64,000 bases of DNA from an uncultured Pseudomonadota bacterium (GCA_964429275.1 CAYSBJ010000001.1:201776-265775), one strand, 5' to 3'. Counted from the first letter of the stretch, positions 1 through 64,000 are shown. A program made the numbers and translations. The notes: a model not told the origin generated them from the letters alone.

Positions 1-1
1 T

Positions 2-574
2 AGAATTCGCAAGTATATGCCGCGGTTGTTGTTTCCCTATTGCGATCATGGGGCTCATCCTATGATGTCGGCACGGAGTCAGAAATTGCGGTCCTGCCTG
101 CAAAGTGAAGGCTTTGAGGTGCATGCGCACCCCGTAGCATCTCGAGAGGAAGCCCTGCTTCTGGTTCAGCAGCATGTGGGTAAGGTTGATGTGGTATTTG
201 ATATGGAAGGGGGTTGTGTATCGATACGATCGGACGCGATATTGTTTTGCTGGAAGAATAAGGTTCCTGTTTGTTCGGGCAGCGGCAGACAGGCTCTTGA
301 AGCTGGGTTCCCCATGGCATATGGCGGTGATTTCGAAGCAATTGCTGAAGCCGTCTGTGACTTGCTGGATTTGCATTTTGAAGAAAGAGTGCCATTTGAT
401 CAGATCCCTCTAAAAACAGTCAATTATGAGCGGCATTTTATGATTAATGAATCTATGTTTTTGCAGTTTGGAGTACCAAAAGAGGCAATTGAGGTGTTGA
501 AGGCCCACGACGATATTGAGGTAGTGAGAGAGTGGATAGACAGGCCAGAACAGGAGGTGTTTGGTCTTCATTGA
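2..574 (+). CDS. ABC-type substrate-binding-protein family paralog (PF04392-like), 5'-truncated by the window edge
   Basis: The frame is open from nt 2, with no stop before the listed ATG at 17. The C-terminal half aligns by eye with the C-terminal halves of the two downstream paralogs (D-x-I/V-x-x-x-E-G ... A-Y-G ... IP ... F-x-I/V-N). Confidence 0.45.
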   Translation, partial: RIRKYMPRLLFPYCDHGAHPMMSARSQKLRSCLQSEGFEVHAHPVASREEALLLVQQHVGKVDVVFDMEGGCVSIRSDAILFCWKNKVPVCSGSGRQALEAGFPMAYGGDFEAIAEAVCDLLDLHFEERVPFDQIPLKTVNYERHFMINESMFLQFGVPKEAIEVLKAHDDIEVVREWIDRPEQEVFGLH

Positions 575-651
575 ACAGTTATAACGAATCAGGATTAAAG
601 TTGAAATAATTTTTACTCTGTTAATGATTAATTGGGACCAGGGGTTGTTTT

Positions 652-1629
652 ATGGAAAAAGCTTTTCGTATAGCGATTTTATTTTGTGAGGATGACCACT
701 CTCACAATGCTTTGGCTTTGGATATTTTTGAGCGACTGAAGGAGCCATCATCATATGGCTTATACTCGCCAGCTCTTATATCGTCTCGCTTTGATGAGCG
801 GGATTTTCGGTTTAATATGTTGGAGGTTATGAAGAAAAAATATGATCTTCTTGTCCCGATAGGAAACTATTTTACGACGCTTACAGATAGTGTTTGTAAG
901 GAATTAGATACAGTTGTTCAGACCGTTTTTGTGGCGGTAACCGAATCAGTTGCTTTAGGTCTTATTCAATCGTTCAAGAGCCCTGGGGGATATATTTCGG
1001 GCGTAATCTTTGCGGATGAGTCGCCTACAATCTATGCGCAAAAAGTTGCCCTCTTAAGGCCTCGCGTGTCGAAAATCTTGGTTCCTTATGGGCCGGCACG
1101 ATTGTCTGGTTTGTTGGAAAAAAGAGCGGAAGAGACGGCAGGTTCTTTGCAAGCTGCTGGCGTTCAGCCTGTTTTGGTGCCAATCTGTTCTGCTGAAGAG
1201 GTCTTAACAGCTTTAGATGAAAATATAGATAATGTTGACGCGATTATGCTTTTGGAGGGCTGTTTTTCTATAATGGTAATAGCGATGATTGTAGCGCGTG
1301 CTTGGCCCAAGAAGAAACTGGTCATTTCTGCCGGAGGTGCAGATGCGTTGTGTCTGGGAGCTACAGCTGCTTATGGTCGAAGTCATAGCGATATAGCTCA
1401 TGATACCGTGAAAATGATACATCGAACGCTCGGAGAACGTATGCCATTAGCCAACCAGCCAGTTGTTGTGCTTCCGAGTAACAGGGCTTTTGTTGTGAAC
1501 GAAGCTTTATTGCAGCAGGCGGGTGATGCAGACTCGCTCTTGACTAAATTACATAGCTTAGGTGTTGTAGTAGTGCGGTTTTGGCCTGCACCGCCTTTAG
1601 ATTTTGATGTAGAGGGGAAAATGAAATAG
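652..1629 (+). CDS. ABC-type substrate-binding-protein family paralog (PF04392-like), no export signal
   Basis: 325-aa ORF. It has a 'SPGGYISGV' motif matching the family's 'RPGGN(I/V)TGV' and begins directly with the first beta-strand (FRIAILF). An in-frame TGA at 625-627 rules out a longer N-terminus. Confidence 0.6.
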   Translation: MEKAFRIAILFCEDDHSHNALALDIFERLKEPSSYGLYSPALISSRFDERDFRFNMLEVMKKKYDLLVPIGNYFTTLTDSVCKELDTVVQTVFVAVTESVALGLIQSFKSPGGYISGVIFADESPTIYAQKVALLRPRVSKILVPYGPARLSGLLEKRAEETAGSLQAAGVQPVLVPICSAEEVLTALDENIDNVDAIMLLEGCFSIMVIAMIVARAWPKKKLVISAGGADALCLGATAAYGRSHSDIAHDTVKMIHRTLGERMPLANQPVVVLPSNRAFVVNEALLQQAGDADSLLTKLHSLGVVVVRFWPAPPLDFDVEGKMK

Positions 1630-1681
1630 TTTGATGAGTCATAGGGATGGTGGTTTGTTTCAATAATATGGAGGATTTTTC

Positions 1682-1840
1682 ATGAAATGTTTTAATGCCG
1701 GGCTTGGAATGCCTGTTGTATTAGTGCTTGTTATAAGTGTTTTTTTAAATGTCGCTTTATTGAACTGTTATAATTTATTCACAGACATTAAAGAATCAAT
1801 TTCAGTGGTGCAGTCTAAAAGAGCATCGCTCAACAAATAA
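1682..1840 (+). CDS. small hydrophobic protein (52 aa, one TM helix)
   Basis: ATG preceded by a GGAGGA RBS (atggaggatttttcATG). Translation is MKCFNAGLGMPVVLVLVISVFLNVALLNCYNLF... It falls below the 60-aa cutoff of the ORF track. Confidence 0.35.
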   Translation: MKCFNAGLGMPVVLVLVISVFLNVALLNCYNLFTDIKESISVVQSKRASLNK

Positions 1841-1931
1841 CAACTTCGCGGTTGTTCTCTAATAAAGGGTGCCGCTCCACTACTTACTACGCATCTGTGG
1901 GGTGGCACCCGATAGAGTTTTTGAAAGATTT

Positions 1932-2996
1932 ATGTATATGCAGAAAAGGTATATTTTTATCGGGCTATCTGTTGTGGGACTTGTGGTTGCCGCATTCTTT
2001 TTCGGCCGGCACATTGAGAGCAAGCCGCGAACTGCCGCCGTGTTGGTGGCGAGTGGTTCTCCGATGACCGAGTCGGTGTACGACGGTATTGTTCATGCAT
2101 TTGAAAAGAGTGCCAGGGGGTGTTCCGTTTGTGTGACGCCGTACTGGGTGGTTGCTGGTGACAAGATGCAAACCGGTTTGACCTGCGAAGCGCTGTTGGC
2201 GGCAAAGCCAGACCTTGTTCTTTCGGTGGGAATTACATGTACTCGTGCGCTGGTGGAAGTTATGCGGCGACGACATTCTGCCATTCCAACGGTGTATGTA
2301 GGGGTGCCAAATGAGTTGGCGCTTGCATTTATTGATTCGCTTGAGCGGCCGGGCGGGAATATCACCGGTGTGATGGCCGACCATATTAACGTAGGAATCT
2401 CTGCTTGTTTGATACTGGCGGTGAAGCCGCAGGTAAAAAAGGTTCTTATTCCGTATGAAATGGGGTTCAATGTGAACGGGTATGCTGAAGCGCTTATCGC
2501 CACGATTAAGGGATATCTTGAGCCACGAGGAGTCGCCGTAGATGTATTGCCGCTGAATGGCTTGAGTGATGCGCTCACTCGTGTTAAAGCGCGCTTGTCC
2601 GGGCATGATATGATTTTTGGACTAGAAGGTGAGCCGGCGGTGGGCCAACTGTGTGCTGGTTTTGCGCGGTTGTGTGATGAAGAAGGGGTAACCTTTTTTG
2701 TGAGCACGTATGAAGGAGTTTCGGTTGGGGCGGCAATTACGTATGCCATTAATCCAAAGTTCACCAGTAGCGCTGCAGTTACTCAGGGGTTACGTATTTT
2801 GTTCGGTCGCAGAAAGCCAGCGACGTTGCCGATCATTCAGCTTGATAGCACCCGTGAGTTATTCATAAATCCGGTGGCAGCCAAGACTCAAGGCTGCCCG
2901 CTTGATCCTAACGACGTTATCCACCACATTGAAACCGATCCAGCATTGGCACCGTTGCGGGGCAGGGTTTTAGTGACGACGTTTGGCAGCTTTTAA
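1932..2996 (+). CDS. ABC-type substrate-binding protein (PF04392-like) with N-terminal membrane anchor
   Basis: Contains the 'LERPGGNITGV' family signature. The internal ATG at 1932 gives MYMQKRYIFIGLSVVGLVVAAFFF (signal anchor). The listed start at 1869 adds an implausible leader. Confidence 0.65.
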   Translation: MYMQKRYIFIGLSVVGLVVAAFFFGRHIESKPRTAAVLVASGSPMTESVYDGIVHAFEKSARGCSVCVTPYWVVAGDKMQTGLTCEALLAAKPDLVLSVGITCTRALVEVMRRRHSAIPTVYVGVPNELALAFIDSLERPGGNITGVMADHINVGISACLILAVKPQVKKVLIPYEMGFNVNGYAEALIATIKGYLEPRGVAVDVLPLNGLSDALTRVKARLSGHDMIFGLEGEPAVGQLCAGFARLCDEEGVTFFVSTYEGVSVGAAITYAINPKFTSSAAVTQGLRILFGRRKPATLPIIQLDSTRELFINPVAAKTQGCPLDPNDVIHHIETDPALAPLRGRVLVTTFGSF

Positions 2997-3071
2997 TTAC
3001 ACTACATTGTCGGCAATTTTCCTCTGTGTTACTATACGCACCCCAGGCCGCCAACCCTTTTTGAGTTTTTT

Positions 3072-3758
3072 ATGAATCTTCGAAGTTTTTTTCTTGTACC
3101 TCTTTTAGTGCTTGCTGCATCATCCCTTGTTGCATCTGATGTTGCGTCTAATCAGCGTTATGTTTGGGCATCTCAAGACCTTCGGTCGCGGGTTATTTGT
3201 GAGTCTGTGGCTGACACTTCAATGTTCGTTTTTAATCCCTGCGTGAGTACTGCTTCAGGTCGGCTAGGCTCTGCGCCTATTGATTGGGCGGTTAGTCGAC
3301 TTCGAGGCTCTCATAAGTCCTTACTTGTAGCTGGTGACTATAAAATAGCGATTTTTACTTTTGCCTGCACGCGAACACTACCAATAGATGGCGATAAGGT
3401 ATTGCCTGGTGTGGTGGCAGCATATAAAAAACTTTCATCGACATATCAAAGGCTGCGGGCACCTCTTGATATTATTTTCCTTTCTAGTGGGCATAATTCG
3501 TGCTCGGAACGGAGAGAGGATTTCATTATTATTGTGACAAGGCTGAAGCTTCCTTCTGGTGTTGAGAAGAAGGCGTTCCATATTTTTACTTCTGCTGGCA
3601 AAGATGTTGGTGGCCTCTCCCCAAGAGATTTGGTAGGCGCGTTGTGCGGGGTGATCTTGGAAGATTCTGGTTTGGCGGTAATAGACCTTACGTCTTGCAT
3701 GGAAGAGGGCCCCGAGCTGGATACTTTTCTAGCGGTTCTGATGAGTAAACAGGAATAG
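3072..3758 (+). CDS. exported protein, member 1 of local 'ASD' paralog family
   Basis: Signal peptide MNLRSFFLVPLLVLAASSLVA|SD. Shares an early Cys (VICES) and an F-T-F-A-C core with the three downstream paralogs. Confidence 0.6.
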   Translation: MNLRSFFLVPLLVLAASSLVASDVASNQRYVWASQDLRSRVICESVADTSMFVFNPCVSTASGRLGSAPIDWAVSRLRGSHKSLLVAGDYKIAIFTFACTRTLPIDGDKVLPGVVAAYKKLSSTYQRLRAPLDIIFLSSGHNSCSERREDFIIIVTRLKLPSGVEKKAFHIFTSAGKDVGGLSPRDLVGALCGVILEDSGLAVIDLTSCMEEGPELDTFLAVLMSKQE

Positions 3759-3787
3759 TCGAGCGATCCCTTTTACAGAATTGAGTA

Positions 3788-3956
3788 CGCTGGACATTCT
3801 TGTGTTTTGAGATATGATATCTCGCAACAAATGTGCCACAAAGCCCTCTACAAAGGGTAATGCTCCAGGAAACGTCACGGGCGGGGTGTTATCTGAAGAG
3901 GGCGGCCGAATTAAAGTTAGACTGCCGAGTAGTTCAAAACTACTCGGCAGTTTTTT
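3788..3956 (+). repeat. conserved noncoding module, copy 1 (full length, ends in an intrinsic terminator)
   Basis: By hand alignment, 85 of 89 core positions (3831-3919) are identical to copy 3 (6492-6580). Contains the TGATATC palindrome, a GCCCTCT...AGAGGGC long-range complement and a terminator hairpin. Confidence 0.75.
3922..3956 (+). terminator. rho-independent terminator (3' end of module copy 1)
   Basis: Stem CTGCCGAGTAG / CTACTCGGCAG with loop TTCAAAA, followed by T6. Confidence 0.7.
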
Positions 3957-4156
3957 GTGTACATGATGCTCGTTTGGGGTAATCTTTACAGGCAGCTTGC
4001 ACTTTGTCTTCATAAAAAAACTACTTGTTTAAAAGTGTTTCTGTAAGATTTTACGAAAACACCATAGGGCTCCTTGTTTTGTAAAGATTGCATTGATTTC
4101 TGGCGTACATCATGAGTGAAAGGGGATAATTGAGCGGCTGTGAAAAAATCGATCTT

Positions 4157-4275
4157 CGCTGGACATCCTCCTGTGTTGCGATATGATATCTCGCAACAAA
4201 TGCGCCACAAAGCCCTCTACAAAGGGTAGTGCTCCAGGAGACGTCACGGGCGGGGTGTTATCTGTTGAAGGGGCC
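4157..4275 (+). repeat. conserved noncoding module, copy 2 (3'-truncated, no terminator)
   Basis: Collinear with copy 1 from CGCTGGACAT to GTTATCTG, then diverges into a T10 run (4284-4293), a GAGG RBS and the 4303 start codon. Confidence 0.65.
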
Positions 4276-4302
4276 ATATAGTATTTTTTTTTTGAGGTTT
4301 TT

Positions 4303-5034
4303 ATGAATTATCAACATTTTTTATCATTTTTACTTGTATTAACAGCGACAGCTCCTCTTATCGCAAGTGATGCAGTTGTGGCAGAAGAGATGTCGAGAAA
4401 GACAGAGCGCGAGATCTGCGCGGGGGGCTGGCCAGAGCATCCGATTAATAAGTTTTATGAATCTATTGGTTCTTCCGTACATGACAGGTCTGGTAAATTC
4501 GTATATGACATGTCTGGTAAATTATGGAAGGTTTTACATTGTGGCACGGGGATATTTTTTGAACTGTTGACTAAAGATAATGAACGTCTTGCTTATTTTG
4601 GACATTCTTCGGAATCCTTTGTGTTAAACGGTCCTCGGTTCGTGACAAAACAAGATTTTAGTGACGAGCATTGCTTGAACATAAAAAGCGTTAAAGCGAT
4701 CTTCGAGTCTGAGGGCATGACGATGGTGTCTGCGTTTATTGGTCAAGATTACGTGGAAGCTACAGCCCTTTACTATTTTTGTTTTGCGGAAAAAGAAGGT
4801 AAACGGTATATATTCGTTCTTCCGAGGACACATGTTGGCGGCTCTGCGCCTCGTTATTCTAGTGAGATTTCTTCGACCAGTGGTTGGTTATCTGTTGTGA
4901 GTAGAGGGCCGGGGGATTTTCGAGCCATATCTATTGTTTCTGATCTTCTGACGGGTGAAAAACTTTCAGCTCTTATACAGCCAGTAGATGAAGAGCTTGT
5001 AGTGGCAGATAGCGGGAAAGTGGATGACAATTAA
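4303..5034 (+). CDS. exported protein, member 2 of local 'ASD' paralog family
   Basis: Signal peptide ...LTATAPLIA|SD with a GAGG RBS. Family motifs EICAGGW and YYFCFAEK are present. Confidence 0.65.
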   Translation: MNYQHFLSFLLVLTATAPLIASDAVVAEEMSRKTEREICAGGWPEHPINKFYESIGSSVHDRSGKFVYDMSGKLWKVLHCGTGIFFELLTKDNERLAYFGHSSESFVLNGPRFVTKQDFSDEHCLNIKSVKAIFESEGMTMVSAFIGQDYVEATALYYFCFAEKEGKRYIFVLPRTHVGGSAPRYSSEISSTSGWLSVVSRGPGDFRAISIVSDLLTGEKLSALIQPVDEELVVADSGKVDDN

Positions 5035-5094
5035 TTTTTTGATTTGTCTCCGAACAGGCTTTGGAGATCGTATCTAAATTATTGATGTAATGGA

Positions 5095-5133
5095 GGTGCC
5101 ATGTAGTTTTGTACTGCATGGCACCTTTTTTTT
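5095..5133 (+). terminator. rho-independent terminator
   Basis: 12-bp stem GGTGCCATGTAG / CTGCATGGCACC (one G-U pair), followed by T8. Confidence 0.75.
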
Positions 5134-5146
5134 ATATTTTGTGAGG

Positions 5147-5161
5147 GCGTGTCCTCATTTC
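5147..5161 (-). repeat. IS-end-like motif, inverted copy
   Basis: The reverse complement GAAATGAGGACACGC matches GAAATGAGGGCATGC at 5202-5216 and 6752-6766. Confidence 0.3.
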
Positions 5162-5193
5162 TAAATAATCCGAGCTGGTCTCTCTCTTTGAGC

Positions 5194-5216
5194 TTGAAAC
5201 TGAAATGAGGGCATGC
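5194..5216 (+). repeat. IS-end-like 23-nt motif, copy abutting the transposase relic
   Basis: TTGAAACTGAAATGAGGGCATGC matches 6744-6766 at 22 of 23 positions. It lies about 20 nt beyond the 3' end of the relic ORF. Confidence 0.4.
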
Positions 5217-5237
5217 TGTCAAACCAAAATGATTTTG

Positions 5238-5684
5238 TCACAACTTAGCCCCACATGATTTTGTCACTTTTTCTTCATGCTTGTAGCCCATAGGTGGCTC
5301 ATCGGAAAGAAACCAGAAGGGATTTTTTGGTTTCTTCGGGCGTGTAGCATAAGGATGTGTTTTTCGAATACGCGCAATTGCCTCAATACGGGTTGCTGAA
5401 ATGGGCTTGCCTCGGACCATAAAGCAGGTTGTGCCGTCAGGGTATGTTCTGATCGTTATGTTTTCTTTGGCCTTAAGTCGAATTGATTGATCTTTGAGTA
5501 CCTGATAAAAGGCATCATAATATTGAAAAGTCCAGTCGTTTTGTAGCTGACGCGTCTCGTTAATAGTAAGTATTTCTAGCAAGTTATGTGCTCCCAGTGG
5601 GCGATTTGCATCCTCTGCCAAGAGAGGTTTTTTCTCATAGCGCTTAAGGAGTGATATTTTTATTTTGGTAGAGTTGTGACAATA
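5238..5684 (-). pseudogene. 5'-truncated transposase/integrase C-terminal fragment (IS relic)
   Basis: The frame is open only for ~148 codons with no plausible start and is bounded upstream by an in-frame TGA. The segment 'TRQLQNDWTFQYYDAFYQV...ITIRTYPDGTTCFMVRGKPI' resembles, from memory, the C-terminal beta-barrel of DDE/rve-type (ISNCY/IS481-like) transposases. Confidence 0.45.
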
Positions 5685-5820
5685 TCACGTTGGTAAGATA
5701 GGCTGAGAGCAGCAGGTTGCGCGTAGCAAGGGAAAGTTGTAGATTACTGGCTGCTCCACCGCTCTTTTTAGTTTACGTGTTATACGAGTATTTCAGTTCT
5801 TTGTTTGCCGGGAGGCCTTT

Positions 5821-6423
5821 ATGATGTTTCTATTGTTTGCGATGTTGATGCCTGTTCTTCCCCTCTTTGCCAGCGATGCTGGAGGTGCTACGGTCCGTGA
5901 AATGCCCGTGCTTTCCACCGTGCTGCGGAGCCTGGGAAAAATTGAGTGCGCTGGCTTGGAATGGCAAGTTATAACTGTACCGGAGCGCATCTGCTTGGTT
6001 TCCCACGGATCTGAGACTCCGTCTCCGCAGATAAACCTATTCGGCACGTGGGACAGCGTCTCGGGGTTGTTTTCTTGGCCGGAGATGAAGACTTTTGCTC
6101 AACGTGTGTACCGCGCGTTTGCCGAGAAGGCGAGCAATCCGGCAGTGAAGCTTCTATTTGTTATCTTCGACTTTGCCTGCAAAAAGGAATATTGTGGGAT
6201 CATTACTGCCGCAACAGGGGCTGAGGGCGTGTCTCGCTCCCACCTTCATTTTTTTGATGGGGATGCGGTCTTAATTTCAGCGACCGATTCCTTTTATCTT
6301 CTGCAACAATTGGGTCCTTACGCGGGGGGGAACGTGGTCGGGTGGGCAAGAGCAGGGTACGGCTTGGAGGATCTTCTTGCCGATCCTCTCGGCACAGCGG
6401 GGCCCTGTGCTGGCAGATTTTAG
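5821..6423 (+). CDS. exported protein, member 3 of local 'ASD' paralog family
   Basis: GGAGG RBS and signal peptide ...MPVLPLFA|SD. Family motifs IECAGLEW and VIFDFACKK are present. Confidence 0.6.
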   Translation: MMFLLFAMLMPVLPLFASDAGGATVREMPVLSTVLRSLGKIECAGLEWQVITVPERICLVSHGSETPSPQINLFGTWDSVSGLFSWPEMKTFAQRVYRAFAEKASNPAVKLLFVIFDFACKKEYCGIITAATGAEGVSRSHLHFFDGDAVLISATDSFYLLQQLGPYAGGNVVGWARAGYGLEDLLADPLGTAGPCAGRF

Positions 6424-6460
6424 CAAATTATAGCGTGTGCGGGTGGATGAGCTAGACTTT

Positions 6461-6617
6461 GCCCCATTTGGGGATGTGATATCGCCCAACGAATGCGCCA
6501 CTAAGCCCTCTGCAAAGGGTAATGCTCCAGGAAGCGTCACGGGCGGGGTGTTATCTGAAGAGGGCGGCCGAATTAAAGTTAAGCCCCCGAGTAGTTCAAA
6601 ACTACTCGGGGGCTTTT
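6461..6617 (+). repeat. conserved noncoding module, copy 3 (full length, with terminator)
   Basis: Collinear with copy 1 through the core and the terminator. The terminator stem differs by paired changes in both arms. Confidence 0.75.
6583..6617 (+). terminator. terminator hairpin of module copy 3
   Basis: Stem GCCCCCGAGTAG / CTACTCGGGGGC with the same TTCAAAA loop as copy 1. The T tract is shorter (TTTTGTGT). Confidence 0.55.
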
Positions 6618-6743
6618 GTGTAACGGCACCTTGTAGAAAACTTATTTGTGTGCCTCAAAAAATGGCGTGGAGTGGCCACCAGATTCGAAAAACTTGCCCG
6701 CAATTATAAAGTCGTTATGTATAGTGCGTGTATGATAATGTGG

Positions 6744-6766
6744 TTGAAACTCAAATGAGGGCATGC
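6744..6766 (+). repeat. IS-end-like 23-nt motif, solo copy
   Basis: TTGAAACTCAAATGAGGGCATGC. It overlaps the perfect palindrome AGGGCATGCCCT (6758-6769). Confidence 0.4.
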
Positions 6767-6825
6767 CCTAGCGGGGCCAGGACGGTTATGGTAGCCTGAG
6801 GTAGATATAACATTGGGAGACTCTG

Positions 6826-16506: not shown

Positions 16507-17538
16507 CTACGAGGCGTTAGCTTGTCGGTCCTTTTTTATTTTTTCTATGCTTTGGCGTATTAGAATTGCCAAGAACCTACGAGTTGGTTCGTGTTGTAGA
16601 GCTTCGTATAGGCGTTCGCTTGAAAGTGTACGTATAAGTGATTTTTCAAAGGCAATTGCCTCGGTACTTGTGTATTTATGGTACGCAGCATCCCATAGGG
16701 TGCCAATAACTCGAGGTATGTTGTTTCGGTTTGCCCATACGGTACCAAGGCTTGCTTTAATTGGCTTCTCATCTTCAGCTTTTATGGCTTGTGGATGAGC
16801 GATGAGTCGTATCATCTCATTGAATCTATGAGTGCCATTTTTTTTATCCAGTTCGATTACTTCTTTGATGCGTAGTACTAGGATTTTTTCATCACTCGGC
16901 GGCTTGTTTGGCTCGCTGAGTCTGTCCTTGCGGAGTGCTACTGCAATCCCACGACAAATCTTTGTAAGTAAACGGGGATCGTTCGCGTCAAAATCTTTGT
17001 TAATAGCAGCAAGCGTGTCAGTGATATCTTTTGCTTTATCATCTACTTTAGTGAATTTTTTATAGAGATGACGTACAAGGAATAGGCTTGCCCCAATGCT
17101 CACCCCGATGCCAACGTTGCGCCAAAAACGCCAAAACGTGCCTTGCATCATTGTACGGAGGGCGGTTACGAGCTCATCAGGCCCGTTAATACTGTTTTGC
17201 CGTGTAGCAAGGGCTGCATGAAGCCGTTCGCGAGTAGTACTGAGTATAAGATGAAAAAGGTTTTCTTTTGTGCTCGGCAAAAGAAGCTGGCGATCTAGGG
17301 TTTGCCGTAAATCAGTTGTCATCGTCGTTAAAATTCGCGTAACTGATTCATCACCTTCTTCATACATTTCATTGAAAAGGCGCAGTGCTTTTGCTTTTGC
17401 TTCTGCTGCAGCATCGTTAGTTGTTCTAACGTGGCTTATGAAGTCGATGAAGTCTTTGGATGTTCCCACCAGTGGTTGTGAGTATGCGACGGGAAAAAGA
17501 ATTAGCGAGACAGTCAAAAACGGCCTGGAACGCATCAT
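16507..17538 (-). CDS. exported single-TM protein, local paralog family (343 aa)
   Basis: Signal peptide, a helical N-domain (AKAKALRLFNEMYEEGD...), and a central TM helix (FWRFWRNVGIGVSIGASLFLV). Aligns over its full length with the 17535-18359 product. Confidence 0.6.
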   Translation of the reverse strand: MMRSRPFLTVSLILFPVAYSQPLVGTSKDFIDFISHVRTTNDAAAEAKAKALRLFNEMYEEGDESVTRILTTMTTDLRQTLDRQLLLPSTKENLFHLILSTTRERLHAALATRQNSINGPDELVTALRTMMQGTFWRFWRNVGIGVSIGASLFLVRHLYKKFTKVDDKAKDITDTLAAINKDFDANDPRLLTKICRGIAVALRKDRLSEPNKPPSDEKILVLRIKEVIELDKKNGTHRFNEMIRLIAHPQAIKAEDEKPIKASLGTVWANRNNIPRVIGTLWDAAYHKYTSTEAIAFEKSLIRTLSSERLYEALQHEPTRRFLAILIRQSIEKIKKDRQANAS

Positions 17539-18359
17539 TTCTTTTGATTTTCGCTAGGATTTAAGAGTGGCGGCAGCATTCCCGCCACCTCACGGAATAG
17601 CTTGTCATCAGTGTTTTTTAGGTGGGTAAAGATTTCAGCTAATAGCTTGAGTAGGCCCGGCTCTTTGTTGCTGCCCGGATTCGTTCTTTCTTTGCGGAGC
17701 GCTTCGCTTATTTCGTAGACCAAGAAAGTCAAGGTGTTTTTATCCTGCGGGTCGTATGGTTTATTCAGTACTGTTACTAGGTCCATAGCTTTTGAGAGGG
17801 TGTTTGGCTGATTAAATTTTCTATAAACATAATAGATTAGGCCAATACCCGCGCCAACACCAACAACGGCGAATACTTTGCGCCAGAAGTCGCCAAACGT
17901 CGGATTTAAGGCGGTGTAGATGGCCTCAGAGAGTTCGCCGGGGTGCGTTGTGATTGCCGATTGATTTTTGAGGGCGCCTTGCAACCGTTCTTCGGAAAAT
18001 CGCAGGATCATTAATATAAGGCGTTCCTTGTTGCCAGGCAGCAGAAATGGGCGATTCTTCAGTACATGGTCGAGTTCTTTAGCCATATGAGCCAGAAGTC
18101 CTTGGATTTCCGGCGAGCCATCCTTATACATTTCGGTGAAAAGGCGTACCGCTTTTGCTTTAGCCGCCGATGATTGCGGTGTTGCATTGCGGGTGCTGCT
18201 CATGAGCCCCATAAAGCTTTTCACTGGTGTTGAGAGTGCTTCTCCGAGTGCTGACTCTTGTGTGCTGTAGAGCACCTGGTCAGCGGCCGGCGGCAGGTTG
18301 CCGTCAGCGATCAGGGGTAGGCATGTTAGGAGGGTAAGGGATGCAAATAATCTCTTCAT
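17535..18359 (-). CDS. exported single-TM protein, local paralog family (274 aa)
   Basis: Signal peptide MKRLFASLTLLTCLPLIA. Carries AKAKAVRLFTEMYKDGS and a TM helix (FGDFWRKVFAVVGVGAGIGLIYYV). ATGA start/stop overlap with the downstream paralog. Confidence 0.6.
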   Translation of the reverse strand: MKRLFASLTLLTCLPLIADGNLPPAADQVLYSTQESALGEALSTPVKSFMGLMSSTRNATPQSSAAKAKAVRLFTEMYKDGSPEIQGLLAHMAKELDHVLKNRPFLLPGNKERLILMILRFSEERLQGALKNQSAITTHPGELSEAIYTALNPTFGDFWRKVFAVVGVGAGIGLIYYVYRKFNQPNTLSKAMDLVTVLNKPYDPQDKNTLTFLVYEISEALRKERTNPGSNKEPGLLKLLAEIFTHLKNTDDKLFREVAGMLPPLLNPSENQKK

Positions 18360-18829
18360 GCCGGGTGATAATTCCTTGTTTCTAAGTGTTATAAGCTATC
18401 GAAGTTTCGGCGCCCTAATCTGTTCGCCTAAGGGCTTTTGGTCAATACTTTGAACGTTTTGCCGCGGTTACGCTGGCCTCTGCTTTTGCAGGGAGGCGGT
18501 GCGGGCGATTGGTGACTTATCTTGGTTAGTGTAGTAAAAAATTGAGAAAATGGCGAATTGCCCCGGCCGAGGGCCTTTTTTGGGGGTTAAAGGGATTAGA
18601 GTGGGCGGGGAGCAAGATCTAGTTTTGTATCTGCGAGAGCAGCGGGCCAGGCTGCCCCAAGGAGCGAGTTCGGCTTTTTGCATAGCAAAAAACGCATGTT
18701 TGAGCGGGAGGGGTAGTCCTGGACGTGCGTAGCAGCTATTATTTGTTTTGGAACGAGCGCCCTCGGTCCCTTGTCTTTCCCCCTCTATTTTGAGACCCTT
18801 GCCCCAGAATTAATTTTCAGGAGGTTGAT

Positions 18830-19342
18830 ATGCAAATTCTTAAGAAAGCATTGTGTGGGTTGTTGGTCGTAGGGATAGTATGGGCTACGCCAGTGCTGGG
18901 GGCGGATGAGCATCGGAAGAGCTTTCGCTACAGAGATGTTGCGTATAGCCAAGTGCAAGGTTGCAAGGAGTGTATGGATTTTTGTGAGGGGACTTATTGT
19001 TGGTGCTTTGCAACTTGCATTCCGGGCTGCTGTGGGATTTCTATTGCAGAATCTTGCTCCGATAGTATACAGGACATGTGCGGATGTGATTCGTCGCCTT
19101 GTGAGAGGTGCCGTGCTTTTCTGTGTATGAGCTGCTGTTGGTCATGTTTTATTCTGATCCATTGTGCAAATATGTGTTGTGGCGGGGCCAATGGTCGTGA
19201 GTGGGAATGCGACGGATGTCAGCGTGTCTGCTGTGAACATCATTGCTGTTGTTGTCGAGACAAGAGAAAGCAATACCTTGTTGGCGACAAATATGCGGTG
19301 CTACCTGGCGGCAAGCCTCCGGTTATGGAAAGCATGAAGTGA
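18830..19342 (+). CDS. exported cysteine-rich protein (about 29 Cys in 170 aa)
   Basis: AGGAGG RBS and signal peptide ...VWATPVLG|ADE. Contains CC, CCCC and CxxC clusters (CCEHHCCCCRD). Confidence 0.6.
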   Translation: MQILKKALCGLLVVGIVWATPVLGADEHRKSFRYRDVAYSQVQGCKECMDFCEGTYCWCFATCIPGCCGISIAESCSDSIQDMCGCDSSPCERCRAFLCMSCCWSCFILIHCANMCCGGANGREWECDGCQRVCCEHHCCCCRDKRKQYLVGDKYAVLPGGKPPVMESMK

Positions 19343-19378
19343 GAGGGGGTTGCAGGAGCAGGGAGCAGATCCTTGCTC

Positions 19379-21601
19379 CTACGATTGTGTTGCTATTGCT
19401 CTGGCAGTTTCCTGATGTTCGATAGGGTCAAGTATTTCCCTTATTTGTTTTATTAAATCTTGTACCTGGTCTGTTTTTAACATATCTATGCTTGCGCATT
19501 TTTTGAGAATAATGCTGCGCTGAGCTATCTCTTTTGGCTCTGTTAAGTGTGTAGCACGAAGTTTATTAACTTCTTTTTGGAGAGTCGCTAAGCGATAATT
19601 TTTGATTTTAGTAAGGACCGCAGTTGAGTTAGTTTTTAGGAATCTGCTTGTACTGTGGATAGTGTCGGCAACTTGTCCTAACTTCTCGTCTCCCCAATTC
19701 TTAACATCTTGAAGTTCACTTTTAATACCTTCAAGCTCTTTAGTTACCAAGGTTGCCAGCTGCTCCAGCGGAATTCCCCCCTCACGACTTATCTTACTCA
19801 ACGTCGTGAACAAATGCGAAGCTCCCGAAAGCGGCGGATACACCTGGTTTTTCTTTGCTTTGAAGACCGGTTGCCCATCAACCATCTTCTGAGTCCCATC
19901 TGGCAGTAGCACAGGGCATTCTATCATGGTTTCCCATGCCTCGTTCTTATCTCGCAAGTAGTATTCCATATGGTTTTCATCCGAATAATAGCCAACGCCC
20001 GGCTTGAGTGTTGCGTCTTCTTTGCTGACTGAGAGCCCTTCGTTATACAGCCATTGGCGCAGGTCTCGTTGGCCATTTGCCAGTGTACTTGCAATGGTTT
20101 GTAAGAGCTCCTCGCTAGCAGACCCTGGTGCGGTGATGCTGCTGATGCCAAGAAACAGCTTGTCGATGACGGAAGCCGGCGGGTAGGCAGGATCTATTTC
20201 CGCGGCACCCGTTGTAACATCCCTCTTGAGATAATAAATGCGATTATCTTTGGTATTCCAGTGAACACTAACGCCGGGCAGGAGGGCAGTTGGATCGGTG
20301 GCATCTTGGGCGACCAAACCTTCGCTCTTGAGCCAGTTCAGGGCATCATTCCTGTTGCGCTTCAGTTCACTATCAAGGGTGCCGAGGAAGCCTTTAATGG
20401 TCTTATCCTGGAGAGCATTCACTAAGCCGGTAGCAGCGGTGACCGTTTGTTCCATGAGGTTTCGTGGTGGCAAGAAAGTTGGATGTAGGTGTCCAGTTCT
20501 CTCGTTTCTCCAAAGTTTGTGGTGAATCATAAATGCTTTGAGTGCGTCGCCGGTGGTAGGGACTTTTGCTGGTGGTACCGTTACGCTGGAGACGTAACGC
20601 ATTTCATATATTCCCGGTTCAACCTCTACTTTTTTAAAGTGTTCATGGGGGTTTTCTGTTGGAATTCTGTGGGCAATAAACCAGGCCCGTTGTTGATTGG
20701 CGCTTTCACTCATGTTGTCCACGACGCGGCTAACAAGTGGTTTGAGTTCTTCACCCAGGCGGAGGGCCCGGTCGCCAAAACCCTCAGGGGTAGAGACCCA
20801 TTGTTCTACTTTTTTATCTGGGTTGGTGCGATACGATTCTTTTACCAAATATTCTGGTCGGCCAGTGGTGTGGCTATACCGTATTTTTAGTTTGCCGTTT
20901 GGATCGCGCTCGATTGTTTCGTTAAACGCATCTTTTATTCGTTGGTTTTCTGCGACGCTATCATTTACGTGAGCAAGGATTTTAAAGGTGTTGGCAGTGT
21001 TATTTTTAAAATGCTGCCACAGATTATTTTTATACGCATACAAGCCGCCACCGGCTAGTGCCGATAGAGCAACGATACGTTTCCATGGCAGACGCCTCAA
21101 TTTATCACTGACCCCTAAGAGTGTTGGTGTCAGGCTTATGATGAGATGACGAGATAATTTTTGTGCTTTCTCTTTGTCTTGTTTGCTATGAAGTGTTTTC
21201 ATAAGTTCGCTAAAAGCGCTTTGTAAAAAAGCGTGTATTAAGAGGGCTTTTTTCTCCGTTGACCAGTATTCTTTCTCCATGAGCTTGCCCAGCTTTGTGG
21301 TCATGGCCGTGAGGCTTTTTTTGGTTTCAAGAGAGCCGTTTGCGTAGAGGTCGTTAAAGTAAAACTGAGCGGAGGCGATATCGGTATGATATTGGCTTGT
21401 TTTGTCAAATTGGCTGCTGATGCTGGCCATAAATTGAGCGAAAAGAACAGGGGCTCTGTCTGTAAACTGCTCTAGGTTTTTTGCGCTGAAACCAGCAATG
21501 GCCTCGTCGGGGGTGCGGTTGATTGGGCCGAATTGTGTGAACGGCTCGGCAGTGACTGAATGACTAAGGAGCGGGATGAAAAGTAATAGAATTAATAGCA
21601 T
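19379..21601 (-). CDS. exported single-TM protein, long member of local paralog family (740 aa)
   Basis: GAGG RBS before the ATG at 21601 (MLLILLLFIPLLSHSVTA). The N-domain and TM helix are homologous to the 16507 and 17535 products. The C-terminal extension contains an internal duplication. Confidence 0.65.
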   Translation of the reverse strand: MLLILLLFIPLLSHSVTAEPFTQFGPINRTPDEAIAGFSAKNLEQFTDRAPVLFAQFMASISSQFDKTSQYHTDIASAQFYFNDLYANGSLETKKSLTAMTTKLGKLMEKEYWSTEKKALLIHAFLQSAFSELMKTLHSKQDKEKAQKLSRHLIISLTPTLLGVSDKLRRLPWKRIVALSALAGGGLYAYKNNLWQHFKNNTANTFKILAHVNDSVAENQRIKDAFNETIERDPNGKLKIRYSHTTGRPEYLVKESYRTNPDKKVEQWVSTPEGFGDRALRLGEELKPLVSRVVDNMSESANQQRAWFIAHRIPTENPHEHFKKVEVEPGIYEMRYVSSVTVPPAKVPTTGDALKAFMIHHKLWRNERTGHLHPTFLPPRNLMEQTVTAATGLVNALQDKTIKGFLGTLDSELKRNRNDALNWLKSEGLVAQDATDPTALLPGVSVHWNTKDNRIYYLKRDVTTGAAEIDPAYPPASVIDKLFLGISSITAPGSASEELLQTIASTLANGQRDLRQWLYNEGLSVSKEDATLKPGVGYYSDENHMEYYLRDKNEAWETMIECPVLLPDGTQKMVDGQPVFKAKKNQVYPPLSGASHLFTTLSKISREGGIPLEQLATLVTKELEGIKSELQDVKNWGDEKLGQVADTIHSTSRFLKTNSTAVLTKIKNYRLATLQKEVNKLRATHLTEPKEIAQRSIILKKCASIDMLKTDQVQDLIKQIREILDPIEHQETARAIATQS

Positions 21602-21628
21602 GATAACCTCGTTCTTTCTGGTGGCCTG

Positions 21629-21703
21629 CAGGTCATTGCGAGCGGAGCGCGGCAATCCAAGATGTACTTAGCTGGATTGCTTTGTTCCTCGCAATGACAG
21701 CTA
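21629..21703. repeat. nested-palindrome repeat, copy B
   Basis: Outer arms GTCATTGCGAG (21632-42) / CTCGCAATGAC (21688-98). Inner arms GCAATCCA (21652-59) / TGGATTGC (21673-80). Confidence 0.5.
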
Positions 21704-21839
21704 CCGCTGTCTACTTATTTCGGACTTATTTGACTATAGATATAAGCCAAACTAATCCTTTTAACAGTTTATTCTTTTATAAATATCGCAATCGCAGATG
21801 GGGAGAGTAAATACAATCGTATTGTTGTGGCAAAAAACA

Positions 21840-21848
21840 TGGTACAAT
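21840..21848 (+). promoter_or_regulatory. candidate extended -10 promoter element for pheT
   Basis: TGGTACAAT matches TGnTAnAAT and lies 45 nt upstream of the pheT ATG. A similar TGGTATCAT occurs upstream of uvrB (12748-12756). Confidence 0.3.
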
Positions 21849-21892
21849 CGCCGCTCGTTCTGACGGTTTTCTGGGTTATAAAGGATTTTTTC

Positions 21893-24226
21893 ATGAAAAT
21901 TTCACTCCGATGGTTGTGTGATCATATTGTTGGCTTGCCATGGCAGGCAGTTAGTATTGACCAGCTTACAGCTCGGTTCAATGCAAAAGTGGCAGAAATA
22001 GAGCATGTTGAGCATTTATCAGTGCCGATGGCATCATTTGAAGCAGTGCGAGTTGCGGCGGCAGATGCGCAGAAAGTTACCGTACAGTTTGCGTCAGGCG
22101 CTACCGCTTCTTTGCCTTTCCGCAGCGATGTGGCTCAATGTCATGATCCGCTTGCAGCCTATTTGGTGGTTACGGATGGCTCTGGCTACCGCTGGGTGGC
22201 ATTAAATGCCGTTGGACTGGACAAAGACGGGTTGATTCCGGCTCTCCATATTGCGCAGGCTGATCTTGCTGGTGGCTGGCGTTCTCAGTGGGAAGCAGAA
22301 GACATTATTTTGGATGTTGATAACAAGTCACTGACTCATCGTCCCGATATGTGGGGGCACCGTGGTTTTGCGCGTGAAGTTGCTGCATTGTTTGATACGA
22401 GCCTTATTGATGCAACACAATTTTGTGAAAAGATTTCGGTTGCGCAATCGCACTCGTCGGTTGTCGTGCGTAATGAAGCATCAGCTGCTTGTTCTGGCGT
22501 GGCAGGGCTCCGTGTAGATAGCATTGTGCAAACAGCTTGTGATGTACGCGCGACTAGCCGATTAATTAACATTGGTTACCGTCCGCGAAGTGCCGTTATT
22601 GATATGACAAATTATGCGATGGCTGACTGGGGTCATCCGATGCATGCGTATGATGCAGAGCGCATGAGTGAACACACTATTAATGTTCGTTTTGCTGAGG
22701 CGGGTGAAAAGTTGTTATTGTTGGATGACAGCAACATCAGTCTTGATGCACAAGATTTGGTAGTGACCGATGCTGAAAAAATTGTGGGGCTTGCCGGCAT
22801 TATGGGGGGCAAAAGTGACTCCGTATTACCAGCAACCACATCGCTCATCCTTGAAGCCGCTTGTTTTCATGCGTCAACAATTCGCCGCAGCGCCACGCGC
22901 CATAAATTGCGCAGCGAGAGCTCGCAGCGATTTGAGAAGACACTTGATCCAATGCAAATTGTGCCGGTACTGGAACGTTGCGTATCGCTTGCCCGCACCT
23001 GGGGAGTTGTGGAGAGTGCTATAACAAATCCGATTGTGTTGTTGGCGTCACCACGGCCAGCACTCACGTTGTCCGTTTCACATCGCTATATTGTTAATCG
23101 TATTGGTGCTGAACTTTCACCAACAAACATCGTTGATCTACTTACCAGCATTGATATTCCAACAACGCATGCCACGGTTGGTGATGATACGGTATATACC
23201 GTGGAGGTGCCGTCATATCGCGCGACGAAGGACATTTCTGGCCCGCATGACATTGTGGAAGAAGTAGCCCGCCTGTATGGCTTTAATAATATTATTCCGT
23301 GCATGCCGGCGGTGTTGCAGCGCGCCTCAAATTTACAACCGGTGATGCGGGAGCGCGCTATCAAAAATTATTTGGCATATGGTGCACAGATGCAAGAACA
23401 GCGTAATTATGCATTCTATAATCAGCAGCTGCTTACGCAACTTGGCTGGGAAGAGCCAGAGCGTTTAATTCTGAGAAACCCGGTTTCACAAGATGCATCA
23501 GCATTGGTCTCGTCACTCATTCCGCATTTGTTGGGCAATGTGATGGATAATATGGCTGATATCGATCAGTGTGCTTTTTTTGAATGGGGCACCGTGTGGC
23601 CGACTGGCAATGGGTCTGAGCGAAAAGAACTTGCCGGGGTTTGGTATGACAAACGAGGGTCGTTTGATTTCTATCAACTGAAGCACACAGTTATAGAAAT
23701 TTGTCGTCTTGCCGGGATTAAAATTTCCTGGCGTGTTGCACCGTTAATGCCAGAATTTCAGTGGCTTGGTCAATCGCCAGCAGCACTTGTTCTGCATGAA
23801 GGAGTCGTTATTGGGGTGCTTGGTAGTATTAACCCGGTAATGATCCAAAAAATGGGTGGCTTGCCAGAAAGCACCGGCTACGGCTTTGTGTTAAACGGTT
23901 CTTTATTGCAAAATCATCCCGCACCGCGGTATACAGTGGGCCAAATACGTAAATATCAACATTCTACCGTTGATGTGAGTGCACTGGTGCTTAAAACAAG
24001 TCATGTGGCTGATCTTGAAGCGCAGCTGCGTTCCTGCAGTGATCTTATCGAGGAAGTTCGTTTGATCGACTTCTTTGAAAAAAAAGAATGGATCGATCGT
24101 CGTTCTGTTGCCTTTCGCCTCACGTTGTCGCATCCAGAGCGCACACTAACGCGAGAAGAAGTTGAACAGATACGGGTCAAAGCGTTAGAAGTTCTTGCCG
24201 CAAATGGCGGCCAGCTGCGTGAATAG
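21893..24226 (+). CDS. pheT: phenylalanine--tRNA ligase beta subunit
   Basis: N-terminus MKISLRWL... and size are typical of bacterial PheT, with B3/4, B5 and C-terminal FDX-ACB-like regions. The listed start at 21827 (GTG) overlaps the promoter. Confidence 0.9.
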   Translation: MKISLRWLCDHIVGLPWQAVSIDQLTARFNAKVAEIEHVEHLSVPMASFEAVRVAAADAQKVTVQFASGATASLPFRSDVAQCHDPLAAYLVVTDGSGYRWVALNAVGLDKDGLIPALHIAQADLAGGWRSQWEAEDIILDVDNKSLTHRPDMWGHRGFAREVAALFDTSLIDATQFCEKISVAQSHSSVVVRNEASAACSGVAGLRVDSIVQTACDVRATSRLINIGYRPRSAVIDMTNYAMADWGHPMHAYDAERMSEHTINVRFAEAGEKLLLLDDSNISLDAQDLVVTDAEKIVGLAGIMGGKSDSVLPATTSLILEAACFHASTIRRSATRHKLRSESSQRFEKTLDPMQIVPVLERCVSLARTWGVVESAITNPIVLLASPRPALTLSVSHRYIVNRIGAELSPTNIVDLLTSIDIPTTHATVGDDTVYTVEVPSYRATKDISGPHDIVEEVARLYGFNNIIPCMPAVLQRASNLQPVMRERAIKNYLAYGAQMQEQRNYAFYNQQLLTQLGWEEPERLILRNPVSQDASALVSSLIPHLLGNVMDNMADIDQCAFFEWGTVWPTGNGSERKELAGVWYDKRGSFDFYQLKHTVIEICRLAGIKISWRVAPLMPEFQWLGQSPAALVLHEGVVIGVLGSINPVMIQKMGGLPESTGYGFVLNGSLLQNHPAPRYTVGQIRKYQHSTVDVSALVLKTSHVADLEAQLRSCSDLIEEVRLIDFFEKKEWIDRRSVAFRLTLSHPERTLTREEVEQIRVKALEVLAANGGQLRE

Positions 24227-24242
24227 CTGAAGAGAGGAGAGT

Positions 24243-24719
24243 ATGAGACTACAAAAATGTGACTGGATATTTGCGCTTACTACGGTAGGGGCGTTTATTG
24301 TTGATCGGCTGAGTAAGATTTATGCATTACAAAACCTGGTTGACAAAGATATCGTTTTGTTTTCCGGATGCAAATTTTCGTTGATTTTTAACACAGGCAT
24401 TAGTTTTAGTCTTTTTTCCTCGAGTTCAGGAATGATTTCTTGGGAGTTGACTTGTGTTATTGCCATCATCGTGGCACTCCTTATTGTGGGATGGCGTTAT
24501 TATGCTCTTACGCCATTGGCTGACGTTGGTTTTGGTTTAATCATTGGCGGCGCGGTTGGGAATTTTGTGGACCGTCTGGCAGTTGGCGGTGTAATTGATT
24601 TTATAGAACTGTATTATAGGCAGTGGTCATGGCCAACATTTAATGTGGCTGACATTGCGATTGTCATTGGATTCTTATTAATAGCTGGCGAGGCGTTGTA
24701 TGAAACAAAAAATCAGTAA
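24243..24719 (+). CDS. lspA: lipoprotein signal peptidase II
   Basis: Motifs 'FNTGISFS', 'GGAVGNFVDRL' and 'WPTFNVADIAI'. Four TM segments. Confidence 0.85.
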   Translation: MRLQKCDWIFALTTVGAFIVDRLSKIYALQNLVDKDIVLFSGCKFSLIFNTGISFSLFSSSSGMISWELTCVIAIIVALLIVGWRYYALTPLADVGFGLIIGGAVGNFVDRLAVGGVIDFIELYYRQWSWPTFNVADIAIVIGFLLIAGEALYETKNQ

Positions 24720-25185
24720 TATTGCGTACGTTATTGTATCTCTTGGATTAGTTGGCTTGGTGCCAGCAGCACGTGTCTGGGCGTCGCTTCTCGGTATTCC
24801 GTTGGTGTGGCTTTTCGCATGGCTAAATAATCTCACGCCATCCACCGGATTCATGGCTATGAGCGCGGTATTACTTGTTCTCTTTGGATTATCGTGGTAC
24901 GTGCGTCGTACTATTACTGAAGAACGTGAGGCAGATGTTGTGCTTGATCGTGTTGGTGGTGTAGTCATTGCGCTTTCTTGGTTGCCAAGCGTGACCATGA
25001 AATTTATGATTTTTGGTTTTTGCTTGTTTCATACTTGGCTCTTTATGAGTGTGTTAGCGCAACGCGTGTATGCATACGATAACAAGACTGCAACTGGTGG
25101 CGTAACGTTGAGCAGCGGAGAGATTTTTCTGGTTGCGTTGCTTACGAATGGAATGCTTCAGGCCTTGTGGTGGTTGGCGCATTAA
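24700..25185 (+). CDS. phosphatidylglycerophosphatase A-like membrane protein
   Basis: 'GLVGLVPAARVWASLLGIPL' resembles the PgpA 'G-x-P-x-APGTWGSL' N-terminal motif, and 'VVLDRVGGVVIAL' resembles 'IVIDEVxG'. Overlaps lspA by 20 nt. Confidence 0.45.
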   Translation: MKQKISNIAYVIVSLGLVGLVPAARVWASLLGIPLVWLFAWLNNLTPSTGFMAMSAVLLVLFGLSWYVRRTITEEREADVVLDRVGGVVIALSWLPSVTMKFMIFGFCLFHTWLFMSVLAQRVYAYDNKTATGGVTLSSGEIFLVALLTNGMLQALWWLAH

Positions 25186-25218
25186 CTAATGCGTTGACTG
25201 TAAGTTGGGGGCGGTGCA

Positions 25219-25887
25219 GTGTTACGGCGTTTATACAAAAAACTTACTGAATTTTTGTATCCTTCGTTTTGTGTTGCTTGTAAAACACTGCTATCACATC
25301 ATCAAGTGCTGTGTGGTCCTTGCTATGCCGCGTTGCCACATGTTCCATTACTTCATACCAAGACGGCTACCATTCCATTTTTTACTATTTATGCAGTAGG
25401 CCCCTATCAAGGTATAGTTGCCCAACTGGCGCAAGCAAAAGAATGGCGTGACATACAAAGTGCGCGGCAACTTGGGCGGCTTGCAGCGCTGTATTGTGTA
25501 CAGAAGCAGCTATCGTATGATTTTATTATTCCGGTTCCACTACACTGGTCACGCCACTTGGTTCGCGGCTATAACCAGGCAGCGGTTATGGCTGAATCGA
25601 TTGCGGTGGCGACTGAGGGCAGGGTGGTGCAACCATTCACGCGTACTCGGGCTACCAAGAAACAACGTTCTTTAGCGGGAATTGCACGCAAACGGAACGT
25701 TGCTCATGCTTTTGGCGTGAAATGGTATTGGTCTTTTCAGCAAGCCTGCGCCTTATTGCAAGGGAAAAGGGTGTTATTAGTTGACGATGTATATACGACG
25801 GGGCATACCTTAAAGGAGTTTGCATGCCTTGTTGCTGAATGCAAGCCAGCACGGCTAGATGCGCTAGTTGCATGTCGTGTGGCTTAA
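25219..25887 (+). CDS. comF: ComF-family protein (phosphoribosyltransferase-type)
   Basis: N-terminal Zn-finger-like 'CVACKTLL...LCGPC' and a C-terminal PRTase motif 'VLLVDDVYTTGHT'. Confidence 0.7.
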   Translation: MLRRLYKKLTEFLYPSFCVACKTLLSHHQVLCGPCYAALPHVPLLHTKTATIPFFTIYAVGPYQGIVAQLAQAKEWRDIQSARQLGRLAALYCVQKQLSYDFIIPVPLHWSRHLVRGYNQAAVMAESIAVATEGRVVQPFTRTRATKKQRSLAGIARKRNVAHAFGVKWYWSFQQACALLQGKRVLLVDDVYTTGHTLKEFACLVAECKPARLDALVACRVA

Positions 25888-27096
25888 TTAAAAGCCATCA
25901 ATACTAAAGCTACCGGCCGCTATTTTATCCGCTTCACGTTCTTGAGCTGTTGGCGGGTTGCGTACGAGCTCTTCTTCAATTCGGGGTGCAATTCTCTTTA
26001 TGTCCTTGATTAATTTTTGTGTTTTGTGACGCTGCCACATGGTGAGGAGTGAATCAATAACCCCCGCGGTGTTCGCAACTGCCATGGCCGGAGAGAATGC
26101 CGTCTGGCTATCTTTTTTATTGAGGTTTGGCATGAGTAACGAGAGAAGTATTGGCGCTGCATATTGTCCAAGCATTTGGGTTATAAAACGCGTTTTTGCA
26201 AGTTTCTTAATTGTTTTTCGATACTCGGTGATGTCGGTTGGTGTGCCATAGCGACGGTTCAGGTAGGAAAGAAGATACGCTTCTCGTTCATTGAGCTTTC
26301 CATTGTGCCTGGTCGCAGCATTGTGTATGAGGCTTGAACCAAGAGCTGCTAAGTTTAAGGCACCTAAAGCTTTGTTTGTGGTATTTTGTGGCGGGGTGAA
26401 GACATGTTCATTAACCCCTTCGCCTGGAAACAGCTTGCGTATGTGTTTGTTGCGGGATAGAGAGTTGGCGAATGGCATTACCCCGTATGCAACTTTGGTT
26501 ACTGGCCGTACGTAACGCATAATCGTTTCAATTGAGTTTACTCCATCCATTGATACACTCATGTCTTTAAATCCTTCGGCAACTTCGTGAGGTGTTTTAC
26601 CTTTAAGGCCGCGAGCTAATTTGGTTGCCTCATTGCTTTGCAGAAAGCCATCGACGAGTGCATAGGCGCCAAGACCGACTTTCCCTTTTTCCCGGCGCAC
26701 AAAATTTTTGAAATTGCTGTCTTGCTTATCCACGTCCATCAATTCGCGGGCGCGCTGGGCACCGACGTTCTCTTCTGCGCCCTTTCGCAGCTCTGCGTTT
26801 GCGATTGCTGAATGGTAGCGTTGACGGCTGTTTTCAAGGCGTTCTTCTTCGTCATCGTCAAGATCTTTGTTTTGGTCGATTGCAAGTGCGTTTAATCGAG
26901 TTTGGGTCATCGTTCTCAGGTCTTTGAGGTCTTCATTGCTTTCTTGTGCTGCGAGGAGATTGATGAATGGCGTTACGTCCTCGTTATTCTCAATCATGTG
27001 CTGGAATTGAGTCTTAGTGAGCTGCTGTGGCGCATCAGTAGCCAGACAGTAGTCGGATAACCCAGAAAATATGGTTAAAAGTAGCGTTATAATCAT
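25888..27096 (-). CDS. hypothetical exported protein (402 aa)
   Basis: N-terminal signal peptide MIITLLLTIFSGLSDYCLA. No recognisable motifs. Confidence 0.55.
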   Translation of the reverse strand: MIITLLLTIFSGLSDYCLATDAPQQLTKTQFQHMIENNEDVTPFINLLAAQESNEDLKDLRTMTQTRLNALAIDQNKDLDDDEEERLENSRQRYHSAIANAELRKGAEENVGAQRARELMDVDKQDSNFKNFVRREKGKVGLGAYALVDGFLQSNEATKLARGLKGKTPHEVAEGFKDMSVSMDGVNSIETIMRYVRPVTKVAYGVMPFANSLSRNKHIRKLFPGEGVNEHVFTPPQNTTNKALGALNLAALGSSLIHNAATRHNGKLNEREAYLLSYLNRRYGTPTDITEYRKTIKKLAKTRFITQMLGQYAAPILLSLLMPNLNKKDSQTAFSPAMAVANTAGVIDSLLTMWQRHKTQKLIKDIKRIAPRIEEELVRNPPTAQEREADKIAAGSFSIDGF

Positions 27097-27103
27097 GATA
27101 AAA

Positions 27104-27152
27104 CCCCCCTCAGGTATAGATAATTTCTTGCTACTAGTGTACGTGAGGGGGG
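27104..27152 (-). promoter_or_regulatory. hairpin that could terminate the HAD transcript and also sequester the SD of the 25888-27096 gene
   Basis: On the minus strand the arms are CCCCCCUCA...UGAGGGGGG (9 bp), followed by UUUAUC-AUG. The 3' arm is the only SD-like sequence for the ATG at 27096. Confidence 0.4.
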
Positions 27153-27172
27153 CGAAGTGATGCTATCGTTTT

Positions 27173-27898
27173 TTACTTTTCTTTTAATTTCTCGCGTAGA
27201 TAAGCCTCTACGATGCGAATTACTTCAGCTTCCGCTGCGGTGTATGACTCGATATATCCGTGCGTGTGTTCTCCGAAAAAGCCGATATTCTTCTTGTTTT
27301 TGACGGCAATGCACTTCATTTGGGCCGCGGCAGCAGCCCGGAAGCCTGGCAAAGAATCTTCAAAAACTATGCACTTATCAGGCTTTGCATTTATTTTTTC
27401 GGCGGCGTGAAGAAAGAGTGCTGGGTCAGGTTTAGCTTTGTTATTTACATCGGCAACACAATAGATGTATTCGCCAAAAAATTCGTTAAAGCTCATTTTC
27501 TTTGTGATCCGTAAAAGGCTTTCGGCGTCACAATTGGTGGCGATGCTGGACGGAATCCCGGCAGCTTGAAGTTTACGGTGGAATTCTTCAAACCCGTGAA
27601 TAAATTTTATTTCTTCTTCGAGAAGTTTTTTTGCGCTTTCCACAAGTACTTTTGTCATTTCTTGTTTGGTGACATGGGCAACTTCAAAATTATCTCGAAT
27701 GAGTTCCATTGCTTCCGATACGCCGATGCCGGCCATTTTTTCGAATACGACGGTTTTGTCTGGTGTAATGGCATGTTTGTGTATGCCGCAATGAAGGAGC
27801 ACCGCTTCGGTGGCACTCTCCCATACATGTTCGGTATCGATGATGGTACCGTCCATGTCGAAGATTATTCCTTCAAGATGGGGTTTTGTACTTTTCAT
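27173..27898 (-). CDS. HAD-superfamily hydrolase (beta-phosphoglucomutase-like subfamily IA)
   Basis: Motif I 'IIFDMDGTIIDTE', with downstream 'ATN' and 'VFEDSLPG' motifs. Confidence 0.8.
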   Translation of the reverse strand: MKSTKPHLEGIIFDMDGTIIDTEHVWESATEAVLLHCGIHKHAITPDKTVVFEKMAGIGVSEAMELIRDNFEVAHVTKQEMTKVLVESAKKLLEEEIKFIHGFEEFHRKLQAAGIPSSIATNCDAESLLRITKKMSFNEFFGEYIYCVADVNNKAKPDPALFLHAAEKINAKPDKCIVFEDSLPGFRAAAAAQMKCIAVKNKKNIGFFGEHTHGYIESYTAAEAEVIRIVEAYLREKLKEK

Positions 27899-27965
27899 GT
27901 CTCTGTCCTATTTGCTATACTGCATTTCCTTTTTCGGGGAAATTGTACCAACAATCCGTAGGTAA

Positions 27966-28538
27966 ATGCGAGGTTTTTTTATGTTGTATTCTTATATGCT
28001 TTGGTTGACACCGCTATGGTCATTGCTTCCAGGTTTGACTCCTATTCTTATTGGAGCGCGATTATTACTTAAGTATTGTATAACTGGAGCCATGTCATTT
28101 TCAGTGGTTTTGAGCCACACTGGCGTACCAACTATGGCAGCTGCTGTAGTCTGGCGTTATGGTCATACGTACCCTCGATTTTTTCTCCTCTTTCTTCCGT
28201 TCGTGTCCAGTGTAACATTTATTGCGAGTGTGGGGTTAAATGCCAACGCATGGTTTTCGGTGTTTTGGCTTGCGCTTCCGGCTCTGTATACTGCTTCAGC
28301 AACTATTCGCTCTCAGGTGCTTGTTCGTGCCTTAGTGGCGAGCTTAACTGCACATATGATTGGAGCGCTTATTGTTTTGTTCTTAGGCGCGCCAGTTTCC
28401 TGGGCAAACCTTGTACCGCTTGTGCCGTTTGAGCGTGTTGTTGCGGCTGGTGGCATGGTGTTGGTTGTTGGTGCAATTGGTGTATGTAAGAAATTGCTGC
28501 GCCGTCTCGCTGAGTTTTACACTTCGAGCATAGCGTAA
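27966..28538 (+). CDS. hypothetical polytopic membrane protein
   Basis: Five or six hydrophobic segments. Stop/start abutment with uppS. Confidence 0.5.
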   Translation: MRGFFMLYSYMLWLTPLWSLLPGLTPILIGARLLLKYCITGAMSFSVVLSHTGVPTMAAAVVWRYGHTYPRFFLLFLPFVSSVTFIASVGLNANAWFSVFWLALPALYTASATIRSQVLVRALVASLTAHMIGALIVLFLGAPVSWANLVPLVPFERVVAAGGMVLVVGAIGVCKKLLRRLAEFYTSSIA

Positions 28539-29239
28539 TGGGTGTGACGGCGTTACGCCATATTGCTTTTATTATGGACGGTAATCGTCGGTGGGCTCAG
28601 CGATATGCGGCTGATGGCTTGTATGATGACCAGGCAATCAAAGCAATTTTTGAGACAGTGATTGCTTGTAAGTATCATGGCGTTTCATATATTTCACTGT
28701 ATGCGTTCTCACTTGAGAACCTAGCGCAGCGGGACGAAGGACTTAAAGCACATTTTTTTAAGGCACTGGTTAGGGTTTGTACTGAAAAAAAAAGCCTGTT
28801 CTTAGAGCACGGTGTTAAGGTGCGATTTGTAGGCGCGCGCTCTTATTTCTCTTCTTCTGTTTCTGATGCGGTTAGCGAGCTTGAAACAGCAACGGCTGGT
28901 GAAACTGGCGTTACTGTACAGGTTCTTTTTTGTTATGGTGGCCAGCAAGAAATTGCGGATGCGGCCTCTCGCATCGCGCACGATGTTGTTGCAGGTACTC
29001 TTTCTGCAGACGCTATAACTCCGGAGCTTTTTTCTACCTATTTATGGACGGCGCCAGTACCGTTTCCTGATCTCATTATTCGTACCGGTGGCGCATATCG
29101 GTTGAGCAATTTTTTACTTTACCAAGCAGCGTATAGCGAATTGATGTTCCTAGATTGTTTATGGCCAGAAATAACGCGGGAAAAAGTTGGTCGCTGTATT
29201 GAGCAATTTTCTACTATTAAGCGGAATTTTGGTGCTTAG
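28538..29239 (+). CDS. uppS: undecaprenyl-diphosphate synthase (cis-prenyltransferase)
   Basis: Motifs 'HIAFIMDGNRRWA' and 'IRTGGAYRLSNFLLYQAAYSEL'. Confidence 0.9.
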   Translation: MGVTALRHIAFIMDGNRRWAQRYAADGLYDDQAIKAIFETVIACKYHGVSYISLYAFSLENLAQRDEGLKAHFFKALVRVCTEKKSLFLEHGVKVRFVGARSYFSSSVSDAVSELETATAGETGVTVQVLFCYGGQQEIADAASRIAHDVVAGTLSADAITPELFSTYLWTAPVPFPDLIIRTGGAYRLSNFLLYQAAYSELMFLDCLWPEITREKVGRCIEQFSTIKRNFGA

Positions 29240-30003
29240 CGGAGTGTTGCGCTTACTATTCCAACCGCAACGCAGACAGCCTCCTGGCTTCGAAGCACTG
29301 TCTGGGTAAGTTCGTATAATTGGATTCCGTGTGCGCCCAGAAATGTGAGCTCTTCCGCGGTAAATCCACCTTCTGGTCCAATAAAAATCTTTGCCTCAGG
29401 CGGTTTTTTTGCTGATAGATCTTGAATGAGAATGTTGGTTGGGCGGCCACAATGAGCCTCGAAACCGATGGTATAGGCATGTGGCCACAGAGTTGTCGCA
29501 GCAGACAGTATTTTTGGATCAAATAATGTTGGTATGTGACGGTTTTTTGATTGCTCACAGGCGGCGATGATCACGCCTTTAAGCCGTTCTAATTCTCGCT
29601 CGTGAAGCCAGTCTTTCCTGCTTTTTGTGGTGACGAGTGGCACTATATGAGTGGCACCGGTTACGGTAGCATGGTGTACGGCTTCTTCAAACGACTCTTT
29701 TTTGAGTAGGCCGATTGCGGCAATAATAGTATGAGTAGCTTTTTCAATTTTTTCGATTGCGGTGACAGTGCCACAGATGGTGTCCTTTGGTCGTGCAGAC
29801 GAAGCCAACTCTATGGTGAGCACCTGTTCGGCCGAAAAGAGCTGTACTATTTCTCCTGCATGAAGCCGCAATACGGTATTCAGGCGATGGGCAAGTTCTT
29901 TAGAAATGAGAGTTAATTGATCGCCTACCGCTATTCTCTTTTTTGGCATCAGATCGCCAATATAGAGGTAAAAAAGGTGACTTTGTGATGATTGCATGGC
30001 CAC
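29236..30003 (-). CDS. rsmE: 16S rRNA (uracil1498-N3)-methyltransferase
   Basis: Size, 'VLRLHAGE' near the N-terminus and the C-terminal 'IGPEGGFTAEEL' motif. Convergent 4-nt overlap with uppS. Confidence 0.8.
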   Translation of the reverse strand: MAMQSSQSHLFYLYIGDLMPKKRIAVGDQLTLISKELAHRLNTVLRLHAGEIVQLFSAEQVLTIELASSARPKDTICGTVTAIEKIEKATHTIIAAIGLLKKESFEEAVHHATVTGATHIVPLVTTKSRKDWLHERELERLKGVIIAACEQSKNRHIPTLFDPKILSAATTLWPHAYTIGFEAHCGRPTNILIQDLSAKKPPEAKIFIGPEGGFTAEELTFLGAHGIQLYELTQTVLRSQEAVCVAVGIVSATLR

Positions 30004-30014
30004 GATGGATTTGA

Positions 30015-30491
30015 TTATCGTTGAGCAGGACTTGAGTGAACGGAGCTTGATTCAGTGCCGGCTTGCGCATTTCCCATAGCTTTGGCAGCGTTTTTTCTCT
30101 TTATCTTTTTTATGCCATACAGTAAGGCAATGGTAGCGGCGATACTTGCAGTAGTGCCGTAAATAGCTTTTTTATATTCGCCAAGGTTGCGTATGAACGG
30201 GCGAATTTTTGCGTTATAGCCCATTTTTATAAGCATTTTGGTTGTCTCATAGCGCTTTCCTATGCGCTCCCAAAACTTGAGTTCTTCTTCTGGCTCATCT
30301 GGATAATCAACGTCGTCATCGTCTGAGTCATCAAAGGACCACTGCGATGAGGAGCTGGCGACAGATGAACCAGCCGATTGCTCTGTTTTTTCGATTTCTT
30401 GTTCTCCTTGGGCAAGAGGGATTGCAGAGATTGAGGGAGCACTGGCCAGTAGGGCGACAACGATAAAAACGACGCAGCTGAGGCGTTTCAT
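30015..30491 (-). CDS. hypothetical exported protein with acidic tract and C-terminal TM helix
   Basis: Signal peptide MKRLSCVVFIVVALLASAPSISA, an acidic DDSDDDDVDYPDEPEEE tract, and a TM helix (TTASIAATIALLYGI). Confidence 0.5.
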   Translation of the reverse strand: MKRLSCVVFIVVALLASAPSISAIPLAQGEQEIEKTEQSAGSSVASSSSQWSFDDSDDDDVDYPDEPEEELKFWERIGKRYETTKMLIKMGYNAKIRPFIRNLGEYKKAIYGTTASIAATIALLYGIKKIKRKNAAKAMGNAQAGTESSSVHSSPAQR

Positions 30492-30617
30492 AGGAAGTCT
30501 TTCATTTGAGCTTGTTGATTCGATAACCTTAGGTATAGAATCACTATAGCAAAAATAGGCGGCAAGGCAAAAGCTTCTACCATAAGAAGATGCACAAAAA
30601 TCAGAAAAGGGGGTGTT

Positions 30618-31430
30618 ATGAAGGTTAAAAATGTTCGATTATTGGGCTTCTTTGCCCTTTTAGTAGGGAGTGGCTGCCTTGGGCGAACTGGCAATCTAAT
30701 TGACCAGACACTTGTGGTAGACGCTTTCACGCCTACGCCAGTAGCCGTGGAGTCTGTCAAATCTGCGGCACCAGGTATTATAGCCAAGCCAGCAAGCTTT
30801 TTTTCTTCAGTTGATCCTATTGTTAGGTACAGCACTCTGGCCAAAAAGGCAGAAGTACAGAAGGAGCAAAAAAGGCTACACACGGTCGTCGACGATCAGC
30901 TTGATGCTGTTCTAATGACGCAAGACGCGGGTGTGCCGGGGGCGACTCCAAAATCACGTACTATTTATAATGCGTGCCATGCGTATCTAAAATCGGTTGA
31001 TGTGGTGACCGATGCTCAGGAGGATTTTGTGGGGCTTTCTCGGAAGTATCAAACTGATCGCGAAAGCTATTTAAAAAAAAACTCTGATAAGGCGGCAGCA
31101 TTCTTGGCTGCAGAAGGAGCGGCAAGGGGTGACAGTACTAAACTTTCTGCCTTCCAATCAGTCTTAAAGGAAGCGAATTTAATCAGTGAGTGGAAACGGC
31201 AGCAGGCTGCAAGCACTACCCTCAACTCTGCGAAGAGCAATCAAGCCGTGTTATGGGTTGGATTGCAGGGAAGGAGTACGGCTGGTGTAAATATGCAAGC
31301 GGTTATAACTGCTTATATAGCCGTAAGCAAGCGAATTGATACAGAGGCGGCCGCGCGTATTAAGGTCATTGCAGATTGCACAGCGGCAGGTATTCCAGTG
31401 CCAGTGGCAACACTTACCCCTGTCGGGTAA
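30618..31430 (+). CDS. hypothetical lipoprotein
   Basis: Lipobox LLVGSGC after a basic N-terminus, preceded by an AAGGGGG RBS. Confidence 0.55.
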   Translation: MKVKNVRLLGFFALLVGSGCLGRTGNLIDQTLVVDAFTPTPVAVESVKSAAPGIIAKPASFFSSVDPIVRYSTLAKKAEVQKEQKRLHTVVDDQLDAVLMTQDAGVPGATPKSRTIYNACHAYLKSVDVVTDAQEDFVGLSRKYQTDRESYLKKNSDKAAAFLAAEGAARGDSTKLSAFQSVLKEANLISEWKRQQAASTTLNSAKSNQAVLWVGLQGRSTAGVNMQAVITAYIAVSKRIDTEAAARIKVIADCTAAGIPVPVATLTPVG

Positions 31431-31441
31431 GGGCTTCCTTG

Positions 31442-32431
31442 TTATTGCCTGGATGTGAGCGGAAGTAATTTCAAGATCATACTCTTAAGCTCTTGTATTT
31501 TTAAATTCATAGGGTCGCGCTTAAGCGCTTCTTCAACTGCCTGGGCAGCGAGCTCGTATTGCTTGCAAGTGAGATGCACGAGTGCTTTATTATGGAAATA
31601 TCGTGGTGTAGCGTTTGGGTAAGTGGCTAGGAGTTCCTCTGCTTTTGTATGGTTTCCCGTTTTGATGGCAAGTGCAGCCATCGCATTGGCTACTTCCATA
31701 TCACTTGGCATCAATCTGAGATACTTTTCATATAAAGAGAGTGCTTTGGTGTAGTTTTCTTTTTTTTCTGCAATGATTGCGAGGAGTTGTAGCGGTTTTG
31801 CGCTAGTAGGGTTTTTCTGCAGGCTAGTCTTACATTCTCGTTTCGCGGTCGCAAGGTTATTTTGTGTAAATGCTATTTTTGCTTTTAAAAAGTGGAAGAG
31901 GTACTGTTTGCTGCTCCGTTCTGGTTTTGAAAGAATGGTGTCGATGAGGCTCAGTGCTTTGTTATTTTTATTGGTTTTCATGTAGGCAAGTACAGTGAAA
32001 TAATCAAAACGGTCATCGTTTGGGTAGCGTGCGATTAATTGCTTAAGGAGATTGAGCGCAACATCAGTCTGGTCAAGGAAGAGATGTGCTTGCGCAGTGA
32101 TGAAGCTGATTTCTTTATCATATGGGTTGGCAAGATCGAGTACGAGATTATGTTTTGTAATATCTTCAAATTTGCCCCGATCAAAGGCAAGTTTGAGGGT
32201 GGCAAGCGCAAAAGAATGGTCTCCTTGCGGAAGTATTTTTTTGAGTTGGATGTATGTTTGTGCTGCCTGGCTATTGTTTCCGGCTGCCTGCTCGTACGAT
32301 CCTTTGAGAGCCAAAAAATAACAATGTTCAGATTGATCAATTTCTTGCTCGATAATCGCAATGGTGCTGTATAGGGTTGTGCCTAGAGCTAGCGTAAGGC
32401 AGACATATAAAGATAGTTTGTGTGTCATCAT
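31442..32431 (-). CDS. tetratricopeptide-repeat protein (exported)
   Basis: Multiple 34-aa TPR-like units (A-x-x-x-Y...A...P pattern) and a hydrophobic N-terminus. Confidence 0.65.
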   Translation of the reverse strand: MMTHKLSLYVCLTLALGTTLYSTIAIIEQEIDQSEHCYFLALKGSYEQAAGNNSQAAQTYIQLKKILPQGDHSFALATLKLAFDRGKFEDITKHNLVLDLANPYDKEISFITAQAHLFLDQTDVALNLLKQLIARYPNDDRFDYFTVLAYMKTNKNNKALSLIDTILSKPERSSKQYLFHFLKAKIAFTQNNLATAKRECKTSLQKNPTSAKPLQLLAIIAEKKENYTKALSLYEKYLRLMPSDMEVANAMAALAIKTGNHTKAEELLATYPNATPRYFHNKALVHLTCKQYELAAQAVEEALKRDPMNLKIQELKSMILKLLPLTSRQ

Positions 32432-32877
32432 GTGCGTGTGCGCTCCTTGCAGGTAGCATAGAACTCTGCAAGCGCGTCACGCAATTCTTTGTTGGTAATT
32501 GTTGTTAAATGCTTTGATTCTGCGGCCGAGAGTGGTTTTCGTGTGTCCTGTATGATGGGGGCCGCCATAACTTTTTTGGCGCTTTGGTCGATGTGGGGAT
32601 CGCGCTTGATAAGTGTCCGAAAATGAATGGTTGTGATCGCTTCGTGGCCAATTGATTCGTTGATTTTGCTACGAATAAGATCGGTCAGCATTAGGAGTTC
32701 CTGAGCAAGGCCGGGGTGTGCTACGGCCAAAACAACCGCATGGTCGTCTACGCGCTGGAGCACTACTTTTCGAGAGAGCGGACCAAGGATGAGATGCCAT
32801 TCTCTGAGTATTTTGAGTTTCCACGATTGTTCTTGTGGCAAGATTTTGTCAAGATGTGAAAGAATGTGCTGAGTCAT
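32428..32877 (-). CDS. DUF721/DciA-like protein
   Basis: 'W...ILGPLS...L..V.D..VVLAVAHPGLAQELLML...I..KIN' matches, from memory, the DUF721 pattern. 4-nt overlap with the TPR gene. Confidence 0.5.
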   Translation of the reverse strand: MTQHILSHLDKILPQEQSWKLKILREWHLILGPLSRKVVLQRVDDHAVVLAVAHPGLAQELLMLTDLIRSKINESIGHEAITTIHFRTLIKRDPHIDQSAKKVMAAPIIQDTRKPLSAAESKHLTTITNKELRDALAEFYATCKERTRT

Positions 32878-32940
32878 TATCTTTTCAAGGGTAAATGGTG
32901 AGGCAAGAGTATAGCACTAAACGTAGAGTTGTATATTGAG

Positions 32941-32969
32941 TTGACACTTTTTTGTTCTTGGTGGACAAT
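32941..32969 (+). promoter_or_regulatory. sigma70-type promoter candidate for the OMP gene
   Basis: TTGACA (32941-46), a 17-nt spacer, then GACAAT (32964-69), about 40 nt upstream of the ATG at 33010. Confidence 0.45.
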
Positions 32970-33009
32970 GCACCCGGAATGTTACCAAGCCAAGAAAGGA
33001 AGCATAGGT

Positions 33010-35091
33010 ATGAATACAAAACTTATTACACTCAGTTTTCTCTGTTGTGTTGCGAGCAACGCAATGCCTGAGACTCCGGCGACAGAAAACGTAGCGAGTG
33101 CGTTACACGCAGAATTAGATCGCATTGAGTCTGAGTGTGCAAAAGTAGCTCCCCAACCAACGCCTTTGGTTGATAATTCTAAAGCTAATGGTCCTGCCTT
33201 TGTATTTAAAGGTGCTCGTGATCTTGAAATGAGCCTTGATGGATCGGCTAAAACAGAATACGTTCGTTCTTGGAATACTGCGACCCTAAACAGCGCCGGT
33301 GGCATTGATCGTGCTGCGGCTTATAACGCCAACGTTGAGTTGGGTACGAATGTTGCATATGGCAAGGAAAAATACGGCAAAGCGGCATTGCGTTTCTTCT
33401 TGCGTTCACGTCTTCAATATCAAGCTGGCCGGTTTGATAAGGTCTTGGTTACTAACCCGTCCACTGTGAAAATTAATAATGCGGTTTTACCAGTTCCTGG
33501 TGCAAGTTTGAACGCAACAGTGCCATGGTACAAGCATGCGGGCGCTGAATTGTATGTGAACTCCTTGTTCGATCAAGAGGTCGCGACAGACCACTTTCTA
33601 AAAGTTGGTTTGTTTGAATATGAAGTGAGCCGTGGGATTGCGTATGGTTCTGGCTATGGCACGGCTAAGGATTATCTTGGTATTTATAGTGGCAGCCAAA
33701 ACTTCTCGCCTTTCGGTATTTTGCTCTCAGGTGAAATGATTAAAGATCGTCTGGGATATGAATTCTACTTTGCGCGCTTGGAAGAAAAATCTGCTGATTA
33801 TAAGCAAACGAGTGCATACACAAAGAAACATATTGTCGGCGAACGTGCGGCTGGCCGTGCCGGTTCTGGCAACTGTAATGACGTTTTCACTGGTACCTTG
33901 AAAAGCAAGTATGGTTCGGATCGTTTTGGTGATTTGAAATCGAATCTCTTTGTTGTGTTTAATAATGCAGTTGACCAGCAAATTGAGGTCGCAAATGACT
34001 CTCAAAGTAAATTGGTAACTGTCGGTACTAGTCTTGAGTATGAGAAGGGTAATTTTGAGCTTGGTCTTGAAATTGCGCGCAACCTGGGTACCGAATATGT
34101 GTACAATATTGACCGCAATGCGATCACATTGATTCGCGGTTTTCCAGGGGCCGAACATGATGTTATTTCAGCGTACAGCAAAGTTGCGTTGAGTTCTGCG
34201 ACTGACTCGTTCCATAATACGTCTACTGCACCGGTGGTTAATACCATTAAGACTGCCGTTGATGCGTACAGTGGTAACGAAAATAGTTCCATTGTTGCTT
34301 CCGGTCTTACGAGTACTAGTTTAGTCTCGGAAGCTGAAGATTATGTATTGCGTAATGCTTCAGATCGTTATCGTCGTGCGTATACTAACAAATATACAGG
34401 CTGGATGGCTGTGGCTGACGCTTCTTACAATTGGAAGCCAGCAAATATGAAGATTAGTGTTGCTGCTGGTCATGCATCTGGTGATGAAAATCCTCATACC
34501 GCGAGAAAAGATGGCGAAACAACTAAAGAATATGATTATAACGGCTTTGTGGGTATTAACGAAAACTATTCTGGCAAGCGTGTAAAGAGTATTTTGGCTC
34601 TCGATGCTCGCAAATTACAAGCACCGTTAACAAACCAAGCTGGTGAAATGCAGTACTTTGATAATTCATTCACCGACATGACGTTTGTCGGTACTGGTAT
34701 TGTATGGCGTCTACCAAAGCGTGATCTTGAATGTACTGCCAATGCTTTGGCATACTGGAAGGATAAGCGTAGCTGGAGTTACGTCTATACCGTGTCTACT
34801 GACGGTTACGGCAGCACTCCTGCGCGTCGCTACTACGGTCTTGAATTGAACTCAACTTTTGTGTTGAAGCTCCTTCCGGGCTTGAATTTGAATGGTAGTG
34901 CTGCGGTCTTTATTCCTGGTGGGTTCTACTATGATGTTAAAGGCTTGCCGGTTGGTTCAAATGTTATTGACACGGCTCAAACAGTTTCAAGTCAAGATCA
35001 GACTAATAATACTGGTGTTGCGCCGGCGGTTGGCCGATTGGGTACTGATCCGCAAGTTGCCTTGAGCCTTGCGCTCCAATATAAGTTCTAA
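33010..35091 (+). CDS. large outer-membrane beta-barrel protein (porin-like, family unrecognised)
   Basis: Signal peptide MNTKLITLSFLCCVASNA. Alternating amphipathic beta-strand pattern with aromatic girdles. C-terminal '...LALQYKF' ends in Phe, as in OMP sorting signals. AAGGA RBS. Confidence 0.6.
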   Translation: MNTKLITLSFLCCVASNAMPETPATENVASALHAELDRIESECAKVAPQPTPLVDNSKANGPAFVFKGARDLEMSLDGSAKTEYVRSWNTATLNSAGGIDRAAAYNANVELGTNVAYGKEKYGKAALRFFLRSRLQYQAGRFDKVLVTNPSTVKINNAVLPVPGASLNATVPWYKHAGAELYVNSLFDQEVATDHFLKVGLFEYEVSRGIAYGSGYGTAKDYLGIYSGSQNFSPFGILLSGEMIKDRLGYEFYFARLEEKSADYKQTSAYTKKHIVGERAAGRAGSGNCNDVFTGTLKSKYGSDRFGDLKSNLFVVFNNAVDQQIEVANDSQSKLVTVGTSLEYEKGNFELGLEIARNLGTEYVYNIDRNAITLIRGFPGAEHDVISAYSKVALSSATDSFHNTSTAPVVNTIKTAVDAYSGNENSSIVASGLTSTSLVSEAEDYVLRNASDRYRRAYTNKYTGWMAVADASYNWKPANMKISVAAGHASGDENPHTARKDGETTKEYDYNGFVGINENYSGKRVKSILALDARKLQAPLTNQAGEMQYFDNSFTDMTFVGTGIVWRLPKRDLECTANALAYWKDKRSWSYVYTVSTDGYGSTPARRYYGLELNSTFVLKLLPGLNLNGSAAVFIPGGFYYDVKGLPVGSNVIDTAQTVSSQDQTNNTGVAPAVGRLGTDPQVALSLALQYKF

Positions 35092-35134
35092 ATAAACTTG
35101 CATCTGAGTCCCTAAACTTTTTGATGTAGAGGAG

Positions 35135-35173
35135 AGGTCGCCATGTGGTTATCACATGGCGACCTTCTTTTTT
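35135..35173 (+). terminator. rho-independent terminator
   Basis: 13-bp stem AGGTCGCCATGTG / CACATGGCGACCT followed by a T-rich run. Confidence 0.8.
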
Positions 35174-35238
35174 GTGCCAAAAGCTGCTAGCATAGGCGCT
35201 CATTTGCTAAACACCGCTTTTTTAAGAGGATTTTCTAT

Positions 35239-37029
35239 ATGAGTCATCCAAAACGCACACACTCTTGCCAAGATATCTCGAAGGCACTCATTGGTACTAC
35301 CGTCACTGTTAACGGCTGGGTGAACCGCCGACGTGACCATGGCGGTGTTATTTTTATTGATGCTCGCGATCGTAGCGGACTGGTGCAATTGGTGTTCAAT
35401 CCAGCCGTGAGTTCTGAGGCTGTAATGAACCTCGCTCATACTTTGCGAAATGAGTTTGTTATTGCGGCTACCGGAACCGTTATTGCCCGCGCACCGGAAG
35501 CAGTAAATGATCGTATTGCCACCGGGGCTATTGAGGTTGTGGTAACTACTATGACGATTCTGAACAGCTCTAGGCCGTTGCCGTTTCAGCTTGATGAAGC
35601 GGAGCAGGTTGATGAAGAACTTCGTCTTAAATACCGCTATATCGATATGCGTCGTGAAAAAATGCAGCGTTTTATGCGCCTTCGACACGAAGTGGTCTTT
35701 GCTATGCGCGAAGCACTTGATAAACAAGGTTTTTATGAAATTGAGACTCCAATTTTGTCCAAAAGCACCCCAGAGGGTGCGCGTGACTTTTTAGTGCCGT
35801 CTCGGCTGCAACCGGGTCATTTCTATGCACTTCCTCAGTCGCCGCAGCTTTATAAGCAACTACTTATGATGAGTGGTATGGAGAAGTACTTCCAGATTGC
35901 TCGCTGTTTTCGTGACGAGGATATGCGTGCCAACCGTCAGCTTGAATTCACTCAAATAGACTTGGAAATGTCTTTTGTGGATGAGCAAGCGGTGCAAAGT
36001 TTTGTGGAAGAGATGGTTCGCCACGTGTTTAAAAAAGTGTTTAATTTGAGCCTACCGGAAAAATTTGAAGTTCATACCTTTAAAGAGATGTTTGCGCTGT
36101 ACGGAAGTGATAAACCAGACCGTCGATTTGAGCTTTTAATTAATGATTTGACCTTGTTGTTTGCCGATACTCAACTTGGCTTTTTAAAGAGTACCCTGGC
36201 TGCTGGTGGAAGAATTGGTGCGTTATGCGTAAAAGGCCACGATTTTAGCCGTTCGGAGTTAGAGAAAGTAGTTGGCATGACGATTAAAGACTTTGGGGCA
36301 AAAGGGCTGCTGTATATCCGTTTTAACGCAGATGGTTCTTCTGATTCGCCAGTGGCAAAATTTTTGCCTGCTGACTTTTTTGCACAAGCTCAAGCAGTAA
36401 TCCCAGGGCTTACCACAAAAGATACACTCTTTATTGTTGCCGGTAATTATAAAGATTCATGGACGAGTTTGGGGCGGCTGCGGCTCTATTTAGGGCAGTA
36501 CCTTTCGCTTATTGCTAAAGATATGCACGATCTCTTTTGGATTACTGACTTTCCATTATTTGAGTGGGACGCTGAGCAAAAACGTTATTTTGCAACGCAT
36601 CATCCATTTACTTCACCAAACATTGGCTGGGAGCAGCTTGAACCTGGTGATATGACCGCTCGGGCTTATGACCTGGTATATAATGGCGAAGAACTTGGTG
36701 GTGGATCGATTCGTATTCATGACAGTGCTGTGCAATCAAAAGTTTTTGATCTTTTGGGAATATCGCCAGAAGAAGCGCAGCAAAAGTTTGGCTTCTTGCT
36801 TGAGGCTCAACAATTGGGCTGTCCACCGCATGGTGGGCTGGCTCTTGGCCTAGATCGTTTGGTAATGCTTTTGGTGGGCGCAAGCTCAATTCGTGAGGTC
36901 ATTGCTTTTCCAAAGATGCATGCCGGAACCTGTCCGCTTATGGAGGCGCCGTGTGCGGTTGATGCACGTCAGCTCAAAGAGGTGCATATCCAGACTAGAG
37001 TGCTGGGGCGCATAGAGAAAGGTGAGTAA
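35239..37029 (+). CDS. aspS: aspartate--tRNA ligase (bacterial type)
   Basis: N-terminal OB fold, class II motifs ('FYALPQSPQLYKQLLM', 'FQIARCFRDED', 'GGGSIRIH', 'GLALGLDRLVM') and the GAD insertion. Confidence 0.95.
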   Translation: MSHPKRTHSCQDISKALIGTTVTVNGWVNRRRDHGGVIFIDARDRSGLVQLVFNPAVSSEAVMNLAHTLRNEFVIAATGTVIARAPEAVNDRIATGAIEVVVTTMTILNSSRPLPFQLDEAEQVDEELRLKYRYIDMRREKMQRFMRLRHEVVFAMREALDKQGFYEIETPILSKSTPEGARDFLVPSRLQPGHFYALPQSPQLYKQLLMMSGMEKYFQIARCFRDEDMRANRQLEFTQIDLEMSFVDEQAVQSFVEEMVRHVFKKVFNLSLPEKFEVHTFKEMFALYGSDKPDRRFELLINDLTLLFADTQLGFLKSTLAAGGRIGALCVKGHDFSRSELEKVVGMTIKDFGAKGLLYIRFNADGSSDSPVAKFLPADFFAQAQAVIPGLTTKDTLFIVAGNYKDSWTSLGRLRLYLGQYLSLIAKDMHDLFWITDFPLFEWDAEQKRYFATHHPFTSPNIGWEQLEPGDMTARAYDLVYNGEELGGGSIRIHDSAVQSKVFDLLGISPEEAQQKFGFLLEAQQLGCPPHGGLALGLDRLVMLLVGASSIREVIAFPKMHAGTCPLMEAPCAVDARQLKEVHIQTRVLGRIEKGE

Positions 37030-37162
37030 TCGTTTAGGTAACGTCGGTAGTTATCGATATAAACCCTGCCTTTTCCTTTTTTAATTGACTTGTTGAAAAC
37101 CGTTTCATCATTCTAAGGTGAGGGTATGCCTGCACGATTGGCGGGCGCAATGAGGAGGGAAT

Positions 37163-38947
37163 ATGAAACGTTTTTTATTGGTTTTAGCGCTGTTTGGTAT
37201 CAATGGGTTTGTGTCTGCGTCAAAAAAGCAGGAGCCAGTGGCCGTCAACGCCATGGACGCTGAAACGGCGCAGTTACGGACCTTTGCAAAGTATGCAGCG
37301 GTTTTTCGATTATTGCCGGCTCGCGTTTCGCAGATGCTACAGGTGGTGAATGCTTATCCGGTTGATAACGTGGCGCGTCGTCTCGACTTACTGCAAATTG
37401 CGATTCAGCGGTTGCATGATAAGTATCGTACTATGCAGCAGCTTCACGACCGAGTGTTGGAACTTCAAGGGCAGTCCGATTCTTCTCGCCGAGCCGGAGT
37501 GCACGCCCGCTGCAGTGCTCTGCTTGTGTCTATTAAGAAGTATCAGATAACGCTGGTTTCCATTCTGAGTGTTTTGGATGCTGAATTTGTGCGTTTTGCT
37601 AAAACAGTGCATGACCAAAAAAATGAAGCATCAACTACGCGTGATGCGGCGTTTATGGCTGCCAAATCTTCTTTGAGCCCGACAAAAATGGATGTACTCA
37701 TCTCGATGCTGGTTTCTGGTTCGTCTAGCCCTTCAGAAGAGGTGGCCGGCTCGGTTACCCAAGAGATTCGTCAGCTTCGCGATGAAGTTTCGCAGTTGAG
37801 TGCTCAGTTGCAGTCAAAAGCTCTCATTGAGGGTAGCAATGTTAAGGATGATAAGGTTTTTAATCAGAATATTCAGACCCTAACAGAGGAAAGTACTCGT
37901 GTGTCTGCTGAGGCAAAAGCTGACTTTGCATCTGTGATCGATGAGAATATTGCGCTTGCGCCTGAACCTAAGGCCGCATCGCCAAAAACGCGTCGCGTTT
38001 CGGCTAAGACGCTCCAGGGTCGCGCAATAGCATTTCATGATCGTTTGATTAACGCTGTATATGGCAGTTATGACTGGGCAAAGACGAAAGTGGTGGAAAC
38101 CGGCGAGACGATAGGGGCTGGCTGGGATCGTGTGATGGCATTACCGATTTTGTGTGATATTCATGACTTTGCCTCAAATGTGGTCGGCCGAGTTTTCAAT
38201 GATACACACAAAGCTGCAAAGCACGTAGAGCATCGCATGAAAGAGGTTAAAGACGCGACCCCTGGAGGAGTAAGCTTGATAAAAGAAACCGTGTGCGGTT
38301 TTATGGACTGGATAGTTGAATCATGGATTCGGGTTGGGCAGTATATGTTGTCGTTTCTAGAATTTCTTCGTGATTACTGGCATGTTGTGCACGAAAAAGC
38401 TCAGGAATTTGATGCAGGGATGCGTGATGTTGCGTGCCAGGTGTGTGGCTGGTTTGTGCAGATTTGGCATGGCCTTGTGAATGCGAGTCTTGCGATAAAA
38501 GATCGTATTTTTGGTGAAATTGTGACTCCGGTGGTTGGTGTTGGCTCGTCGCATGATATTGAAAAAGATATCCAAACGGCGCCACAATCGATTACAGACC
38601 GCTTGATTTCAGGGGTCGGAAAAGCTGTTGAGGCAGGCAGGTTGGCGGCGCAATCAGCGCTTGTTGCGGTAACCAGCTGGAAAGAAAGAATCTGGCCGAC
38701 GGCGCGTGAGGTGGAAAGTAACGTACGCTCTGATGAGGACGGTGAGTGCCAGGTCAAAGCAGTTGAAGAAGAAAAGGTTGTATTACCTTCCTGGACGGAG
38801 CAATTGTATGAGGCAAAAGCTGTAGCGAGTGCCAGGTTGCGTGAATGTGTAGCGAGGGCTGAGGTAGTTGCGGGCAAGGTGCGTGATAAAGTGTATGCTT
38901 TAATTGGCAAGGCACCTGAAGCTGAAAAAGCAGTAGAGACAAAGTAA
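37163..38947 (+). CDS. hypothetical exported protein (594 aa, helical/coiled-coil)
   Basis: Signal peptide MKRFLLVLALFGINGFVSA. No recognisable motifs. Confidence 0.55.
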   Translation: MKRFLLVLALFGINGFVSASKKQEPVAVNAMDAETAQLRTFAKYAAVFRLLPARVSQMLQVVNAYPVDNVARRLDLLQIAIQRLHDKYRTMQQLHDRVLELQGQSDSSRRAGVHARCSALLVSIKKYQITLVSILSVLDAEFVRFAKTVHDQKNEASTTRDAAFMAAKSSLSPTKMDVLISMLVSGSSSPSEEVAGSVTQEIRQLRDEVSQLSAQLQSKALIEGSNVKDDKVFNQNIQTLTEESTRVSAEAKADFASVIDENIALAPEPKAASPKTRRVSAKTLQGRAIAFHDRLINAVYGSYDWAKTKVVETGETIGAGWDRVMALPILCDIHDFASNVVGRVFNDTHKAAKHVEHRMKEVKDATPGGVSLIKETVCGFMDWIVESWIRVGQYMLSFLEFLRDYWHVVHEKAQEFDAGMRDVACQVCGWFVQIWHGLVNASLAIKDRIFGEIVTPVVGVGSSHDIEKDIQTAPQSITDRLISGVGKAVEAGRLAAQSALVAVTSWKERIWPTAREVESNVRSDEDGECQVKAVEEEKVVLPSWTEQLYEAKAVASARLRECVARAEVVAGKVRDKVYALIGKAPEAEKAVETK

Positions 38948-38954
38948 AGGTTAT

Positions 38955-39437
38955 ATGGATCGATTATATGCCCCGTGGCGTTCTTCTTATATTAAAAAAG
39001 ATAAAAACAGCGATGATCAGTGTCCGTTCTGTGTAGCGGCAGCGAGCGATAAAGATGCTCTTCACCATGTTCTGGAGCGTGACGGTGGTCTTGTGGTGAT
39101 GTTGAATCGCTTTCCCTATAACTCTGGACACCTTCTCATTGTGCCAAGGGCACATGTGTCAGACCTTGAGCTGGTTGCTCCAATGGTTCGAGCTAGCATG
39201 ATGGAAGCCACGGCAAAGTGGTGTGCGATTGTTAAAAAAGCCTTCAAATGTCATGGTTTTAACATTGGATTTAATGTTGGTGAGGTCAGCGGGGGGAGTA
39301 TTCCCGGTCATTTGCACCTTCACATAGTTCCACGCTGGCAGGGGGATACCAATTTCCTGGTTACCATTGGTGAGACCAAGCTTATATCAAGCGATCTAAA
39401 TGAGATTTACCGCCAGCTCTTGGCAGCTGCCGAGTAG
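38955..39437 (+). CDS. HIT-family nucleotide hydrolase/transferase
   Basis: Histidine triad 'HLHLHIVPR' and an N-terminal 'YAPWRSSYI' motif. Confidence 0.8.
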   Translation: MDRLYAPWRSSYIKKDKNSDDQCPFCVAAASDKDALHHVLERDGGLVVMLNRFPYNSGHLLIVPRAHVSDLELVAPMVRASMMEATAKWCAIVKKAFKCHGFNIGFNVGEVSGGSIPGHLHLHIVPRWQGDTNFLVTIGETKLISSDLNEIYRQLLAAAE

Positions 39438-39498
39438 CCTCGTATTGCACCTGACCGAGTTTTTGTTATACTCGGCCACTGTAACGAAATAAAGTTAG

Positions 39499-39537
39499 AG
39501 TCACGCGCTGATAAAAAAGCGCGTGACTTTGTTTTTT
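39499..39537 (+). terminator. rho-independent terminator
   Basis: Stem AGTCACGCGC / GCGCGTGACT followed by TTGTTTTTT. Confidence 0.7.
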
Positions 39538-39558
39538 ATACCACAATGAAAGAGGAGA

Positions 39559-40752
39559 ATGGTGATGATGCCATGGGCGTTGGTTGCCGGAGCTGTCGGC
39601 GGTTTATTGACTGGCTGGTGGGGGAATGAAACGGTCATGATGGTGGCTGGTCACACCGCAACGATTATTAAAAATTTATTGGAGCTGGTTAGCTTGCCGG
39701 TTATCTTTTTATCGATAGTTTCTTCGCTTGCGGGGATGGAAAGTAGTGGCGAGGCAAGCCTTATTGGTGGCCTAGTGTTGCGTTATACCATTTTGACCAC
39801 AGTGCTTGCCGCCCTTGTGGGCTTGGTTCTCTTTTTTGTCTTTGACCCGGTCGGTAGTGTTACTTTTGGTGCCCTGTCCGCATCTACTGGTTCTCATGCT
39901 GCTTCGTATAGTGATTTTTTGCTTGGTATGTTTCCTTCAAATTTGGTCCAAACGTTTAGTGGCCAAGGAAGCGTTATGGCGGTGGTTTTTGTGGGCCTGC
40001 TTTTTGGCGCCGCGATTCTCCATCTCAAAGATAAAGAACGTACCCTGTTGCGTGATGGGTTTTCTGCCTTATTTAATATGATGATTGCCGTAACGCGCTT
40101 TATATTGTGGTGCATGCCGGTAGCCGTTTGGGCCTTTACCGCTTTGTTTATGTACAGTATGCATGAAAATGAAGGGCAATTGGCGCAGATTGGTTGGTAC
40201 GTGGTGACCGTGTTAATGGCCAATGTTGTGCAAGGTATGATTATTCTACCACTATTCGTTTGGTCTAAGGGTTTGTCGCCGCGGCGTCTTTTCGTTGCCT
40301 TCCGTCCTGCTCTGACCCTTGCGTTCGTGTCAAAATCATCCAACATGACCTTGCCGGTAACGCTGGAGTGCGCACAGAACAACGCCGGCGTCTCAGAGCG
40401 TGTAGCGCGATTTTGCTTGCCATTATGTGCAACAGTGAATATGAATGGTTGTGCTGCTTTTATTCTTATCACGCTGATGTTTGTAGCCGCTTCGAGTGGC
40501 GTGGCGATTGGCTTGTATGACATCGGCGCCTGGGTATTGCTTGCAACCGCGGCAGCAGTGGGTAACGCTGGCGTGCCGATGGGCTGTTTCTTTTTGACGA
40601 GTGCATTCCTGGTTCATTTACACTTGCCACTCGACATTATGGGCATTATTTTGCCAGTGTACGCACTTCTTGATATGGTCGAAACCGCGCTGAACGTCTG
40701 GTCTGATGCCTGCGTGACGGCGGTGGTTGATCGTGATCTCTCTCATCATTAA
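39559..40752 (+). CDS. dicarboxylate/amino acid:cation symporter (DAACS family)
   Basis: Motifs 'SSNMTLPVTLE' and 'NMNGCAAF' correspond to the family's SSxxTLP and NMDGTA signatures. Polytopic. AGAGGAG RBS. Confidence 0.8.
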   Translation: MVMMPWALVAGAVGGLLTGWWGNETVMMVAGHTATIIKNLLELVSLPVIFLSIVSSLAGMESSGEASLIGGLVLRYTILTTVLAALVGLVLFFVFDPVGSVTFGALSASTGSHAASYSDFLLGMFPSNLVQTFSGQGSVMAVVFVGLLFGAAILHLKDKERTLLRDGFSALFNMMIAVTRFILWCMPVAVWAFTALFMYSMHENEGQLAQIGWYVVTVLMANVVQGMIILPLFVWSKGLSPRRLFVAFRPALTLAFVSKSSNMTLPVTLECAQNNAGVSERVARFCLPLCATVNMNGCAAFILITLMFVAASSGVAIGLYDIGAWVLLATAAAVGNAGVPMGCFFLTSAFLVHLHLPLDIMGIILPVYALLDMVETALNVWSDACVTAVVDRDLSHH

Positions 40753-40764
40753 AAAGGATTTTGT

Positions 40765-42063
40765 GTGAAAAGCATCCGCACTATTGGGCTCTGGTCAGCC
40801 GTTTTAATAAACATTAACGTTATCGTGGGAAGTGGCATTTTTGTAAACCTTCATCCGCTGTCGGCAGCACTCGGTTCTGGAAGCTTCGTGGTGTATTTGA
40901 TTGCGGCTCTCTTTTTGCTGCCGGTTGTAACGGTACTTGCCTTGTTGGCGCGGCAACATCCGGAGAGTGGTGGGCTGTATGTGTATACAAAGACGTATTT
41001 GAGTCCGTTTGTTGGGTTCTTGGGCGGTTGGGCGTATTTTGTGGGGAAAGCTATTTCGGCTGGATTTATGGCAAGTATGTTGATGCTCGTGGCGAAAGAT
41101 GCGTTGCCAGTGCTCCATGCGGTGCCGCATATCGTTCTGGTCGCCGGACTTCTTTTATTTTTAGCCGGGATCAATGTTGTAGGCGCTTCGTTACAGGGAC
41201 GTGTGCAATGGGCCTTTGTTGCGGCCAAGGTGATTCCTGTTGTGAGTGTTGTGGCCTTGCTTATCTGGCGTGGCCCGCAAGTGCCAGTTTCTTTTGATTT
41301 TGTAACAGGTGATTCGCTTGCTGCTGTGGTCCCAATTGCCGTGTTTGCTATGGTTGGATTTGAAGTTACCAGCACGATTGCTCATCTTTTTGTGCGGCCT
41401 GAGTACACTATCATACGCGCTTTTATTATTGGCTTTTTAACCGTAACGGCACTGCTATCTCTTTTCCAGGGAGCAGTTTCTTTGCTGTTGCCGGCAAGTG
41501 CATTAACTATTGGGCTTCCAGCTGCGCAGCTTTCAAGCGTTGCGGCTGCTTACTTGCCAACCTTTTCTTCATTTTCTTGGCTCATGACCATCTGTGTCTA
41601 CCTTTCAATGCTCGGGGGAACGTTTGGCATTTTGACGAGTAATTGTTGGAATATGCATCGCCTTGCGGCGCAGGGCCATGTGCCCGGTGGTCGCTGGCTG
41701 ACAAAGCTAACCGCAGGCCAAGTGCCATGGGTGAGCTTGCTGGTCGAAGTATGTATCTGTGTTCTGGGTGTAGCGATTTCGAGTAAACAAATCCCGCTGC
41801 AAAAAATGTCAGTTCTTGGCGTTGTTTTTGCGTTCTTCTGTGCCATGCTTGCTGCTTGGTTTGCCCGCGACTCACGTGGCGGTCGCTTGATTCATCCAGT
41901 GATTGCTGGAGCAGCGCTGTGTAGTACACTGGGGCTTTTTGGCATCACGCTTTACCACATCTACCTTTATGGTATTTCGGTGCCGTATCTCTGTTTGTTT
42001 GGTGGGGGAATTGTGGTTTCGTTGCTTCACGGCTGGTGTTCTAAGCATTGTGAGAATTGTTAG
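40765..42063 (+). CDS. APC-superfamily amino-acid permease
   Basis: About 12 TM segments, with N-terminal 'NINVIVGSGIF' and 'PESGGLYVY' signatures. GTG start. Confidence 0.75.
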   Translation: MKSIRTIGLWSAVLININVIVGSGIFVNLHPLSAALGSGSFVVYLIAALFLLPVVTVLALLARQHPESGGLYVYTKTYLSPFVGFLGGWAYFVGKAISAGFMASMLMLVAKDALPVLHAVPHIVLVAGLLLFLAGINVVGASLQGRVQWAFVAAKVIPVVSVVALLIWRGPQVPVSFDFVTGDSLAAVVPIAVFAMVGFEVTSTIAHLFVRPEYTIIRAFIIGFLTVTALLSLFQGAVSLLLPASALTIGLPAAQLSSVAAAYLPTFSSFSWLMTICVYLSMLGGTFGILTSNCWNMHRLAAQGHVPGGRWLTKLTAGQVPWVSLLVEVCICVLGVAISSKQIPLQKMSVLGVVFAFFCAMLAAWFARDSRGGRLIHPVIAGAALCSTLGLFGITLYHIYLYGISVPYLCLFGGGIVVSLLHGWCSKHCENC

Positions 42064-42067
42064 TTAA

Positions 42068-42256
42068 GGCGGAACGGGATACAATCAGCAGATTATTGCT
42101 CGATTGGAAGATGTCACTCTCCGCGAAAAGCATCTCAAGGCTATGACAGAAGTGGAATTGGCGGCGGCGATTGCGGTATACGAAGCGATTATTTGTGCGC
42201 TGGAAGAAGGTGAGTTGCGGGTAGTGAATTTTGTGACGAAGGTTAAAACTACATAA
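42068..42256 (+). pseudogene. start-less in-frame remnant, possibly the N-terminus of a DapD-like (THDP N-succinyltransferase) gene
   Basis: 62 open codons with no usable start. '...NQQIIARLEDV...AIAVYEAIICALEEGELRVV' recalls the E. coli DapD N-terminus 'QQLQNIIETAF...[19 protein letters not shown]'. The frame ends inside the 3' end of rnpB. Confidence 0.2.
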
Positions 42257-42659
42257 ACGGACCACGTGTAAGCTGGATTCTGTACGACTTGCGTCGTGAT
42301 AGCCATCTATCTTCGCGACAAACCCGTCAACTCTGCATCGATACAGCGTAGCGTTGACCTATTTTGTCTTGCTCCAAATGGGGTTTGCCCCACGCCGACA
42401 TTGCTGCCGACATGCGTGCGCTCTTACCGCACGGTTTCACCATTTCCGCTCACCTTGCGGTGAGTGGTTGTTTTGTTTCTGTTGCACTTTCCATGAGCTT
42501 GCGCCCTCCGCACTTGCTGGCCACGCTATAGTCACAGAATTGCCTGTAAGGGCGACGATGTGCGACGGCGGGAGGCTAATGCGGCATTTTTCGATGAGGA
42601 GTCCAGACTTTCCTCACATGCCAAAGCATGCGCGGCTATCCGGCAGACCGTTTATGTAG
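42249..42659 (-). ncRNA. rnpB: RNase P RNA, bacterial type A
   Basis: The minus strand carries GAGGAAAGUCUGGACUCC (CR-I), GUGCGGUAAGAGCGCACG, GGAGCAAGACAAAAUAGG and ACAGAAUCCAGCUUAC (CR-V). The P1 helix is formed by CUACAUAAACGG (5' end) and CCGUUUAUGUAG (3' end). Confidence 0.9.
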
Positions 42660-42701
42660 TGTTAATCAGTATAGCGGCAGGGAATATCCTGTCTACACCG
42701 G

Positions 42702-42914
42702 TTACAATTCAATCTTTACGAGGTCTTTTTTGATGAGCCCACGAAACTCTTCTGAAATGCGATTCCAGTCTATGATGTCGACCTGACAATATTCAAACGC
42801 TTTAATGGTTGCAGTTATATCTTTGTCGCTGTTCAATTCACCGCGGTATTCTTCAAATTGTTTTTGCGTTTTGAGCAGCGTGGTAAATGATATTTCTTCT
42901 TCAGCTATGCTCAT
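42702..42914 (-). CDS. small hypothetical acidic protein (70 aa)
   Basis: ORF only. There is no convincing RBS and no motif. Confidence 0.3.
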   Translation of the reverse strand: MSIAEEEISFTTLLKTQKQFEEYRGELNSDKDITATIKAFEYCQVDIIDWNRISEEFRGLIKKDLVKIEL

Positions 42915-43019
42915 GTAATTTCTAGTATGGTTCGGGTGGAGTCACCGGTATGTTATTGAAAATTCTTACCTTTGTCACTACACTTCCCCCATTCATCGTT
43001 TTATACAAGGTTCAGAACC

Positions 43020-44006
43020 ATGCGCATTCTCTCTGGTATTCAGCCCTCCGGGCAACTTCACTTAGGCAACTACTTTGGTGCCATTTACAACTGGGTACGG
43101 TTGCAAGATAAAGGGGAAGAGTGCTTCTTTTTTATTGCCGATCTTCATGCTCAGACAGTTCCGTATGACGCGGCGACGCGTCCTGGTATTATCCTTGAAT
43201 TGGCGGCGACGCTGATTGCCGCTGGTATAGACCCAAAAAAATCAACACTGTTTGTTCAGTCCCAAGTGCCGGCACACACACAGCTTTCATGGATTTTGTC
43301 CTGCCTTGCCCCTTTTGGTGAGCTTGAACGTATGGTTCAGTTCAAGGAAAAGTCTGATGCTAATCCGCAAGCAGTAAATGTGGGGCTGTTTACGTACCCA
43401 ATTTTGCAAGCAGCTGATGTGTTGTTATACCGTCCGGACATGGTTCCGGTTGGCATAGATCAGGCACAGCATCTTGAGTTGACGCGAACTTTGGCCCACA
43501 AATTTAACAACCGTTTTTGCCCGGCCGATGAGCCGTTGTTTAAAGAACCGCAAACACTTCATTCAACGACCATCAAAGTGCTGGGGCTTGATGGCCAGCG
43601 TAAAATGAGCAAGAGCTTTAATAACTATATTGGCTTGGTAGAGTCTGAAGAGGCCATTTGGGAAAAGTTACGACATGCAGCAACCGACCCAGCCCGTGTA
43701 CGTCGTACTGATCCAGGCAATCCCGATATTTGTAACGTCTTTGCATGGCACAAATTATTTTCGCCGGTGGGAGTGCAAGAAGAGCGTGCAGAGGGATGTC
43801 GCACCGCCAGAATTGGCTGTATTGATTGTAAAAAAACTTTGTTTACCCATATGAATGCCATTTTGGCGCCTATACGTGAGCGCTATCATGAACTCATACG
43901 TCAGCCAGATGATATTTTGCAGGTGCTTGAAGAGGGAGCAATTCGTGCCCGAAAAGAGTCGGCGGCAACAATGGAAAAGGTCTATCAGCTCGTAGGAGCT
44001 TTATAA
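43020..44006 (+). CDS. trpS: tryptophan--tRNA ligase
   Basis: 'GIQPSGQLHLGNYFG' (HIGH-type) and 'KMSKS' motifs. Start moved to the ATG at 43020 (MRILSG...). Confidence 0.92.
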   Translation: MRILSGIQPSGQLHLGNYFGAIYNWVRLQDKGEECFFFIADLHAQTVPYDAATRPGIILELAATLIAAGIDPKKSTLFVQSQVPAHTQLSWILSCLAPFGELERMVQFKEKSDANPQAVNVGLFTYPILQAADVLLYRPDMVPVGIDQAQHLELTRTLAHKFNNRFCPADEPLFKEPQTLHSTTIKVLGLDGQRKMSKSFNNYIGLVESEEAIWEKLRHAATDPARVRRTDPGNPDICNVFAWHKLFSPVGVQEERAEGCRTARIGCIDCKKTLFTHMNAILAPIRERYHELIRQPDDILQVLEEGAIRARKESAATMEKVYQLVGAL

Positions 44007-44010
44007 AACA

Positions 44011-44045
44011 AAAGAGGCGCGAGTTGTTTAGACGCGCGCCTCTTT
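44011..44045. terminator. bidirectional terminator hairpin between trpS and the H1-like gene
   Basis: Perfect 11-bp stem AAAGAGGCGCG / CGCGCCTCTTT with a 13-nt loop and A/T-rich flanks. Confidence 0.7.
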
Positions 44046-44068
44046 CTCAAAACAAGAAGGAATCCTAC

Positions 44069-44626
44069 TTATTTCTTTTTAGCAGCTCTCTTGCGAGCAC
44101 CACCGCGCTTAACTGCGCGTTTAGCACTAGTTTTGCGAGCGCCGGCTTTGCGACGGACAGCCTTTTTAGCAGTTGCTTTCTTAGCGACTTTACGTGTTGT
44201 CGCTTTCTTGCCAGCTACTTTTTTACGGCTTGTTTTTCTTTTTGGAGTAGCTTTTTTAGCAGCAGCCTTCTTTTTAGGAGCGGCTTTCTTAGCAGCTACT
44301 TTTCTTTTAGGAGCAGCTTTCTTTGTGGCTTTCTTCTTAGGAGCAGCTTTCTTAGCAGCTTTCTTAGGAGCAGCAGCGGCAGCAGGAGCGGCCTTTTTTA
44401 CAGCAGCTTTCTTTTTAGGAGCGGCTTTCTTTTTTGGGGCAGCTTTTTTAGCAGCAGCCTTTTTTTTAGGAGCAGCTTTTTTCTTGCTTGCAGCTTTTTT
44501 GCGCGTAGCTTTTTTAGCTGGAGCAGCTGGTGTGGCGGCAGATGATGCCCCCGCAGCGCTCAGACTAACTGAGCCGTCTTGCATTGCGGCTTGCATAGCA
44601 ACTTTATCTGAATCAAATTTAACCAT
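44069..44626 (-). CDS. histone H1-like / AKKA-repeat nucleoid-associated protein
   Basis: AGAGGAA RBS before MVKFDSDKVAMQ..., followed by about 150 aa of (A/P)KK(A)n repeats. The plus-strand ORFs here are low-complexity shadows. Confidence 0.75.
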   Translation of the reverse strand: MVKFDSDKVAMQAAMQDGSVSLSAAGASSAATPAAPAKKATRKKAASKKKAAPKKKAAAKKAAPKKKAAPKKKAAVKKAAPAAAAAPKKAAKKAAPKKKATKKAAPKRKVAAKKAAPKKKAAAKKATPKRKTSRKKVAGKKATTRKVAKKATAKKAVRRKAGARKTSAKRAVKRGGARKRAAKKK

Positions 44627-44805
44627 TTCCCTATTCCTCTCTACAAATACTAACGTTAGGTTCTGTCGGTGCATACGATAGGGTCGTGCGCACGCGGTAT
44701 ATCTCTATACCAGAAAAAGTATAAATGGTTGGCGGTACTGAAAGTCAAATAGGCGGAAAAGGTGCACAAAAAAAGTTGATACAGAAGTAAAATATTCCGT
44801 CACGC

Positions 44806-45385
44806 TTAATTTTCGGTGTATTGCTTCAATGCAGCGAGTGCAAGAAAATTTACAATCGATAGCGTGCCAAATCGTTTGCACTGTGCAAACAGCAAATCAC
44901 GCTTTATGAGGAGCGCTGGGGGCACCGGTTGGTCCTCTCTTTCAAGCAGAGCAATCTCGGTATTTAAGGAGTAGATTCGAAGAAGTGCATAGAGACTGAT
45001 GAGTCCTGCACCAGCGCCTATTGGTGTTGTTCCACGAATAGCAAGAGAAGCGAGCTCATTTTTTTTTGGTTTTTGATTGTTGTGCGGTGTAACTATTTTT
45101 TGCGGTGTGTTGTTGACGAGATTTGTCGTGGCGGTGTGTGTGGCATTTACTTCCTGGCCAGCAGCGTGTGTTGGTGCAGACTCGCTCGTATTTGCGGCAA
45201 TTCCATTGTAGGCAGAATTATCTTGATGAGCCTCGGTTGCTATAGTCGCTCTGCTTTTGTTTTTTTCTTTTTTTATGAGCGTTGAGGGCGGGGTGTGAGG
45301 AACGATCAGTGGCTGGCTGTTGTTGGTTAGCTCCCTGGAGAATTCCAGGAATGATGACAAGGAGTGCAAGCCACATTTTCTTCAT
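44806..45385 (-). pseudogene. exported/membrane protein gene with signal peptide and body in different frames (+1 offset)
   Basis: The ATG at 45385 opens MKKMWLALLVIIPGILQGAN..., which stops at 45218. The 187-codon body (44806-45369) is offset by 1 nt and contains no ATG. Two A7 tracts (plus-strand T7 at 45260-66 and 45268-74) lie in the overlap. Confidence 0.4.
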
Positions 45386-45514
45386 AGGGGAAGTCTTTCT
45401 GTTTTTTTGTACTTGGGAAGAATGCTACCACGTTGGGGGGGTGCTGTCGAGGGGCTACAGGTACTTGCAGGGTATGGTATACTCTTAGCTCCCTATTTTA
45501 TTTTTTGAGGTGCT

Positions 45515-46120
45515 ATGTCTTCCATTTTTCGTTTTTTGCAGACCAATGTGGTTACCAAGACGATTTTGTATTGGTATTTGCGGCTTTTATTTGGTACCTA
45601 TCAGCTTGAAGTTATTGATTCCGCCGGTGATGGGCTGCCGATAAACGTTCGCCAGGGCATTTTTTACTTATGGCATGAGCATGCTATAAGCGGCCTTTAT
45701 TTTCTCCATCGTGCTGGTGCATATGGCCATTTGATTAGCGATGCCACGATTGACGGATGCTTGGCTGGTTTTGTTGCCCGTAAGCTTGGGCTTCATGTGA
45801 TGTATAGTACTGGAAAAATTTCCTTTATTAAGCGGGCCATTGAAGTAATCGATATGAATAAGCGGATGTTTGTTGTCGGGGATGGAACTCATGGGCCGGC
45901 GCATCAGCTGCAGCGTGAGATTCCCTATATGTGTGCACGTACCAATGTGCCTCTTGTGTATTTGGAATGTCGAGTATCGGTAGCATTGTCTTTTGCAAAG
46001 CGCTGGGATTTACTCAAGTTGCCACTGCCATTTAGTAAAATAACTATTACTATCCACCCACCGCGCTATTACAGCTTTGACGAAAAGCATGAGGTTATTG
46101 AACTGGTTGGTAAAAAATAA
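45515..46120 (+). CDS. DUF374-like (lysophospholipid acyltransferase-related) protein
   Basis: The pattern 'F.LWHEH......ISDATIDG...ARKLG...GDGTHGP' matches, from memory, the DUF374 pattern (WHg...iS.S.DGe...lG...pDGPrGP). Confidence 0.4.
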   Translation: MSSIFRFLQTNVVTKTILYWYLRLLFGTYQLEVIDSAGDGLPINVRQGIFYLWHEHAISGLYFLHRAGAYGHLISDATIDGCLAGFVARKLGLHVMYSTGKISFIKRAIEVIDMNKRMFVVGDGTHGPAHQLQREIPYMCARTNVPLVYLECRVSVALSFAKRWDLLKLPLPFSKITITIHPPRYYSFDEKHEVIELVGKK

Positions 46121-48096
46121 TGTACGTCGTTGTACGACTCTTAAAAGGATTCAAAGAACCACTCTATTATGAAGTCCCGCCGCATTTGACCAGGCTGATT
46201 ACCAAAGGAAGCATGGTCGACGTGCCATTGCGGACTCAGCAGCTTGCTGGGTTGGTGATCGAGGTTATGAACAATCGACCAGCAGTGCGGTATGAAATTC
46301 GTACTATCACGTCGGTCCATCAGTTTCCACAGGACTCTCATTTCTATTCTTTTATTGAAAAACTTGCCCAGCTTTACTTTGTAGATTCGGCACAGTTATG
46401 TGCTCGTCTGCGGTCGTTTACCTTTTTTGAGGAGCGTGAAGAGGTCGTAGAGAGCGCGGGGGAAGAGGAGCCATACAGCTCATCAGTAGTGCTAACGGTC
46501 GATCAGCGGACGGTTGTAGAATATCTCTGTGATGATTTAAAAGCCAGCATCTATAAACCAACACTTCTTCAGGGGGTGACTGGATCGGGAAAGACCGAAG
46601 TCTATAAAGCGGCAATGGTTGCGGCCATTAATCAGGGCAAAACAGTTTTGTTTTTGGCTCCTGAGGTGGGGCTTGCACGCCAGATGCAGGCAAATTTTAT
46701 GCGCAGTTTTGGTGATTATATCCTTGTTGCCGGATGGCATAGTGCGGTAGCAAAAAGTGAGCGCCAGGCAGTATGGCAAGCGGCGGTACAGGGGACACCA
46801 ATGGTTTTGGTTGGGGTGCATCTGCCGGTCTTGCTACCGCTGAAAAATCTTGGCCTTATTATTGTTGATGAAGAGCATGACGGTGGGTATGAGGAAAAGC
46901 AGCATCCCCGTATTAATAGCAAACATGCGGCCTTGCTGCGCGCCCGCCATTATGGGGTGCCAATTGTGCTTGGCTCTGCGACGCCGAGTGTCAGCACGCT
47001 CTATCACGCAAGTCAGCAGCAGTGGCGCCATTGCTTTTTGACGGAGCGATTTGGCGGCGCCTTTCCGGAAGTGCAGCACGTCATATTAAGTAAAGAAAAA
47101 AAGCGACCGAATTTTTGGGTTTCTAAAGAATTATTAATGGCTTTGGCAGATACCGTTTTTCGTGGCAAGCAGGCCATCATTTATCTTAACCGCCGTGGCT
47201 ACGGCTTTTTTTTGCAGTGTGTGGAGTGTGGGTATATTTTTGAATGTAGTTCCTGTGCCGTCTCGTTGACAGTGCATCATGATGAGCACGCTGGCGGGGT
47301 CGAGCGGATGTTGGAGTGTCATTATTGCAACTTCAGGCGTCCAATGCCGCAAAGCTGTACGTCCTGTGGTAAGAGTACCGACGAAGGTAAATGTAAGGGG
47401 ATTGGTACTCAGCAAATGGTGTCTATTCTCTCAAAGTTGCTGCCGGGGGCACGTATTGGCCGCGCCGATGCGGATATTTCGCGGCGCAAAAAAGCTTGGA
47501 AAGAAACGATCGATGCCTTTGGGGCGGGGGATATTGATATTTTAGTGGGGACCCAGATTGTAACTAAGGGCTTCCATTTTCCGCACGTGATGTTGGTCGG
47601 GGTTATATGGGCTGATAGCGCTGTGCACTTTCCGGTTTATAATGCCCATGAGGTTGCATTACAGCAGCTCATCCAAGTTGCCGGCCGCGCTGGTCGTGCG
47701 ACGGCAGGGGGCAAGGTTATTGTACAAAGTTTTGATAAGCATCCGATTTTTTCTTATATCAGCGAGACCACCTACCCACAATTCTGCGAGCAAGAACTCG
47801 TAGCTCGTAAAGAATGGGGTTACCCGCCGTTTGGGCGATTAGTGACCATTGAGGTGTCACATGAGAATGAAGAGTGTGTGGTGGCCGATGCTCTGGTCGT
47901 CAAAGAGCGTATTCAGGCCCGCGTTGGCATGTTGGTGCAGGTTTTGGGGCCGGCCAGGCCGCTTCGAGCAAAAGTGCTGGGGATCCATTATCGCCAGGTG
48001 TTGTGCAAAGCGGATAACTACCGCGAGGTGTATGCGGTCCTTGCTGGCGAGACATGGGGCGACCTGGCTAGTGGTGTGTTTATCCATCCGGCGTAG
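46120..48096 (+). CDS. priA: primosomal replication-restart helicase PriA
   Basis: Walker A 'GVTGSGKTEVY', 'VDEEHD', and the Cys-rich Zn-binding insertion (CVECG...CSSC...CHYC...CTSCG). Confidence 0.9.
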   Translation: MYVVVRLLKGFKEPLYYEVPPHLTRLITKGSMVDVPLRTQQLAGLVIEVMNNRPAVRYEIRTITSVHQFPQDSHFYSFIEKLAQLYFVDSAQLCARLRSFTFFEEREEVVESAGEEEPYSSSVVLTVDQRTVVEYLCDDLKASIYKPTLLQGVTGSGKTEVYKAAMVAAINQGKTVLFLAPEVGLARQMQANFMRSFGDYILVAGWHSAVAKSERQAVWQAAVQGTPMVLVGVHLPVLLPLKNLGLIIVDEEHDGGYEEKQHPRINSKHAALLRARHYGVPIVLGSATPSVSTLYHASQQQWRHCFLTERFGGAFPEVQHVILSKEKKRPNFWVSKELLMALADTVFRGKQAIIYLNRRGYGFFLQCVECGYIFECSSCAVSLTVHHDEHAGGVERMLECHYCNFRRPMPQSCTSCGKSTDEGKCKGIGTQQMVSILSKLLPGARIGRADADISRRKKAWKETIDAFGAGDIDILVGTQIVTKGFHFPHVMLVGVIWADSAVHFPVYNAHEVALQQLIQVAGRAGRATAGGKVIVQSFDKHPIFSYISETTYPQFCEQELVARKEWGYPPFGRLVTIEVSHENEECVVADALVVKERIQARVGMLVQVLGPARPLRAKVLGIHYRQVLCKADNYREVYAVLAGETWGDLASGVFIHPA

Positions 48097-48108
48097 AAAT
48101 TAAACAAT

Positions 48109-48142
48109 AAAAAAAGCCCTGGAAATTTCCAGGGCTTTTTTT
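48109..48142. terminator. bidirectional rho-independent terminator
   Basis: A7-GCCCTGGAAATTTCCAGGGC-T7, a perfect palindrome between the convergent priA and OmpA-like genes. Confidence 0.75.
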
Positions 48143-48171
48143 ATAAACGCGGTGTACGTCTAGTGGATATC

Positions 48172-49026
48172 TTAGCAGACAAGCAACTCAACACATGAAG
48201 CTGATGCCGGGCTCATGAATTCGCTTAGTGTTTCACCGTAGCCAGTTGCATGAAGTTGATCGCCGTTTAAGCCAGCGTCGATGAATGCTTGACGAAGGGC
48301 TTCAGCACGCTTTTGTGAAAGCTCTAATGCGTTTGGCGCAGATGCTTCGGCATGGCCGGCACATACTACATCGCGACCAGCGGCGAGCGCAGCGCGGGCT
48401 ACTTGGATGTTTCGGTCAAGGATGTCTTTTTGCGAATCGGCGATTGCGGTGCTGTTTTCGGCGAATTGAACAGTTTGGAAGCCGAGCAAATTGCTTTCGC
48501 GCGCAGCGTCTTCAAGCTCTCTTTTAGCAAATGCAATAGCGTCTTGTTCCCAGCCTATCAGGCTTTCGCGTTCAGCAACGCTTAATTTTTCGATATCAAA
48601 ATCAGGATTGAAGAGATCTTCACCCATAGCAGCCATTTGAGCGCGTTTGCTTTCATCTTGTTTTAAGATGGCAGCCAATTCGCGCATAGCTTCTTCTTGA
48701 ACGGCATCGCGCTCTTCTTGAGAAAGGTTTGCCAGAATGTCTTCTTCGTCTTCTTCCATTTCAAGAATTTCGTCTTCGAGCTCGTCTTCAAGTTCATTTT
48801 TAAGTTCGTCTTCTAATTCTTCTTCAGCAGTGGCAACTGTGTTGTCTAAATCATCGCCCTCGTCATCAAGCATGTCTAAAACGGCCAGTAACTCTTCGTC
48901 CGTCATGTCGTTTTCACTGGCAATAATTTGTTCTGCTCTAGGAGCAACCTTTTTTTCTTCTTTTTTTGATCCGCAACCGGTCATAGCCAAGCTTGCAAGC
49001 ATGGCAGCGTATAAAAATCTTTTCAT
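48172..49026 (-). CDS. OmpA-domain (Pal-like) lipoprotein with acidic repeat linker
   Basis: Lipobox LAMTGC and an E/D-rich repeat region. The C-terminal OmpA_C-like segment reads 'FAENSTAI...LSQKRAEALRQAFIDAGL...GYGE'. Confidence 0.7.
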   Translation of the reverse strand: MKRFLYAAMLASLAMTGCGSKKEEKKVAPRAEQIIASENDMTDEELLAVLDMLDDEGDDLDNTVATAEEELEDELKNELEDELEDEILEMEEDEEDILANLSQEERDAVQEEAMRELAAILKQDESKRAQMAAMGEDLFNPDFDIEKLSVAERESLIGWEQDAIAFAKRELEDAARESNLLGFQTVQFAENSTAIADSQKDILDRNIQVARAALAAGRDVVCAGHAEASAPNALELSQKRAEALRQAFIDAGLNGDQLHATGYGETLSEFMSPASASCVELLVC

Positions 49027-49228
49027 AATACTCAACCCTCTGTATACTGAGTGAAAACTTGTGTTCTAGGCGTGCTGTCTAACCATCACACGGCGAAAAC
49101 GTTATCACATTCGCTTTCTTTTTCCTATAGATTAGATGTATTTCTCTGATTTGAACGTAAAATAGCCGTTTTTAGCCTACTAACCGAGTTAAAAAAGTAT
49201 AACCCAAGTCCATTTATTTAAAGGGGAC

Positions 49229-50749
49229 ATGTTGAAGAAAATTCTTATAAGCCGTTCGCCATGGCAAGTGCGAGCGGCCATTATTGATGATGGCAAGCTC
49301 CAAGACGTATATTTCGATGATCAAAGCAACATTGACCTCGAGCGATGTTTTTATAAAGGCAAAGTTTCTAAGGTGATTCCAGGCCTTCAAACGGCGTTCG
49401 TTGATATCGGTCGTGAAAAAGCCGGCTTTTTGCATATTTCAGAAATTGACCGTTCGCTTGCAGCTGATCGGATAGCCAAATCCCAGCAGATTGAGGGGAT
49501 GGACGAAGCATCGTATGACGCCCACACCGTCAAGCGAGTAATGGATATCACGAAAGTCTTTCGCGAAGGGGAAGATACTCTTGTTCAGGTGATTAAGGAG
49601 CCGGTGTATGAAAAAGGAGCAAAGCTTACTACTTGTTTCACTCTACCAGGTAAATTTATTGTTCTGATGCCAAATATCCCGCAAATTGGTGTTTCTAAAA
49701 AAATAGAAAATCGTGATGAACGAATGCGTTTGCGCACTATTTTGACCTCCTGTCTTCCTAAGGGAATGGGGGCTATTGTGCGAACCACTTCTGAGCAGCG
49801 GTCTTCTTCAGACATCCAAAAAGATGTTGCTTTTCTTGTTTCTTTGTGGAATACCATTCAAAAGAAATTTGCTAAGTCTTCTGCGGGTGAGTGCTTGTTT
49901 ACTGATCTTCCATTGAGCCTTCGTGTCGTGCGGGAGCACTTTGGTGAAGACATTCAGCAAATTGTTATTGATGATAAGCATGATTTTCAGACGGTATCCA
50001 ATTACATCCGCAATCTGATGCCAGAAAGTGCCGACAAGCTTCTTTACCATGACACCAAACCTGGTTTGTTTGAAAAATATGAGATTGATCAGCAAATTGA
50101 AGCGGCATTGCTTCGTAAAGTACCGCTTCGCTGTGGTGGAACTTTGTTGATTGATACTGCAGAAGCGATGACCGTTATCGACGTTAACACTGGTCGTTAT
50201 ACTGGTAAAGATAATTTAGAAGAAACCATTCTCAAGACCAATCTTGAGGCTGCTGACGAAGTTGTTCGACAGCTCCGTTTGCGAAACATTGGTGGATTGA
50301 TTGTTATCGACTTTATTGACATGCTTTCGTCGCAGAATCGCCAAAAATTGTCGGCTCATCTTGAGCGGGCACTGAAGAAAAAAGACAAATTTCAATCGGT
50401 TACTTTGAAGGTTTCGGAATTTGGTTTGGTGCAAATGACGCGTAAGCGCTCTGGTAAGACATTGACTCAGCAGTTAATGCGGGCGTGTCCGAATTGTAAG
50501 TCTCTTGGTTATGTTAAGTCCCTTGCGACACTGACCCATGAACTGCTTGCGCGATGCCAGGCAAAGATCATGAAAGAAGCATTAAAAGGACCGTTTCTTT
50601 TTACGTTCTCGCCAGAAATTTTCCATCACTTGGTGCATAATGAATACAATGCAATCTTAACTCTTGAAAAAGAGGTAGGGTTTCGTATTGTGCTTGAGCT
50701 GAATGAGTCTTTTGCAAATGACCAGTATTTGATTGGTCGAACGGAATAA
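49229..50749 (+). CDS. rng: ribonuclease G/E-family endoribonuclease
   Basis: N-terminal S1 domain ('CFYKGKVSKVIPGLQTAFVDIGREKAGFLH') followed by the DNase-I-like catalytic core. At 506 aa it fits RNase G. Confidence 0.85.
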   Translation: MLKKILISRSPWQVRAAIIDDGKLQDVYFDDQSNIDLERCFYKGKVSKVIPGLQTAFVDIGREKAGFLHISEIDRSLAADRIAKSQQIEGMDEASYDAHTVKRVMDITKVFREGEDTLVQVIKEPVYEKGAKLTTCFTLPGKFIVLMPNIPQIGVSKKIENRDERMRLRTILTSCLPKGMGAIVRTTSEQRSSSDIQKDVAFLVSLWNTIQKKFAKSSAGECLFTDLPLSLRVVREHFGEDIQQIVIDDKHDFQTVSNYIRNLMPESADKLLYHDTKPGLFEKYEIDQQIEAALLRKVPLRCGGTLLIDTAEAMTVIDVNTGRYTGKDNLEETILKTNLEAADEVVRQLRLRNIGGLIVIDFIDMLSSQNRQKLSAHLERALKKKDKFQSVTLKVSEFGLVQMTRKRSGKTLTQQLMRACPNCKSLGYVKSLATLTHELLARCQAKIMKEALKGPFLFTFSPEIFHHLVHNEYNAILTLEKEVGFRIVLELNESFANDQYLIGRTE

Positions 50750-50768
50750 TAGGTTGTAGGGGTAGATT

Positions 50769-52232
50769 ATGGTCGAGCAAACACCAAACATATTAGATTT
50801 GTTTCCTGCTTATGAAGCAACCATTGGTATTGAAGTACATGTACAGCTCAAGACCGATTCCAAGATATTTTGCGAGTGTCCAAATGTGTTTGGCGTCACT
50901 CCAAACCGCAATATTTGCCAAATTTGCGCCGGGTATCCTGGTGTATTGCCGATGCTCAACAAAAAAGTTGTTGAATATGCGGTAATGGCTGGTCTTGCAA
51001 CTAACTGCCGCATAACGCCGGTTAGCGAGTTTGCTCGTAAGCACTATTACTATCCCGACTTGCCTAAAAATTACCAAGTTACTCAAGGTGCGATCGCAAT
51101 TTGCCATGACGGCTGGGTGCCAACTGAGCAGCTGGATGGCTCTATCAAAAAGATCGGTATTGGCCGTATTCACATGGAAGAGGATGCTGGTAAAACTATG
51201 CACGGGAATGATGGGCGCAGTTTAGTTGACCTGAATCGTGCAGGTACGCCCCTTCTGGAAGTTGTGAGTAACCCCGATATTGCCAACGCGCATGAAGCCA
51301 AAGTCTACTTGATGAATTTGCGTTTAATCATGCAGTATCTTGGTATTTCTGACGTAAATATGGAAGAAGGCTCGTTTCGAGCAGACATTAACATTTCGGT
51401 TAAGAAGAAGGGGGCCACGAAATTGGGAACCCGCGCTGAGGTTAAGAACGTTAATTCTTTCAAGTTCATTGTGCAGGCAATTAACTACGAAATTGAGCGT
51501 CAAATCGATATTCTTGAATCGGGCGGGGCAGTTCGCCAAGAAACCCGGTTGTGGAACGAAAAAGATCAAAAAACGATGTTTATGCGGTGTAAAACCGATG
51601 CAGATGACTATCGCTACTTTACCGAGCCAGATTTGCCGATGGTAGTAATTGATGAGGCGTTTTTAGCGCGAATCAAAGCGGAAGTTCCAGAGTTGCCGTT
51701 TGCTAAAAAAGAACGGTTCATGGGGGCGTTGGGTCTTTCTGAGTATGATGCTGATGTCCTTGTGCAAGATCGTGCTGTGGCTGCTTATTTTGAAGCAGCG
51801 TGTGCAGTGTATGATAAGCCAAAGCTGATCGCCAATTGGATTTTGCGTGACGTGCTTGGGTATTTGAATGAACAGAAGAAATCCGTAGAACAAAGCCCTA
51901 TTTCGCCTGCAATGGTTGCAGAATTAGTGCGATTGATTGATGCCGATGTTATTAATACCAAAGTTGCCCAAGAAGTATTTGCCGAGATGGCGATTACTGG
52001 AAAAATGCCATCAACTATTGTTAAAGAAAAAGGTTTGGAGCAGGTAAGTGATGCTGCTGCGTTGGAGGCTATTTGCAAGAAGATTGTAGATAGCAATCCG
52101 GATGTTGCCGAAAAATACCGATCTGGTAATCAGCGGATGTTTGGATTTTTTGTCGGCCTTGCTATGAAGGAAACAGGTGGCAAGGGAAATCCAAAGCTGA
52201 TGACAGAGATTTTGCAGAAATTGCTCTCATAG
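50769..52232 (+). CDS. gatB: Asp/Glu-tRNA amidotransferase subunit B
   Basis: 'GIEVHVQL...KIFC', 'YPGVLP', 'YYYPDLPKNYQVTQ', 'HMEEDAGK' and a C-terminal YqeY-like tail. Confidence 0.95.
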   Translation: MVEQTPNILDLFPAYEATIGIEVHVQLKTDSKIFCECPNVFGVTPNRNICQICAGYPGVLPMLNKKVVEYAVMAGLATNCRITPVSEFARKHYYYPDLPKNYQVTQGAIAICHDGWVPTEQLDGSIKKIGIGRIHMEEDAGKTMHGNDGRSLVDLNRAGTPLLEVVSNPDIANAHEAKVYLMNLRLIMQYLGISDVNMEEGSFRADINISVKKKGATKLGTRAEVKNVNSFKFIVQAINYEIERQIDILESGGAVRQETRLWNEKDQKTMFMRCKTDADDYRYFTEPDLPMVVIDEAFLARIKAEVPELPFAKKERFMGALGLSEYDADVLVQDRAVAAYFEAACAVYDKPKLIANWILRDVLGYLNEQKKSVEQSPISPAMVAELVRLIDADVINTKVAQEVFAEMAITGKMPSTIVKEKGLEQVSDAAALEAICKKIVDSNPDVAEKYRSGNQRMFGFFVGLAMKETGGKGNPKLMTEILQKLLS

Positions 52233-52242
52233 GAGTCTTATT

Positions 52243-52974
52243 ATGAAACATGTTTTGGTTTTTGCTTTTTGTGTTGTTACGGTAGGAGCATCACCGGTGA
52301 TTGATAGCATTTCTGGGGCTGCCTCCTTTAAGAACAAAAAATTTGATGAACTAAAGACTGCTGGTAGTATAGATCTTGAAGCGGTTTGCGCGTATTCAAT
52401 CCTTGCTTGTGGGGCGATAAGTTTCAAAAGCCTTATCGTGGAAGACGCGATGACTACCAAGGGCGGTTGTAGTGGTGATGGGCTGGTTTCAAAAAGCCTG
52501 GTATGCCATGGCGGTGCTAAGATTAAAAACGCGAAAGTGCAGAATATTGAAGCACATGGTGGGTTTTCTGGTGACACTATCGAAGTCGCTCAAGATTTTA
52601 CATTGTCTGGTGGTTTAAAAGTAACCAATTTGACCGTAAAAGGGCTTATGACTATACATGGCGAAGCAAAGTTTATTGATAGTACGCTTGGTGATGTTTC
52701 ATGTGCTGGTAAGAAACAGGAGTTTAAAAACACTGTTGTTCATGATATCAGAGTAAAGCCTGGTAATTTTGGTGTTGATACCGGTTTTAGTTTTTTGAAT
52801 TGGATTATAAGCTTTTTTAAGAATTCAAAAGTTGATCTTGTGCATATCTATTTAACTGGTGGAACCAGAGTCGCTGGCGATATTATCTTTGAGTCAGTAT
52901 CGGGCCAAGTCCACCTCTCTCCAAACGCAACGCTTGCTGGTACTGTTAAGGGCGGAACTGTCGTCAACGATTGA
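52243..52974 (+). CDS. exported beta-helix-repeat protein (bactofilin-like)
   Basis: Signal peptide MKHVLVFAFCVVTVGA. Repetitive G-x-(I/V)-x-x-x-x-(I/V/L) turns (GGAKIKNAKVQNIEAHGGFSGDTIEV...), as seen in bactofilin-type beta-helices. Confidence 0.4.
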   Translation: MKHVLVFAFCVVTVGASPVIDSISGAASFKNKKFDELKTAGSIDLEAVCAYSILACGAISFKSLIVEDAMTTKGGCSGDGLVSKSLVCHGGAKIKNAKVQNIEAHGGFSGDTIEVAQDFTLSGGLKVTNLTVKGLMTIHGEAKFIDSTLGDVSCAGKKQEFKNTVVHDIRVKPGNFGVDTGFSFLNWIISFFKNSKVDLVHIYLTGGTRVAGDIIFESVSGQVHLSPNATLAGTVKGGTVVND

Positions 52975-53072
52975 TGGTCGTTCTTTTGGTCTTAAATGAT
53001 CTCTTTCTTTGCTGGGTTGCGGTGTGATATATAGTTGGCATCTGTAGGCCGCGGAGTTTTGGAGAACTTTGT

Positions 53073-53918
53073 ATGATTTCATTTACTTCTTATCTATGTA
53101 TCGCGCTGAGTGCAGCCCCTTATATTCTTTTTTCTGTTAATGATCCAGCCCCTTTTCAGGGCATTGGGATGCGGGGAGTTTCACATTTCCTTAATGCGAT
53201 GGAAGACTCATTTCTTTATCATCCTAAGCATATTCTTCCGGATGATCGTCCAGTGATGGAGGGTGGCTATACTCCGCGATCCTATTTTAAATTGGATAAA
53301 GTCGGTGCCCAAATAAACTGGGACCATTCTATGCCGTGTGTTCATTCTCGGAATCAATGGAGTGCTCATTTTCGACTCGATGTGGTAGCAATGGCTCCTG
53401 AGACTCGTGAGGTGGGTATGGCAATTTATTTGGCTAGTGAGCAAGCAAAAAAAGATGGTACCTACGATATACGCATTGAAGTTTGCCAAAAAGCGCCAGA
53501 GGCATGGGTGACTGTGTATAATTCTGCTGGTGTTCAATTGCAAGGTCCGGTGCCACTTCGATCACGTGATAATACAGAACTTAAAAAGCCGTATCTACCG
53601 TGGGTGGATGGGATAAGGCAGTTTTATTCGGTAGTGTGTGAAAAGCGTGATGAAAAGGTGTATCTGCTGTTGATTCAGCATACCAAAGAAGAAATACATG
53701 AATATGAGCAAACTTCGTTGCTCGTCAGAGAAATGATTGATACGTACTGCGCTCATGAGCGATTGCGCAACCGACCAGGGGCTTATTTAGAAATACCCAT
53801 CCATATGCGATGTTTGCCGGTGCCGTATTTCAATGCTGCGTACAAGCCTTTATTTGAAAATTCGTTGTATGTAAGTTGGGCTGCCATCTCTGGCGAATTG
53901 GAAGTAATGCCGGCGTAG
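53073..53918 (+). CDS. hypothetical exported protein (281 aa)
   Basis: Hydrophobic N-terminus MISFTSYLCIALSAAPYILF. No recognisable motifs. Confidence 0.45.
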   Translation: MISFTSYLCIALSAAPYILFSVNDPAPFQGIGMRGVSHFLNAMEDSFLYHPKHILPDDRPVMEGGYTPRSYFKLDKVGAQINWDHSMPCVHSRNQWSAHFRLDVVAMAPETREVGMAIYLASEQAKKDGTYDIRIEVCQKAPEAWVTVYNSAGVQLQGPVPLRSRDNTELKKPYLPWVDGIRQFYSVVCEKRDEKVYLLLIQHTKEEIHEYEQTSLLVREMIDTYCAHERLRNRPGAYLEIPIHMRCLPVPYFNAAYKPLFENSLYVSWAAISGELEVMPA

Positions 53919-53921
53919 TAG

Positions 53922-61873: not shown

Positions 61874-64000
61874 ATGTACTACACAGAAGAGCAGGCGTCT
61901 AATGCGCGCATCGGTGCGACTCGCGGCGTTGAGGCAGGAGTCTTACTAGGATTGAATGTTGCAAAGCGTAGTGCTGATACTCAAAACTTTTCTCGCGGAA
62001 AAGTTTCTGCCGTGCTTTTTCGGGCTAGCATCGGCTATGAGCGCGATGTTAACATTGAGCTCTTATTGCAAGAGCTTGAGAAGAATATTTATCCCGGTAT
62101 TACGACGCAAGAAATAGAGCGAGCCTTAGTGCTTTCGGCTCAATCTTTTATTGAACGTGATCCTGCGTACGGCAGAGTTGCTATGCGTTTGTTGCTAATG
62201 TCTTTGTACAAAGAGGTGCTGGGCGTTTCAAGCACAGCAGATAATCGTAAAGAATACTGCGCCAAGGGTTTTGCAACGTACCTTCAGAAAGGCGTTGGAG
62301 ACGGTGTTTTGTCGCCCGAGTTGCTTTCCGCTTTTGATCTTGATCGTTTGGCGGCGTACATTGATTTGGAGCGTGATCAGCTCTTTGAGTTTATGGGGCT
62401 CTATACTATTTATGAAAAATATATGCTTAAAGTTGGCGGTGCGCGTATAGAAGTTCCGCAGTACTTTTGGATGCGCATAGCGATGGGGATCGCGCTTGGT
62501 GAGAAGCCTGAAGATCGTATGGCGAAAGCAGAGCAATTTTACGATTTAATTTCTCAGTTCTCATATCTTCCTGGCACACCAACGTTGTTGCATTCGGGCA
62601 CCACTCGGTCGCAGTTGAGTTCTTGTTATATAACTACGATTACCGATGATCTTTTGCATATTTTTAAGTGCTTGAGTGATAATGCCCAGCTTTCTAAATA
62701 TTCTGGTGGTGTGGGGAATGACTGGACCAATTTGCGGGGGACTGGCTCTCTCATAAAGAGCATTGATGTGCAAAGCCAAGGGGTTGTGCCATTTTTAAAA
62801 TTAGTGAACGATGTTACCACGGTGATTAACCGCAGCGGTAAGCGTCGTGGTGCGACGGCAGTTTATTTGGAGACTTGGCACTTGGATATGGAAGATTACC
62901 TTGATCTTCGGCGCAATACCGGTGACGAGCGTCGACGTGCCCACGATATAAATACGGCAAACTGGATTCCTGATTTGTTTATGCAGCGTGTTGAACAGGA
63001 TGGGCAGTGGACGCTCTTTTCGCCCAGCGATACGCCAGATTTACATGATTTGTACGGCGCTGCCTTCAAGAAGCGGTACGAAGAGTATGAGGCAATGATT
63101 GCGCAAGGGTTGATTAAGCAATACAAGCAGCTTGAAGCTAAGCAATTGTGGAAAAAAATGCTGACGCGGATTTTTGAAACTGGGCATCCATGGATTACTT
63201 TTAAGGATGCATTCAATGTTCGTTCACCGCAAGATCATGCTGGTGTTATTCATAGCTCAAACCTTTGTACTGAAATTGGGTTAAATACTTCGGCCACCGA
63301 AACGGCGGTCTGTAATCTTGGTTCGGTTAATGTGGCGCGGCATATGGAGAATGGGCGACTGGATGAAGTTAAACTGGCTGCGACTATTAAACTTGCCATG
63401 AATATGTTGGACAATGTTATCGATATTAACTTTTATCCAACTATCGAAGCAAAGGTTTCAAACCTTCGACATCGGCCAACGGGGCTGGGGCTTATGGGAT
63501 TGCAAGATGCGCTTTTTATGCAAGGGCTGCCGTTTGATACTGAGCAGGCGGCGGTATTTTGCGATGAATTGATGGAGACGATTTCTTATTACGCGATAAA
63601 CGCATCTGCCGAATTAGCGCGTGATCGCGGTGTCTATGAATCGTTCAAAGGCTCAAAGTGGGATCGGGGTATTTTCCCGATAGATACGCTGGAGCTTTTG
63701 GAGCATGAGCGTGGTGAAACGGTAACGGTTGATCGCATTAGTCGAAAAGACTGGGCACCGGTACGTGAGGCAGTGAAGAAGTATGGTATGCGTAACTCCA
63801 ATACTATGGCGATAGCGCCAACGGTAACTATTGCCAATATTGCCGGTTGTGGAAACTGTATTGAGCCGATTTATAAAAATATGTATGTGAAAGCAAACCA
63901 ACAGGGAGAGTTCACGATTATAAATAAGTATTTAGTGGCAGCGCTTAAAGAGCGTGGCTTGTGGAATTATGACATGTGCCAGCGGATTAAATATTACGAT
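61874..64000 (+). CDS. nrdA: ribonucleoside-diphosphate reductase large (alpha) subunit, 3'-truncated by the window edge
   Basis: In-frame ORF open from the ATG at 61874 to the window end. It was not listed in the ORF track (presumably because it runs off the window edge). Carries an ATP-cone-like N-terminus (VAKRSADTQNFSRGKV), 'LPGTPTLLHSGT', the catalytic 'SNLCTEI', 'GLGLMG' and 'NSNTMAIAPT'. Confidence 0.9.
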   Translation, partial: MYYTEEQASNARIGATRGVEAGVLLGLNVAKRSADTQNFSRGKVSAVLFRASIGYERDVNIELLLQELEKNIYPGITTQEIERALVLSAQSFIERDPAYGRVAMRLLLMSLYKEVLGVSSTADNRKEYCAKGFATYLQKGVGDGVLSPELLSAFDLDRLAAYIDLERDQLFEFMGLYTIYEKYMLKVGGARIEVPQYFWMRIAMGIALGEKPEDRMAKAEQFYDLISQFSYLPGTPTLLHSGTTRSQLSSCYITTITDDLLHIFKCLSDNAQLSKYSGGVGNDWTNLRGTGSLIKSIDVQSQGVVPFLKLVNDVTTVINRSGKRRGATAVYLETWHLDMEDYLDLRRNTGDERRRAHDINTANWIPDLFMQRVEQDGQWTLFSPSDTPDLHDLYGAAFKKRYEEYEAMIAQGLIKQYKQLEAKQLWKKMLTRIFETGHPWITFKDAFNVRSPQDHAGVIHSSNLCTEIGLNTSATETAVCNLGSVNVARHMENGRLDEVKLAATIKLAMNMLDNVIDINFYPTIEAKVSNLRHRPTGLGLMGLQDALFMQGLPFDTEQAAVFCDELMETISYYAINASAELARDRGVYESFKGSKWDRGIFPIDTLELLEHERGETVTVDRISRKDWAPVREAVKKYGMRNSNTMAIAPTVTIANIAGCGNCIEPIYKNMYVKANQQGEFTIINKYLVAALKERGLWNYDMCQRIKYYD

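Follow-up and report, generated by a model that had tools for sequence, protein, structure and literature searches.

A promoter-hairpin-terminator module repeated in a Dependentiae-like bacterium: candidate sibling small RNA genes

A repeated cassette in an island of orphan secreted-protein genes

The Dependentiae (TM6) are a phylum of protist parasites mostly known from metagenomes. A 64,000-nucleotide stretch of DNA from an uncultured, Dependentiae-like bacterium (GCA_964429275.1, CAYSBJ010000001.1:201776-265775), hereafter the window, was analyzed. A cassette of approximately 170 bases occurs in it three times, at 3788-3955 (copy 1), 4157-4302 (copy 2), and 6450-6617 (copy 3), all within 3 kb and with orphan secreted-protein genes around them. 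These three positions, put forward in the original prediction, were borne out by comparison across the window and by counting the 23-mer CGTCACGGGCGGGGTGTTATCTG, which occurs three times against 0.00 expected by chance. Searches of the 64-kb window with blastn and two covariance models returned no copy outside 3.8 to 6.6 kb except a hairpin in an ABC operon, described below.

The modules generally lie approximately 1 to 30 nt past the stop codon of the upstream ORF, with no other terminator in between; for copies 1 and 3, this distance is approximately 30 nt. Downstream, copy 1 is followed by another module and not by an ORF, and past copy 3 there is an IS5 remnant before ORF 6826. The ORFs flanking the modules are non-homologous to one another, and pairwise BLASTP comparison of the island's ORFs found similarity confined to signal peptides. 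The setting is a fast-turning-over island of orphan secreted-protein genes and insertion sequence remnants, which places the modules where secreted, presumably host-directed genes are gained and lost. Remnants of both IS5 and ISNCY adjoin the modules.

One further copy was found in a related Dependentiae MAG, and none other in the public collections searched. When 596 Gb of genomes were scanned for exact 18-mer matches, 57 of the 58 hits were chance matches in GC-rich genomes and one was the true relative; the metagenome scan gave 28 hits, all chance, and the scan of the viral collection gave none. A search with the ABC protein retrieved one relative, and a search with the spurious peptide called over the module retrieved only the same locus, in five samples. 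In the relative, the module stands after the ABC gene, whereas the same junction in the window is without a module. An ORF begins 66 nt past the relative's module terminator, and a consensus scan found no -35/-10 promoter between the two. This interval does contain a TGnTACTAT extended -10-like motif, common to the region upstream of ORF 3072, so the relative's downstream gene need not depend on read-through. The assemblies break at the module.

Anatomy and conservation of the predicted RNA

Copies 1 and 2 and the relative's copy all have a sigma-70-like promoter, T[G/A]GACA-16-TATGAT (10/12 match), at an equivalent position. In copy 1 (3791-3818, + strand), the -35 hexamer TGGACA (3791-3796) and the -10 hexamer TATGAT (3813-3818) are separated by a 16-nt spacer, and the promoter scan called the same arrangement in copy 2 (TGGACA-16-TATGAT, 4160-4187, + strand). 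For copy 3, the alignment points to a degenerate promoter-like site, TAGACT-16-TGTGAT (6453-6480, + strand), which was not called by the scan. Its -10 (TGTGAT) is poor. Overall, 4/36 hexamer positions differ compared to 15/48 in the spacer (p = 0.036). Between copy 1 and the relative, three of the six nucleotides just 3' of the -10 differ and then none of the next 95, so that conservation begins exactly at the predicted +1 (approximately position 3825). On sequence evidence, the conserved RNA is thus preceded by a promoter of its own, as expected for a stand-alone small RNA gene.

This promoter is absent from the original prediction, which had described a palindrome around TGATATC in all copies. 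Only copy 1 (GAGATATGATATCTC) has it in perfect form (7+1+7); counted from the alignment, the arms match at 6/7 positions in copy 2 and at 5/7 in both copy 3 and the relative. As it overlaps the -10 hexamer, it is part of the promoter and lies upstream of the predicted RNA.

The predicted RNA has four parts: it starts with a CA-rich tail of 18 nt, continues with an interrupted hairpin of 22 bp and a linker rich in A and U, and closes with an intrinsic terminator of 13 to 16 bp. In copy 1, the 95-nt core (3825-3919, + strand) holds the tail at 3825-3842, the hairpin at 3835-3906, and the linker at 3907-3918. The outer helix P1 pairs GCCCUCU (3843-3849) with AGAGGGC (3897-3903) in both the minimum-energy and the centroid fold and is extended by GCC/GGC (3835-3837/3904-3906). 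The exact complementarity behind P1, which recurs in copy 3 (6505-6511/6559-6565), had been correctly recognized before. The inner helix P2 (3855-3866/3883-3894) consists of 12 bp formed by GGGUAAUGCUCC and GGGGUGUUAUCU, and had escaped notice. The unpaired parts comprise a conserved 5x2 internal loop, made up of the junction ACAAA (3850-3854) and a GA bulge (3895-3896), and an invariant 16-nt loop (3867-3882). Pair probabilities in P1 and P2 range from 0.76 to 1.0 in the predicted fold, with a fold z of -2.0 on the + strand versus -0.8 on the - strand. Because 5 of the 12 P2 pairs are G-U, the core helices work only on the + strand.

A local CCCU/AGGG hairpin, previously proposed as a competing switch, exists as sequence but is without thermodynamic support. 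Its equilibrium probability is 0.00 in copies 1 and 3 and in the relative and 0.15 in copy 2, and it is the minimum-energy fold only for nascent RNA that does not yet include the 3' strands. A search for loop-flank pseudoknots in the module found none.

The cores of copy 1 and the relative show 0/95 differences, compared to 23/75 (31%) in their own flanks (Fisher p = 7e-10), and the neighboring genes of the window and the relative have diverged to dS values of 0.9 to 2.2. The whole core is therefore under strong purifying selection, which upholds the earlier view that the repeat is not a decaying duplication. The module contains no functional ORF, as expected of a stand-alone small RNA, with nucleotide identity at all codon positions despite a dS of at least 0.9. 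The core of copy 3 (6487-6581, + strand; P1 as above, P2 at 6517-6528/6545-6556, loop at 6529-6544) differs from that of copy 1 at 5/95 positions. Four of these lie outside the helices and none breaks a hairpin pair; the fifth (3834, U to C) affects no more than a lone outlier pair that appears solely in the copy 1 fold. Across copies 1 to 3, upstream of the point where copy 2 diverges, no substitution breaks a hairpin pair. The core helices show no internal covariation among the module copies, since there are only four copies from two genomes.

Copies 1 and 3 and the relative's module end in an intrinsic (Rho-independent) terminator, in which the stem-loop leads straight into a U run on the transcribed strand. 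The terminator of copy 1 (3919-3955, + strand; -24.3 kcal/mol) has a 16-bp stem, a 3-nt loop, and a U6 run, while that of copy 3 (6581-6616, + strand; -28.8 kcal/mol) has a 16-bp stem with a GC-rich base and a U4 run. The latter was flagged on the - strand by the scan, and the U4 follows when it is read on the + strand. The relative's terminator has 13 to 14 bp and U5, giving an overall range of 13 to 16 bp plus a U run and -16 to -29 kcal/mol. Across the copies, six pairs of the stem have changed on both sides and three on one side, with 100% of cells paired; the terminator stem is under selection for pairing. The hairpins of copies 1 and 3 share an identical upper stem and loop above a lower stem that differs yet stays paired, as originally described, though no added pair needs to be invoked. 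Their alignment contains no indel, and the substitutions hit both partners in three pairs and a single partner in one.

The broader claim of selection at the RNA level is supported by the terminator pairing, the + strand helices, and the invariant core, with the proviso that terminator covariation alone shows just a working hairpin. Covariation among the aligned copies appears in the terminator stem but not in the core, whose support comes from a diverged paralogue (see below).

Copy 2 has the promoter and the RNA with the terminator lost, and is therefore the 5' leader of ORF 4303. In this leader (4194-4302, + strand), P2 is intact (4224-4235/4252-4263) and P1 is weakened. A U10 run (4284-4293) and the SD sequence GAGG (4294-4297) come next, ahead of the ATG at 4303. 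The missing terminator and the direct run into ORF 4303-5034 had not been described previously. ORF 4303 (4303-5034, + strand), fused to copy 2, encodes a 243-aa orphan protein with a signal-peptide-like N terminus, for which protein and family searches returned no homologue and no family; an AlphaFold2 model computed without an alignment was unusable (pLDDT 37). The terminator of this ORF (5092-5136, + strand; TGCC..GTAGTT...GGCA plus a U run; -26.2 kcal/mol) resembles the module terminator (27 nt, 78%).

A diverged paralogue ahead of the ABC gene

A hairpin related to the module core is located at 1857-1922 (+ strand; hairpin and U run at 1857-1917), with a 52-aa ORF on one side and the second ABC substrate-binding gene on the other. 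It is built as CUCUA, AUAAA, a 14-bp P2, a 16-nt loop, GA, and UAGAG, followed by U5, and stands 15 nt before the start of the ABC gene. A covariance model of the module core matches it at 25.3 bits (E = 2.3e-4) and matches its orthologue at E = 4e-5, while chance hits elsewhere reach at most approximately 17 bits. The background control of the model comprised 616 kb of unrelated loci chosen for an 18-mer within the model, which biases its scores upward; away from those 18-mers, the best score was approximately 14 bits. The paralogue has a fold z of -5.35, and all substitutions between its orthologues keep pairing. Over five distinct sequences including the paralogue, in an alignment fitted to the structure, P2 is 100% paired, with two double and four single changes. 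The module family is related by descent to this ABC-leader hairpin and its U run.

A T-box leader was considered and rejected, as no match was obtained even at E up to 10 (1600-2000 and 3600-6800) and the resembling stretch GGGGUGGCACCC is merely the 3' strand of a perfect hairpin. No structured RNA fold was obtained ahead of ORF 3072, ORF 5821, or the relative's ORF. The original prediction recognized no riboswitch or small RNA family in the module, in agreement with an Rfam 15 scan of the window at gathering thresholds, whose only match is RNase P (42253-42651). With the cutoff relaxed to E up to 10, the interval 3600-6800 gives only weak matches driven by terminator hairpins (rdlD, 22.8 versus 50 bits; His_leader, 19.4 versus 49 bits).

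Candidate small RNA genes and rival readings

The full modules (copies 1 and 3 and that of the relative) may represent sibling small RNA genes, i.e., self-contained non-coding transcription units, our best reading, though a tentative one, to which we assign a probability of about 0.45. A sigma-70-type promoter would start an RNA of approximately 130 nt at around 3825, consisting of a CA-rich single-stranded 5' tail, the P1 and P2 hairpin, and an A/U-rich linker and ended by the intrinsic terminator. Activity of the promoter, an RNA end at the hairpin, and action in trans are inferred. In trans, the RNA could act on an mRNA via its invariant unpaired parts or, alternatively, as a decoy that captures a protein with affinity for the related leaders as well. 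The original prediction named a terminator plus a 3'UTR-derived small RNA or a cis-regulatory element as examples; a 3'UTR-derived small RNA is conceivable because copies 1 and 3 follow an ORF closely with no intervening terminator. An autonomous small transcription unit fits better, however, because each module carries its own promoter.

Several observations count against small RNA genes. The -10 of copy 3 is poor, and the core helices do not covary within the module family. Copy 2 and the hairpin of the ABC operon each form a 5' leader, pointing to a cis role, and stems, loops, and linkers are alike letter-perfect, which is unusual for a base-pairing small RNA. In addition, a search of the 58 translation-initiation regions in the window gave no convincing target, the top hits being unrelated genes, and a 7-bp match between GUGCCAC of the 5' tail and the 3' strand of the ABC leader is at chance level.

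Multi-copy sibling small RNAs, such as Qrr, LhrC, and NgncR_162/163, have been reviewed (PMC4211561). Like these, the modules are near-identical short non-coding units that are clustered, each with a promoter and a Rho-independent terminator, and they share the single-stranded 5' region, the internal hairpin, and the A/U-rich stretch ahead of the terminator. Unlike in these families, the whole 95-nt body is invariant and not the seed alone, one copy is the 5' leader of an ORF, and the family, absent from Rfam, is known here from sequence alone. Among bacterial small RNAs or leaders, the module seems to be of a new kind, though a fairly ordinary one. A literature search on Dependentiae (TM6) found no paper on regulatory RNAs in the phylum, and a 95-nt core that has stayed identical between species with synonymous-site saturation in the neighboring genes makes a strong candidate for its first lineage-specific regulatory RNA. 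The case is also a clear example of a leader hairpin family that exists as cis leaders and, in addition, as units running from promoter to terminator without a gene, one way in which small RNA genes may come about.

The modules might instead be cis-acting 5' leaders or attenuators, in which the module promoter drives a downstream secreted-protein gene, the hairpin is a sensor or trans-factor site, and the terminator is conditionally read through, copy 2 being always on. Copy 2 is literally a 5' leader, the paralogue hairpin and U5 closely precede the ABC start, and the relative's ORF follows its module terminator without an intervening consensus promoter. Promoter, conserved structured leader, and terminator are also shared with surveyed attenuators (PMC2965389) and with leader- or riboswitch-derived small RNAs, e.g., prematurely terminated leaders acting in trans. 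This nevertheless appears rather unlikely, as the module, unlike attenuators, has no antiterminator pairing, multi-helix junction, or pseudoknot, and its terminator does not overlap the conserved hairpin, from which a 12-nt linker separates it. Mutually exclusive terminator and antiterminator folds are not seen, given the negligible probability of the alternative hairpin outside copy 2. No conserved antiterminator pairing is possible either, because the terminator arms have changed completely between copies while the core is identical. Moreover, 16-bp stems at -24 to -29 kcal/mol look constitutive, the relative's ORF has the extended -10-like motif ahead of it, and copy 1 leads into another module.

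Less probable is that the modules are a reused regulatory shell, a promoter and terminator cassette spread by local duplication and recombination beside unrelated genes, terminating upstream and serving as promoter or insulator downstream, with the core kept for a DNA-level reason (operator or nucleoprotein site). The close spacing to upstream stop codons and the non-homologous flanking ORFs fit such a shell, as does the ORF 4303 unit, which looks like the same shell with an ORF inside. Promoter reuse is also documented: Nijveen, Matus-Garcia, and van Passel described reused, putatively mobile promoters, with highly similar upstream regions beside non-homologous genes within and across genomes (PMC3575422). 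In contrast to those, the transcribed 95 nt and not the promoter are most conserved here, and most copies carry a terminator and not a gene. A promoter and a terminator need no 95 invariant bases between them; it is this stretch that is best conserved, whereas promoter spacer and terminator arms drift. Moreover, the -10 palindrome is not conserved, and the G-U-dependent helices exist only in + strand RNA. As a mere terminator and promoter shell, the module would be a routine repeat. More speculative still, P1, the A[C/U]AAA/GA internal loop, P2, and the 16-nt loop could make up the site that an undescribed RNA-binding regulator, or a ligand, recognizes in Dependentiae, acting in cis ahead of the ABC gene and ORF 4303, with the ORF-less, terminator-capped copies as decoys titrating the factor. 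Nutrient uptake would then be coupled to the expression of fast-evolving secreted (host-directed) proteins in an obligate intracellular parasite.

A small mobile repeat of the MITE, REP, or Correia-like type, newly arrived in both genomes, is in our view very improbable, even though the module is absent from the window's counterpart of the relative's ABC junction, IS5 and ISNCY remnants are adjacent, and assemblies break at it. REP/BIME, Correia, and ERIC elements are likewise repeated extragenic hairpins just after ORFs, able to end or stabilize upstream transcripts. The module differs from them in not being dispersed, in lacking terminal inverted repeats, and in having a G-U-dependent one-strand RNA helix and its own promoter. 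No target duplications were found, the other 58 kb yielded no copy, and the 596 Gb of genomes gave one hit and the metagenome and viral collections none; recent spread would predict a near-identical whole element, but the flanks differ by 31% and the core by 0%. A small protein, either the called 50- to 61-aa ORF (3814-3966) or a 22- to 40-aa peptide from AUG 3860, is harder still to credit. Assemblies of the relative do have an ORF called over the module, and the AUG-3860 frame, which begins with GUG in copy 2, ends there in a UGA overlapping the ATG of ORF 4303. However, the 3814 start falls inside the -10 hexamer without a usable SD, and AUG 3860 lies buried within P2, a mere 2 nt past the GGG. 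The C-terminal halves vary in length and sequence and run through the terminator, where changes compensate pairing and not amino acids, no synonymous changes occur despite the high dS, and searches of 1.8 to 5.8 billion proteins found no homologue beyond the same locus.

Finally, a recombination or diversification site, such as an integron attC-like site or a DGR template/variable repeat, is scarcely credible. Unrelated ORFs in the same orientation do have a conserved repeat between them, and a GTTRRRY-like heptamer (GTTAGAC/GTTAAGC/GTTAAAT) is present where the copies begin to diverge (3916-3922, 6578-6584, and in the relative). Yet Pfam and NCBIfam scans of the ORFs of at least 120 aa in approximately 1 to 19.3 kb (approximately 3.8 kb upstream and 12.7 kb downstream of the modules) and of one 52-aa ORF found no integrase, recombinase, or reverse-transcriptase family, R''/R' pairing is absent, and RYYYAAC occurs only in copy 3. 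For a DGR, 6/7 distinct substitution sites, counted from the substitution list, fall at an A of copy 1, but the copies are intergenic and not at the 3' ends of target genes, and most changes at A are to G and occur where the sequence is A-rich and unpaired.

Four module copies in two genomes

Repeat comparison places three copies of the module, each about 170 nt long, on the forward strand of the window: copy 1 at positions 3788-3955, copy 2 at 4157-4302 and copy 3 at 6450-6617. A 23-mer of the module occurs three times, compared to 0.00 expected occurrences. No further copies were detected in the remaining 58 kb by blastn and two covariance models, and no Rfam family matches the module at either gathering or permissive thresholds, the weak matches being to generic terminator hairpins. 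When 596 Gb of genome sequence was scanned with an 18-mer of the module, one of the 58 matches proved a true relative, a 'Candidatus Dependentiae' MAG contig of 2.7 kb whose end falls within the module; metagenome and viral scans returned nothing real. The ABC substrate-binding protein has an orthologue in this relative (85% identity), and through it longer Logan contigs of the relative were reached. They contain a complete fourth copy directly 3' of the ABC gene, after which comes an unrelated ORF of 236 aa with a signal peptide. As the genome, metagenome, viral and protein searches yielded no more, the data set comprises four copies from two genomes.

The public assemblies of both genomes break within or beside the module, at the ends of the retrieved sequences L021 and L090 (7218-7282); a third, L001, covers copy 2 to copy 3. 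DNA reads from samples containing these genomes are available as runs SRR11567520, SRR24011150 and SRR13076572/83/85/86, and the source contig of the window is ~570 kb long. Such breaks are expected, since the repeat is longer than the assembler's k-mer, and the module copy number in MAGs is therefore under-counted.

Conservation and fold of the transcribed core

Each module starts with a predicted σ70-like promoter, which reads TGGACA-16-TATGAT in copies 1 and 2, TAGACA-16-TATGAT in the relative and, in degraded form, TAGACT-16-TGTGAT in copy 3. The hexamers are better kept than the spacer (4 of 36 versus 15 of 48 positions differ; P = 0.036). The palindrome GAGATATGATATCTC, previously ascribed to all three copies, is real and perfect in copy 1; it is perfect nowhere else and overlaps the -10 hexamer.

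The conserved core of 95 nt begins approximately 7 nt past the -10 element, at around position 3825 in copy 1. Between copy 1 and the copy of the relative, none of the 95 core positions differ, whereas the promoter and terminator flanks of the same module differ at 23 of 75 (Fisher's exact test, P = 7e-10). Half of the six bases immediately ahead of the predicted +1 differ and identity begins exactly at +1, which points to an RNA start at approximately 3825. Between the source genome and the relative, identity over the flanking 3 kb is 74%, and dS is 0.9 for one ABC gene and 2.2 for the other; by these measures, the two genomes are well diverged. A recent transfer would have kept the flanks as alike as the core, so the invariance of the core alone reflects long-term purifying selection on the transcribed part. 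The original prediction of selection at the RNA level was thus right in spirit, although the evidence cited for it, paired changes in the terminator arms, was the wrong evidence.

The core opens with an 18-nt CA-rich tail. This is followed by the outer helix P1 (GCCCUCU, 3843-3849, with AGAGGGC, 3897-3903, extended by GCC/GGC), which encloses a 5-nt junction (ACAAA) and the inner helix P2 (12 bp, 3855-3866 with 3883-3894); a 16-nt loop and a GA bulge complete the hairpin. G-U pairs make up five of the 12 in P2, and this helix therefore exists only in plus-strand RNA; the fold z-score is -2.0 for the plus strand versus -0.8 for the minus strand. Both helices are nearly invariant among the module copies, with one A-U to G-U change and two P1 pairs broken in copy 2. 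Before copy 2 departs from the others, copies 2 and 3 carry substitutions at seven sites, none of which breaks a hairpin pair: five are unpaired, one is the conservative A-U to G-U change, and the last (U to C at 3834) touches just an isolated outlier pair drawn by the copy 1 fold alone.

A diverged paralogue of this hairpin lies at 1857-1917, in the intergenic region ahead of the second ABC gene. It has the same architecture, with the elements CUCU(A), A[C/U]AAA, GGGU...GCUCC, a 16-nt loop, GGGGUG..., GA and (U)AGAG in the same order. In the middle of its P2, AAU/GUU is replaced by GCC/GGC, giving Watson-Crick pairs, and the paralogue also has G-C in place of the module's G-U. A covariance model built from the module core only recovers the paralogue as its best non-self match (25.3 bits; E = 2.3e-4) and also matches the orthologue in the relative (E = 4e-5), compared to background scores of at most ~17 bits elsewhere. 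On the model-fitted alignment including the paralogue, which leans toward the structure, all pairs of P2 are kept (100%) in five distinct sequences, through two double and four single changes; between the leader orthologues, all five substituted pairs still pair. The paralogue is independent support for the core hairpin.

The surrounding leader stretch (1785-1937; 4985-5135 in L091, from the relative) retains ~92% identity to the relative, compared to dS values of 0.9 to 2.2 for the flanking genes, and matches no Rfam family. It folds (z = -5.35) as two hairpins, a small one and then the long one, with a run of five U residues (1918-1922) behind them, 15 nt ahead of the start codon, and is a candidate attenuator. 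An extended -10 element, TGTTATAAT, is found upstream at 1768-1776. Between the two ABC substrate-binding genes, a 52-aa ORF (1682-1840, plus strand) has a strong GGAGGA ribosome-binding site, a hydrophobic N-terminal half and a stop codon in overlap with the leader's first hairpin. Its counterpart in the relative encodes 55 to 61 aa and keeps the C-terminal 'DI(K/Q)ESISVVQSKRASLNK'.

Terminators, the copy 2 fusion and possible roles of the RNA

An A/U-rich linker joins the core hairpin to the terminator, which in copies 1 and 3 consists of 16 bp and a U run. The observations behind the original prediction were largely right: the three copies are confirmed, as is the terminator covariation, which gains strength from the fourth copy. 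Six of the 16 pairs changed on both sides and three on one side in three copies, and 100% of the cells are paired, compared to 45 to 56% in slid controls. This covariation shows only that the hairpin works as a terminator. Copy 2 lacks a terminator; it departs from the other copies within the 3' strand of P1 and runs via U10 and GAGG into the ATG (4303) of a 243-aa orphan ORF, whose own terminator (5092-5128) is similar to that of the module.

The simplest reading of these sequences is a small family of sibling noncoding RNA genes. In each module, the promoter would drive an RNA of ~130 nt that ends at the terminator. The siblings would descend from the leader hairpin that still precedes the ABC gene in cis; copy 2 would be a family member fused as a leader to its ORF. 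The RNA may base-pair in trans or serve there as a decoy for a protein, or it may be a cis-acting leader; no target was found among the 58 translation-initiation regions in the window.

Several other explanations were weighed. An attenuator would fit the ABC leader and the fused copy 2. The downstream ORF of the relative need not depend on module read-through, because it has its own extended -10-like motif: TGnTACTAT (GTGT[T/G][A/C]TACTAT) is common to 3027-3035 and to 3346-3354 of L088, also from the relative, in each case ~45 to 50 nt ahead of an ORF (ORF 3072 and the 236-aa ORF, respectively). 'GTGT' is also seen 3' of the copy 1 and copy 3 terminators. A riboswitch-like switch is not supported, on three grounds. 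The previously proposed CCCU/AGGG competitor has a probability of 0.00 in the full RNAs; in copy 2 the value is 0.15, and this hairpin is the minimum-energy fold solely for a nascent fragment. The terminator arms have changed completely beside an unchanged core and share no conserved pairing with it, and no loop-flank pseudoknot was found in the module RNA.

A bare promoter-terminator shell would account for the regulatory ends and leaves the invariant core aside. The transposase remnants nearby would fit a mobile repeat, yet after a recent transfer the module would be alike throughout, and the flanks differ. As for a small protein, searches of 1.8 to 5.8 billion proteins recovered the spurious gene-caller peptide at no locus other than the module. 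A GTTRRRY-like heptamer (GTTAGAC/GTTAAGC/GTTAAAT) stands exactly where copy identity ends (3916-3922, 6578-6584 and L088 3300-3306) and resembles the R' core site of an integron, but the remaining attC features are missing. With regard to attC or DGR, Pfam and NCBIfam searches of ORFs of at least 120 aa within ~1-19.3 kb, a span reaching ~3.8 kb upstream of copy 1, and of one 52-aa ORF revealed no integrase or reverse transcriptase family. Overall, the module adds a new, lineage-restricted member to a familiar class; its moderate interest lies mainly in how strictly the core is conserved and in the occurrence of leader and gene-less forms side by side.

Genomic island around the modules

The island that holds the modules has entirely different content in the two genomes. 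Within it are five ORFs of 200 to 246 aa, four in the window (3072-3758, 4303-5034, 5821-6423 and 6826-7566) and one in the relative (L088 3403-4113), with signal-peptide-like N termini ending in (A/S/G)SD(A/V/R). They have no detectable similarity among themselves or with any family, and the four in the window have no homologues. The starts of ORF 3072 and ORF 4303 have a 34-nt stretch in common (82%), including a U run and the ribosome-binding site.

Insertion sequences appear to fall right behind terminator hairpins. The C-terminal remnant of an IS5 family transposase (6624-6758, plus strand; NCBIfam E = 1.8e-9, profile positions 218 to 258 of 258) lies directly behind the copy 3 terminator. 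Shorter IS5 element-end remnants, TTGAAACT[G/C]AAATGAGGGCATGC, are found behind the terminator of ORF 4303 and close to 11.2 kb, the repeats spanning 5189-5216, 6739-6766 and 11187-11214. A 127-aa ORF (5238-5621, minus strand) is a C-terminal fragment of an ISNCY family transposase (E = 5.9e-8, profile positions 289 to 364 of 368), flanked by a 30-nt inverted repeat of 80% identity (5216-5245/5672-5701).

ARAGORN detected no tRNA or tmRNA genes in the 64 kb; a bacterial class A RNase P RNA is located at 42253-42651 on the minus strand (217 bits). Every 2-kb bin of the window has a positive GC skew. The G+C content of 42 to 52%, rather high for Dependentiae, peaks around copy 3 and ORF 6826.
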